A stretch of DNA of 64,000 bases, taken from assembly GCF_000143415.4 (NCBI RefSeq), contig NW_003314339.1:303751-367750 (forward strand), read 5' to 3'. The stretch comes from Selaginella moellendorffii. Taxonomy: Eukaryota; Plantae; Lycopodiophyta. This document shows, one piece after another, positions 1 through 64,000 of the stretch. Numbering within the stretch: the first letter of the stretch is position 1; every line of letters starts with the position of its first letter. The translations under genes were made by a program, and so were the position numbers. Below the pieces are notes generated by a model. The model was not told the origin of the DNA and did not search any database. It worked only from the letters and a program-made list of their open reading frames with translations.

Positions 1-591
1 CGAGCTCTCTTCGATCCCGACGAGCCCGTTCTTCCCTGGGAGGTGAGGTATAGAATTCTTTGCGGCCTCGCGGCGGCGCTTCTCTACATCCACGAAGACT
101 GGGATCAGCAAGTCGTGCACAGAGATATCAAGAGTAGCAACGTGATGCTTGACGCGGACTTCAATGCCCGACTGGGAGACTTTGGCCTCGCTCGAGCACT
201 GGAGCGTGATAGAGCTGACAACATGGAATCGACCACCATTGCTGGAACGCTCGGATACATGGCTCCGGAGATCTTCCAAACGTTTTCATTCACTCCAACC
301 ACGGACGTGTATAGTTTTGGAATGGTGGCGCTCGAGGTGGTGTGTGGGAGAAAGGTGGTGACCAAATTCAACACAGGGAAGAGCTTGCTGCTTCCATGGG
401 TGCAAGACTGTTACATGGACAACCGGCTTTTGGACGCAGTGGATTTCAGACTGAATGGGGACTTCGACGCTGGAGAGGCAAGCCGAGCTCTCAAGACCGC
501 GCTCATGTGCGTGGATCTTAATCCCGCGAGAAGACCCAGCATGAGGCCAGTGCATTTCATTCTCACTGGTGATATCACTCTCACTGTTTGA
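1..591 (+). CDS. Receptor-like Ser/Thr kinase, C-terminal part (L-type lectin RLK-like); 5' end lies outside the window
   Basis: Frame open from base 1 (RALFDPDEPVLPWEVRYRIL...). Motifs LLYIHEDWDQQVVHRDIKSSN, ARLGDFGLAR, GTLGYMAPE and DVYSFG are typical of LecRK kinase domains. Confidence 0.85.
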   Translation, partial: RALFDPDEPVLPWEVRYRILCGLAAALLYIHEDWDQQVVHRDIKSSNVMLDADFNARLGDFGLARALERDRADNMESTTIAGTLGYMAPEIFQTFSFTPTTDVYSFGMVALEVVCGRKVVTKFNTGKSLLLPWVQDCYMDNRLLDAVDFRLNGDFDAGEASRALKTALMCVDLNPARRPSMRPVHFILTGDITLTV

Positions 592-616
592 GCGATCCAG
601 TGAAAGCTTTGGGATT

Positions 617-1980
617 AACTGTTTGAGGACTGGATTTTTCTTTCACGATTCCGTAGCCAAGCACGCCGTCGATTTGACCATTGTAGGCTGAAACTCTTCG
701 TCACGACAGAAAAAAGTGGCACGACATAAAAAACTGGCACGGCAGCACCCACAAAATGCTGCAAGAAATCATCTTTTTCTGCCCCAACAGGGGCGGCGCT
801 GCTTACAGGGAGGGGACTTTGTAGCGATCCAGCGAGATGTGCTTATTGAGGAGCTGAGAGGGAAGCAGGCGTGTTCTCAGCCCCTGTGCCGGCTTGGGAA
901 GATTAGAATTCTGGTTTGCGATGTTGCCGGAGAAAAACACTGGTCGCCCGCTGAGAGTGGTGGGGGGCATTCTTGTAGGCGAAGCTCAACAGATGCCGGA
1001 TGTACTGGACGAGACGACAAGGTCGAAGGGAGGATACGGGTGTGCTGTGCCAGTTGCCCAAACGGATTGATGGGGGATGGGGACGGATGGTGGAGACTCA
1101 TCATCGAGGACCTGGACTGGGAGCCCACGGCCTGCCAGAGAGGAGGGAATGGTTTCTTCACATATCAGGTGAAAGAATTGTGCAATGGGCTTATGACTAG
1201 TCGAGAACTAGCACGAGTGGAGGTGCCAAAGCTATAGGACCGATGGGTCGAATTCAGGGTGGAGGCGGACTATAGCGTTTTGGAAACTCCTGGTAACGAA
1301 CGGTTTCCCAGTAGGGCAGCGATGTCATACTGCCACATTGTCCAGTTCCACCGTAAGGTCGATCTAAGGGTCCTCATTGCACAGCATGGCAGCCATTTTG
1401 GGCTCATGAACTAAAGGGACATCCTCCACCAGAAGGAAATCACTGCCGAGACTGGCTCAAAGTGGTTGTGGTTCTGCACCCAAGCTCACCTGTTTCCACA
1501 CTCTCTGCGCAACCTCACACTCCCACACGACATCTGGGACCATTTCTATTTGTTCACATTGCTGGCGCCTCGAGCGTAGGCGGGCGACGTGCCCTTAGGA
1601 CATTGGGAATGTATGACCTCTTCGTTTTCCTTTGGTTTACGGAATCCTTCTTGCCTTGCTATGCAGAGATAATGACGAGTGACGGCAAGAAAGCTGGCCT
1701 CTCAATGGCAGTGGTGATCGCTGACTGATTCCAATGCCCTCATCGCAGTCGACGACAGGTACACTTCGTTTTCCACCTGCGCTCCGAGTCCCAGGATCAA
1801 GCTGACGAGAGGCTGAAAAAGTATTTGTGACTTCGCCCTTTAAGAATTCAGCAGTCTGGAGTGGTGACGGGTCATGCTGGCATGGGTTTGCAAATCACAA
1901 AGGAACAAGATTGACAACTTCCAGCTCAGGTCCAGTCTTTGTAGTCCACACTTGCCATACAGGAGTTTGTACACATCCTC
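617..1980 (+). pseudogene. Scrambled, interrupted copy of the 5' end of the SLAC/SLAH gene at 25633
   Basis: 617-785 resembles 25368-25562 and 1615-1812 resembles 25565-25785. 1877-1933 is the reverse complement of pieces of 25900-25993. 1954-1978 matches 26131-26156. Confidence 0.8.
786..1612 (+). mobile_element. Insertion of about 830 bp, probably a degenerate 3' fragment of an L1-like LINE
   Basis: Absent from the homologous SLAC 5' region at 25560. Translates to LDWEPTACQ..GFFTYQVK..RW and FWKLLVTNGFPVG followed by Cys/His residues, resembling the Trp-rich zf-RVT C-terminus of LINE ORF2. Contains stops; no clear poly(A) or TSD. Confidence 0.45.
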
Positions 1981-3018
1981 TAATGTACTTGCCTTCATTA
2001 GTGTAGTGGGATAAAATAGCCATTAAAGGTTCTCTTATTAAATAATTGCTCCTCTTTTTTAATTAGCTTTAAGGGGAGATAATTAAAGTGTGTTATATGT
2101 GGTATTAAAGCAATTCACACAGATTTAATTCCTATTGATTAAACCTTTGAGTAAAGTATATTTCTACCTTTAAATTTGAAATTATATATATTGAGTTATT
2201 CCTTAATAATCAATAACATTAACATCTTTGAGTGGGGGTGAATGTAGTATATATAATCATGTGATGAAATTTAGATATATGGTCATTGTGAATTTTTAGA
2301 ACTTTAGGGGATAAATGGGGATAAAAAAGCAATAATAGTGGTTAACTCTATGTAAGTGATTAAATTTTTCATTCTACTTTAGTTATTTAACCACACCTTT
2401 GGATCATAAAATTTTTTAGGTTCCAGGTTAAAATGTGTTTACTACCAAGACAAAGTCAAGATTATGGGTTTCCTTTTGTTTTAAACTAAATATGATTAAT
2501 TGGAGAACAAATACAAAAAAAGGATTTGGCAGGAAACAAAAATAAGTGGGTAGTGTGATGGAGAATAATATAACACTGCCAACAAGGCTAGTGCTGAGGA
2601 GGACAAACCTCTAGACGGCCACAATGATACTTAACACTAGAGCATGAAAAAGCTTAAGTCCTTAAACAGCTCCATGTTCACTTGTCTTGGTGTTTGTAGA
2701 GTTTCTTTCCACACTCTAGTTCCTGGAGGTGGTGCAGAAATATGATTGCTGGTATTCACTCGGAGATAGTGTGCCACCACCTTACTACAAGCTCATCTTC
2801 ACTGTCTCAGACTGTCACTTTCGGGACTTCAAGTTTCAAGGGTATAAGAAAGAAGATGGGACTGACATGGAGCCTGAAATGTCACTATCTTTCCCATGGT
2901 AAATGGAAATGTTTGTTCACAATGAACTTAATATCAAAGCTTCCGTCACAGAAACCTCTTCTGATATTAGTGTCTGAGAACAGTGAAGTTGGCAAAGCGT
3001 ATGCTAGGTGGTGCAAGC

Positions 3019-5541
3019 TCACGCAGCTCCACAGATTTGTGCCACGAGCACATACGAGCTGGCCTCATTTGGTTCCCAGTTGAGGCACGCGGTTGCAGCT
3101 CGGACACTCGTTGGAGCGTCACCGTGCATTCGACAGCCACTGAGAAGAATGGTTAGAGCTACACTGGCGTCAGACTTTTCCAGTCTTCCATCCTCAGGTG
3201 AAACTTTGCTCGACACTAGAAACTCCGCCTCGTCTAGCTTCCCAGATCTCGCCAGGAGATCCACCAAGCATCTCAAATGTTCCACGGTCGCGGAGATGCT
3301 GTAGTCTTGGGCCATGGACGAGAAGTAGCTCTTGGCTTCGTCCATCATCCCGAGATGGCTGCACGCATTGAGAAGACAGGTGAGAGATACCTCATTTGGA
3401 TTTACTCCTGCTAGGCTCATCTCTCGAAACAACTCCATTGTTCGTCTTCCATCTTTGCAACGAGAGCTCGCTCCGATCATGCTTGTCCAGGCAACCACGT
3501 CTCTTGTGCTCGCCATGCCGTCGAAGATGGCCTTGGCACTCTCGAGGCATCCACACTCGCCATACATTGTCACCAGAGCACAGGCTAGACTCATGTTTGT
3601 TTCAAGACTGCGTTCCAGAATCCTCGCATGCGTTTCTCGGCCTTGTTCAACGTTTCTGAGGCTCGAACACGCACCGAGCACGCTCAAGTACGTGAACTCG
3701 TCCGGGACGACTCCAAGCACGTTCATCTGCCAGTGGAGATTCAAGGCCTCGCCAGCAAAGCTATGTCGGGTGTAACTCGACATCATACTCGTCCACAGAT
3801 GCTCGCTGTTCTTGGAGCTCGAGAGCTTGTCAAAGACATTCCGGCCGCTACTCAGGCACCTGAATGAAGAATACGAGTTTACCAGAGCATTCGCAACTTG
3901 GAGATGATCATCGACATTAAGACAAGAGCTTGATTCCAGCAGCTCGTGAATTTGCATAAGTTCTTTCTCCGAGCGACATGCATTGATAATGTGGACGAAG
4001 GTGATCGCGTTCGGCCTCACGCCTTGCAAGCTCATCCAGCAAAATGTCTGCATGGCTTCGTCTCCGAGACCGTGCTGGCTGTATGCTCCAAGCAAACAAG
4101 TCCAAGACACCACGTCTCGTTTTTCGGGGACGATCAGATTATTTACGATGTCGTCATGCAGCAATCTCCCACACCTAGCTAGAGCTCCGACCAACGAATT
4201 CTCGAGAAGGGGAGGAATCGTGACTTTCATCTCGAGAACTTGTGATAAAATCTCTTGGACAGCGGCTGCATCGTCCCCGCAAGCACCCAGCGCGTTTACA
4301 AAGGTGAGGGCACTGGGTTTGAGGCCTTCCAAGTGCAACGCTCGAAAGAGCTCAATGGCTGTATCACACAGCCCGTGCTGGGAGTAGGCCGCAACCATGG
4401 AGTTCCAAGTGACTACGTTCTTCTCCGGCATCGCGTCAAAGATCTTCCTCGCAGCATCAACTTCGTGACATCTACCATAGGCATTTGTAAGAGCTGTTGC
4501 AACACCAATCGTCATTTCCAGTCCGGCTTCCTGGACAGAGCTGTGGATCTTCCTGATATCGGACGAAAGATCACAGCCGCCAAGAACAGCGACGAACGCA
4601 ACAGTGTCGGGCTTCACTCCTTCCAGTTCCATTCTCCTATAGGCTCGCAACGCATCCTTGCCACGACCAGCTTGAGCATAGCCATCGATCAAACAGGTCC
4701 AGGCCACGACGCTCTTGCTGCTGCTCGGCAAATCCTCGAAAACATCCTCGGCATCCTCCAGACTCCCACACTTGGCATACATGCTCACCAGGCCGTTCGC
4801 CATCTTAGCAGCCATGGCTCTGCTTCTCGTGATCCGAGTGTCCAGTTCCCGTGCCACTGTCAGGCTCCCGAGATCAGCACAGGCTTGAACGAGGCATAGG
4901 AGAGTGATATCGTCAGCTTCATTCCAGACCCCTTCCAGCTCCATCCGCTGATGGAGCTTGAGAGCTTTCAGAGGCTCTCCATTCTCGACGTGAGCTCGCA
5001 GCATCGAGTTCCAAGACACCAGATCCTTGTTGCTAATCTCGTCAAACACTCGGATGGCATCGGCAAGGCTGCCACACTTGGAGTAGAGGTTGACAAGCGA
5101 GTTTTGCAGCAGTGTGTCCGAGTGGAGCAGTCCAGTGGCGAAAATCCGGTCGTGGAGAGCTCGAGCGGTGGCGAGATCTTGCAAGGCTGCACAGGCGCGA
5201 ACCGAGTTTGCAAAGACGAAACTGTCGGGTCGGCTAGATCCATCCAGGTCCATCTCCTGGAGGAGCCGTAATGCGAGCTCCATATGCCCATTCTGGATAT
5301 ATGCGGCAGTCATGAGCGTCCACGAGAAAACGTTCCTCGTCCAAATCTCTTGGAAGACGGCCCTGGCGTCGATGATACTACCACACCTTCCATACATTTG
5401 GACGAGCAAGTTTCCAAGATAAGTGTTGTGACGGATGTCCACTCCGGACGATACAATGCTAAGATGGATGCGCTTACCTTGTTCTAGGAGATCTGGACTG
5501 GCGAGCATCTTCAAAAGTTTAATCTCTTCCAGTGGATTCAT
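3019..5541 (-). CDS. PLS-class pentatricopeptide repeat protein with truncated E extension (840 aa, intronless)
   Basis: Repeated PPR motifs (NLLVQMYGRCGS, NVFSWT, DLVSWNSM, PDxxTF), then E1-like HLRCLVDLLARSGKLDEA and terminal SSYVLV. No DYW domain. Confidence 0.93.
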   Translation of the reverse strand: MNPLEEIKLLKMLASPDLLEQGKRIHLSIVSSGVDIRHNTYLGNLLVQMYGRCGSIIDARAVFQEIWTRNVFSWTLMTAAYIQNGHMELALRLLQEMDLDGSSRPDSFVFANSVRACAALQDLATARALHDRIFATGLLHSDTLLQNSLVNLYSKCGSLADAIRVFDEISNKDLVSWNSMLRAHVENGEPLKALKLHQRMELEGVWNEADDITLLCLVQACADLGSLTVARELDTRITRSRAMAAKMANGLVSMYAKCGSLEDAEDVFEDLPSSSKSVVAWTCLIDGYAQAGRGKDALRAYRRMELEGVKPDTVAFVAVLGGCDLSSDIRKIHSSVQEAGLEMTIGVATALTNAYGRCHEVDAARKIFDAMPEKNVVTWNSMVAAYSQHGLCDTAIELFRALHLEGLKPSALTFVNALGACGDDAAAVQEILSQVLEMKVTIPPLLENSLVGALARCGRLLHDDIVNNLIVPEKRDVVSWTCLLGAYSQHGLGDEAMQTFCWMSLQGVRPNAITFVHIINACRSEKELMQIHELLESSSCLNVDDHLQVANALVNSYSSFRCLSSGRNVFDKLSSSKNSEHLWTSMMSSYTRHSFAGEALNLHWQMNVLGVVPDEFTYLSVLGACSSLRNVEQGRETHARILERSLETNMSLACALVTMYGECGCLESAKAIFDGMASTRDVVAWTSMIGASSRCKDGRRTMELFREMSLAGVNPNEVSLTCLLNACSHLGMMDEAKSYFSSMAQDYSISATVEHLRCLVDLLARSGKLDEAEFLVSSKVSPEDGRLEKSDASVALTILLSGCRMHGDAPTSVRAATACLNWEPNEASSYVLVAQICGAA

Positions 5542-5899
5542 GAAAACCCCGACAGCACTTCACAGGGCGCTGTCTTTTCGAGCAGAAAAAAGAATCAGTA
5601 GCTTAAGGAGAAGAAGTGCTCTATCCTTGGCCAATCTCTTTCGTTCTTTAGAAGAGAGAAAAATTGTGTCCGTTAAACAACGAAATGCTGAGGAAACTTG
5701 ATCCACACCCGAGTAGGCGATCTCACTGAAGCTCACGTCCAAATCCAGGAGCCTCTTGCTTTCCTTTGTCAAAGGATTTAGCTGGGAGACGAGAGAACGA
5801 TCAGATCGATAGAATGGAAAGAAGAAGAAAACAAGAACGATGCATAAGAAAGAGAAGGCCGGCCGACTGGAGACAGTCTGAGAATCTGGTACCCATTGC

Positions 5900-6270
5900 T
5901 CGTTCAAGAAGCATGGTAAATGATGGATGTCTCGGCCCCCAAAGACCACCTTCGATGATCATGGCGACTAGATCCCAGGCGGGACATCGAAGAACAAGCG
6001 TTATGCGAGCGACCTCGTTGCAGCATTCTCGTCATTTGTGCGTCGTCACAATGCCCAATCCTGGCATATGCGCTCACCATTTTCGTCCCAGTTACCACCT
6101 CTTCTCGAGAGAAATGAAGGGATTCCTCGCATCACCGATGCAATTGTCTTTGTGAATGACTCGTAAGATGATGTTCCAGGAGAAGGAATTCGGATCCTGG
6201 ATCCAATGGAAGACCTTGATCGCCTAGTCAAGATGCCCAAAACGGGCATTGCAATGTGGCTTGCTCGCCC
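5900..6270 (-). pseudogene. Degenerate PPR fragment
   Basis: Minus-strand pieces ARFGHLD*AIKVF..DPNSFSWNIIL and VVTGTKMVSAYARIGHCDDA, with a stop and a frameshift. Confidence 0.6.
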
Positions 6271-6495
6271 GGATGAGCTCGTGCCCGCTGCGCTTCCCTG
6301 TGATCGCATCCTTGCTGCAATGGTTCTAGCCACGTTGGTGCATGGAAGCTTGGTCATCCCTGGCCTGGATGACGATGAGGGCAAAGGTGGAGGAAGCTGG
6401 TCTCCTGTGCCAAGTTCAAGGATGAGCGCTCCACACAGGGATTGGACAAGGAAATACTGTGGCTCATGGGAGAGGCTTTGATCATGGTGTTTGAT

Positions 6496-7071
6496 CACAT
6501 ACTTGTCTCTGCAGCTTGTCAAAAACTGTATAAAATTGGATGCCTTGTACAATGCTCACTTGAGAAGCTGCATATTTTGCAATTGATCCACAACACCCTT
6601 GGACTTCTCTCCTTTCACTGTAACAAGATCATCGTCATCTTTCATTGTCATTGAGAAAGATGGAGAGTGGAAAGATGTCATTAAGAAAGTGTCAAATTTC
6701 TGCCAGTTGAGAATCATCCTTGCTTTCTTGGCGCTACTGGGAGCCCAGTAGCAAAGAAAGCTTTTCTTCCTCTGCCAGACATGCGTCTACCTTTTTGGAC
6801 ATATGAACAGATGGCGCAATGCTGTGTCCTCGAATATTCTGTGCGTCCGCAGCTATGGAGGGTCGGCTCTTCGTGGGTGGGTGGTAACTATAGTGTATAC
6901 AGTCCGGTCTTTTATTCTTGATATACTGAGTGTCAGATGAGCAGAACTGAGAAAGGAGAGAAGTCCAAGGGTGTTGTAGATCAATTGCAAAAAGTGCAGC
7001 TTCTCAAATGAGCACTGTACAAGGCACCCAATTTTATACAGTTTTTGACAAGCTGCAGAGACAAGTATGTG
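6496..7071. repeat. Inverted repeat, arms of about 120 bp (6496-6617 and 6951-7071), spacer about 330 bp
   Basis: gaaaggagagaagtccaagggtgttgtagatcaattgc...gacaagctgcagagacaagtatgtg on + at 6951. Its reverse complement, with few mismatches, is at 6496-6617. Confidence 0.85.
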
Positions 7072-7074
7072 CTA

Positions 7075-8080
7075 TGATAGATCACGCTGAAGAGCTACGA
7101 TTTGTTCAGACACGGGAAAGAGGAGAGAAGCTCCTTTCTCAGAAGCTGGGCTACGTGCAGAAGAGATGGAAGCGCCAAGCCGGAAAAGACGTGTTCATGC
7201 TCTCAGCCAAGGAAGCTCGGTGGCTGTCCCTCCAGCTGACAAACTAAACACGTTGTGAGCTTCCTGAGATTGCCGTCTCTGATACTCCATTTCGGTCTCA
7301 AAGCCTGCCATGTCAACTTGGACAGCATTCTCTCCTGGTGATTTCCACGATGATTTCCCGTAGGTATCGTGTCACTCCAGCTCGCAAGTGATCACCAATA
7401 ACCTGTATCGGACAAAAACTTTAGGCCGGGATCGAGCAAGATGTCGGACTTACCTTGAGGTAAGCTTTAGTCCCGTCAGCAGCTGTATAATTCTCCAGCC
7501 AGCTCAGAAGCACGTTGGATGATAGGATAGATGAGATCTATTTCGCAGTTATTTGGCACGAGAAAACATGATGAGAGGAAGGTGGAAATGTAAAAGGAGG
7601 AAGAACGATATCTACCTTTTGCAGTATTTTTGCCATGCGCTCGAGGCCAAGACCAGTATCGGTATTCTTTTGCTTAACGGTTTTAAAACTCCAAGAAATT
7701 TCCAAGATCATGGTAGGCGCAAATACAATATCAGAACGGATGGATCAAAGCAAGATTAATTACCGCATCATCGGTCCCAGCTTCTTTATTGGAATTCCTA
7801 CCTGACAGATAGCACTCATTGCCTGGGTTAACGCGAGAAAGACAGTGTCTCTTACATCGTCACGCCATATGGCGAGTCATCCATATACATGAGCAGCAGG
7901 AAGCTTCTATCTATGCAACAGATTGAAAGAATGAGAGCGACGACTGACGAAGACAAATGGCCTATATATCTTACTCGAGCTCCCAGGCAGCGTCGTGCTT
8001 GAAGTCCCTGAAGCTGAAGTTGCCCGGCATCTCAAAGAAGGACATGTCCAACCGACGTTTTCAATGTTGCTTGTCAGGGG
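7075..8080 (-). pseudogene. Alanyl-tRNA synthetase (organellar type) pseudogene fragment with introns and an internal inversion
   Basis: Minus-strand exons: SFFEMPGNFSFRDFK, LKQKNTDTGLGLERMAKILQK, VPNNCEIDLIYPII, VIGDHLRA, VDMAGFETEMEYQRRQSQEAH. The intervening EELRFVQTRERGEKLL..GKDVFML block lies on the + strand at about 7085-7205. Confidence 0.85.
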
Positions 8081-8959
8081 AAGTTACAGCGCAAGAAAAT
8101 TGTCTAGGAGCAAGAGTAGAACATTGTCTAGTTTGGCTGGAATCACCAGCAGTACTTGCCCTTGAATTGCAGCATGCCTGCATTGAGCAAGAGTGGGATC
8201 ATCTGGAACTAGGGAAGGGCCTGGCAAAGTTGATGCAAATTGTCACTCTCAACTTATCGAGTTGTGCTTGTGTGGCACAATTTCAACTCCATTTTCAGCC
8301 TTCAGGATTTGTGTTTTATATAAATGAAATTTTATTGCACACTAGATTTTCTAATCATTTCTATTGCTTCCTTCTAATCTGACTAAATGTTTTTTCATTA
8401 TAGCCACAACAAGAGGTTCTATGTGGTCTATTACTTTATATGCCTCATCTATTATTTTAGGGGGCTCATACATAACAAGAGTAGTCTTCTATTAAACATC
8501 ACTTATTTTGTTTGGTCTTGGATATATAGTTTTTATGAACTTTGGATTAAAAAGAAATAAACTTTTTGGACTACTTGGTTGTTTTGCTACTATGCCAAAA
8601 TGTCTTGCTAATTTAGAATATTATATAACATAATATATATAAGCCAAAGAGTCAACACACTTTGTCATATGTATTTGTTGCCACAGCTACTACTGTCTCT
8701 TAATCCATGCTATTGATGGCTTCTGTTGGTGTAAATGTGACCTAGAAAGCCTTACAATAGTCACAACTTAATACATAAAAGTCCATAACCAATAAACCTC
8801 CTTTTAAATGTGTATTATTTGGCATATTTGGCATTTGCTGTTCATGCTTGCTTTCTAGTAGTGGTATAAAATTATATAGTTTTCCATTTTGAATATAAAA
8901 ATTAATCTGTGAGAAAATAAGCCATGAAATATTAGTTCATATATACAACTACAACATGG

Positions 8960-9600
8960 TCTTCTTGGACTTTGGAGGTTGGGGACTACATCTATGTTCA
9001 TTTCCATTCTCAGAGATACACCTTAGGAAGGAGAGCTGTCCAAGCTTCATCCGGTTCTTTGGTCCATTCTTGGTGGTCGAGAAGATCAACAAAGTTGCTT
9101 TTTGTTTGAAGCTTCCCACCTTGACGTTTCCAAATTGAGGCGGCACTTCGGACCTCTTCCACCTTCGGCCACAGTTCCTCTTCTTTGGGTGTCTTTGAAG
9201 ATAAGCAGCTCTTCTCCAGATCAGATCCTTTGAGTGGATGTACGCCAGTTACAGCATCGAGCAATTCCTCACTTCCTCATCCATTGGCAGGGAAGGCATT
9301 CTGAAATGGACACTTGGATCATGCAGGCTGAGCTCGAATCTTTGCGTACACTTTTTCAGTGGCACCTAGTGTTCCCTTCATACTCTGAGGACAGAGTCAA
9401 GTCCTCGTAAGGGAGGGGAGTGATGTTATGGACTGGATCATACGGAACGTAGGATATATGGGACCTGGTTAATGGAGGAGTATAGAAGGTTTTTCTTCCC
9501 TTCTCTCCTTTTCTCCTTTCCTACTCATTCTCTTTCTTGTATTCCCTTTGATTCATGAGATATTGGGGAATGATAGATATTACAATTCACTCCTTACATT
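8960..9600 (+). mobile_element. Ty3/gypsy LTR retrotransposon 3' remnant (integrase C-terminus, PPT, start of 3' LTR)
   Basis: RFFGPFLVVEKINKVAFCLKLP is the GPY/F integrase motif. tgaggacag...aagggaggggagtga forms a polypurine tract at about 9409-9423, immediately followed by TGTTATGG. Confidence 0.75.
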
Positions 9601-9985
9601 GACATTGTCAATTGTGCTTCAATGTTATGGAAGGGTCCCAGCAGTGTGAGGCACGTTTCCAAGAGCAAGAGGGATGCCCACTATTGAAGGTAATTAACTT
9701 TTTGTTTATAATGTGCTAATGCAAGCCACAGTACTGCTGGCCACAGGTGCACTGTTTTGTCACAGTTTTATTCGCTTTTTTAACGACATGTGGTGCACCC
9801 AGCCTGAGATTTTCAAGAAAAAATTGAGGATTCAGGTACTTCACTTTCATTGTTAATTAAAGGGGGACATTCACAGGAGCAACAAAAACGCTCAAGGATC
9901 AAGCAGTGCTGCTCTACGCACATGAGGTTGGCAGCAATGAAGTCCAAGCTCTGAGTTCTCTGCATTGCTTTTTTAGTGAGTCTCA
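9598..9985 (+). pseudogene. Degraded 3' fragment of the orphan gene at 10912
   Basis: Similar to 12405-12790 (gacattgtca..tttccaagagcaagagggatgcccac..gaaggtaatt; ttaaagggggacattcac). Confidence 0.75.
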
Positions 9986-10095
9986 TGTTTCTTTTGTAGC
10001 TCAAGCCGAACGACAGCTAGTATAAAAGGACGGTTGTCCAGAAGAAAAACAACTACTCATTTAATTAGGATAAAACCCAACCACAGATATCCATT

Positions 10096-10240
10096 TTATA
10101 TCAACATCTTCCGAGCAGCCTTGAGCTCCTCGCCAACCTTGGAAGTGTCTTCCATAAACTTGTCAATCTGTGCTGCCGCTTGCCTTCGGCAATCGCCCAC
10201 CAATTGTCCTCTTCGACAGTCACCAGCAGCACAAGATTTC
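10096..10240 (-). pseudogene. GLT1: NADH-glutamate synthase (GOGAT) extreme C-terminal fragment, copy 1
   Basis: AAGDCRRGQ..RQAAAQIDKF matches the conserved GLT1 C-terminus, with an internal deletion. Confidence 0.75.
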
Positions 10241-10423
10241 CTGGTGCACGACTTGCAGGAGGCTGAGGGAGTAACTCTACAGCGCTCTTGCAGCCTTGAC
10301 AACTACATTCCCGTCCAGGTTCCAGGACGGTTTATACTTCCCATCGCTCCATCGGCTCATCACATGATCCAGGTGATAGTATAAAAAACTGGAAAAAAAA
10401 CCACGTACCTGTACCATTCATAT

Positions 10424-10741
10424 ATGGTTTTCATCACTCGTTCGGCCAGTGTCGTTCCTCTTCTTAAGGCAGCCTCGCCACCTTTTTCGACGATCATCTC
10501 CCACATGAAACAGTCTTTGGCGGCGGCACTGTCAGAGTTCTACCCTGTCGCTGGCCGGATTTCCGTCCGCGAGGACATGCGAATGCAGCTGGAGTGCAAC
10601 GATCTCGGCGTCAAGGCGTCGTGCAATCGCCCACTTCCCGAGGGTGACAAGTTTGATCTGGACCCCGAGTTCCCGCTGGAGCTGCCAGGGCATGAGAAGG
10701 ATCTTAAGTGTGGCCTATTCGTCCAGGTACAAAAGATCTGA
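10424..10741 (+). pseudogene. BAHD acyltransferase N-terminal fragment
   Basis: MKQSLAAALSEFYPVAGRI..MQLECNDLGV..LFVQV is the typical BAHD N-terminus. No HxxxD or DFGWG motif follows. Confidence 0.75.
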
Positions 10742-10859
10742 CCATAAAACCATACGCGTATCTAAAAGACAATGTCCTTTCAAGGGAGTTTTCGTGCTAA
10801 TACAACGAATATTCTTTCATTTTGAGCAAGCCGGGCTTAGAGTTTACGCCTTTATGAAG

Positions 10860-10897
10860 CTGAAGTTCTGAAGGTCGCGTGTTCGATCCACGCTCAC
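10860..10897 (+). pseudogene. 3' half of tRNA-Phe(GAA), pseudo-tRNA
   Basis: ctgaagttctgaaggtcgcgtgttcgatccacgctcac matches the anticodon loop to T-arm of plant cytosolic tRNA-Phe. The 5' half is absent. Confidence 0.8.
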
Positions 10898-10911
10898 TTC
10901 CTTGAGCCCTA

Positions 10912-12718
10912 ATGGGAATGGAAAACCTGGGGGTCGAGTCGGAGCGGCGTTCTCGGATATCAAGAAAGGGTCTTAAGAAATTAAGCAAGATAAGTAATGA
11001 GTATGACAAGCTCAGCAGGTTTTCCAAGGAGAAGAGGCTGGTGGGGCAATATGTCAACACGAGGTACGATGCAGTGGCTCAGGATCCAGACTTGGCCCAT
11101 TTACTGGGTTTGCTCTACATCCACCAACACTGGGATCTCTTCCAAGATTTCATCTCCGAAGAGGTTTTCCAGACTGCTCGCCACATCCTCCAGGACCCAT
11201 GCAGCCCTCAACTCGCTCGACGTTTTCTGGAATCGGGTTTGTGTGGTTTTATCGTGGAGCTGAACTTATTCATGTTTCTGTAGAAGATGCGACTCAAAGG
11301 ATCAGCAATGCTTTGCTGTCTTTTCGCTTTGCTCAGCGCAAAACGGTGAGTGTCTCCTCTTGTTTCTGTTTTGTGTCTCTTACCAATTCATGTAGATGGA
11401 TCTTTCAAGTGAAAAGTTTGGTGAACGAGCTCAAGCCGTTTACGAGGCCCTCTCGTATGATATAGTCCAAATGGTTGAACGGCAGTCATCACCAAGCTAC
11501 GGCAAACTCAGCCACCAAGAGCTGGAGCTGCTCCTCTGCAGCATCAAGTCCGAACCGTTTATCGAGGACTTGCTTGTGCCTTGCCTTCTTCCAGACGTTC
11601 TAACACACCGGGAGAAAGTGGAAGATGCGGTTGCGCATGCTCGGCTCATGTTGCTAGAAGCAGAGGCGAATATTTTCTATGGCTGCTCCTTCAACTGTAA
11701 GTATGGCGCGCTTTGGTTTATCATTATCTTCTCTGTCTGCTACAGATGCTGAACTCAAAGCAGCAGCAAAGGCTTCAGTGACTGAGAAACAAAAGCTCCA
11801 TGACAGCAGCCAGCTACTCTGGTAAACCCAGTTTCTGCTTCTATCCTTACTATCTTTGTCTTGGTTTCCTTGCGTTCAGGTACATGCTTCGCAATCCTTC
11901 TCCCATAGACAAGTCGTTCAGGAGCTTTTACCTCGACGCGGTGCTACATTCAACGACGTATGTCTCCCGTTTTCTTTTCTTATCTTTGTGAATTCGCTTA
12001 AATATTTGTGTCCAGGGCCGGGGAGGTCAAAGTGCTCACCCCGGAAGACTATCCGGACACAGTCCCTCCTGAGTTTCAAGAGGACCTTTCTGAAAAAGAT
12101 CTGCGCGTGTTTCGCATCATTCCTCATGGAACTTCGTTCGGGTATGTATACTATGCAAGTGCATTTGAATCGCTCATCTCCTTGATCTGGTGATCTTGCG
12201 CTTTCTGTCTCAGCTCAAAGTCGAACGTGGTTTTTGCAAGAATGTGTGAGTTTGACCTCAAGAGCATCCTGTTGGGGGAGCCCGTGGCCAGGGAAAGGGT
12301 GTGCCAAGCTCATATACTTATCGACAAGGTATGGCCAACTCCAAAGGAGGTGTACGAGGCTTTGGTTCAGAGGTACTCTATGCATCATCAATTCGATCGC
12401 CACCTTGACATTGTCATTTGTGCTTTAGTGTCATGGAAGGTCCCAGCAGCGTGAGGCAGGTTTCCAAGAGCAAGAGGGATGCCCACCACCGAAGGTAATT
12501 CAACTTTTTGTTCATAACAGTGTTAATGCAGCGATTACAGGCCCTCTGTTGTGTGCAGAAGTGCTGCGGACAATTTCCGAGAATCGGATGGCCATAGGTG
12601 CACTTTTTTTTATCACAGTTTTGTTGGCTTTTCTAACGACGTGTTGTGCAGGGAAGATGCCGAGCCCGAGATTTTCAAGAAAAAACGGAGGAAAGCGATG
12701 CTGCTCCGTCAGTGTTAA
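10912..12718 (+). CDS. Uncharacterised orphan protein of about 10 exons (roughly 430-440 aa)
   Basis: Manual GT-AG splicing joins ORF blocks (MGMENL..FLES / EDATQR.. / MDLSSEK.. / AELKAA.. / YMLRNP.. / AGEVKV.. / SKSNVVFARMCEF.. / VMEGPSS.. / PSVVCRS.. / EDAEPEIFKKK) with compatible phases. The last exon is frameshifted relative to the paralogue at 20485. Confidence 0.6.
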
Positions 12719-12939
12719 GATTAAAGGGGGACATTCACAATGCTTTCAGGAGCAACAAAACGCTCAAAGTTTATGATGAAGGATCAGGTTTCTTGGACAT
12801 CTTTAGCCCAGATAATTAAATAAAATGAGTTTCTTATCTTAAAGCATATACATAACTGTTGCTGTTAGTAAATCTGGCAACACTTTACATTCCAATTCCA
12901 GCAGTAAGTCTCATCTGATTGATCTCAACCTACTGTAAG

Positions 12940-13020
12940 CATTTATCTTTATCTGTGATCGAAAATATCAAGGAGTGGATTTTGTGCTGCTGGCCGGCTA
13001 CCAAAACTCGTGGAAGTGAC
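12940..13020 (+). pseudogene. Inverted micro-copy of the PUR3 fragment
   Basis: atttatctttatctgtgat..tcaaggagtggatttt..gtgctgctggccggctac..aactcgtggaag is the reverse complement of about 14980-15080. Confidence 0.75.
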
Positions 13021-13042
13021 CTTATTTCTCTTCCTTCTTCTT

Positions 13043-13240
13043 GGAGAGCAGGATCAGAGCGCCCGAACTTAAGAGATGCCGCTGGAGCTGGCGATCAACA
13101 AGCATCCGGTATTAGGCGCTCCCGATTAAATCGCGACACTTGAGAGAGAGACAGAGAGAAAGATCGTGCGTGCACACAAACCTGGCCGCGCGATGATCGT
13201 AGAACAAGAATCACCGCCCTCCAACGATCGCCCTGACCTA
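13043..13240 (-). repeat. Inverted copy of the promoter/5'UTR of the orphan gene at 16337
   Basis: Reverse-complement similarity to 16110-16325, including the GA/CT microsatellite and gatcgtagaacaagaatc..cgatcgccctgaccta. Confidence 0.8.
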
Positions 13241-13399
13241 TAGATACCGAGAGATAGTCGTGATTGTCGATAGAGCAAAACTTGAAAATGTGGATCTGGA
13301 TACATGATTCCATTCTAGTCGGTCGCCAGGGGTACCATCCCGGTAAAACGTGGACCCGATTTCTCCAAAGCACCAAATTACTGTCTGGTTATTCTTCCG

Positions 13400-14220
13400 A
13401 CGTTAAGATTCGACGAATATCCTGTTTAGGACTTGTAGTTATATTGGAGTCAAAGGCATTGTCCTCGTCAACCTTGGTAAATGTCAATCGCTTGTCTCCC
13501 TTCGGCATTTGCCCACACAACCAGCGATTGTTCTCTTAGACAGTCACTAGCAACAAAGACACCCTTGACATTTGTAGAAAATTTGGCATACTCAGCTTTA
13601 ATTGTGGTTGTGTGCCAATTTGAGTTTCTCATAACCTGGGATCAAACTTCTCCTTTTGCCTCGGCGTGCCCACAACACGGAAACTTCATGATTCTTACCA
13701 TGGATTCCCTGGCACATGAGTTGCCAGGGAGTAGCTCTATGATCGAGACCAACTAAGAAAAAAAATCCATCAACACTCTTGCAGCAGTGACAAACTGCAG
13801 TACTGATGCAATGTGTGCCTGTATCAGCCCAACTATCACCACCACCTTCTCGCCTTTGGCGAATATGTAGTTACCATCTTTAAGCTCCGAATCAAGTAAG
13901 CTCTTCATATTCATGTGCGGCAAAATGTATGCGCTCGTATTCTTGGCCTTCTACTTTGAAAAACAAATGGTCAGAGTTCCAAAACAAATCGAAGAAGGCA
14001 AGAGTTTCATACCTTGCGTTGGTAGCTAACCTAGTTCTCCACCAAAAATAGCTACATTGCGGTTAACTCGCCGTTGCACGACCTCTGCTTTGTCGGTCTT
14101 CATGTTGTGCACACCGAAGACCTCCGATACTATCTGCTCTCTCAAACACTGTCACGGAGTGTCCGGCCTTATTGAGCTGATTAGCAAGGCCTGCCGGACC
14201 GCTACCTACAATCGCCACTA
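13400..14220 (-). pseudogene. GLT1: NADH-GOGAT beta-domain fragment, copy 2
   Basis: [72 protein letters not shown] and [14 protein letters not shown], with frameshifts and deletions. Confidence 0.88.
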
Positions 14221-14679
14221 GAGACAACGACGTGAGAAACCAACGACGTGAAAACTTGTCTCTACATACCCGGTCCAGCCCTCCTCAAACTATAATTCCC
14301 AAAAACACAGGCACCCTCGCAAGGAGCAGGGCCTGGTTCCAGTCTTGCGTTCGTTCCTGGGCCAAGTGATATGGAAGCATTTCTCATTCATACAAGAAAT
14401 ATCCCCGATGCGTCACTGCGTCGGAAATTTTTGTGGGCTGCGATTGAGCCTAAGTCTTAAAACAAAGCGAACACGTCAGAGTTGCAGGCGAAATAATCAT
14501 TCAATTCTACCTCGACTACTGCACCCTTCCTGGCAAGCATCCACACCGGCTCGCTCCTCTGGCGCTCTTTTCTTGGCCCTGTCCTCGTTGAGAGCTCTTT
14601 TGTAGTGCGGGGTAATTGGCCTGCAGATGCATATGCTTGTTATGGAAAATGGTATAGAAAGATCGAAATACAAGGTAGT

Positions 14680-15180
14680 TCTTTTTTGCGCATGCGAGGG
14701 ACTCCATCACCACTCCATTCAATCCTTTCTTCGCAGAGAGCAGCCACAACTCCACATACAGTGCGTGCTCCTGTTGGTAGCAAATCGCATCGAAAAACCA
14801 ATCGAGACTAAAGAACGATCAAACCACGTACTTGCTCCAACACTCCTTGTGGCGTGTCCGTCTCTTGTTGCAAGCAATCGATGAAAGATAGAAGTTACCG
14901 AGCGCCGAGATCCTCGTGGACTTTGATTCCGTAGAAACCTTTGCCTCCAAAAGCCGGGAGGAGCGTGCTCGAGGAAACGCTTCCACGAGTTCTTTTGTAT
15001 CAACTTTAAGTAGCCGGCCAGCAGCACGAAATCCACTCCTTGATGCTTGCGAATGTTCATCACAGATAAAGATAAATCTTCTAGGAAAAGAAAAGCATGA
15101 AACCAACCTCAGAATTTCCACGAGCTCGTTTGGAGAGACTCCAGAACTTTGTTCTCGGATAATCGCCAAGGACAAAAGAA
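14680..15180 (-). pseudogene. PUR3: Phosphoribosylglycinamide formyltransferase fragment
   Basis: SPNELVEILR, VDFVLLAGYLKLI, KELVEAFPRA, PAFGGKGFYGIKVHE and VAALCEERIEWSGDGVP. Frameshifted, and the catalytic NIHP segment is deleted. Confidence 0.82.
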
Positions 15181-15351
15181 TGGGAAGAACTAAACTCTAG
15201 CTTGCTGGAATGCTATGGATTCTAGCCATGGAGAAAAACCAAGTAACCTGGCTTGTCCGAGACACGCGATTGGCATCGAGCATAAGGGTTAGGTCTCCAT
15301 TTGGCCATGGAGAAAATCAGCTAAGCCGAGAAGCGTGGCGCTGGTCGAGCT

Positions 15352-15553
15352 CCGTTCTTGATTCGATTCCATGGTAATTTTTAAAGGGCCCCTATAAACT
15401 GTTTGAGGACTGGATTTTTCTTTCACGATTCCGTAGCCAAGCACGGCGCTCATTGTTGTAGATTTTCTTTGTTGACTCTTGTAGGTTGTCAACAGCCGTG
15501 TTGGAACTTGAAACCCTTGGTCGCAACAGTAAAAAGTGGCACGGAAAGGCACT
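15352..15553 (+). repeat. Near-identical duplicate of the SLAC/SLAH upstream (TATA and 5'UTR) region
   Basis: Matches 25323-25512 (ttccatggtaattttt..gggcccctataaactgtttgaggactgg..gtggcacggaaaggcact). Confidence 0.88.
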
Positions 15554-15567
15554 ATAAACCCAACTGC

Positions 15568-15601
15568 CTGAAGGTCGTGTGTTCGATCCACGCTCATCGC
15601 A
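15568..15601 (+). pseudogene. 3' half of tRNA-Phe, second pseudo-tRNA
   Basis: ctgaaggtcgtgtgttcgatccacgctcatcgca covers the variable loop, T-arm and 3' acceptor strand, with 2 substitutions. Confidence 0.78.
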
Positions 15602-16336
15602 TAAAAACGATTTGCCTTTAAGCACTGTTTTCATTTTGGACGATGTAGTTTCTTTAATTATTTCTATTATTATTTGGCAGAATATTAATATAGCTCAATC
15701 TAGTGGATATTCTACGAATATTCTCTTTAAAAATATATTTGTCCACGTGGCATTTGAACAGACGACCGTCATCGATTCAAATATCCCGCGGTTTCTCTCG
15801 TTGCATCGGCGCTGGTGCATATCGATCAAAGCTTATTTTGGTCCGGGAAGAACGATGAGGATATACACACAGCAAAGGACAAAACCATGAGAATGGAGGT
15901 GTCCATCTGCTGGACGCCACGTTTTAGCGGATGGTGACCTCTAACGAACTAGAGGGCCGACCGACTGGAATGGATTCATGTATCTAGTGACCAGCTGTAC
16001 AAATTCGAATTTTGCTCCATCATAACCAGATCGATTTGTGATGGTTTGATTCCTCTTTTATCGACGATCACAACTGCACGGCCAGCCGCCCACAGCTTTC
16101 TCTCGGCATCTAGGTCAGGGCGATCGCTGGAGAGCGGCGATTCTTGTTCTACGATCTTTGATCGATCACGCGGATCGCCAGGTTTGTGTGTGCACGATCT
16201 CTCTCTCTCTCTCTCTCTCTCCGCGATTTAATCATTGGGAGCGTCTTGATTGCCAGATAGAGAGATTGCGAGGATGAGCTCTAGCGGCATCTTTCAAGTT
16301 CCAGCGTTCTGATCCTGCTCTCCGCCCACTGCTGCC

Positions 16337-17458
16337 ATGGCAAGGAGAAGGAAGAGAAATAAGAGAAAGAAGGTGGACCAGGTATGGCTGCATTTCATTC
16401 TTGCCAGTGAATGCACGTAGAGATCGAGATCACACTTTTCGCATGGATTTCGCAGGGTGAACAGTCGCAGCTGGGAAGGGGTGATGCCTCTAGTGGACCT
16501 CCAAATGCGCAGCCTCAATCTCAGCTCGACCAGGTATTCTCGCTGTTGCAAAGCCCATGTAGAAATCACTCCTTTCCCATTTTGCAGGGTAAACCGTCTA
16601 GCAAGAGGGTGTGGATGGGTGGTGATGATGCTTCTAGTAGTGGACCTTTGAATCCTCAATCTCAGATCGTCCACCAGGTATGGCTGCATTTCATCCTCTC
16701 AAGTTATATACCCATTTTACAACAGGGCAAACCATCTAAGAAGAGGATGCGGCTGGGAGGGGGCGATGCTTCCAGCAGTGGACCTCCCAAGCATGAGAAG
16801 GTGCTAGTCTGTTTTTTGTCCAATCTTCCATGCCATATGGTGACTGTTTGCATCTTAGTTCGACTACACGCTGGATTATTTCATCCAGCGAGAACCAGAC
16901 AAATTGCTTGTTAATGATCCTCACCGGAGATCGTTTACTGCGGCACAAGCAGTACAATGGTGCCCGGATATGCTTCCTGACTGCAGCAGAATGACCTTCT
17001 TGACAAACAACCAGCTGCCAAGAAAGTTTGCCCGGTAAGATACTTCATCTTTTACTTGCTGCCATAATGCTTTTGTATATAGCTTTGCAGTCCCTTCGGA
17101 CATGCAACAGAAGTGGAGACAGTATTTACATGATCAACATCTCAGGAACCAGACAATCAAAGTTCACAAGCAACATATTAAGGAGATGCCTGAAGATCAG
17201 CAAGTGCGGTTTTCAGAGCATAAACATCATCGGGCCAGAGCTAGTGTGATCCACTTTGCGTGTGATCACATGCTCACTCTCTACATGGAAGTCAGTAAGA
17301 ATCTCTGGCAGCTGGTCTTCTACACTGACGAAGTAACAAATCAAGCAGTGGGAATAGACCAGTTTGATGACATCGAAAACTATGACAGTTTTCTTGACTG
17401 GGTGTCTTCAAACATCTGTGAAACCCATCCGGAATTATATCCTGGCAATGTAGAATAG
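16337..17458 (+). CDS. Uncharacterised 6-exon orphan protein (269 aa) with a basic N-terminus and three duplicated exons
   Basis: Exons 16337-16381, 16456-16533, 16588-16677, 16726-16800, 16889-17034 and 17083-17458, all GT-AG, total 810 nt with no internal stop. ATG context gccATGg; (CT)n in the leader. Confidence 0.7.
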
Positions 17459-17539
17459 TTGCATTTCTAATTACTGGAAGTAATCAAGAGCAGTAACTTT
17501 TCTTTCTACTCACTGAGCTGCTGGGACTTTTTTTTGCGA

Positions 17540-18400
17540 GCCTTACATAGTTCTTCAGGAAAGAGCATGGTTGATATCCTCTGACTCGAGCTTATTATCT
17601 GTGCAACTCAGTGGCCACAGCTAAATGAGGTATGTGCACGCGTTCCAGCTCAATCCTCCTTCAAGCAGACACTTCGATGGAATATTAGCTGTAAGAATGG
17701 AAGTGAGTCCAGGCTCCCTAACTAGTTGTTAATTCGAAGGTGGGAGTTGACCAGCTATTGTCAGTGGAGAACTATACCAAGGCAAGGTACAGAACTCTTG
17801 CCTTCTTCGAACTCTGCCTTCTTCCATTTGTTTCCATTTGTTTTTCAAAGTAGAAGGCCAAGAGTATGAGCGCAGGCATTTTGCTGCATGCGAATATGAA
17901 AAGCTTAACTATATATCTGCTAAAGGCAAGAAGGTGGTCGTGATAGGTCAGGTGATACAGGAACACATTGCATCGGTACTGCAGTTTCATCACAGCTGCA
18001 AGAACGTTGATGGATTTTGTTCTTCTCAGGCTCTTGGTTGGAGTGGGATGATATGTTCACCACAGTGACATTCGAAGAGTTGGTCTCGATCATAGAGCTA
18101 CTGAGAATCCTTGCCTACTGGTAAGAGTCAAGGCAAAGGAGAAGTTCAAAGTGGCACACAAACACATTTTATGGCAAATTTACTACAAATGTCAACAGTG
18201 TCTTTGCTGCTGGTGACTGTTGAAGAGGACAATCACTAGTTGTGTGGCCAATTGCTGAAGGGACGCAAGCATAGCACAGATTGACAAGTTTACCAAGGTT
18301 GGCAAGGACAAATGTAGTTTTTCTAGAAGCCCTAAACATCAAATCTTCCCATGTCATTGATTCAAATATCCCGCTCACTGCTTCGAATGTTGGCAGAATA
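17540..18400 (+). pseudogene. GLT1: NADH-GOGAT beta-domain fragment, copy 3 (inverted relative to copy 2)
   Basis: NYISAKGKKVVVIG and [30 protein letters not shown]. Reverse-complement similarity to 13400-14050. Confidence 0.82.
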
Positions 18401-18429
18401 CTACTAGACAGCCACCTATTTATTTAAGG

Positions 18430-20200
18430 TGATGACAAGGTTTAGAGGTGAATCTTTTAGTGTTTTGGCAGATCCGATGAAGTTGTTAAATAACTTTTAG
18501 AATATTAAATTAAACTGAGTATATTTAAAAGGTTTATTTTTAACTTTTATTAATTTTTCCAACAAAATATAAATGATAATATATAACTAAATATAACTCA
18601 AAATAAGAAGAAAATTTTATTATAATAAAAATTCTTTTTAGTTAAAAATTTAAGAAATGTATATATTTAATTAACTTATATACCACTATGCTAATATTAA
18701 TACTTTACATTGTAAATATATATTTAAACCTCATATCATCCCCTTTTCTCAGAAAGATAGAAGACAATTATAGTCCCTTAATTGATAAACTGAGATTTAA
18801 AAGAACATTAGGAGGCACTAGTAAATTTATAAGTGGTGTAGTGTTTTATTGATCCTTTTATATGAAATGCTTAAGTTGTTGCATATGTAAAATTTTTCCT
18901 TAAGTGATAAATGACCTCAAAGTTATATATTTGAAACTTTAAAACCCACTAAACTATACAACTAACTAATTTCTTCTACTTTAATAATGAAGTGACCATA
19001 CCCCTTAACAATGTCAAAGAACCATGTAAGTATATATGAAGTTTCTCAAAACCCTAAACTATTACTAACCACTCTTTCTTTATTGTGGAGTGATTCATTT
19101 CTATTAATTATAATTTATGATTGATGTATATGATAGGATGATATTAACTAGGTATATTTATGGTCTCTTGCAAATCTCTAACATGATTTTTAAAAGCATC
19201 CATTTGCAAGATGAAAAGTCAAGTGTAATCAAGATATGCCAAAATTAGAGGAGTTGTCAACACCTTTTTAAGATTTGCAAATGCTCATTCACAATTCTCA
19301 TAATATTGATGGCCTTTTTTAAACTCCTCTCCCTTCTTTACTCTTTTCTCATATTTTTGATGAGCCTATTGCTTTAGTATCAATGGATTTTTTAGATGAG
19401 GATTCCATACCATCAACATTCACTATATTTGATATTTAGTATCCATAAGATATGGATCTAGATTTACTTTTTCTTGATAAGGTTTATGAGGTTTAAAGGT
19501 TAAGTTATGGATTTGAAAAATTTATGATAAGTTTAAGAATCATACATTATTTGTTGATAACTTGCCATTTTGGCATTTATATTTTTAAAATCACCTTAAA
19601 GACAACTTTCTTTATTTTATGGGGATTGATCCTAATGACTATTTGGAGTTGGTGGTGTTTTGGATATTTATTCCACATTTTTTCTACGCCTACTATAATT
19701 CTTCTATTTTAGGTAGAGACATGAGATATTGTCATGTGATTGAGAAGCTGCACAAGTTTTTCTATTAGCCAAAGAAGTGATATAATGTTATCTAATATAT
19801 GTATAATTATGTTTAGTGTCAAACTCATAATACTCCTCTTCATATTGTGGAAGGATAGTTGAAGTTAATTGCAGTTTTTCAATTTCTATTTCAGTTAGTG
19901 GCATTTGATTTGATAAGACATTTTCTATGGTTGATTATTAACAATAAATACATCATTATTATTTTTGACTATTTGACTCAGTGGGTGGAAATTAGTGCTC
20001 TTGCTAGGGCATTTATAATTGTTATTGAATATTTCTTCCTCAATCAAGTGGTATTTCAATATTCATATCTAGAGCATATTCTCTTCAATAATGTTCCCAT
20101 GTTTATGGTTGAGGCATTTTATATTTTTACGTTTCGACTAAGGATATACCATATTTATAGTGTTTATCATCCATAAATAGATGGTTTAGTCCTTTAAAGT
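18430..20200 (+). mobile_element. Highly decayed AT-rich LTR-retrotransposon remnant with integrase core
   Basis: 19859-20190 reads YIIIIFDYLTQWVEISAL..FFLNQVVFQYSYLEHILFNN..YHP*IDG, a degenerate rve core. The left boundary is set by AT richness only. Confidence 0.55.
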
Positions 20201-20484
20201 AATAAGTACAAAATACATGAACTTTCAGTAGCTAAGTTTGGACTTGAAATTGGAATAAAAAGTGATGTCTACATTGCAAATATGTTCCCAATTTATTAAC
20301 AGCTACTCTCTCAATTAAAAACATGAGAGAGGCTAAGCTGGCCTATATTGACCAAGTCAAAGTATTCCTAGAATGTTTTAACAAATAAAATGAGCCATTA
20401 TTATTCCTATTGATTAATTTAATTAAACAGTTTTATGTTTAGTTAATAACTGACGAATATCCTGGAATATACCAAATATCTCTA

Positions 20485-21560
20485 TTATCCTTTTCTTTTA
20501 TTGGGCTTGACGAAAAGATGTCCAAGATCACTAAAAAGGCAATGCAGATAACTCAGAGCTGGGCCTTCATTGCTGCACCTGCAGCAGAGCTTACTGGCGC
20601 TTGATCCTTCATCATAAACTTTGAGCTTTTTGTTGCTCCTGAAAGCATTGTGAATGTCCCCCTTTAATCTTAACACTGAAGGAGAAGTACCTGAATCGTT
20701 CGCTTTCCTCTGTTTTTTCTTGAAAATCTCAGGCTCGGCATCTTCCAAGCTGCACAACATGTCGTTAGAAAAGCCAACAAAACTGTAACCAAAAAAAAAG
20801 TGCACCTGTGGCCATCAGATTCCCGGAAACTGTCCACAGCACTTCTGCACACAACAGAGGGCCTGTGATTGCTGCATTTACACTGTTATGAACAAAAAGT
20901 TAAGCTACCCTCGGTGGTGGGCATCCCTCTTGCTCTTGGAAACCTCCCTGACGCTGCTGGGACCTTCCATGACACTAAAGCACAAATGACAATGTCAAGG
21001 TGGCAATAGAATTGATGATGTAAAGAGTACCCCTGAACCAAAGCAATGTACACCTCCTTTGGAGTTGGCCAGACCTTGTCGATAAGTATATGAGTTTGGC
21101 ACACCCTTTCCCTGGCCGTGGGCTCCCCCGACAGGATGCTCTTGAGGTCAAACTCACACATTTTTGCAAAAGCCACGTGCTGAAACAGAAAGCGCAAGAC
21201 CATCAGATCAAGGAGATGAGCCATTCAAATGGATACTCGAAGCAAGTTCCATGAGGAATGATGCGAAGCATGCGCAGATCTTTTTCAGAAAGGTCCTCTT
21301 GAAACTCAGGAGGCACTGTGCGGATAGTCTTCCGGATTTAGCACTTTGAGCTCCCTGGCCCTGGACACAAATATTTAAGCGAATTCACAAAAATAAGAAA
21401 GGAAAACGGGAGACATACCTCGTTGAATGTAGCACTGCATCGAGGTAAAAGCAAGAGTAGCTGGCTGCTGTTATGGAGCTTTCGTTTCTCAGTCAAGACT
21501 GCATGTTGACTTATTACCCGACCAGCCTTTTCTCCTTGGAAAACCTGCTGCCATAAAAGT
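20485..21560 (-). pseudogene. Inverted, internally deleted paralogue of the orphan gene at 10912
   Basis: High reverse-complement similarity to 11775-12790 (MCEFDLKSIL.GEP.ARERVCQ.HILIDKVWPTPKEVY). 21520-21555 matches 11015-11050, so about 700 bp is deleted. Confidence 0.85.
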
Positions 21561-21749
21561 TGGCTCATACAGAAACCGTAAAACTAGGATTAAGTCGCCA
21601 TTTTTTCATATTTTTTGCTACTTTTTTAAAGATTAGAGCTTTTTTGGATCGAACATGCGACTATTTTTTGGTATGGTATGACAGCTCCTCACGACTATAC
21701 TGCTTTGTGATTCGCACTAGTCTTGCATTGCAATTGTTATAAAGAACCT

Positions 21750-24700
21750 CAAAAATAATACCACTTCATCAATATGCTCTTCATCCTTATCCTAGCAAAG
21801 GATGTTCAGAGTTAGTAACTAAAAGATATTATGAATAAATAAAAGACTTACACTATTGAAGATGATAACAAGCCAATGGAAAATCTACTCCTTCGCTCTT
21901 GTAACATTTAGATTTTGAGGAAACAAAACCAAATTCAGAATAGTGGATACTTATTTCTTTAGTGCCAAACACAAGTTTGGAATGCCATCTTGAATAGAAT
22001 CTATGTTGCAAGCAAAAAGAATATTTATGTCAATAAAAAAATCTGGATCTATGAGCATATTATCTCACTTGCAGGACTTTGTATAGTCACATGGATGTCT
22101 CGCCATAAGCTTTCTCTATTGTTGCAGTTCCAATGACAACGTGTCGCTGCAACCATTGGTATAACAATCTCATCCTTGTTATTTGAAGATCTTGCATACA
22201 AACCATATTGAAAATTATAAAGTTATGTGTATAAAAATTGATGTGGTTACAAGTCAACTTCTGGTTAAGCGTCTTCACGTTCAAGTTATGCCTTGCATTG
22301 CCCTTGCCCAACCTTCACACTCATAATCACAAAACTCACCACAATATTGTTCACTTGAATGACAACTTAGGGGTGGGAAAGTCTACTTTCCTCAAATACA
22401 TCATAAGGATAGAAGTTGATGAGCCAAGCTCAGTTTTAGAGACTATCTCCTATCTTTAGCTCACAACCATAGAAGATATGGTTTGACAATTTGCACTTAT
22501 AAACTTGCTCAATAAGTTTAGTTCTTCACTACACTTGCCTCTCAGAGTTGAGGTAAGCTACTTAGTAGTTGGAGAATGACTCCATCAACTCTATGTGTAG
22601 CTTTTTCCTAGATAAAGTTGATGGGAGATCAACATAACACTTCAAGTACTTCTTGCCCTTAGAACATGGTGTTGCATTTCTTAGCCACCCCTCTTATTAT
22701 CCTTGACTTGGTATAGCTCCTTGGCAAGGATATTCCACTATTGAGATGGATACCTACCATCATCTTCATAGAGTGCTTTAGTCATCCAACACTTGCAACC
22801 ATTTTTGACTATTTGCTCACTTGTGTCTAGGAGATTCTTGAGCATCCTCAAGTGCATCCCTTATTTGTGCTCCATAGTTCATCCAAGTGGCATTATAGAT
22901 CTCTAACTTGCCATTGCATGACACTTAACGATATAAATAGTCACAATATAATCACACAATCCCTTCCTTGAGACACAAGGGTCATTGCCATCTATGGGAT
23001 AATAAAAGCTCAAGTGCATGTGCCTCTTCACACTTACAAATCTCTAGGCTTTCTCTTACCTTATTTGTATTGGCCAATTCAATTAAAATTATGGGTACAT
23101 TGTACAAAACCTAGCTCACACACAGGAAGTTTAAACGAAAACCACCATATCAACTCTAATAGTATTAGCAAGCTAACCATCACTTCACCTCATAAGAGGT
23201 AATTCCACATGATACTTGCTTAGTATTCTATATAGAATAAATTATCAACACCTGAAGCTCACTCTTTAACTTCTTCTCTAAGATCAAGTTCGTTTGTTAC
23301 TATATCCAAAGTGGTAGTCTCTCCAAATAGACATTATTGGTTCATTGAAGCCTTCTTCTTCTTCAATTTCTTTGGGGGTATGAAGTTATTTCCACAGATG
23401 AAGCCATGGCTTGTGTCTTGAAAACTTAAAAAAAAAACCACTATAAGAACACATAGTTTTAAATATAGCTTTACCTATTTTGATTATTTTGCAAGCATGG
23501 TTCTATTTTCAAGGCAAATCAGAATGTAACTTTGGTAGAAAATACTTAAAAATCATAATTATATGGTTTTTCAAGTGAGATATGTTTTGCTTAAATCAGA
23601 AAGCTATTCTTAGTAGAGGTTATAGATCTTCAATACCAAATACTAGCATAGATCACTTTCATTTTGAATTTCAATGTACATCCATCGAGACTTTAATTGT
23701 CCTATTATCTAGTAAGTGCATCCCTTCCAGAGGTCGGGACTCTTTGCACGTATTAGCTGAGAAAGTATAGTTATAAATGAAAACTATAAATAGCCAATGA
23801 GATATTATCTATTCTTTTTTTAGCAACTAATTAACTATTTCTTAGTTATCATATAGAACTTTAGTGGTGGATCAGTACAATAGTTATATGTTTTAGCTCT
23901 AAGGAATGTGCAGTTTTATTACACTTGCATCCTACTAGTGGATGCTATAATTGAAATGCCACACTATTAGAACACTTCTATCTTGTTTTGGGATGTAGTT
24001 TTCATGCATTTCTAAGAGGTGTTTTCAACAACAATTGTCTAATTTATCACTAATGTGACTATGGGCATTGAAAGTTGTTTGTCAAAAAGTCTTTTAAGAT
24101 ATTCTTTTTTTACTTAGGATGGCAAGAGATTGGCATTGTTAATTCTCTTTATCAGTCTCCACTCAAGCTAATTGAGAAAACCATTTTTATATGTGCACTT
24201 TGCCATATGACCAGTTGTGACCATGGTTGAGATGTTATTTAACTCTCTATTAAACATGTCTATCTTTTTCTTACATCTAGCTTGAGTTTAAACCCAAACT
24301 CAATATGCTAATTGATGGAGTATTTATATCTTCATATTAAGCCATCAATATATTGAAATAGTGCCAAACTCTATTTGGTTATATATAACATGCTACTCTT
24401 GGCATTAGAATGCTAAGTCTTCTAAGACTATTTCAATATTGCTCCATGCTCCTCTTCACTCTTTGGCTATATGTTTGAGAGTTGTTCCTCCTTCACTTTT
24501 AATTATATGCTTAAGAGTGTTTTGCATTCTGATTTCCTTATTCATTCTTGGGAGTTCAACTTTGTCTCTTCGTTTAATGGTCCAAAGCTTTAAACTTAGG
24601 TTTTACTCTGTTGCACGTGTTTAAAGGTTAAGTTCCACTTTGTGGTTATTTTATAATAATTCCTTATAAAGTAAAGAGTATATTACACAATTGAAATTGC

Positions 24701-24950
24701 AATGGTGAAACTTTAAAAATTTAGAGAAGAATTAAATGTATGGTGGAAGTGTCTCTATAGTAGAATGTTTACAAGATGGATGGAGCCTATAGCCAATACA
24801 TACAAAATTGGAAGAGGATGTATAGCAGTAGAGCTCAACAATATACATTAATTTATTCCTATGGAAGCTTGGGAAAATATATTATATATTATATATTTAT
24901 ATTTTCACGAGAAAATATACGTGTAGTTGAAAATAGGAAGTCCAAATTGT
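21750..24950. other. AT-rich non-coding stretch, probably old transposon debris
   Basis: Very low GC and no credible ORF. No family could be assigned. Confidence 0.3.
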
Positions 24951-25359
24951 GCTTACATATCTTTTATTGGAAATATCACTCGTGCTCAAATCCTACATAA
25001 ATAAATTACGGCCCAAAGAACGTATCCCATGGGCATCACATCCCTTCCATGCCTGCCTGGGTGTCTCATGGGTGGGACTCCATAGATCCCTGAGCCCTTC
25101 ACGAGGGGAAGGAGACAAAAGAACTTATTCTAGATTTTGAAGGCCACCTTTTCAGTCTTGCCCATGGAGGAATTGGCACCCAAGGTTGGGGGGAGAGCTG
25201 TGGCAAGCTGGTGGCAGTGAATCTGCTGGGGATGATGCAGGTGACGTGGTTGTCGTTGAGATCTAGGTTGGAAGCTGACACTGGCTCAGTCTCTGGATCC
25301 AGCCGGTGAACCTATTGGGGGTTCCGTTCTTGATTAGATTCCATGGTAATTTTTAAGGG

Positions 25360-25370
25360 CCCCTATAAAC
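25360..25370 (+). promoter_or_regulatory. Candidate TATA box of the SLAC/SLAH gene
   Basis: ccctataaac about 270 bp upstream of the ATG, conserved in the duplicate at about 15390. Confidence 0.4.
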
Positions 25371-25632
25371 TGTTTGAGGACTGGATTTTTCTTTCACGAT
25401 TCCGTAGCCAAGCACGGCGCTCATTGTTGTAGATTTTCTTTGTTGACTCTTGTAGGTTGTCAGCAGCCGTGTTGGAACTAAACCCTTGAAAAAAGTGGCA
25501 CGGAAAGGCACTGGCAGCACGCACATAATTGCTGCAAGAAAATCGTATTCTTTTTCTGCCCCTGGTCCTCACCTTCTTTTTCCTTTGGTCACGGATTTCT
25601 TCTTGCCTTGCTGCTCCGTGCAGAGCTTTTTA

Positions 25633-27202
25633 ATGATGAGCGACGGCATGAAACCTGATACTGGCGCTGAGAGGATCAATGCCAGTGGCGATCGCTTATT
25701 GATTCCGATGCAGCAACAGTTGCGCATCACAATCGACGACGGCTACGCTGCGTTTTCCACCTGCGCTCGCAAGCTGACGAGAGACAGCAAAGATCCAAAT
25801 CTTATGAAGAACAGCAGCAATAGCATGGATGAAGAATCAGCCCTCGGAACCACTTCGAATGCTCCTGTTCCAACTGGACGTTATTTCGATGCTCTCCAGG
25901 GACCTGAACTGGAAGTTGTCGAGGTATATCATATAGTCTAAAGTTGTTTGATCACAGTCTTGTTCCTTTTGTGATTTGCAAACCCATGCCAGGAGAGTGA
26001 ACAAGACCTGCTGCTACTTCCAATGGACAAGGTGTGGCCTTTCTTGCTCAGATTCCCAGTGAACAGCTTTGGCATTGTTTTGGGACTTGGCAGCCAGGGA
26101 ATCTTGTGGAAGTCCCTCTCGTCCACGCCCGCCATGGAGGAGTTTGTACACATCCCGAAACAGGTCAATCTCGTCCTCTGGTGTGCAACGCTGCTTGCCT
26201 TTGTTGCCATATCTTTGACGTACCTCCTGAAATGCTTCCTCTACTTTGAGGCAGTGCGGCGGGAGTTTTTCCACCCCGTGAGGATCAACTACTTCTTCGC
26301 GCCGTGCATCGGCGGCATGTTTCTGGCCATCGGCCTCCCCGACGCCGTCGGGCTCTCGCTTCACCCTTCGGTATGGTGTTTGTTGATGGCGCCATTGTTT
26401 CTTCTGGAGCTCAAGATCTATGGGCAGTGGCTGTCGGGGGGTGACAGGCGCTTGTCCAAGGTGGCCAACCCGAGCACCCATCTTTCCATCGTTGGGAACT
26501 TCGTCGGGGCTGTTCTTGGTGCCAGAGTCGGGTGGAAAGAGCCCGCTATGTTCTTCTGGGCTGTTGGTCTCGCGCACTATATGGTGCTCTTTGTCACTCT
26601 CTACCAGAGGCTTCCTACGAACAAGAGGCTCCCGAAAGACCTCCATCCAGTGTTCTTCCTCTTTGTGGCCGCGCCCAGCACCGCCAGCGTCGCGTGGGAG
26701 GATATCACCGGCAGCTTTGGCTACGTTTCCAGGATTGTTTACTTCGTCTCGCTCTTCCTTCTCCTGTCCCTGGTAACAGACTGCTTTCTCGATTCTCATG
26801 GATGATCTTGCCTCTAAACTGTCGTTTCTTCAATGTGTTCTTCAACCACCAGGTTGTCCGGGTGAATCTTTTTCGTGGTTTCAGGTGAGTCACGTTGTTT
26901 GGTTTCGAGCTCTAGCTCATCCGATGTCTGCAAGGTTCTCGATTTCTTGGTGGGCTTATACTTTCCCCCTTGGAGCGGCTGCCATTGCCGCCATCCACTA
27001 CTATTCAGCGGTGACGTGCACCTTGACTCGCTTCCTGGTTGTTGCTTTGTCGCTGGCTTCTGTGCTCGTTGTCGTGTCCATCTTCGTTACAACCCTTGCG
27101 TGCGCTTGTCTGTATGGAACGCTCTTCCCCAACGATCAAGCCATAGCCATCACTAGCGAGCAACACCGCAAGCAGCAACAGCTTTGCAAGCAGCAGGCTT
27201 AA
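25633..27202 (+). CDS. S-type anion channel of the SLAC1/SLAH family (4 exons)
   Basis: Exons 25633-25923, 25993-26772, 26853-26884 and 26935-27202. Motifs RYFDALQGPELE, WPFLLRFP, ELKIYGQWLSGG, LPKDLHPVFFLFVAAPS and WWAYTFP (gate Phe). Confidence 0.93.
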
Positions 27203-27647
27203 TCCTCCAGAACAAATGCTCCTATGGGTCGTGAAGATACCTTGATTTTGAGAGCGCCAACGTCACTAGCTACGTGTATGAACGAGATTCCTGGTATGTG
27301 CTTCTTTTTCTTTCGGAAAATGTGCGCAGAGTCAAAGGTGTATCACGGAAGATCACTCTTTGAAAGTCAAAAGTCCAACAAAGCTCGTGACAAACAACAT
27401 TCATGAAACCCAAGATTCTTTTCTAAAATCTCACCACAAGTTCTCCACGATGTATAAAACAAAGCTTTGAAAATGATATCAAAACCACGCTGCCCGTCAG
27501 TGTCCATCCATCCAGTGATTGCATGGAGTTCGCAAAGAGATCTCTGCGTTTGAAGTCAACACGCTTGCGTGTGAGTAGACGATGGCTGTCAGGGAATTGA
27601 TCCATTACTTAAGGGGAGAGGAGTTTAGTTTGGGTGAGACGAATGCG

Positions 27648-30433
27648 ATGAGCGCCACGATCTTTCTTCGGGTGTTTTTGGCTCTCGGATCCATTGCTTC
27701 GGTATGTTGCATCCGCTCTAGCGATCTCCAGATCCTGCATAGTTTTAGTCAGCAGCTGGTAGACTCAAATGCGTCGCTTACAAGCTGGAAGTTAGAATCG
27801 CCATGCTCGTCCTGGGAAGGCGTGTTGTGTCGCGACGATGGCGTCACAGTGACAGCGGTCTTGCTATACAACAAGTTCTTGACGGGTCAGATATCTCCTT
27901 CGCTGGGCCACCTGAAATTCCTGCAACGCTTGGATCTCTCCCAGAATGGCTTGAGTGGAGACATACCTGTGGAGCTCTTGAAACTCACCGAGCTGACGAT
28001 GCTAAGCCTTTCCAGCAATCAGCTGTCTGGTCAAATTCCCAGGCACATGGAAATGCTCGAGAACCTGGAATATCTATACTTGTCAAGGAACAACTTGAGC
28101 GGGAGCATACCTCGTAGCTTGGGAAGCTGTCGAAGGTTGAAAGAGCTGGATGTTTCTGGAAATTACCTCGAAGGAAATGTGCCAGTTGAGCTTGGACAGC
28201 TTAGACGACTGGAAAAACTTGGCGTAGCCATGAATAATCTCAGTGGAGGCATCCCGGATTTTACAAACTGCACGAATCTCACGGACCTGGCGCTGTCGTT
28301 TAACAACTTAACAGGCAATGTACATCCAAGCGTGGCAACGCTGCCCCGGCTCCAGAACCTATGGTTGAATGACAATCAGCTCAGTGGAGACCTTCCAGTA
28401 GAACTTGGAAGACACAGCAACTTACTAATTTTATACCTGTCCAGCAACCGGTTCACAGGCACTATTCCCGAGAATCTGTGCGTCAATGGCTTTCTGGAGA
28501 GAGTATACTTGCACGACAATAATCTCCAAGGCGAAATCCCACGAAAGCTGGTCACATGTCCCAGGCTCGAACGGTTGTTGCTGCAAAACAACATGCTCAC
28601 GGGTCAAATCCCGGAAGAAGTCGGCCAGAATCAAGTGTTGAATTACCTGGATCTCTCCAACAACCGGCTCAATGGTTCTCTTCCAGCTTCGCTGAATGAC
28701 TGCAAAAATCTGACGACGCTTTTCCTCGCATGCAATCGCATTTCTGGAGACCTTATCAGCGGGTTTGAGCAGCTCCGCCAGCTTAACTTGTCGCACAACA
28801 GGCTCACTGGACTCATTCCTCGACACTTTGGTGGATCGGATGTCTTCACGCTGGATCTTAGTCACAACTCCCTTCACGGAGACATTCCTCCAGACATGCA
28901 AATACTGCAAAGACTGGAGAAACTCTTCCTCGATGGAAACCAGCTGGAAGGAACCATCCCGCGATTTATAGGAACTTTCAGCAAGCTTCTCGCTCTGGTC
29001 CTGAACAACAACAAGTTCACAGGCAGTATTCCCGGTGATCTTGGAGGCTTACATTCACTCAGACGGATCGACCTGAGTAGCAACAGACTGTCGGGTACAA
29101 TACCGGCTCGGCTCGAGAACTTGAGAATGCTGGAAGACTTGGATCTGTCTGCAAACAATCTGGAAGGCAACATTCCCTCCCAGCTTGAACGGCTAACAAG
29201 TTTGGAGCACCTCAACGTGTCATATAATAACCACTTACTAGCACCAATCCCGTCGGCCTCGAGCAAATTCAACAGTTCTTCCTTCCTGGGCCTCATAAAT
29301 CGTAACACCACCGAGCTCGCCTGCGCAATAAACTGTAAACATAAGAACCAGCTTTCTACAACCGGTAAAACAGCCATAGCATGCGGGGTAGTATTTATAT
29401 GCGTTGCTCTAGCAAGCATCGTTGCATGCTGGATCTGGAGACGTAGAAAAAAAAGGCGAGGAACCGACGACAGAGGCAGGACTCTCTTGCTGGAAAAGAT
29501 CATGCAAGTGACAAACGGATTGAATCAAGAGTTCATCATAGGACAGGGTGGCTACGGAACTGTTTACCGAGCAGAAATGGAGTCGGGAAAAGTTCTTGCT
29601 ATCAAGAAGCTCACTATCGCAGCCGAGGACAGCTTGATGCATGAGTGGGAAACCGCTGGTAAAGTCAGGCACCGAAACATCCTCAAAGTTTTAGGCCACT
29701 ACAGACACGGAGGATCAGCACTTCTCGTTTCCAACTTCATGACAAACGGAAGCCTGGGGAGCCTGCTACACGGCCGCTGCTCAAACGAGAAGATCCCGTG
29801 GCAACTTCGTTACGAGATTGCACTCGGCATTGCTCACGGCCTCTCATACTTGCACCACGACTGCGTGCCAAAGATAATTCACAGGGACATAAAAGCCAAC
29901 AACATTCTCTTGGACAAAGACATGGTTCCAAAGATTGCGGACTTTGGCTTGGCCAAGCTCATCGAGAAAGAAGCGGAGACAAAGTCCATGTCCTACATCG
30001 CAGGCTCGTATGGATACATTGCTCCAGGTAGAAAACAAAGAGAAACGAAGAAAGAAGCTCTCAACTCACATTTCTCTCTCTCTCTCTGTCTGCAGAGTAT
30101 GCTTTCACGCTCAAAGTGAACGAGAAAAGCGACATATACAGCTTTGGAGTGATACTTCTCGAGCTGCTGCTACGAAAGACACCGCTCGATCCACTCTTCT
30201 CAGAGACCGATGGAAACATGACGGTGTGGGTAAGAAACGAGACGAGAGGATCATCCACAGGCTTGGAAAGCGTGGCAGATCCAGAGATGTGGAGGGAAGC
30301 CTCCCGGATCGAGAAAAAGGAGATGGAGAGGGTTTTCCGGATTGCGCTGCTGTGCACAGAGGGCAATCCAGCGGACAGACCCACAATGCAGCAAATTGTG
30401 GAAATGCTGAGGACGACGCCAATCCATACCTGA
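27648..30433 (+). CDS. Leucine-rich repeat receptor-like kinase (LRR-XI-like, RD kinase)
   Basis: Signal peptide, CSSWEGVLC cap, many LxxLxLSxNxLxGxIP repeats, TM helix with RRRKKRR, and kinase motifs GQGGYG, HRDIKANN and DFG. Single intron 30028-30095 in GYIAP|EY. Confidence 0.93.
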
Positions 30434-30515
30434 GAAGCGCTCCTCCTCCGAGCTTAGAACCCTAACAAAAAGAACCCTATGGAATTGGCGGGAAATTCAA
30501 AAACCTTGTAGTTGA

Positions 30516-32096
30516 ATGGAGGACGACTGGGTTACTCTTGTGAGAGCTTGCAAGACTCTCGCTAGGGCGAAAGCTCTCCACGCGAGGATCGCCGGCGCCA
30601 CGCACTCCCCGCTTGATTCGTCGGTTTTCCTCTCGAATCTCGTCGTCCAGATGTATGGGCGATGCGGGAGCGCGGCAGCTGCCCGCCAGGTTTTCGATCG
30701 GATCGCTTCCAAGAACAGCTTCTCGTGGATGCTGCTGCTGTCCGCGTATGCCCAGAATGGGGATGTGGAAGAGGCCAGGCGCGTGTTCGATGCGATGCCG
30801 GAGAGAGATCTCGTCTCCTGGACCGCGATGCTGTCGGCCTACACCCACAGCTGGAATCTGGGCGGGGCGATCGACGTCTTCCAGAGAATGCCGCGGTGGG
30901 ATCTCGTCGCATGGAATGCGATGCTCTCGGCTCTTGCCAGGGGCGGAGATCTTCGCCAGGCGCAGGCGCTGTTCGATCAGATGGCCGAGAAGAACATGGT
31001 GTCGTGGAATTCGCTGCTGGATGCCTACACCCAGCACGATCAACTAGAGGAGGCCGAGAGGATCTTCAATTCCATGCCGGAGCTGGATCTCATCTCGCTC
31101 ACCAGCATGCTCTCGGCATACACGCAAAGAGGGCGAATCGAGGACGCCAAGAACACCTTCGATCGCATGCCGGAGAGAGATCTCGTGTCGTGGACCGCGA
31201 TGATCAGCGCGTTTTCTCATACCGGATCTCTGCGCGAGGCCAGCGCCACCTTTCAGTCCATGCCCGAGTGGGATGTTGTGTCCTGGAACTCGATGCTCTC
31301 GGCATATGCCCAGGCGGGGCATCTGGAGGAATCAAAATCTCTGTTTGATTCCATGAAGGAGCGTAACTCTGTCTCTTGGAACGCAATTCTTTGCGCTTAC
31401 GCATCCATCTCAGAGAATCCGGTTGATGCCAGAAACACTCTTGAGAATATGCCAGAGCACAATCTCATCTCGTGGCATGCCATGCTTGCTGCATATGCTA
31501 GAAACGGGCATTTGGCTGAGGCTCGGGGGATTTTTGATTCGATGAGGGAGAGAAACACCGTCTCTTGGACAAGTATGTTGGCCTTTTACGCTCAAAAGGG
31601 GCATCTTACCGATGCCCGAGGAATGTTTTTGTTGATTCCAGAAAGATGGCTTGCTTCCTGGAATGCGATGCTTGCTGGGCATGCCCAAAGCGGGCATTTT
31701 GACGTAGCAATGGAGCTTTTCGGGGAGCTCCTCGTCGAGGGCATTGATCCCGACGAGACTTCACTCCTCTGTGTTCTATTGGGTCCAGCGCGAGTGGGCG
31801 ATCTTCGTGCTGGGTGGAGCTGCTTTGTGTCAATGACGAGAGATTTTGGGCTCTCTCCCTCGAAGCTCCACTACTGCTGCATGGTTGATCTCCTGGGCCG
31901 AGCTGGGCATTTGGAAAACGCGAGAGAGCTCATCAAAACAATGCCGTATGAGCCGGATTCTGTCGATTGGAAGTGCTTGCTTGGAAATTCGACAACGAGC
32001 GCTCACAAGGATAGCAGCGTTGCAATGGCTGCCTGTGAATCAAACAGGGAACTCTCTGCCCCTTATGTATTGCTCTCCAATTTATACAAATGCTAG
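30516..32096 (+). CDS. PPR protein rich in short (S/SS) repeats with truncated E extension (526 aa)
   Basis: Tandem 31-aa FDxMPERDLVSWTAMLSAY repeats, then HYCCMVDLLGRAG and terminal APYVLLSNLY. Confidence 0.93.
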   Translation: MEDDWVTLVRACKTLARAKALHARIAGATHSPLDSSVFLSNLVVQMYGRCGSAAAARQVFDRIASKNSFSWMLLLSAYAQNGDVEEARRVFDAMPERDLVSWTAMLSAYTHSWNLGGAIDVFQRMPRWDLVAWNAMLSALARGGDLRQAQALFDQMAEKNMVSWNSLLDAYTQHDQLEEAERIFNSMPELDLISLTSMLSAYTQRGRIEDAKNTFDRMPERDLVSWTAMISAFSHTGSLREASATFQSMPEWDVVSWNSMLSAYAQAGHLEESKSLFDSMKERNSVSWNAILCAYASISENPVDARNTLENMPEHNLISWHAMLAAYARNGHLAEARGIFDSMRERNTVSWTSMLAFYAQKGHLTDARGMFLLIPERWLASWNAMLAGHAQSGHFDVAMELFGELLVEGIDPDETSLLCVLLGPARVGDLRAGWSCFVSMTRDFGLSPSKLHYCCMVDLLGRAGHLENARELIKTMPYEPDSVDWKCLLGNSTTSAHKDSSVAMAACESNRELSAPYVLLSNLYKC

Positions 32097-32190
32097 GGTC
32101 TAGGGTCTAGGGTTTAAAAGGTTTTAAAATTTTAAACCATTAGAATCTTTGGAATGGGATCTATTTCTAGGGCAGCCGTGAGATCCATCC

Positions 32191-34282
32191 ATGGCGTTCG
32201 TGACGCGGAGCAATTGGGAGGAGGCGCTGGTCGAGGCGAGGGCTCACATCCGCCAGGCGGCATTTGTGGCTGTGGATCTGGAGCTGAGCGGCGTCCAGAC
32301 GACGCCATGGCGCGGCGCCACAGAGGTGGACAATCTCCACACTCGCTACCTCAATCTTCGCGACTCGGCCGAGAAGTTTGCGATGATCCAGTTTGGCCTC
32401 TGCCCGGTCGTGTGGGATGCTGCCAGTGTGAAATTCATCGCGTATCCGTGAGTTTTAGTGTGATCTTTGAGGTGAATTTCTACTTTTTCTTCCAATGCAG
32501 CTATAACTTTTGTTTGTTCCCGCGTCACGAGCTCCAAATCGAGATGCCCGCAAGAGATTTCTTGTGCCAGGCCACTTCACTCGAGTTTCTCGCGAAGCAC
32601 CAGTTTGATTTCAATGCCTGCATTTACGACGGTGAGCTTTTTCTTTTTCTCTTCTTCCATAGCTGATAACTCTGCGATCCAGGCATTTCTTATCTATCTC
32701 ACGAGCAGGAGAAACTCGCTAGACATAAACTGAAGTTGACGGATGCGGATGGAGCACCACGCGAGCTTGAGAGCTTCTCGGTACTGGAGATTCCACTCAA
32801 TAGAACAGCGGACGTTATCTTTAGCGAGAGCGTGCGAGTCCAAGCCGGGGAATGGCGTGACAAAGTGCTGCAAAGAGAAAAGGATGCTCAAGAACCCGAG
32901 GAGCGGCTGTGCCTCGTTGTGGAAGTTGCTGGTAACCATGAAGCCAACCTCGTTCACCAGGTAAGTTTCGTGCTTGTTTTCTCGTTTCCTACATTCAGCA
33001 TCCATTTCTTCGTCAGGTTTTGCGAAAGAGCTTCCAAGATCTCGTTCCTTTTACGGAGGATGGTGCGAAGAAAGTGAAAATTCTGTTTTCCCGATCTGTG
33101 AAAGAGAGGGCGCTCTTAGTGGTGAGTGAACTGCAGATTCTTTTTCTTTTTCACTCGGGTCGTGTTTTGAGCGTTCTCTTCCTTGCAGGGTCAATGGGAA
33201 AAGGATAGAAGGTCGAGATTGGAAAACCAGATCATGGATGCAGTAGGATTTCGTCAACTTATTGATACTCTAGTGGAGTCGAAGAAGCCAGTGGTCGGAC
33301 ACAATTGCTTTCTTGGTAACCAACCTTTCAATCATTTCTTGGCCAAAACTTACAACACTGTTCTCCAGATATTGCTCATATCTACAGCAAATTCTTCGCA
33401 ACTCTTCCTTTGAGCTGCTCCGAATTCTGCTCCTCCATCCACCAGCATTTCCCTTGCATCTTCGACACCAAGTACTTGCTGAAAGCGGACTCGGCGGCTC
33501 AAGAAATGCTTGGGAAAGGCGGCACAACCTTGGGCCCGGTGTTCTCGAACGTGGGAAAGCTGCCAAACAAAGTCCCGATCGAGTTTGGAAGCTCCAACCT
33601 TTGCAGGTACGATGGGACAGAGATGAAGCACGAGGCCGGCTATGATGCTTACATGACGGCGGCAGTCTTTGCCAACATCTGCCAGTTTGTGAAGATGGAT
33701 CCCGCGAACTTGCCTTCACTCTGCGAGCAAGCAAAAGAAGGCGAGGAAGAAAGATCAGGCCTTGGGAGCCACGCAAATCACTTGTACCTTGGTTGGCGAG
33801 GGCACTTTGTCCTCGATCTTTCGACTGGCCAGGAAGCAACTGGTCCCAGGTCACTCAAGTCTTCTCGATCCATCGAGCGTGAGAAGGCCAAGAGCGTGGC
33901 ACTGATGTGGGGCTCCGGTTCCACTCGAAGCTCGGAAGTTGACAGTCGAAGCTTGGAAGCTGACGTGAAAGCCTGCTTTACCGCTAAATCACCACCGCAT
34001 GTAGAAGTCGTGCGCATCGATGAGAGCTCCGCGTTTGTGGTTTTCCGGAGGAAGGAGTCCCTGGAATCCCTGGTGCAAGCCTTCGAATGCTCCGGTCACC
34101 ACGACAAGGTTGGCGTGTGCGATGTTAGCGGCCTGGTTGCACGCGGCTGGAAGATTGCCCGATATGAGTTCTTTGAGAAGCTTTGCGAGTCGCCACTGTC
34201 AACGGCAAAGCTCACGGACGCAGTCACTTTGATGCATCTTCAAGCTGAAAGTAGTAGCTCGAGGAAGAGACCGCGATTATGA
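32191..34282 (+). CDS. PARN: Poly(A)-specific ribonuclease PARN (CAF1/DEDDh family, AHG2-like), multi-exon
   Basis: FVAVDLELSG, RDSAEKFAMIQFGLCP, FLCQATSLEFLAKHQFDFNACI, GHNCFLD, IFDTKYL and KHEAGYDAYMT; catalytic residues intact. Confidence 0.9.
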
Positions 34283-34313
34283 AAGCCAGGATCGTTTTTT
34301 TTTTCCTCTCTTG

Positions 34314-35092
34314 CTACGCTCCGCTACCTCCAACCGGAACTACGAGACGATCGGCTAGCATGAATGACAAATCGCCCATTTGTGACAAGAGATCGTTCAC
34401 TGGATCCTCGGCTGCTGGCCCATTGCTAGCACTGGTTCCAGAAAGTTTTGCTTATCAGTAAGAGCACTAGAACAAAACACGATATCGATACCTTTTGGAG
34501 CTTGCAAACGAGCCCAAAGATTCGTGTTCTCCATCCAAAACTGGCTCGCGGAGAATCTCAGCACTTTGTCCAGGCGTAGAAAAAGAGGAAGGGTGTTCGA
34601 CCTGTCGCCAAAAGCCACGACCACCTCAGTTCGATCTTAGAAAGGATTCCAAATGCTCACACACGACGATTGAAAGATCTCTCGTTGTCGACGCGAGCAA
34701 AAAAAAGTGATCTCACACGAGCTACGTACGTGTAGCTTCTTCTCTTTTCCTTCCAACTAGTAGATGCAAGAATGCTGGCACTGGAATTAACATACCGAGG
34801 GATCCGAGCTCAAAGATTGCAAGAATCGCGCGAAAGCAACCGATTTCTCGAATTCGAATGGCTGCCGCTTGTGCTCCTGCTGCTGGCGGCCCGGGATCTG
34901 AGATCCACACACGAAGCAGATGCGCGCACGAGGAAAGATTCGCGCGGAGCACTTGGAGCAGCCGGCGCTCGATCCAGATCCCTGCGACACCAGATCCTGG
35001 AGCGTCTGGAGGCGATCTGGCGATGAATCTTGCCCCACTGCCACGCCCTGGATTGCCTGCTCGAGGCGCTGCTTGAGAGCCTCCTTGTCCAT
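34314..35092 (-). CDS. Conserved plant protein of unknown function with a CxxC-CxxC zinc ribbon and C-terminal MxDLSFML motif
   Basis: Exon 1 (35092-34796) has CSKCSARIFPRARICFVCG..ARFLQSL. The last exon has DLLSQMGDLSFMLADRLVVP. Middle exons not resolved. Confidence 0.65.
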
Positions 35093-35126
35093 TCCCTCTC
35101 CCCTGTGCCCTAAAGTCATAGCCTAG

Positions 35127-37483
35127 ATGAATAGCTTAGAGACGGAGAAGAGCGATGGCGCCGCGCGAGGAATCGGCAAATACCAGAAGATTTCGCCGCT
35201 GAGCGACGGCAGCAAGGACGATTTGGCTGTGAATCAGGTGTCCGTGCCACAGGTGAGCGACCTCTCTCGATGCTTCTCTTCTAGCTGCTGATTCGTGTCC
35301 AAAGGCGCGAGGATGGAAGAAGCTCATGGCTTATGTCGGCCCTGGCTTCCTCGTCGCGATTGCATACATGGATCCCGGGAATTGTAAGTCTTATCGAGAG
35401 TTCTTTGAATCGAGAGCGTGAGCTACAGGCTCTTTGATTGATCTTTCTTTGTGATAAGAATTTCATTTCTAAAGTTCTCTTTGTTTGTCTTTGTTTGTTC
35501 TAGTCGAGAGCGATCTCCAAGCTGGAGCACAGTTCAAGTATGAGGTGAGATTCAGAAACTTCTCCTGCTCTTCCAGTAAAAATTCTCACAATGTTTGTTC
35601 TCGCAGCTGCTGTGGGTTCTTCTTCTTGCGACCGTCTCCGGTGCATTGATACAGTCTCTTGCTGCCAATCTGGGAGTTGTAACTGGTTAGCTTGGTATTT
35701 AATTTTCTCTTGAGGCGAGGAGTCCTTGCAAGGACTAACACACAGTTTTTGGATGTGCAGAGAAGCATCTGGCACAGCATTGTCGCTTGGAGTATCCACC
35801 CAAGGTGAATCTAGTGCTGTGGTTTTTAGCTGAGATTGCTATTGTCGCCAGTGATATTCCCGAAGGTGTTAAAACTTTTATCTTGTAGCTGCTTGATCTT
35901 AACTTTTTTCTCTTTGATGCTAGTGATTGGGACGGCGTATGCTCTCAACATGCTCTTTGGCCTTCAATTATGGATTGGAGTCGTACTTACCGGATTGAGC
36001 ACGCTTCTTTTTCTCGCTTTGCAGCAATACGGGGTACGCTTCTCGTTTTTTCTTCAGGCTATTGTACTTGGATAAAACTCAGCTCTGCTGTTCTCTCCGC
36101 AGATTCGCAAGCTCGAGATCTTCATATCGATTTTGGTGTTTACGATAGCTAGCTGTTTCTTCGTGGAGATGTTCAATGCGCGTCCCTCTCCTGTGGAGTT
36201 GATGAAGGGACTGTTTATTCCTAGATTAAGTGGAAATGGAGCAGCAGGGATAGCCATCTCTCTCTTTGGTGCCATGGTTATGCCGTAAGTGCTGCTTTGT
36301 TTAAGTTGTGGATAGTTCTGACTCTTTCTGTCGGCAGGCATAACTTGTTTTTGCATTCAGCTCTCGTGCTCACAAGATCGACTCCTCCGACAATGGAAGG
36401 AATCCGGGTAAAGTTCTATATGTCTTTATATTCAGTGTGAATTCATGTGGTGTCTCGGTGGTGGTATCAGGATGGGTGCAGGTACAATTTAATCGAATGC
36501 TGTTTCGCATTGCTCGTGTCTTTTGCCATCAATCTGGCAGTTGTAGCTGTCAGTGGAGCGGTTTGTAGCGACTCTCAACTCTCGGTAGCTGATGCGGATC
36601 GATGCAGTAACTTAGACTTGAATCGTGCTTCTTTCCTTTTAAAGGTGAGACAACCATACGTATACACTTGCTGTGTTCTTACAAACTTTTTGCCTGATCT
36701 TAGCATGTCCTTGGGAGCTGGAGCGGGGTTTTGTTCGGAATCGCTTTGCTTGCGTCAGGCCAAAGCTCGACAATTACCGGGACATTTGCCGGGCAATATG
36801 TCATGCAGGTTGGTTTCTTGCTGCCTAGTGTGATTCCCTCGAACAATTCTGCTCTTTCAGGGATTTCTGGAGCTCCGGTTTGAGCAGTGGATAAGGAACT
36901 TGTTGACGAGATGCGTTGCAATTGTTCCAAGTCTAGTTGTGGCTCTACTCGGCGGATCATCTGGTGCCGGACAGCTTATCATAATATCCTCGGTAACCAT
37001 CATCGAAAGTTTGCATAACTTTTCGTGGCTTGACAAAGCTTTGGTTGCTGCAGATGATTCTTTCTTTCGAGCTACCGTTTGCACTCATACCACTGCTCAA
37101 GTTCACGAGCAATCCGGGAAAGATGGGTCCGCATGTCAACCACAGAAAGGTACTTGTATGATTTTCTAGTCTCGAGTTTGTGTGGAAGCTTGACAATGCC
37201 GCTACAGGTGACAATATTGACTTGGGTGATCGGATCGAGCATCATTCTGGTGAATTTGTTCTACCTGGCCAGCAATTTTATCAAGTGGCTGCAAAGATCT
37301 AGACTGCGGAGACTACACATTGCTCTTCTGGGGATTGCTGGTTTCCTGGCATTGCTCGCCTATGCGCTGCTAGCCGCGTATCTGGCCTTACGCAAGGATA
37401 ACGAAGGAACTTACAGGCTCTCGAGCAGCGTGGAGGAGGAACAAGATGGTTTTGTCGACAAAGAGAGCGTCGTTGCTAATTAA
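35127..37483 (+). CDS. NRAMP: NRAMP metal transporter (intron-rich NRAMP1/6-like clade)
   Basis: [73 protein letters not shown] and [17 protein letters not shown]. Confidence 0.93.
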
Positions 37484-37546
37484 CCCTCTTTAGTATTAAT
37501 CAATCCAACATGGTAGACGGAGAACCCTAATTCTTTTGTTTTCGCC

Positions 37547-40098
37547 ATGGTTGTGGAGACGCCCACTTCCAATCCGCTGCCTCCTCCTCCGCGGCGCCGG
37601 AACGATGGCGGATTATCGTCGCGCCAAGAGAATCTCTCCAATGCGGATTTCCGGCGGATGGTCATGGAGACGCCGCGGCGAGCTCCACCGGATGAGAGCT
37701 CCAAGGATCAACGCCCTAAGAAGTAAGTGTATAGGCTACATTACACTGGTGAATAGTCTCAAGTGAAATTTCGTCCAGGAAGAATGCCGATGAGAGCGCA
37801 AAGCGTCCTGCCCGAAAGTTTCGACCGCCCAAGCCCAAAGAGTGAGCGTTTCTTTTGTTCTTTTTCTTTTGTTCTCTTTACTTATGCGAGTTCATTGTCT
37901 TAGAGAGGAGAAGAAACCGACCAAAGTCGACGAAGAGGATGATTTGCCAAAATACCGCGACCGTGCTAAAGAGCGGCGCGAGGATCAAAATCCTGACTAC
38001 GAACTTATGGCTGCAGCATCTGGAATCAGCACCTTACACGCTGTAGCTCCTCCGGGAGCTGTCGACTTACAGTGAAGTAATTCTTTCTCACGTGGAAAAT
38101 CGTTTATGGTGGTGTTTTTCTATTCTCCCTGCAGGGCAGCTGAAATACAAAAGAAGATATCCATAGCCAACAGCAAGTACCTTGGAGGTAAGGTTACCAT
38201 TTCATAGATTTATGAATTGGCTCTAGTAACACAGGTGATGTCGAGCACACGCACCTGGTAAAGGGGCTAGACTACGCCCTCCTAAACAAAGTCCGGAGTG
38301 AGATTGATAAGAAACCCGAAGAGTTGGAGGAGCCTGAGGAAGAAATAAGGTGCAAAACGGACTCTTTTCTTGTGTTTTCTGAGAGCGCATGTCTTTTATT
38401 TTCAGGGTCAGCAAGACCGAGGACGAACCAATCAAGTTCAATACTCCAGTTGCCAGGGTGAGACGTTTGTGCGTTGTGTTTAGTTTTGAAGCTAAAGTGT
38501 TCTCGCAGGTGATATACAAATGGTTGGTCAAGCCTCCAACGTTGAGCAAAACAAGCGACATGTTTCTTCCGGGTCGGATGGCCTATGCGTTCGACATGGT
38601 AGGCTTTTAAGTTTGTCTGGTAATTTCTAAAAGTTTTTGAGACTACAGGAAGAAATGTCACACCATATTCCTACCACCGTGTACCGAAGCAAAGATGACT
38701 GTCCTACACCCGAGGTAAGGAAAAAAATAAGCCGCAGTTGTATTTACAGTGCTGGTTTTCATGCAGGAGTTTGTGACTGTGGGAGTTGATGTGGCTGTTT
38801 TAGACAGGATAGCCAAAATCATGGCTTATTTGAAGCTGGGAGCTTCCGGTAAGGTGAGAGAGTTTGTGCTTGATTTTCTTAGACAATCTCTAACACGTGT
38901 GCTCCAGGCCTCTAAGAAAAAGAGGAGAGATAAGTCCGACACAAAAGGTACGTTGTATGATTCGCTTTTTTAATGAGTTTCGACCGACTTGTTTGACATT
39001 CACCAGGCACTGCAAAAGAAGCCGCGGCACTGGTAGCACCGATTGACGTCAAACAACCAGAGACGCATGATGATGAAGTAGTAAAGAACAGGCCTTCAGA
39101 CACAGACGATGCCGCCGTCGAAGAGGAAGCACCAAAGCCTCGAGTGGCTGAAGACGACATATTTGCAGACGCTGGCACAGACTACGTAGTAACTATGGAC
39201 GGCAGCCCTCGATCCGAGGACATGGAGGAGTCTCCACGACGGGATGGAAATGGTGGCGATTCATACTTTCATGAGGAGCAAAGATCACATGAAGACTTGG
39301 AACAGGCAAGCCTTCTAGCTATAAGTCTTGGAAGACAACTGACTGTTTTTTGTTTACCTTCCAATTTTTGAATCAGGCTCCAATGCAAGGTCCTGCGATG
39401 CCTCAGTTCGGTAGTGAGTGGCAAGATTACCTTCCTCCTCCTCCAGACGATCCTTCTTATGAATACTACGCCAATCAGCTTAGCGTGGAGGGAAATGCAA
39501 GCGTTCCAGCAGCAGCCGTTGCTCCTGTTGCACCAAAGGATCCTCTGTGCATGACGCAGGAAGAGAAGGACAGAGGCATGAGTTCGGTGTTCAAGCGCGA
39601 CGATCAAAGGCTCCGTCAGCGAAGGGAGCTTGATTCTCGCGAGAAAGATCCAAACTTTGTGTCAGAGAGCTACTCGGAGTGTTACCCAGGCTACCAGGAA
39701 TACAACAGAGAGATAGTTGACAGCGATGAAGACGCGGACCTCACGAAAATGGACGTCGGTGGCAGGGTACGCAGATTTTCTTCGTCTTGTTTACTTTTAA
39801 CTGTGTTCTTCGCCAGGCTAAAGGGCGATTGCATCGCTGGGACTTTGAGACAGAGGAAGAGTGGGGAAAATACAACGACCAGAAAGAAGCCACTCCAAAA
39901 GCCGCTTATCAGTTTGGTGTCAAGATGCAAGATGGGAGGAAGACGCGGAAGCAAAACAAGGATCAGAAGCTCAACAACGAGCTACACAAGATAACTCAGA
40001 TAATGGAGAAGAAGAAGAGAGAAAAAGGGGGGTTGCATGAAGACGGTGACATTGTTGCCGAAGAAAGCAGCCATCCTGGGAAGAGAATAAGAACATGA
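37547..40098 (+). CDS. SMU2: Spliceosomal protein RED/IK (SMU2-like)
   Basis: LSNADFRRMVMETPR, PKYRDRAKERRE, SKYLGGDVEHTHLVKGLDYALL, SESYSECYPG and RWDFETEEEWGKYNDQKEATPKAAYQFGVKM. Confidence 0.92.
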
Positions 40099-40179
40099 AT
40101 ATAATGTAGAAACGGGGGAAATATCTCTTCGACATATAGATTCGACATGAATTTTTCATAAGTAACAACATTGGAACTC

Positions 40180-40647
40180 TCAGCAAAAGAAAAGGACAGC
40201 GTACAAAAAGATCATTAGAAGGATCCCTTGAACGATCCTTCCCCAATGTATGGTCTTGACTGGCTCATGGATGATTGATTGATTGACTGGTGGAATTGGT
40301 TGACCTTTATTCCTCTTTCTTGGGTGCCTTTTCTTCCTCTTTTTTTCCTTTGGATCTTTGTCACCAACATCATCGATATCTTCTTCAAGACCATCCAAAG
40401 TCTCAAATGGATTTGCATCTTTGTGCGATTTTACCTGGCAAGCGTTGGATTTGGGAGGCTCCATGAAATTTATTAGAGGAAGGTATGGAATCCGGACCCT
40501 TTCAGGCTCTGGGATCTCCCCCCAGCAGTAGTCGTGATCCTCAGATACCTCCTCCATGTACCTGTCATGCTTAGCCCTCCTCTGCTGCTCCAAATGAATT
40601 GTCCGTAGCTTCTCCTTAATCGGATCAATAATCCTTAAAACCTCCAT
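40180..40647 (-). CDS. Orphan single-exon 155-aa protein with a basic cluster and C-terminal hydrophobic anchor
   Basis: ATG-initiated ORF filling the gap between RED and COMMD, with a TATATATATA run about 30 bp upstream. Contains KEKKRKKRHPRKRNK and ends GILLMIFLYAVLFFC. Confidence 0.55.
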   Translation of the reverse strand: MEVLRIIDPIKEKLRTIHLEQQRRAKHDRYMEEVSEDHDYCWGEIPEPERVRIPYLPLINFMEPPKSNACQVKSHKDANPFETLDGLEEDIDDVGDKDPKEKKRKKRHPRKRNKGQPIPPVNQSIIHEPVKTIHWGRIVQGILLMIFLYAVLFFC

Positions 40648-40795
40648 GCTGGTGATTTAGGTGTGAACGATCTGTATATATATAGTAGTGCTGAAAAGGA
40701 GAGTTTGTGACCCTTTAAAGGGGAATTTATAGATTTAGTTTTTGCTGGAAAACTTTGGGTTTCTCAAAAAGAAGGGTTTAGGGCTAGTTTATAAA

Positions 40796-41126
40796 ATGGA
40801 TTCTCTAGTGGACTTCGATTGGAAGCTCAAGGTGAGAGAGAGCTTGCTTCTAGTTGTTCTCATCATTTGCAATGCAGTGGATGGTGAGCAGCAGCGCCTT
40901 GGGCAGCATCAAACAGGGCATCTTGCGCCTCGAGATGGCCTTGGCAGACAAATCCCCGCTTGTGGCAGAGCTGGACAAGCAAGAACTGGAGTCACTGATC
41001 GAGAGCATGGAAGCCATTTGTGCTAGCGTCGCTAGAAAAGAAGAAGAAGAAGAAGAAGAAAAAGGAGGAGGAGATTCACCCGATTCACCCGATTCACCCA
41101 ATTCACCCAAGATCCAAGGGAAATGA
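40796..41126 (+). CDS. COMM-domain-only protein (COMMD family, COMMD8/COMMD6-like), 94 aa
   Basis: Exons 40796-40831 and 40878-41126 give MDSLVDFDWKLKWMVSSSALGSIKQGILRLEMAL..AELDKQELESLIESMEAI, fitting the COMM consensus LxDxxW..SS..L.L..E+..EL..L. Confidence 0.8.
41073..41109 (+). repeat. 9-bp tandem repeat (gattcaccc)x4 encoding DSP/NSP, preceded by a (gaa)n poly-Glu run
   Basis: Directly visible in the COMMD C-terminal tail. Confidence 0.85.
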
Positions 41127-41667
41127 TCAAAACACAAGTTTATTACCCCTGGAAATTCTTCCTCGTCACTGGGAGATTCCAACCACGACCAGACAGACGT
41201 TGAAGGCAAGGCAGGCCCCCTTTACCCGGTGACGTGGCGCGCACGTGGCAGTCCCGGGTTGGATGAGCGTTGGGGACAGTAGTGGACTGGTGCTATAGGT
41301 ACTCTCTACCATCACACTTTGGTTTTTTAGAAGAGTGCGCTGGAGAGAGAGAGAGAGAGAGAAGCGAGGGAGAGAGAGAGAGTGACAGGGCACAACGAGG
41401 AGGGAGTTTATTTGTTTTTGGGCGGCCAAAATTCGAACTCGCAGGGGCCGCATTCCCATGAGCGAGAGAGAAAGAGAGAGTTTTGGCTCCTCTTTTTCCT
41501 CTCGAGTCTCGAGAGGGTTTCTTCCATCCGGCCAAAGAGGTGAGAACTCCTTGAGAACTTGGGTAGAACCAGCTTGGAGGCTGTGAGCTAGATGAGCTAG
41601 ATGAGCGAGATGGAGCTTGGAGCGGAGGAATTCGCGCTGGACTAGGCCAAATTCCACGACCCACAAG

Positions 41668-44600
41668 ATGTTCTACTCCCAGTTCATCCTAGCCAAGAAG
41701 GGACCGCTGGGTACCATATGGATTGCTGCTCATCTGGAGCGGAAGCTCCGGAAGAACCAAGTTACCGAGACCAACATCGGTGTGTCTGTGGGTAAGTCAC
41801 GATCTAGGATGTTGTTTCGTTGCTGAAAAGAGAGTTTTTTCTTTTCTTTTTCTAGATTCCATTCTTTGTCCCGAGGTTCCAATCGCGCTGCGCTTGTCCG
41901 GGCACCTGCTGCTGGGTGTTGTGAGAATCTACTCGCGCAAGGTCAACTACTTGTTCCACGACTGTAGCGAGGCTTTGGTGAAGATCAAGCAGGCCTTTCA
42001 CTCTGGAGCTGTTGATCTTCCACCCGAGGCGGCCACTGCTCCTTTCCATTCCATCACGCTGCCGGAAACTTTCGATCTCGACGATTTGGAGCTCCTCCCG
42101 GATCGAGAAGCGTTATTCCTTGCAAATAGGTGGTTATATGTTTTTTTTTCTTTGCTTGTCTGAATGAACGTACAAAACTCTTGTTTTCTTATCCTTTTTT
42201 TTTTTTTTTTGCAGTTCCATCGATCACCATGTTACATCGCGTGAGCAGATTACTTTGCAAGACACCATCGAGGACACTACGTATCTTAGCTCGCAATTTG
42301 GACTCGATGGTAATTTGTTTTTCTCTCTCTCTTGAGCTTTTGAAAAACTCTAGCTTTCGAGAAATTCTGAGCTTGTAATTGTTTGTGTCTACGCAGAAAG
42401 ATTTACAGATGGGGATGCTCCTCGTTTGGATTTTGGCGAGGTTTGTGTCGTGCTCTTTTATTTCTTGGCTCTCAAAGACTTTAACTTTGTATTTTGTTTC
42501 CAGGATGTTTTCACCGTTAAAGAAAAAGATCAGGAGAAAGGCGTGAGCGTCGAAGAAGAGTACGTAGCCAGTGACTGGAATGCGTAATAATACTTACTTG
42601 AGAACTATTGCTTTTTGCAGCCCCGTCTCGGTGGAACCGATGGATGAAGATGACAAAGCCGAAGAGAACATCGAGACCGCCAACGAGGTCCCTGAGCTCC
42701 CAAACGATGATGCCATGGACCTGGATGATCAGCTCAAGCCCTCGGTGGACGCAAACACTTTCGATATCAACGTAGTGCCCGTCGAAGAGGTACCACCGCC
42801 GCCACCATTAGCAGCAGAAACGAATGAGTTTGCAGCTACCACTGAAAGCGAAGTTACAACAAAAGCTGATGGTGGCGACGAAGAGATTGTCCCCGAGCTG
42901 GTGGCTAGTGATTCGCTGGTTGAAACTACAGAAACTCCGGCGGACGCTCGTGAGAATGAAGACGCTGCTCCTGCGGCTACTGCTGCTGCTGCTGCTGAAG
43001 AAGTAAAAGAAGGAGAAGAAGAAGTTTCACCGTCTTCGCTTGAGAAGAAGAACGAAGGAATCGTCCTGCAAGAGAACGAGCAAGAGGAGAGTCGCGGTGA
43101 CAAAGATATTACTCAAGAGCAAGACGCAGACAAAGAACAAGACAAAGAAGAGACTTTGGAAACTGAGAAGGCTGTGGACGAGGACAACGCGCAGGGCCGA
43201 GAGATTGCCGTGGAGAAGCAGCTTGAGGATGTGCCTGATATTGAGAAAGTCCGATCGGCTCCCGAAGTTCCGTTGCTGGAGCCAAATGTTTTGGAACTTC
43301 CAGAGCCGGATTCTACTCCAGCAGCACCAGCACAGAAGAAAGAGGACGTGATTGATGATCCTGTTCCTCTCGTCGAAGATACTCTCAAACTTCAGGAAGT
43401 CGAAGAAACCCCGAGGCTTTCTCCTCCATCAATGACGAGAATGCCGGAGTTTCCTTCTCACGGGGATGATGATTTACTGGCGTCGATTCTAGGTGCGTAC
43501 TCATACACTCAATCTTTTCGTTTTTCCTCATGAATCTAAGCTTGGAAAAAACACAGGTAGAAGAACACCTTCTCTAGTGGTGGCACCGACACCACCTGCG
43601 AAGCGCCACAAGCCCGGTCCAAAGCCCGGCTCGAGAAAGAGAAAAGTTCACTTCGACGAATCCATGGTTTTGGATGGCGAGTAAGTTTTGTTTTCTCTTG
43701 GTTGTTTGTAAACCACGTCCCTTACGACGTTTTCTCCATAGTCACATGCGACAGCAGCTTGCGGACACGAGCAGCATTCGCCGGGTTCGAAAAAGAGCTC
43801 CTTGCACCGATTATGAAGTCTGGGGATCGGAGAAAGATGGACTAGGCCAGCAAATGTTCGACGAACCTCTCATTCCAGGTACAACTCTTTTTCTTAAGTT
43901 GGAGGAGTGCTTCCTTTTATTTTTCTTTTCTTTTTGCCAGGATCTTGCGATATCATTCGCGAGGTTTATCGTTCTGTGTACAGTGCCGGTGATGCAAGAC
44001 ACAGTGTGGAGTCCGACACCACCGAAGTGTCCGCCAGGCATGACAAGTATCAGCTGGAGGAAGAGGAAAGTCGCGAACCGATCACTCTCGAGGAGGAGCC
44101 ACTCGAGGACGATCTATTCTATGACCTGGAAGCTAGCTATCGCTTTGAAGAAGGTCTAGAGCAACCCGACCCTTTTCCTCGGACCGAAACAGTTGCCAGT
44201 GCAGAGAAAGCCGACGAGACGACGATCAAAGAGAACTTGGACTCGGAAAGGCGGGACGCTTGTGACAAAGAGGAGGCCCAGCCATCTGATAAGCCTGATG
44301 TTGTTCTTCCCGAGGAGCGGCCGTGTCCTGCTCTCGCCGACGAACACACTCTGGAAACTCCCGCTGGAGCTGATGTTCCAGAGCAAAGTGAGGGAGTTGT
44401 GGTGCCTGCAGTCGTCAACGATGCCAAGGATTTGAACGCGCTTGGTGATAGAAACGAGCTCGTAAATGGTGATGAGAAGCCGGAGGAGGCGGATCAAACA
44501 CCAAAACTTGCTGAGGCTCGTGAGTCCGAAGCAACCGAAGAAGAAAAGGAAGAAGCTGGGCTTGACGCTGTCAACCTCGAGGATGGACAAGAAATTCAAG

Positions 44601-45420
44601 CTGATGAATCCGTGGGTGACAAAGCTGGCTCAGAACCAAAGCAAATGGAAGACGAGGAGGCTCCGAATGACAACAAAATGGAGGAAGAAATGGTTGTAGC
44701 GGACAACACCACCCCAACACAAAGAACTGATGCCATCGATAGTGATCAACAAGTAGCTGCCAATAACACTGTAGAGGTATGGTCTGTCATCCTCTTGTAA
44801 GTTCATTCTAATCATCTTTCTTTCTTAGGATCTGGACTTTCTCGTAGACTCCAAGGACGAAGGTAATCAAGATGAAAGATTCACAAAAGCACTTGACTTT
44901 GTTTCGACGCTCTGTTCTTTTGATGTGCTCTTAGACGCTGCTGCTGGCGACGATGCTGACAATTACGATCCGGATTATCTGCAAGATCAAGCTCAAGATA
45001 ACAGTGGATGGTCCGTGAGAACAAGGTACGGTATGATCTCTGTGAGCGTGATTTTAACTTGGCGATTTGTGTCCAGGGCTGTTTGCCAGTATTTGCGAGT
45101 CACTTTTGAAACCATGGAGAGTGCCAGGAAAGAAAGGCACGTAGTGGCTCCAAAGCTCGGCTTGGAAAGACTTCTCCAAGGAAAAACCAGGCGAGAATCC
45201 GCTCGCATGTTCTTTGAGAGCCTGGTAAGCTTTTCTTTCTTACTTTGATGGTTTGATCCTCAAATCGTCAAAGCTTCGGTGATTTCATCCTCAAGCTAAA
45301 AATTGGTGTTGTTTCCACCAGGTGCTCAAGACTAAAGATTACATTAACGTGGAACAAATGGCTCCCTTTGACAACATTTACATCTCGGCTCGTCCAAAGC
45401 TCATGAAAGCCGAGATGTGA
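41668..45420 (+). CDS. RAD21: Cohesin alpha-kleisin RAD21/SCC1 (SYN4-like)
   Basis: N-terminal [22 protein letters not shown] and [29 protein letters not shown], an acidic linker, and C-terminal [35 protein letters not shown]. Confidence 0.95.
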
Positions 45421-45580
45421 TGTGAAGTGGAGATATATTTACTTGACTAGGTACTTACTCTTTCATCTTTTTTATTTATATTTTTTTGGTTGTATCATAC
45501 TGCAATGCTGCTTGTGCCGATTATTTTTTCTTTCTATCAATCCAAGAATGACCACCTGAAGAATAAAATGTGGTCGCTAT

Positions 45581-48220
45581 ATGCAAGCTTGGAGAAGAGG
45601 GAAGGGGGATGCTATAAGATGGATGAGGCAAAAGCTCCGGGATGGAGAATGGGCAATCTGGGGAGCACTGGCAAGCGAGCGTCTGGTCGACAAAGGAAAG
45701 GTGGAAGTGGAGATTGCGATCGAGGGCGGGCTCGCGGACGCTGTGGATCGGTTGGAAGAGACCGAAAATGCGCGAGTCTCCAGCAGCAGCTACGCGCTCT
45801 TGATCCGCCAGTGTGGAGACTCTGGAGATTTGGGCCGAGGCAAGCGCGTCCACGATCACATCTCTCGCAGCGGCCGCGACGGTGAGACGTTCCTGGGCAA
45901 TCTCGTGGTGGAGATGTATGGAAAGCTGGGATGCGTGAGCGACGCCCGCGCGGCATTCGATCGAATCGCGCAGCCCAATGCATTTTCGGTGAATCTGGTG
46001 CTTGCGGCATGCGCGAAGAGGCAGCGGATCGACGAGGCGCAGGGGATCTTTGAGCGTTTCTCGAGCGTGGCCGATGCCGTGGCATGGAATACGATGATTG
46101 TAGCATATGCCCATCCTGGGCATCTGTTGAAGGCAATGAGTTTGTTTGATTCTATGCCGGGAAGGAATGTTGTTTCGTGGAATTCTATTGTAAATGGTGT
46201 GCTTCAGCATGGATGCGCGGAAGATGCTGTCACGATGATGAACAAGATGCCACAACATAGCTTGGCGTCGTGGAACGCTGCAATAATTGCTTATGCCGAA
46301 GCCGGGCACCTGTGTAAAGTTCTTGAGTTCTTTCTTTCACGTCCAGAGCGCGACTTGATTTCGTGGATTGAAACCATCAGGTGTCTCTCAAAGAACGGAA
46401 GCGTCGACGATTCGAAGAGGCTGTATGATGCGATGCCGCAATGGAGCGTAGCTGTTTGGATCGCATTGCTGCAAGCATATGCCCAAGGGGGGCATATTGA
46501 CATCGCCGGGGCTTTGTTCGATGAGATCCCCGAAAAGAGTCTTGTGTCGTGGAACGCGATGATCTGGGCGTATGCAATCAACCAGCTAGCCGCCGACGCC
46601 AAGAAACTCTTCGATGCTTTGCCGGAGATGGACGTGATCTCGTGCAACACCATGATTAGCGCCTTTGCGAGCAGCCACTCGGTGCGAGAGGCCAGCCAAG
46701 TTTTCGAGAGCATGCCCGCGCGAGACACCGTCTCCTGGAACGCGCTCCTGCAAGGATACGCCGACGAGGAGTCCGCGAGCTTTGAATCGGCGAGAGCTTT
46801 GTTCGAGAGAATGTCGCACAGGAGCTTGTTGGGATGGAATCTGATGCTCAAGGCTTCCATGCAGCAGGGAGAGATTTATCACGCCGAAGAGATCTTTCAC
46901 GAGATGCCTGGACGGAACTTCTCGTCGTGGAACGCGCTGCATGGAGGATACGTCGAGAATGGTGTTCTAAGCCTTGCGGTGGCGGCGATGGATCGAATGC
47001 CCGCCATGGATCGAGTGGTGTGGACTGTGATGATCGGTGGCTATGCCCGCGCTGGATTCTTGGCCGAGGGCGAAGAGATGGTGGAAAGGATGCCCGACCG
47101 GGATGTTGTGGCTTGGAACTCGCTCTTGCAAGCTCACGTCGAGCATGGAGCACAGATAGAAGACGCAAAGAGGATCTTTGATGGCATGGCCGAGAGAAAC
47201 ATCGTGTCGTGGTCGGCGATGATCGGCGCTTTCGTGCGGCCGATGAAGCAGCAGAAGCTCACAATCAAAACGCGGGTTGAGATGGCCAAGTCCGTTTTTG
47301 AGCGAATGCCAAGCCGGGATATGGTGTCGTCCAACGCAATGGTGGTGTTCTTGGCGGACAATGGCTTGATCGAGGAAGCAAGAACAGTGGTGGAATCCAT
47401 GGACCGAAAAAACTCCACCTCTTGGAGTGCTCTTCTGGAAGGCTACGTGAAGAAGGGCTGTAATCGGGAAGCTCTCGAGCTCTACCGGTCCATGGACTTG
47501 GAAGCACAGAGCAATCCACAGTCGACTAACAGCAGGACTTTCGTGTGGATTCTGGAGGCCTGCGCCAGGAGCGTCGCATTGAACGCTGGCCGATCGATCC
47601 ACTCCGACTTGGATGATCTCCTCGCGAGGAATCATGGCAGCAGTAGTGTTTTGCTAGCTCCTTCTCTGGCCACGGCCCTGATCGACATGTATGGAAAGTG
47701 TGGAGAGCTCGACGAGGCCAGGAAGATCTTTGACGCTCTCTCCTGCAAGAGCATCTCGTGCTGGAACTCGATGATCGCGGCTTACACACAGAGTGGTCAT
47801 GGAAAGCAAGCGCTGGAGCTCTTCCTCTTGATGGGACTCGATGGCTTGAATCCCAATCACATCACTCTGATGATCGTCCTCTCGGCTTGCAGCCACTCGG
47901 GGCTCGTCTCCACCGCCCTGGATTTCTTCCTCGCTTCCATCCTCGGCCGCGACTTTGGCAGCGGTCTCATCCGCAAGGAGCACTTCGCGTGCCTGATCGA
48001 TCTCCTTGGCCGCGCCGGGCAACTCCAGGAAGCGCAGGAACTGATGGCAGCAATGCCGGTGGAGCCGGATCGAGTGGCGTGGAGCGCCATGCTTGGAGCT
48101 TGCAAAGCTCACGGCGATGGCGATCGAGGCGCCGCCGCGGCGGAGAGAGTGATCCAGCTCGATCCAAGCTCCTCGTCACCCTACGTTGCCGTGTCGAGCA
48201 TGCACAAGCAAAGAGTTTGA
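45581..48220 (+). CDS. PLS/SS-class PPR protein with truncated E extension (up to 879 aa; true start may be downstream)
   Basis: Many MPxRxVVSWN repeats, ALIDMYGKCG, ACSHSG, HFACLIDLLGRAG and terminal SPYVAVSSM. Confidence 0.92.
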   Translation: MQAWRRGKGDAIRWMRQKLRDGEWAIWGALASERLVDKGKVEVEIAIEGGLADAVDRLEETENARVSSSSYALLIRQCGDSGDLGRGKRVHDHISRSGRDGETFLGNLVVEMYGKLGCVSDARAAFDRIAQPNAFSVNLVLAACAKRQRIDEAQGIFERFSSVADAVAWNTMIVAYAHPGHLLKAMSLFDSMPGRNVVSWNSIVNGVLQHGCAEDAVTMMNKMPQHSLASWNAAIIAYAEAGHLCKVLEFFLSRPERDLISWIETIRCLSKNGSVDDSKRLYDAMPQWSVAVWIALLQAYAQGGHIDIAGALFDEIPEKSLVSWNAMIWAYAINQLAADAKKLFDALPEMDVISCNTMISAFASSHSVREASQVFESMPARDTVSWNALLQGYADEESASFESARALFERMSHRSLLGWNLMLKASMQQGEIYHAEEIFHEMPGRNFSSWNALHGGYVENGVLSLAVAAMDRMPAMDRVVWTVMIGGYARAGFLAEGEEMVERMPDRDVVAWNSLLQAHVEHGAQIEDAKRIFDGMAERNIVSWSAMIGAFVRPMKQQKLTIKTRVEMAKSVFERMPSRDMVSSNAMVVFLADNGLIEEARTVVESMDRKNSTSWSALLEGYVKKGCNREALELYRSMDLEAQSNPQSTNSRTFVWILEACARSVALNAGRSIHSDLDDLLARNHGSSSVLLAPSLATALIDMYGKCGELDEARKIFDALSCKSISCWNSMIAAYTQSGHGKQALELFLLMGLDGLNPNHITLMIVLSACSHSGLVSTALDFFLASILGRDFGSGLIRKEHFACLIDLLGRAGQLQEAQELMAAMPVEPDRVAWSAMLGACKAHGDGDRGAAAAERVIQLDPSSSSPYVAVSSMHKQRV

Positions 48221-48361
48221 AAGAGGGGGTCAAGAAAGAGGACACGTCAGCAGGGCCGTTTCCCTCCACTGGCCGATATCCGAATATTACTTGCTTCTTC
48301 CTCTGTGACTCAGCCTCTCTTCTAGGGTTTTGGGGAGCGTGTCCATGCGCCAGGGCGAGCG

Positions 48362-51300
48362 ATGGCGCTCCAGTGGCGGCAGCTGCGATCGATGCTGTGG
48401 AAGAACTGGCTCCTCAAGCTGCGTCATCCGGTGGCGACGCTGCTGGAGGTGAGTGAGGATTATTTCGATGCATTCGGTCTCGTTTGATTTGTTTCAATCG
48501 CAGGTGGTGCTCCCCGCAACGATCATGCTCTTGCTCATGGCGATTCGATCGCGTGTGGATTTTCACACGCATCCTCCTTCGGCGTAAGCAGAAGATTCTC
48601 ACATTGTTGGATTTTGCGATCGTGTTGAACTTCAGGTATATAAAGGAGGGGATGTTTGTGGGGGTTGGGAGCAGCAAAATCTCTCCTAGTTTTGAGGCTG
48701 TCCTGCAATTTTGTGAGGCGAATGGCGAGCACATAGCTTTTGTTCCAGAAAGCGAAGGAACGTCCACCATGGTCGATCTTCTCTCTTTGAAGTTTCCACT
48801 TTTACAGGTTTGATTTTCTCGCGGTTTTCGACTCCGTCTTTAAGTTTTTTCTTCGTCGTGCATGGCAGACCGTAGCAAAAATCTACAAAGACGAAGAAAC
48901 TCTGCATTCATATATCAAGTCGAAAACCTATGGCACAGGGTAACCTTGTCATGCTATGATGTTGTACAGCTCTAAATCTCGTTCTTTCAGGAAGAAACTG
49001 TATCCGAAGATCAAGGCTGCAGTAGTGTTTTTCGAGCAGGGCCCGTGTACATACGATTACAGTATTCGTCTCAATCACTCATGGGCGTTTCAAGGTTTTC
49101 CCGACGTGAGAACTATCATGGATACTACTGGAGCATATGTGGATGATCTTATCCTGGGAGTGGATTTGGTGTCAACTTATGAATATGGTTACAGTGGCTT
49201 TCTGACGGTAAGCTGCGCTTCCTCTCTGTGTTGTAGCTGATTACCGCTTTTTGTCAGAGCAGCTGCAGCAAGTTATCGACTCCTACTTGATCTTATTATC
49301 CCAGCAGCAACCAGAACTTTGTCATTATGAAAGTCGGAAACGGGTTTTGAAGAATGAGTCGCATGAAAATGTGAAGCTCGTGACAGAAAATGTGTTTCCA
49401 AAGTATATCAGCGTTGCGCCTTTCCCAACAAGGGAGTATACGGACGACGAGTTCCAATCCATCGTAAAGAATTTCCTGGGAATATTGTAAGTAGAACAGC
49501 TTCTTATTTTCTTTTCTCTAATGGTCGTTTATGACAGGTATCTTCTTGCGTTTCTTTACCCAGTATCGCGACTGATTAGCTGCTCGGTACTGGAAAAGGT
49601 GAATTTCTAATATAGTTATACTACCGACATTAACCTGCTACTTGACGACTTAGGAAAAAGGAATAAAGGAAGGAATGCTTATGATGGGGTTAGAAGGTAC
49701 AAACTTCTATGTATCGTGGTTCATCATCTACATGCTCCAGGTCGTCCTTCTGGTGGTTTACTATGTATTAACTGGACGAATATTTTTTGCTGCAGTTTGC
49801 TGTTTCCTCGTTGATAATTGTTCTTGTTACCATGAACAGCATATTTGCATACAGCAGCATGTCCGTTGTCTTCGTCTATTTCTTTCTCTTTGGGCTCAGT
49901 GCAATCGCATTATGTTTTCTTATCTCCGTGTTTTTTACACGAGCTAAGACGGCAACAGCTGTGGGCACACTCTCCTTCCTTGCAGCATTTTTCCCATACT
50001 ATGTTGTTGTGGACACAGATGTCTCACTGTATGGTTTTTTCTTCTTCTTCTTCTTTTTCTTTTATGCGCTAGTAATCCCTGTTTTTCATATACAGGTCGA
50101 TTAAACTTATCGCGTCACTTCTTTCACCTACTGCCTTCGCTCTTGGAACTGTAAACTTTGCCGACTATGAACGAGGACATGTTGGGGTTCGTTGGAGCAA
50201 TATTTGGAAGGTCAGTGCTTTGCACATTTCATTGATGAAAATAAGCTAGCTGCTTGGTATCATTTTTGCAGGAATCATCGGGGGTTAGTTTTCTTCTCTG
50301 TATGGTTTTCCTTGCAGTAGATGCTCTCCTTTATTTAGTTTTGGCTTGGTACTTCAATCAGGTAAAGTTTCTTAGTGTTCTCTCTCTTTTTTGTAAATGC
50401 TGCTCACAGGTTCTCAAGCATAGTTGCGGATATTTAACGTGTCGCATGCTCTGGAATCTATGTCGTTGTAAGAGAAATAATGAAGAAATGGACGAGGAAA
50501 ATGAAGACATGATACCTCAATCGGAAATTGAACCATTCGAATTTGATCAACAAGAATTTGATAAGTATGTATCCCTTCCCAATTCTTTTATGTTGATGTT
50601 TCCTCCAGGTGCGTACACATCAAGAACTTGCGGAAAGTATTTGTGACTGCCGGTAGAGAATGCACAGCTGTCAATTCGCTAAGCTTGTCGCTTTGTGAGG
50701 GGCAAATTCTCGCATTACTTGGTAAGATTGTATCTTTTCGGATGGATAACGTCTTTTTCCATACTGCAGGACATAACGGGGCTGGGAAGAGCACAACTAT
50801 AGGAATGCTTGTTGGTCTTGTTGCACCCACCTCTGGTGACGCGTTCGTACTCGGGAAAAGCATAAAGACTGATATGGTAAAGACAATCAGTTTGCCGGTT
50901 TTGTATGTCTGATGTTCTCAATTACTCAGATGCATATTCGGAAGCAAATAGGCGTATGTCCACAAAATGACCTACTCTTTCAGGAGTTGACGGTAATTTA
51001 AAACGTTGTGACTTTCCTGGTAATATGTTAACTTCGATAGGTGCGGGAGCATTTGCTTCTTTTTGGAAGTTTGAAATCGGTTGATCCTTCTGTATTACAG
51101 ACCGAAGTGGATTCAATGATTTCCGAGGTTGAGTTTTTCTATTTAAGTATGCACTTTGTAACATGCTGACTACAGATCGGTTTGCTGGATAAATCTGATG
51201 CACTAGTTGGTCATCTTTCCGGTGGAATGAAACGCAAGCTCTCCGTTGCGCTTGCATTATTAGGAGGTAGCAAGGTACAGTCTCGAACTTTTTGGTCAAA

Positions 51301-54300
51301 TGTTTCGAACTTTAAGCTTTAGGTGGTGATTCTGGACGAACCGACTAGTGGAATGGATCCCTATTCAATGAGACTGACCTGGCGGCTCCTTAAGCGTCAC
51401 AAAAAGGATCGGATTATCCTTCTAACAACGCACTCCATGGACGAGGCGGACGTACTAGGTGACAGGATTGCTATAATGTCAAGTGGGAATTTGCGATGTT
51501 GCGGAAGGTATTTGATTGGTTTACTTGCTGCTTATTGTGACAAGCCTTTTTGTGTTCTAGTTCTTTGTTTCTCAAGCACCGTTATGGGGTAGGCTACACC
51601 CTCACGCTTGTGAAGGTTTGGCTCGACAAATATCATTTGGAAAATGTCTATAACGTTTCTGACTGACAGGGCCAATCCGGGACTGAATCAATATCAGAGG
51701 CTATACTTCGGCACGTACCCTCGGCAACACTTCTAAGTGATGTGAGAAGTTTTAAAATAATTGTGTAAAGTGTTAATCGGCCGTTGTTTCTTCCAGGTGG
51801 GCTCGGAGCTATCATATCGTCTTCCTCTTGCTTCTACCTCGACATTTCATTTGCTATTTGAAGAGTTAGAAGCTCACGCAACGCTCTCTGATTTATCCGG
51901 TTCCGGAGAAGAGCCCGGTGGTATCAATTCATGGGATGTTGAAAGCTATGGCATTTCTGTGACTACGCTAGAAGAGGTGTTTTTAAGGGTTGCAAGTGGG
52001 GAAGCTCCTCAGCAAGAAGTACGTCCACTACAGAAAACATGCAACGCTGAAGCTTCGGAAGCAAATGCATCATGTAGTGATGACCGCATAGATGTGGACA
52101 GTGAGGACGGTGCTGCAAGTTTTGAAGTGAAAAAGAGCCGCTACAGCTGGATATCATCCTGTGTGGGAATAATCACAAGAGTTCTCGCAAGCCTGGTCTC
52201 GGTTTTCGAACGGTATCCTATTATCCACCTGGGGAAACGACGGTCACTCTTTGGAAGGCACTTCAGGGCTCTATTCAAGAAACGTGGTCTTAGTGCAATG
52301 CGCGACAAGAAAACCGTTGTCTTCCAACTGCTGGTGCCATCGCTGTTCTTGTTTCTCGGACTCTTGCTGTTGACGACAAAACCACATCCGGACCAGCCGT
52401 CAGTGACTTTAACAACGTCACTTTTCAATCCTCTTGTCACTGGTAGTGGTGGCGGCGGACCAATACCTTTCAATCTCACCTTGCCAATTGCACAGAAGGT
52501 ACTTGGGTCTTTTAGATGCTGTTCTTAGCTAACGGTTTGGGTTTTCAGGTAGCACGTTATGTTTCTGGAGGCTGGATACAGAAAGAAGAACCTCGAGTGT
52601 ACAAGTTCCCAGATTCGGACACTGTTTTACAAAATGCGATTGACGCAGCTGGACCGTCACTTGGGCCTGCCCTCGTGTCAATGAGCGAATATCTAATGAC
52701 GAGCTTCAACGAGACATATGAATCAAGGTTGACTCTAGTTCTGGTTTTCTTGTTGCGTCCTTATCTTCGTTGGCTTGGATACCAGGTATGGCGCTGTTGT
52801 CATGGACAGGCAGCACAGCGATGGAAGCCTTGCTTACGCTGTGCTTCACAATACGACGTGTCAACATGCAGCTCCAACCTACATTAACGTTGTTAACAAC
52901 GCGATACTGAAGATGGCGACGAATAATTCTAAGCTTGAGCTACGGACTAGGAATCATCCGTTACCTATGACGGTGTCTCAGATGGCTCAACGACGCGTAA
53001 GCTACAGTATTCATTTCGTGCATGATTCTCAATTTCTTTGTTTTATTTTTAGGATATCAATGCGTTCTCTGCTGGTATAATTGTAAATGTCGCTTATTCG
53101 TTCATCCCAGCTTCTTTTGCTGTGGCTATAGTAAAGGTACAGTTTCTTTCCTTTGTTTTTTGTTACAAAATTTTGTTTCCCTGTAGGAGCGGGAAGTGAA
53201 GGCAAAACACCAGCAACTCATAAGTGGGGTGCGTATGCCTTCGTGCTTAATGGTTGACTAATTCGTCTTTTTTCAAAAGGTTTCATTAATGGCTTACTGG
53301 ATTTCGACATACGTCTGGGACGTGCTAAGCTATTTATTACCAGCAGGTCTTGCTGTCGGTCTTTTCTTTATCTTCGGTAAGTTTTGAAAGTGTTTTTCTT
53401 GTCTTTCGGAGTGACACTGCAATTTGTAGGGATGGAGGAGTTTATTGGCAAAGAGTCTATCCTGGCTACTTCTATTATGATGGTTGCTTATGGCCCTGCA
53501 ATTGCAGCTTCTACGTATTGTTTAACATTTTTCTTCACGGATCATTCGTTGGCTCAAGTAATGAAATTGTTTATTTTTCCGACTATTTCCTGATGCAGCC
53601 TCTCTTGTGTAGAACGTAATCCTGCTTATTCATTTTTTTAGTGGGCTTATTTTGATGGTTGTATCGTTCATTATGGGCGTCCTTCGTGCAACAAAGGGTG
53701 TAAATAGAGTTTTGAAGGTAATCAAGAAAAATTTCGAGCAGGTAATCTAACTCTTTCCTTGTGTTGCAATGCAGAACATCTTCAGGCTTTCTCCTGGATT
53801 TTGTTTAGCTGATGGGCTGGCATCACTAGCTCTTCGGAAACAGAGCTTAAAGCCAAGCTCTCAAAAAGAACCTTTTGCTTGGAACACGACTGGAGCATCT
53901 ATCACATATTTATGCTGTGAGGTATGGAATAGATAGTTTGACATTCACAATTAAATGAAAGCTACGCAGAGTATCTTGTATTTCCTCCTGGTTCTTGCGA
54001 TGGAGCTGCTTCCTTCACCTTACATTTTGACGGCTTGGTGCAAGAGCTGTTTTGGAAAATGGAGGCGAAATCTGTTCGCTAACTCTGGACGAGCTGGCAC
54101 ACTTTCCGAGCCTTTTCTACCGGAGGAACATTTGGAAGATGAAGATTTGGACGTGGCACGCGAGCGGCGCCGGGTTCAATCAGGAGGAAGCAAGGACAGC
54201 GTGGTTAAACTGGTTGAATTACGAAAGGTAAAAGCTGAACTTCTATCACTTGACTGCTAATGTTTCTACTTTATAGACGTTTCCTTGCGGAGCGCGTCAA

Positions 54301-55968
54301 CCACCTAAAGTGGCTGTAGATGCACTGAGTTTTGCGGTCGATGCAGGAGAATGCTTTGGGTTTTTAGGAACGAATGGCGCTGGAAAGACGACTACGTTAT
54401 CCATGCTATGCGGTAAACTTTTACCCTGCGGTTTTGTGCAGAGTAAAACTGAATATCTTGCAGGAGAGTTTCCTCCAAGTGAAGGAAATGCCTACATTGT
54501 TGGCCATGACGTGTGGAGCAACCCGGCAGATACAAGACAACTTGTAAGATCACTTTACCGTCAGTATGAAATATTGACTTTTCTTCTTACAGATTGGCTA
54601 CTGTCCACAGTTCGATGCACTACTTGACCTGCTGACAGTTAGAGAACACCTTGAACTCTATGCAAACATCAAGGCTGTTCCGGAAGATAAGCTCGAGCAG
54701 GTTAGCTTTATACTGCTCTATGTGGCTCTGTTTACTTTGCCTTGGTGAATTCTCAGGTGGTTCAAGAAAAGTTGACTGAATTTGATCTTTGGGGTCAAGC
54801 GCACAAAACCGCTTCTTCCCTGAGTGGAGGGAACAAGCGTAAGCTATCTGTGGCAATTGCAATGGTGGCAGACCCTCCTATCGTGATTTTGGATGAACCT
54901 TCCACAGGTTTGAATTTATCTATAAACTTCTGTTCTAGTTTTTTTTTAAAAAATTTATGCAGGCATGGATCCAGTCGCAAGGCGCTTTATGTGGGATGTC
55001 ATTACACGTATTTCAACAAGGAGAGGGCTTTCTGCAGTTATACTAACTACTCACAGTATGGCCGAAGCTCAGGCATTGTGTACGCGCATTGGGATTATGG
55101 TATTTTATCAGATCCTTCAGTTCATTCAAAGTTTCACAAGCTAACACACTCCTTTTTTAGGCTGCGGGCCGACTGCGTTGCCTTGGCAGTCCACAGCACT
55201 TAAAAAGCCGTTTTGGAAATAGCCTGGAACTCGAGGTAGCTATCTCCGATGTTGGTTTGCAGTGGCCTGATCGTGTTTTCAGGTCAAAGCTGTCACAACC
55301 ACTCAATCTGAAGTAGACAAGCTTTCTCATTTTGTGCTACAAAATCTGCCGGACTCTGATGCTCGAGAGACAGAAATTATCGCATTGGATAACTCAGATG
55401 CAACTCTGTCAGAAACGGAGGTTACGGCTGCGGCATTTATCCTTGGTAATGAGCAGTGGGGACAAGCACTACTCTCTGGGCATGCATCTGTTGGTGATGG
55501 TGCTCTATCTGAGCTTCTGCTTCGCGAATTATCAAGCACAGGTAACTTAACTTTTCTCTCGTTTCGATTTCTAACCTTTGTTTATTCCAGGTACCGTCCA
55601 AACCAAACTCTTTTGTGAGTGGTGGCTGGCAAAAGATCGGGCAATGAAAATTGACTTGTTCATTCGAGCATCATTTCCTGGAGCTTCTCTTTTAGAGCGA
55701 AACGGATCAAACTTCCGTTATCAAGTAAGCTTCATTTTCTATCAGGTGATATATTTTCTCTGACTCGCATTGACACAGCTGCCATACGGGAGTTCTTCCT
55801 TAGCACGGGTTTTTGGACACATGGAGCATCACAGGTAATCTGGACACAATTGTTTGTTAGTCTCTTCGACTGATTGTATTCTGCAGAGCGAGTGCTGGTA
55901 TTGCGGAATACAACGTTGGTCAGGCTACGCTGGAGGCTATATTCAACGCTATCGCCGCACATCAGTAG
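48362..55968 (+). CDS. ABCA1: Full-size ABC transporter subfamily A member (ABCA1-like), many short introns
   Basis: N-terminal [17 protein letters not shown]. Two NBDs: [26 protein letters not shown] and [25 protein letters not shown]. Also TTLEEVFL and C-terminal QATLEAIFN. Confidence 0.95.
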
Positions 55969-56183
55969 CTTTTAAGAGTGGGTACCTAGGTTTCTTCTTG
56001 TTTCGTCATATAGGCTGGGAAGATGTGTATTTGTAATATTTTTGCTGGATGAGTCGCTCCCGATTGAGGTGCAGCGTTGTTCTAGCTCGACTTTGTTGCG
56101 AGCGTGTAAGGTACACTGTCAAATGCATTTGAAAGGCTTTTCCTTGACATCGCTGTTGCAGGAGCTAGTGAATCTGGGCATAT

Positions 56184-58673
56184 ATGTTTTCTCATGGATT
56201 GAGCCACAATCTCAAATTGCAACCTTTGGATGCTCGCTTCAGCCAACAGAGCGACGATTCTAAGCTTGAAGGTCGAGAGGCTCTCAGAATCTACCACAAA
56301 ATACGAGAAGATGGTGACAATGCGAGCGTGTCCCTCGTCATTGACGCTCTGAGGGAATGCGGCAGACTGAAGGACCTTAAGACCGGCAGGAGGCTTCACA
56401 GGGAATGCGGAGGCAGCATCAACATCTTCGTGGCAAACACCTTGGTGGACATGTACGCGAAATGTGGCAGCGTAGTAGAGGCATGCCAGGTCTTCGACAA
56501 GATGGAAGAGCGCAATACAGTGTCGTGGAACACGGTTATCATGCGGGTTGCTCAGAGTGGAGACGGTGAACTGGCTCTCAGCTTGTTCTCCCGCATGCAA
56601 GACGAGGGATTCAAGCCAGATTCTCGGACGTTCGTTGCTGCCTTGAAGGCTTGCAGCCGTCTGGCATCCGGAGATGTGGCACAGGAAAAGGTTCAGTGTT
56701 TGGAACGAGGCCGAGTCATTCACAGACAAGCTGCAAAGAGAGGCCACGACCAGGACATTTTCGTAGCAAACACGTTGGTGGACATGTATGCGAAGTGTGG
56801 AAGCATGGAGGAGTCACAGCAGGTTTTTAACAGGATGAAGAACCGGACAGTGGTGTCCTGGAATGCAGTCATAATGGGGTTTTCTCAGAATGGAGAGCCG
56901 GAGCTGGCAGTGGAATACTTTCGGCGTATGCAAGAGGCAGGCTTTGTTGCAGACGCCTTGACTTTCGTGGCTGTTCTCACGGCTTGCAGCGGCCTTTCCG
57001 ACAAGGAAGAGGGCCTTAGTGTGGAGGGGAAGCTTGTCAAGCCGGTCTCTTTGAAGATGGCAGTAGCTCTACACACTGAAGCTGCTAAAGGTGGACATCA
57101 CACCAACATGTTCGTCGCGAATACGCTGGTCGATCTGTATGCCAGGTGTGGGAGGCTGATGGAAGCTCGCCGGGTGTTTGATCAGATGCAGCGTCACGAT
57201 GTTACGTCGTGGAACGTAGTGATACTTAGACATGGCGAGAGCGGGGAAGAAAAGCTTGCGTTGCAGCTATTCACACGCATGCTGGAAGAAGGCAATGTCC
57301 CGGACGCTCGAACTTACGTTGCTGCGCTCAAGGCTTGCTCGGGCCTTGCATCTAGAGAAGACGGGGCTGCACAGGAAAGAATGACGGCTTTGGAGAAAGG
57401 CATGGCTATCCACGCTCTGGCGTTCCAGAATGGTTACAACTCCGACATCTTTGTGGCGAACACTTTGATGGATATGTACTCCAATTGCGGGAGTGTCCAG
57501 GATGCTAGCCAGGTTTTTGAGGGAATGAAGCGAAGGAACGTTGTCTCATGGAACGTAGTGCTGACGGCGTATGCTCAGGGTGGACAGTGCGAGCTAGCGT
57601 TACAGACACTGACACGCATGATTGATGAAGGCTTCGAACCGGACAGTCGGACTTGCGTCGCTGCAATCAACGCTTGCACTGGTCTGGAAGCGACAGAGCA
57701 GGGCAGGCTCGTGGACGGGAAGCTCGTAAAACTGAAATGCCTGGAGAAAGGCATGGCCATCCACGCTCGGGTCGCGGAAAAAGGCTACGACCGGAAGGAA
57801 AACTTCGTAGGCAACGCTCTGGTGGACATGTATGCCAAGTTTGGGAGCATGGAAGACGCAGCGGGGGTCTTTACGAGAATGCAGCACCGCACCGTGATCT
57901 CGTGGAACTCGATCATCACCGGGTACGCTCAGACGGGAGAGCCCGAGCTGGCCTTGCTTGCATTCTCGCGGATGCTGGAAGCCGGCGATCACTACAGGCC
58001 GAGCTCACTCAGCTACGTAGCAGCGCTCAAAGCCTGTGGAACGTGGGGCCGCTTGAGAGTCACAAAAGAACTCCACGCCAGGATTTGTAGCGCAGGACTG
58101 GAAAGTGATGCGTTTGTGGTAACGTCGCTGGTGGATGCCTATGGGAAATGCGGAAGCATGGTGGATGCGCAGCAACTTTTTGATGCCTCGGCAGATGGAA
58201 ACTCGAAAGAGCTCGTGACATGGAACGCACTGCTTGTGGGATATTGCCAAGGGGGTGATACCATCCGAGCGTTTGCAACTTGGGAGGAGCTGAAAGATCG
58301 AGGAATGGTTCCAGACGCGATCACATTTCTGGCGCTTCTCTCTGCGTGCTCGCAAGCTGGAATCGTGGAGAAAGCGAGGGACTTGTTCGAGGCAATGGCC
58401 AAGGAGTATGGCATTGCTCCGGGTGTGGAGCACTACACTTGCATGCTGGATCTCCTAGGCCGGAGCAATCACCTGGAGGAGGCAATCGCCATGGCAAACA
58501 AGCTTCCCGTGAAGGCGGACGTGACACTGAGGACAATGCTGCTGGATGCATGTAGCAAGTGGAAGAATGTAGAGGCTGCTAGGACTGTTTTCGCGTCGCT
58601 GGTTGAAATGGACGAGAGGGATGGCATGCCTTACGTGTTGCTGGGTAACACTTTCGTTTGTTCGGACACTTAG
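56184..58673 (+). CDS. PLS-class PPR protein with elongated L motifs and truncated E extension (829 aa)
   Basis: Repeated IFVANTLVDMYAKCGS / VSWN / PDSRTFVAALKAC triplets, then HYTCMLDLLGRS and terminal MPYVLLGN. Confidence 0.93.
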   Translation: MFSHGLSHNLKLQPLDARFSQQSDDSKLEGREALRIYHKIREDGDNASVSLVIDALRECGRLKDLKTGRRLHRECGGSINIFVANTLVDMYAKCGSVVEACQVFDKMEERNTVSWNTVIMRVAQSGDGELALSLFSRMQDEGFKPDSRTFVAALKACSRLASGDVAQEKVQCLERGRVIHRQAAKRGHDQDIFVANTLVDMYAKCGSMEESQQVFNRMKNRTVVSWNAVIMGFSQNGEPELAVEYFRRMQEAGFVADALTFVAVLTACSGLSDKEEGLSVEGKLVKPVSLKMAVALHTEAAKGGHHTNMFVANTLVDLYARCGRLMEARRVFDQMQRHDVTSWNVVILRHGESGEEKLALQLFTRMLEEGNVPDARTYVAALKACSGLASREDGAAQERMTALEKGMAIHALAFQNGYNSDIFVANTLMDMYSNCGSVQDASQVFEGMKRRNVVSWNVVLTAYAQGGQCELALQTLTRMIDEGFEPDSRTCVAAINACTGLEATEQGRLVDGKLVKLKCLEKGMAIHARVAEKGYDRKENFVGNALVDMYAKFGSMEDAAGVFTRMQHRTVISWNSIITGYAQTGEPELALLAFSRMLEAGDHYRPSSLSYVAALKACGTWGRLRVTKELHARICSAGLESDAFVVTSLVDAYGKCGSMVDAQQLFDASADGNSKELVTWNALLVGYCQGGDTIRAFATWEELKDRGMVPDAITFLALLSACSQAGIVEKARDLFEAMAKEYGIAPGVEHYTCMLDLLGRSNHLEEAIAMANKLPVKADVTLRTMLLDACSKWKNVEAARTVFASLVEMDERDGMPYVLLGNTFVCSDT

Positions 58674-58699
58674 TTAATCGGAATTATTATGTTAAAGAC

Positions 58700-58772
58700 G
58701 ACCTCATGGCCCAATGGATAAGGCGCTGGTCTACGGAACCAGAGATTCTGGGTTCGATCCCCAGTGAGGTCG
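58700..58772 (+). tRNA. tRNA-Arg(ACG)
   Basis: 73-nt cloverleaf GACCTCA..TGAGGTC-G with anticodon loop CTACGGA, A box TGGCCCAATGG and B box GGTTCGATCC. Oligo-T terminator about 25 nt downstream. Confidence 0.95.
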
Positions 58773-58779
58773 TTGAAGT

Positions 58780-58965
58780 CGTGATTGACCACTGAGTTTT
58801 TTCGATTCAAAGGGCCAAGACATGATTTTGCTGAATGGCCAAGACACGATCTTGCAGCAAGGGTCTCGAAGGAACAGTGGCATTCTTCGAGTAGCTGTGT
58901 GTTTGACCACTAAGTTTTTTCGATGCAAATAGCCAAGACACTCGAAAGAACAGTGGCAGGTCTCT
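58780..58965. repeat. Imperfect tandem duplication (about 120-bp period) with a nested gccaagaca repeat
   Basis: ttgaccact(g/a)agttttttcgat..gccaagaca..ctcgaa(g/a)gaacagtggca occurs at about 58785 and about 58903. Confidence 0.7.
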
Positions 58966-59029
58966 TACACCATGAACAATGCGCATGTCTAGACCGGCAA
59001 ATCCACAACGCCAGGGATATCTCACTACG

Positions 59030-59900
59030 ATGCTACAGTGAAGCATCGTTGCTTGGATTGCCTTGCTGGGAGCTTTCTCGGAGATGGGGCTTTCGAAGGA
59101 ATCGGGGGAGGTTTCTGAAAAAATGGCTCGACACAGCTCTATCTGCATATGTTCACAGGGAAATCTCGAACAATGCCTGCGCTTGCCGGAGCTCGATGTG
59201 GGAGCATAGAACTCGATGCTCGTGGCCCTTGCCGCGCACTGAGAATCCAGAGACGCGATTGAGCTCTTTGGAGTGATCAAATCGAAGGAACGATCCCCGA
59301 TGAAGTAAGTTTCATGGAGCGCTAGCAGCTTGCTCGCCCAAGGATGGAGTTCCTTCCTTTCCATTACCGATGCTTCCGACGAGCATGATCGACATGCTGG
59401 AAAAATCGGGACGAGCGAACGTCTCGACACGATGCCGTTTGCCGTTGCTTGGGGATGCAACGGCACCTGAGATCAAAATCGCACCACCATCTAGCAGTTA
59501 CCGCTGCTCGAGCTGTTCTTGGGCTCTCTCCATCAGCTGATCGCTACGTCGCGATCTATAACTTTGTCCAGTCTTGTCGATCATCTCGTCACATGACTAC
59601 GGGACGTTGCTGGAAAGTAGAGCACACGGTGCTGTCGAGGGGAACCCACGGAACGTCCTGTCATTCTGGGCAGTAGATTCGTCCAGGACATGAGATCCTT
59701 GGCCGGCGTTTTTGCGCAAGGTCGATTTCATTTGCCCCTGGTGCGCGAGTGCCATTATAATCGAGTTCCATGGCGCTCTGAGTCGCAATCAAACATAGAC
59801 TCTCACTCTCGGATGCGGGATGCCGCCACATACGCGGTTATCATCGCTTTCCAGGAGACGATCACGGAACTCCTTGTTCCTGGAAATCTCAAGATGCCCG
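59030..59900. pseudogene. PPR debris on both strands
   Basis: SIVAWIALLGAFSEMG on +; PWNSIIMALAHQG and SVIVSWKAMITAYVA on -. No long frame. Confidence 0.6.
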
Positions 59901-59942
59901 GACTGGGCATACAGTGTACTGAGTGAGTGCCAACCGACCACG

Positions 59943-60570
59943 TCAATCCAAGATCTTGTTTGCCTGGCTGAGATTGGAGCTCCTCACCTCCACGTCCCAG
60001 TTGATCATGCGGAAAACCTCCTCTTTGCTGTCCATCTCCTCCAGACCCAGCCACCGGTACGACTGTGGCAAAACTTGAGAGATCTCGCACACAATCTCGT
60101 CAGCTTGAGCTCGAGGGAGGTGACGATCAATGTAGAGCTCTTCCTCTTCTTGCGTGATCAGGTCCTGGCAATCTTGCTCCTTGTCGATGGAGACGACGTT
60201 TGAATCGTTCATGTCCAGATGGTAGCTAAAGGCGAGCATGAATTCGTGGCACAAAAGCAAGTCCACGTCGATCCTACCTCTGCAAATCTCGGACAGCTTC
60301 GACATCCAAGTCGGCTCCCTTTCGTCCTTGGGCGGCTGGATGCCTTGGATGATCGCCGCATTTTGCCGCGTCTTGGCGTCCGGAAGGGATGTGTCAGGGA
60401 GCGAAGCAATTGCGTCAGAATAGATGCAGCTGAGCTCCTGGACCAGCTCGTCCCAAGTCCGGCACGACAGGCTCGTTGTGTAATTGAGAGAGAGGGGATG
60501 GAAAACGTCGCCTTTGTCTGGGTGCAACCGGATGGAGAGCTCCGAGGGATTCAAGCCACCCAAACATCGA
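59943..60570 (-). CDS. Exon-like ORF of unknown function (probably a gene fragment), partly duplicated at 63561-63821
   Basis: Stop-free frame of over 200 aa with GC-rich coding-like composition. The frame is preserved in both copies. Confidence 0.35.
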
Positions 60571-61734
60571 GAGATGGCACTAAACACTAATTGCTTCTTA
60601 ACGTATATCATACCTTCACCATAACGGCGCAAGCTCTCGCTCATTTCTAAGAAAATGGATACAAGAGTTGAGGTGCTTTTCATAAGAAGTATTCATAAGC
60701 TTCCTGCACAAGAGCATTTACATTTATAAACAAAGAGGAGCTTGAAGCCCACCGATACTCCTGAAAAGTCCGAACTTATTCATGAGACATATGCAAAGTG
60801 GGTTTTATAAGATTTCTGTTGTTTTGCATGTCTAGAAAAATTTGCTGCAGTCAAGCTCAAGAAAGAAACCATTCTCTTCTCGATGGAATGAAACTCTCAC
60901 TTGCTCCATGCTCTGGCGAGGCCATGGCAAACAAAACGGCTTGGATGGACTCTACATCTCAATCTGAGCAAGTAGCTGATGCAGAAGCTAGTTTTGAGAA
61001 ACAAAGTATAAGTATGCTGCAACAAGAACCAGCAACATCTGTTTAAGATATTGTTCTGGAAGATGGCTTGTCTGAGCCCGAGTTTGATTTGATCCAGGCA
61101 CCATGGCCCCAGGAATCTATTCTTCACTTGGTTGTCCAAGCTGGAGGTCCATAGGTTTGGATCCTTTCAAATCCTCGGGGCGTGAGACTCTGGAGCCCCA
61201 AGTTTTGATGCCTTTTCTTGGCAATAATATAATATATTGCTCTGAAACCGTGAAAGCTTACTCACCTGCAAAAAAAACTCCAGGGTTGCACCAGACATCC
61301 AATAAACCAGGGAAGCTCTCGAGGAAAATCCTAGATTCAACATAAACAAGTCACACCTCATGGAATTGGTGGTGATCTTGGTGTAACTAGCTAGTTAAGC
61401 TTGTCCTCAAACACATGGTTTTGGCATTTGTCTTTCACACTATTGTCCAACCTTGTGAGAGCCTTGACCGAGCTTAAACTCAATCAGCTGAGAGCAAGCT
61501 GTCTCAAAAGTTTCCAAAGAGCAGAAGGCATAACACAAAGGTCACAAACTCGTCTCATCACAAGTTGCATGTGGTCACTCCACGCCTTGGATGTTGATGA
61601 ACTACAGGCCTCCATTTATCTTGGAAAATACATCTATGAGGAATGAAGCAATCTGGACAATAGTATAAGCAAACTGAGCACGAGAAGAACCATACATACC
61701 GTGGAAAAGCATGAGTTCTACACTCAAAACGACA

Positions 61735-61905
61735 CACACATGGCACGGGCAATGTTCGATCAAATGCCCGAGTGCCACAACATTGTCGCATGGACTGCTA
61801 GGCCTACGCTCTCACTGGGAATTTCTTCCACGCTTTAATTTGATCCTCTACCAGGAGATGGTCTTGGAAGGAATGGCTCCCAACTAGATCACATTCACTT
61901 CCGAA
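61735..61905 (+). pseudogene. PPR fragment
   Basis: ARAMFDQMPECHNIVAWTA, AYALTG and LYQEMVLEGMAPN*ITFT across frameshifts. Confidence 0.6.
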
Positions 61906-62419
61906 ATCAGAAAAGTTCTTTGTCAGGATGTACCATCTAGTAGGATGAAACTGGCCTCAAGAATGCTAGAGCATAAGTTATAACATGTAGCTACGTTGGG
62001 CTCCTCGCCAAATGATGAACCTATGCAGAGACTTGCCCGATTGTGGAGCACTAGTACACGCAAGGTGGATTGTTAACATTGAGGATGTCATTGTCGTGTG
62101 CTAAAGTGGCCTGAAGAACGCCACCGTGATTGGATTCCTTGTGATTCCATCACTCTTTTAGCTAATAGAGCTTCTAATTACAATCTTTTACAAGGAACCC
62201 ACCTAAGCTCGGTTACAATCTTTTAAAATGAACCCAGGACTAAGCTCAAAAATGAAGATTAGGCCATTGTTGGAATGTCCATTTTAAGGAGTTGTGCTCT
62301 TATTGGATAGCTCATTGTAACGCTTGAGCTAAATGCTTTTCAATTAAAACGTACAATAATATGCTTTGCCTCCTGGGGAACATGCAGTCTATGTTAGGAG
62401 ATCTCCAGGCATGGTGGAT

Positions 62420-62760
62420 CAATGTTCCATCTGGAACGGATGAAATTTCTTGCTCAAGGTGCTCGTCTGACCACATTCCACAGCAATATTCTGAAGCTGT
62501 ACGTGAAGGAGATATTCGATGGGTTGTACAAAGAGATCAGGAAGATCCTGGTGCCGTTCATGTGGATGTTGTGCTGCCATTTGAATGGAAATTCGGGGGT
62601 TGGTAAATCTGCATTCGTCTGGTACTTCTGGTCATGATCTACGAGTCCAGAGCGACTGTTTTGAGGGTAACAAGCTCAGGGTGGTGAATAGAGAAGACTT
62701 CCCTCAGGAGATTGTGCTGGACAGCAAAGTAGATACCATCTCATCGATCAGTGAGTGGAC
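62420..62760 (+). pseudogene. Crinkler/RHS-type (CR) P-loop NTPase remnant
   Basis: KLYVKEIFDGLYKEI..LNGNSGVGKSAFVWYF resembles the L[FY]VRxxY..GxPGxGK[ST]xFxxY signature. A frameshift or stop follows Walker A. Confidence 0.5.
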
Positions 62761-63004
62761 TTGGGGCGGACGTGGGAAAAGCACGAGTACGATGCTCTTG
62801 TGTCTTCTTGGAGGAAACGCGTGACAGACTACGAGAGTGGATCGGAAGAAGCCAAAGAGATAATGCAGAGAGTGAATGCTGCTGAAATGGCGTTTGAATG
62901 GTTTGGAGGTTAGAAGCAAACGGTCTGACTGTGGAAGCTTTCGAAAGGGATTGAAGCACCTGAGTATGGTTCTGACTCCTGATTTTGTCCTTCAAGCGTT
63001 TTGA

Positions 63005-63180
63005 GCGTTGGTGGTCCAGGAAACCAAGGTGCGCATCTTCATGCTCTCAAACATGCTCCTGGCGGCGCTCAAGTTGAAACTTGCGTGAGAGCTATCCAGC
63101 AGACAATGGTCTTGCGCAGGATCTCGTGAACGGCCTTGTCAAAATGCCCATTCTCGCAAATGCGAGGATCCACGGTACTG
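63005..63180 (-). pseudogene. PPR fragment
   Basis: ENGHFDKA, KTIVCWIAL and LSAARSMFESMKMRTLVSWT in shifted frames. Confidence 0.55.
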
Positions 63181-63560
63181 GATTCGACCGAAGCTGTTCT
63201 TCGTGAGGGCAACGACGCCTTGGATGGTCCTAATTCGTTGTAATTCTTAGGATACTACTTTATCCATCACGAATAGCATCAATACAGTAATCACTTCGAA
63301 GCTTTTAAAATAGGATCTACATATTTTGTCTTGGTAATGGGAGATTTCACTTCCTGAACATTGTCGCTTCTATATATCAGGTGAAGCAAGATCTAACGTC
63401 CACATCTTGATTGATTTCATTTGCTGTTAAATCCATCCATTTTTTGAATTTTTTTTGTGTGTGGCTATCCGGCACCAGGAATCGTCTAAAATCCATGGTG
63501 AGGCTCTTTGGGTATCGAGGTTTCTTCATTTGAATCCTTGGAATCTTTCGGTTTTCGGTT

Positions 63561-63821
63561 TTCGACATCCAAGCCGCCTCCCTTTCGTCCTTGGGCGGCT
63601 GGATGCCTTGGATGATCGCTGCATTTTGCCGCGTCTTGGCGTCCGGAAGGGATGCGTCAGGGAGAGAAGCAATTGCGTCAGAATAGATGCAGCTGAGCTC
63701 CTGGACCAGCTCGTCCCAAGTCCGGCACGACAGGCCCGTTGTGTAGTTGAGAGAGAGGGGATGGAAAACGTCGCCTTTGTCTGGGTGCAACCGGATGGAG
63801 AGCTCCGAGGGATTCAAGCCA
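63561..63821 (-). repeat. Direct repeat of about 260 bp copying 60298-60558
   Basis: Near-identical sequence encoding LNPSELSIRLHPDKGDVFHPLSLNYTT..WMSK in both places, with different flanks. Confidence 0.9.
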
Positions 63822-64000
63822 GAGAGATGGCAGCTTTCCGCTGCACAGAGGAAGACGAATACCCGAGTCTCTCCCACCTAGCCGCACTAAAATCTAACGG
63901 TTTGGATGGTATATTCTAAGATATCCTTTAATCCAACGGCTGTGATGTATCGCTCTTAACCTTTTATTTGTTGTAGTTACCACTAATATAAACTGCGTTT

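Follow-up and report, generated by a model that had tools for sequence, protein, structure and literature searches.

Does a 94-residue reading frame in the lycophyte Selaginella moellendorffii encode a COMM domain that stands without the rest of a COMMD protein, and what would such a protein mean for Commander in plants? Commander ranks among the major machines of endosomal recycling. A typical COMMD protein combines an HN domain with a COMM domain, and ten COMMDs, paired as five heterodimers, make up a ring that CCDC22 and CCDC93 hold together (PMC10187114); the human COMMD2-3-4-8 combination has been co-expressed in E. coli (PMC10187114). Among plants, Commander has reportedly disappeared from Arabidopsis, four ancestral subunits are reported to persist in Physcomitrium (PMC10187114), and a moss COMMD2 was already found in ESTs in 2005 (PMC1079823). 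Seed plants are reported to have no COMMD or WASH genes and to have kept CCDC22/93 (PMC11397296, PMC9815543) along with a retriever-like core (PMC11397296). A first-pass annotation of the 64,000-nucleotide stretch of Selaginella DNA analysed here (the window) had described COMMDs as not recognised in Arabidopsis, where their absence is something that the literature bears out for that species and for other seed plants (PMC11397296, PMC10187114), and had proposed that the frame belongs to a reduced Commander complex in a non-seed plant.

Re-reading the sequence, we recovered a two-exon gene on the plus strand (40796-40831 and 40878-41126) whose product of 12 + 82 = 94 residues agrees exactly, in coordinates and gene model, with the one first proposed. 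Exon 1 (40796-40831, 36 nt, 12 codons, MDSLVDFDWKLK) corresponds to the first COMM-domain strand with its family-invariant Trp, and is followed by a 46-nt GT..AG intron on the same strand (40832-40877) that reads GTGAGA...TGCAATGCAG, with its CAG end at 40877. Exon 2 as a whole (40878-41126, plus strand, 82 codons and a TGA stop) divides into a COMM-domain part (40878-41036, 53 codons), which holds the remaining strands and the C-terminal helix, and a low-complexity tail (41037-41126) made of a Glu run, GGG, three DSP/NSP repeats and the TGA stop. This tail, the last 29 residues (KEEEEEEEKGGGDSPDSPDSPNSPKIQGK), is acidic with SP repeats, again as described in the first-pass annotation. The start codon lies in a good context (TATAAAATGG, with A at -3 and G at +4), and the probable 3' UTR on the plus strand at 41127-41327, delimited by RNA contigs, abuts or overlaps the start of the transcript of a RAD21-like gene. 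Repeats are found on both sides of the stop, a GAA (Glu) repeat in the coding tail (41030-41076) and, in the spacer, a microsatellite of (GA)n (41332-41392), both of which were passed over as repeats in the read comparison; the RNA contigs differ from the window by nine letters somewhere in 40968-41790, perhaps through a length polymorphism of one or the other.

The RNA used here consisted of assembled contigs from four public runs (X1, X5, X6, X7) of four studies, placed on 38200-43200, and we take these contigs to represent RNA because they lack, at GT..AG borders, the introns of both flanking genes, the RED-like and the RAD21-like one. The region of the COMM gene is transcribed in runs from all four studies. 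A single run (X1) supplies the splice junction, as one contig at depth 21.5 that joins 40831 to 40878 at GT..AG borders with a short side of 28 letters only; the joint is recorded as 40829>40876, which with a cut of +2 is the predicted 40832-40877 intron. Retention of the 46-nt intron also occurs, as seen from an unspliced X1 contig of a variant allele (40802-40997) and from an X6 contig end that keeps nine intron letters. Introns of the neighbouring genes range from 50 to 87 nt, with a median of 54 once the 46-nt intron is included, so that the intron of the COMM gene is short but within range.

To what family does the spliced product belong? The first-pass annotation had named a search with the Pfam COMM profile as a check, and this search supported the family while leaving the score short: exon 2 trimmed to 40878-41036 matched COMM_domain and, at E<=10, no other family, with an E of 0.0018 and 18.8 bits over residues 3-47 (profile positions 16-64 of 64), and the whole exon 2 with its tail gave COMM_domain as the better of two weak matches (E 0.0057, 17.2 bits), scores that apply to exon 2 by itself and lie below the gathering cutoff of PF07258 (22.4 bits). 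They do so because the first 15 profile positions fall on exon 1, whose 12 residues are too short for a scan of their own. The match itself reaches the end of the profile, leaving positions 1-15 for two unaligned residues of exon 2 and the 12 residues of exon 1. Since residue 3 of exon 2 matches profile position 16, exon 1, which reads ...DFDWKLK, brings the invariant Trp (DFDW) into the expected register. The Trp of the first COMM strand is reported to be strictly conserved across the family (the WRVD motif of COMMD9) and sits on the surface that meets CCDC93 (PMC6089597).

Comparison of the trimmed exon 2 with all solved structures aligned one COMMD only, human COMMD8, whose residues 129-175 matched residues 4-47 of exon 2 in a weak alignment (E 1.1, 13 bits). 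Within it the C-terminal helices are strikingly alike (ELDKQELESLIESMEAI here aligned to EMSREELQNLIQSLEAA of human COMMD8), and an L-x-L-x-M-x-L stretch of the COMM gene aligns to the L-x-L-x-L-x-V strand of COMMD8, an alternation that fits a strand. COMMD8 came through once the tail had been trimmed, the whole exon 2 having matched no solved structure, and exon 1 in its unspliced frame gave chance matches only among the solved structures and none in Pfam. In ESM-feature space the neighbours of exon 2 were almost all COMM_domain clusters at 0.80-0.83, scores that one third of shuffled proteins also reach, and they included an 86-residue cluster that is commonest in Streptophyta. Each of these scores is under its formal threshold; combined with an RNA-verified splice that restores the register, they make the COMM identity of the gene very likely.

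The contrary reading, that the frame holds no COMM domain and is either a short ORF arisen by chance or a helical microprotein of some unrelated kind ahead of RAD21, draws on the same sub-threshold scores and on two further results. A single-sequence AlphaFold2 model of exon 2 folded into an all-helical hairpin (pLDDT 79) rather than strands plus a helix; it contained no alignment, no strand 1 and no partner chain, and as the COMM domain is an obligate intertwined dimer, we took this model as uninformative. An exhaustive HMMER search of exon 2 against 1.84 billion representative proteins returned no match at E<=0.001, but at that database size distant COMMDs are out of reach of an 82-residue query, so the result records only that there is no close copy. 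A word search with exon 2 likewise gave no candidate relative, and among metagenome contigs 597 pattern matches yielded none that was confirmed. Against this reading, three independent kinds of search (Pfam, solved structures and ESM) lead to the COMM family and to nothing else, the Pfam match runs to the profile end with the exon 1 Trp in register after the verified splice, and the alternating stretch that fits a strand is the one that aligns with COMMD8. We regard it as highly improbable. A chance ORF in particular was rejected as a candidate, on the agreement of the three search kinds and the restoration of register by the splice.

Given a COMM domain, we asked whether an HN domain is encoded ahead of it. 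The ATG of the COMM gene sits eight residues before the Trp, at the first positions of the COMM profile, and an in-frame TAG lies at 40736, 60 nt before that ATG. Reading the plus strand upstream of the ATG, we found no other ATG, and the plus-strand ORFs at 40279-40574, scanned for an HN domain, gave no meaningful Pfam match. The RNA contigs, which are short and at the 5' end come from one run, report no junction entering exon 1 from upstream. The space that an HN exon would be expected to use is occupied by a divergent neighbour on the minus strand, a transcribed ORF of 155 codons at 40180-40647 whose ATG at 40647 is 148 nt from that of the COMM gene; since the RED-like gene ends at 40098, HN exons would need to lie beyond two other genes. 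The first-pass annotation had stated that there is no room upstream for an HN domain, and had looked to an upstream HN exon as the evidence that would tell against a COMM-only protein; the stop codon, the missing upstream ATG, the closeness of the neighbour and the results for the upstream ORFs and RNA junctions all side with its statement. The HN domain is a feature of the COMMD family that the COMM gene does not have; human COMMD6 likewise lacks it, yet counts as a member.

The minus-strand neighbour has an optional 52-nt intron (40383-40434), seen as a CT..AC joint in X5 only, with unspliced contigs in X6 and X7, and the CT..AC joint indicates RNA from the minus strand. In its unspliced frame the ORF has a hydrophobic C-terminal end, and it matched no Pfam family, no solved structure in a meaningful way and no relative in a word search. 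Within the 148-nt spacer that separates the two divergent start codons, a TATATATATA run at 40675-40684 is a possible TATA element, judged by its letters.

The GenBank gene calls pass over both frames. Those for this region (GCA_000143415.2, scaffold GL377643.1) include Nramp, RED, RAD21, PPR, an ABCA transporter and a further PPR-type gene, with none between RED and RAD21, so that the COMM gene and its minus-strand neighbour are both uncalled. Of the genes that are called, the RAD21/SCC1-like cohesin gene has its first coding exon at 41668-41790 on the plus strand (Pfam Rad21_Rec8_N, E 2e-13; annotated in GCA_000143415.2), and the exact product of an 879-residue PPR protein (45581-48217) is recorded once, in GCA_000143415.2.

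Several observations concern the surroundings of the gene. Three close ATGs (a repeated ATGAGC motif, then ATGGAG) lie in the leader of the RAD21-like gene at 41590-41667, just before its start codon. One intron of the RED-like gene shows two junctions, one with GT..AG borders (38851>38906) found in X5 and X6, the other with an extra letter (38853>38909) found in X1 and X7, which suggests alternative splice-site use or an allelic difference; in the same gene, 71 letters at 39302-39374 are skipped in all four runs with non-canonical CA..AT borders, and this could be a haplotype length difference or an unusual intron. Farther off, GC content falls to 0.30-0.39 at 18001-24000 against about 0.47 in the rest of the window, a stretch that may be rich in repeats or transposons. 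A long ORF for an LRR receptor-like kinase occupies 27582-30119, and a 526-codon PPR ORF lies at 30516-32096; the exact product of the latter is not in public gene calls, so that an annotated model must differ from it or be absent.

Is the COMM gene, then, a working gene, or what is left of one? Expression is low, at a depth of about 4-14 compared with 64 for RAD21 in X7. In X7 a contig covering 41093-41327 at depth 4.3 meets another that begins at 41316 at depth 64. In the remaining runs (X1, X5 and X6), single contigs begin at about 40870-40968, cross the stop at 41126 and enter RAD21 exon 1, whose ATG at 41668 is 541 nt further on. We read this as two units, the COMM gene being weakly expressed and overlapping the start of RAD21 with its 3' end, though some read-through may occur; because contigs continue into RAD21, part of the COMM signal could come from a long RAD21 leader. 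The variant allele carries two Leu>Val replacements and two silent changes in the COMM part, which thereby keeps its reading frame, and D>N and N>T replacements in the tail, where constraint consequently looks low, all these allelic differences being too few for a selection test.

These data bear on a second alternative, in which the HN exons of a once full-length COMMD disappeared from the compact Selaginella genome and the leftover COMM exons are transcribed, either from a spacer that acts in both directions or within long RAD21 leaders, to no working protein. The low depth, the mixture of spliced and unspliced RNA and the continuity of contigs with RAD21 would all suit a decaying remnant, as would the polymorphic tail, the lack of an ortholog in protein searches and the lack of a call in the GenBank annotation. 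What a remnant does not lead one to expect is a frame that is open over both exons in both alleles, an ATG in good context exactly at the domain start, a splice that restores the COMM register precisely, and allelic changes in the COMM part that are silent or Leu>Val. The distinct and much stronger RAD21 start near 41316 in X7 moreover argues that the COMM RNA is a unit of its own, and human COMMD6 proves that an architecture of this kind can function. Decay is therefore a possibility we hold to be doubtful, though it is the alternative we weigh most seriously.

We consider it probable that this is a real, expressed two-exon gene of S. moellendorffii and that its product is a 94-residue member of the COMMD family, a COMM domain followed by a disordered acidic/Ser-Pro tail, for which other COMM domains are probable partners. 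Judged from solved COMMD structures, such a domain would be unable to exist singly: the three strands and the long helix of one COMM domain would interlock with those of a second in an obligate dimer, and other Selaginella COMMDs are the likely partners. Such dimers would join through their sheet edges, and the N-terminal parts of CCDC22 and CCDC93, both of them kept in plants (PMC9815543, PMC11397296), would hold them together; to these the COMM-only protein may bind if it is made and functional, as we presume. Human COMMD6 shows that a subunit without an HN domain works in the ring (PMC10187114, PMC6089597); the loss would be tolerated as in COMMD6, with one face of the assembly left bare at that position.

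Which COMMD it might be is less easily said. The first-pass annotation had found the C-terminal helix COMMD8-like, and in this it has the solved-structure search on its side, where human COMMD8 is the sole COMMD aligned; the alignment is weak, however, and for the COMM part the closest ESM cluster that bears a name is COMM domain-containing protein 6 (0.83, 182 of 256 features). An affinity to COMMD8 may thus be suggested by the helix, and the ESM result invites the simpler proposal that the gene is an ordinary Selaginella COMMD6 ortholog, that is, the subunit already known without an HN domain, whose human form has the same architecture (PMC10187114, PMC6089597). But COMMD6 chains are present in the solved Commander structures, where COMMD8 alone aligned at E<=10, and an ESM score of 0.83 is within the chance range. 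Fish and amphibian COMMD6 keep their HN (PMC6089597), so that the human loss appears lineage-specific and a loss in Selaginella would be independent in any case. We accordingly find COMMD6 orthology unlikely.

The novelty lies in a COMM-only gene of a lycophyte, HN-less and passed over by the GenBank calls. The first-pass proposal of a reduced Commander in a non-seed plant holds in so far as a COMM-only protein is encoded in this lycophyte; a reduced COMMD set as such is not new, given the four published subunits of Physcomitrium and the published moss COMMD2, and the plant-specific, stripped-down ring that it went on to suggest is something we can only infer. With partial COMMD retention in early land plants already in print, and with function and orthology of the present gene only inferred, its significance is modest. 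It does show that COMM-only genes can escape both gene calls and protein databases, so that tables built on proteomes, such as the one giving Physcomitrium four subunits, may undercount, and the gene counts behind a 'reduced' Commander in early land plants may miss COMMD genes of micro size. A bolder extension, which we put forward as a long shot, is that Selaginella and perhaps other non-seed plants would keep a minimal CCC core with a small COMMD set like the human COMMD2-3-4-8 combination, that at least two of its subunits, including a COMMD8-like one, would have become HN-less independently, and that uncalled micro-genes would make the published plant COMMD 'losses' partly undercounts. An HN-less subunit that is not a COMMD6 would offer a natural experiment on the need for HN domains.

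Set beside known systems, the gene resembles several in part. Human COMMD6 (85 residues, in the CCC ring) shares with it a COMM domain with essentially no HN and a similar size (PMC10187114, PMC6089597), and differs in going without an alignment in the solved-structure search and in lacking the extra 29-residue acidic/Ser-Pro tail that follows the helix in Selaginella; the HN loss of COMMD6 appears limited to some animals (PMC6089597), which is what would make the Selaginella loss a separate event. Human COMMD8 (183 residues, paired with COMMD4 in the ring) gave the best and sole COMMD match in the solved-structure search and has a very similar helix, whereas it carries a full HN of about 115 residues that is absent here, and a match of E 1.1 and 13 bits is a lead and not a placement. 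With the COMMDs of non-seed plants, such as the four subunits of Physcomitrium, it shares the setting of early land plants that keep part of a set lost in seed plants (PMC10187114, PMC11397296, PMC1079823), but it is itself uncalled in GenBank, HN-less and invisible to protein-database censuses. Prokaryotic COMMD-like proteins, which form homo-octameric or homo-decameric rings, have no sequence link to the Selaginella gene, and all ten of the ten examples shown have an HN (PMC13392464); they matter here for their assembly, in which the central ring is made by the COMM domains on their own, and as evidence that a ring can have fewer than ten distinct subunits (PMC13392464).
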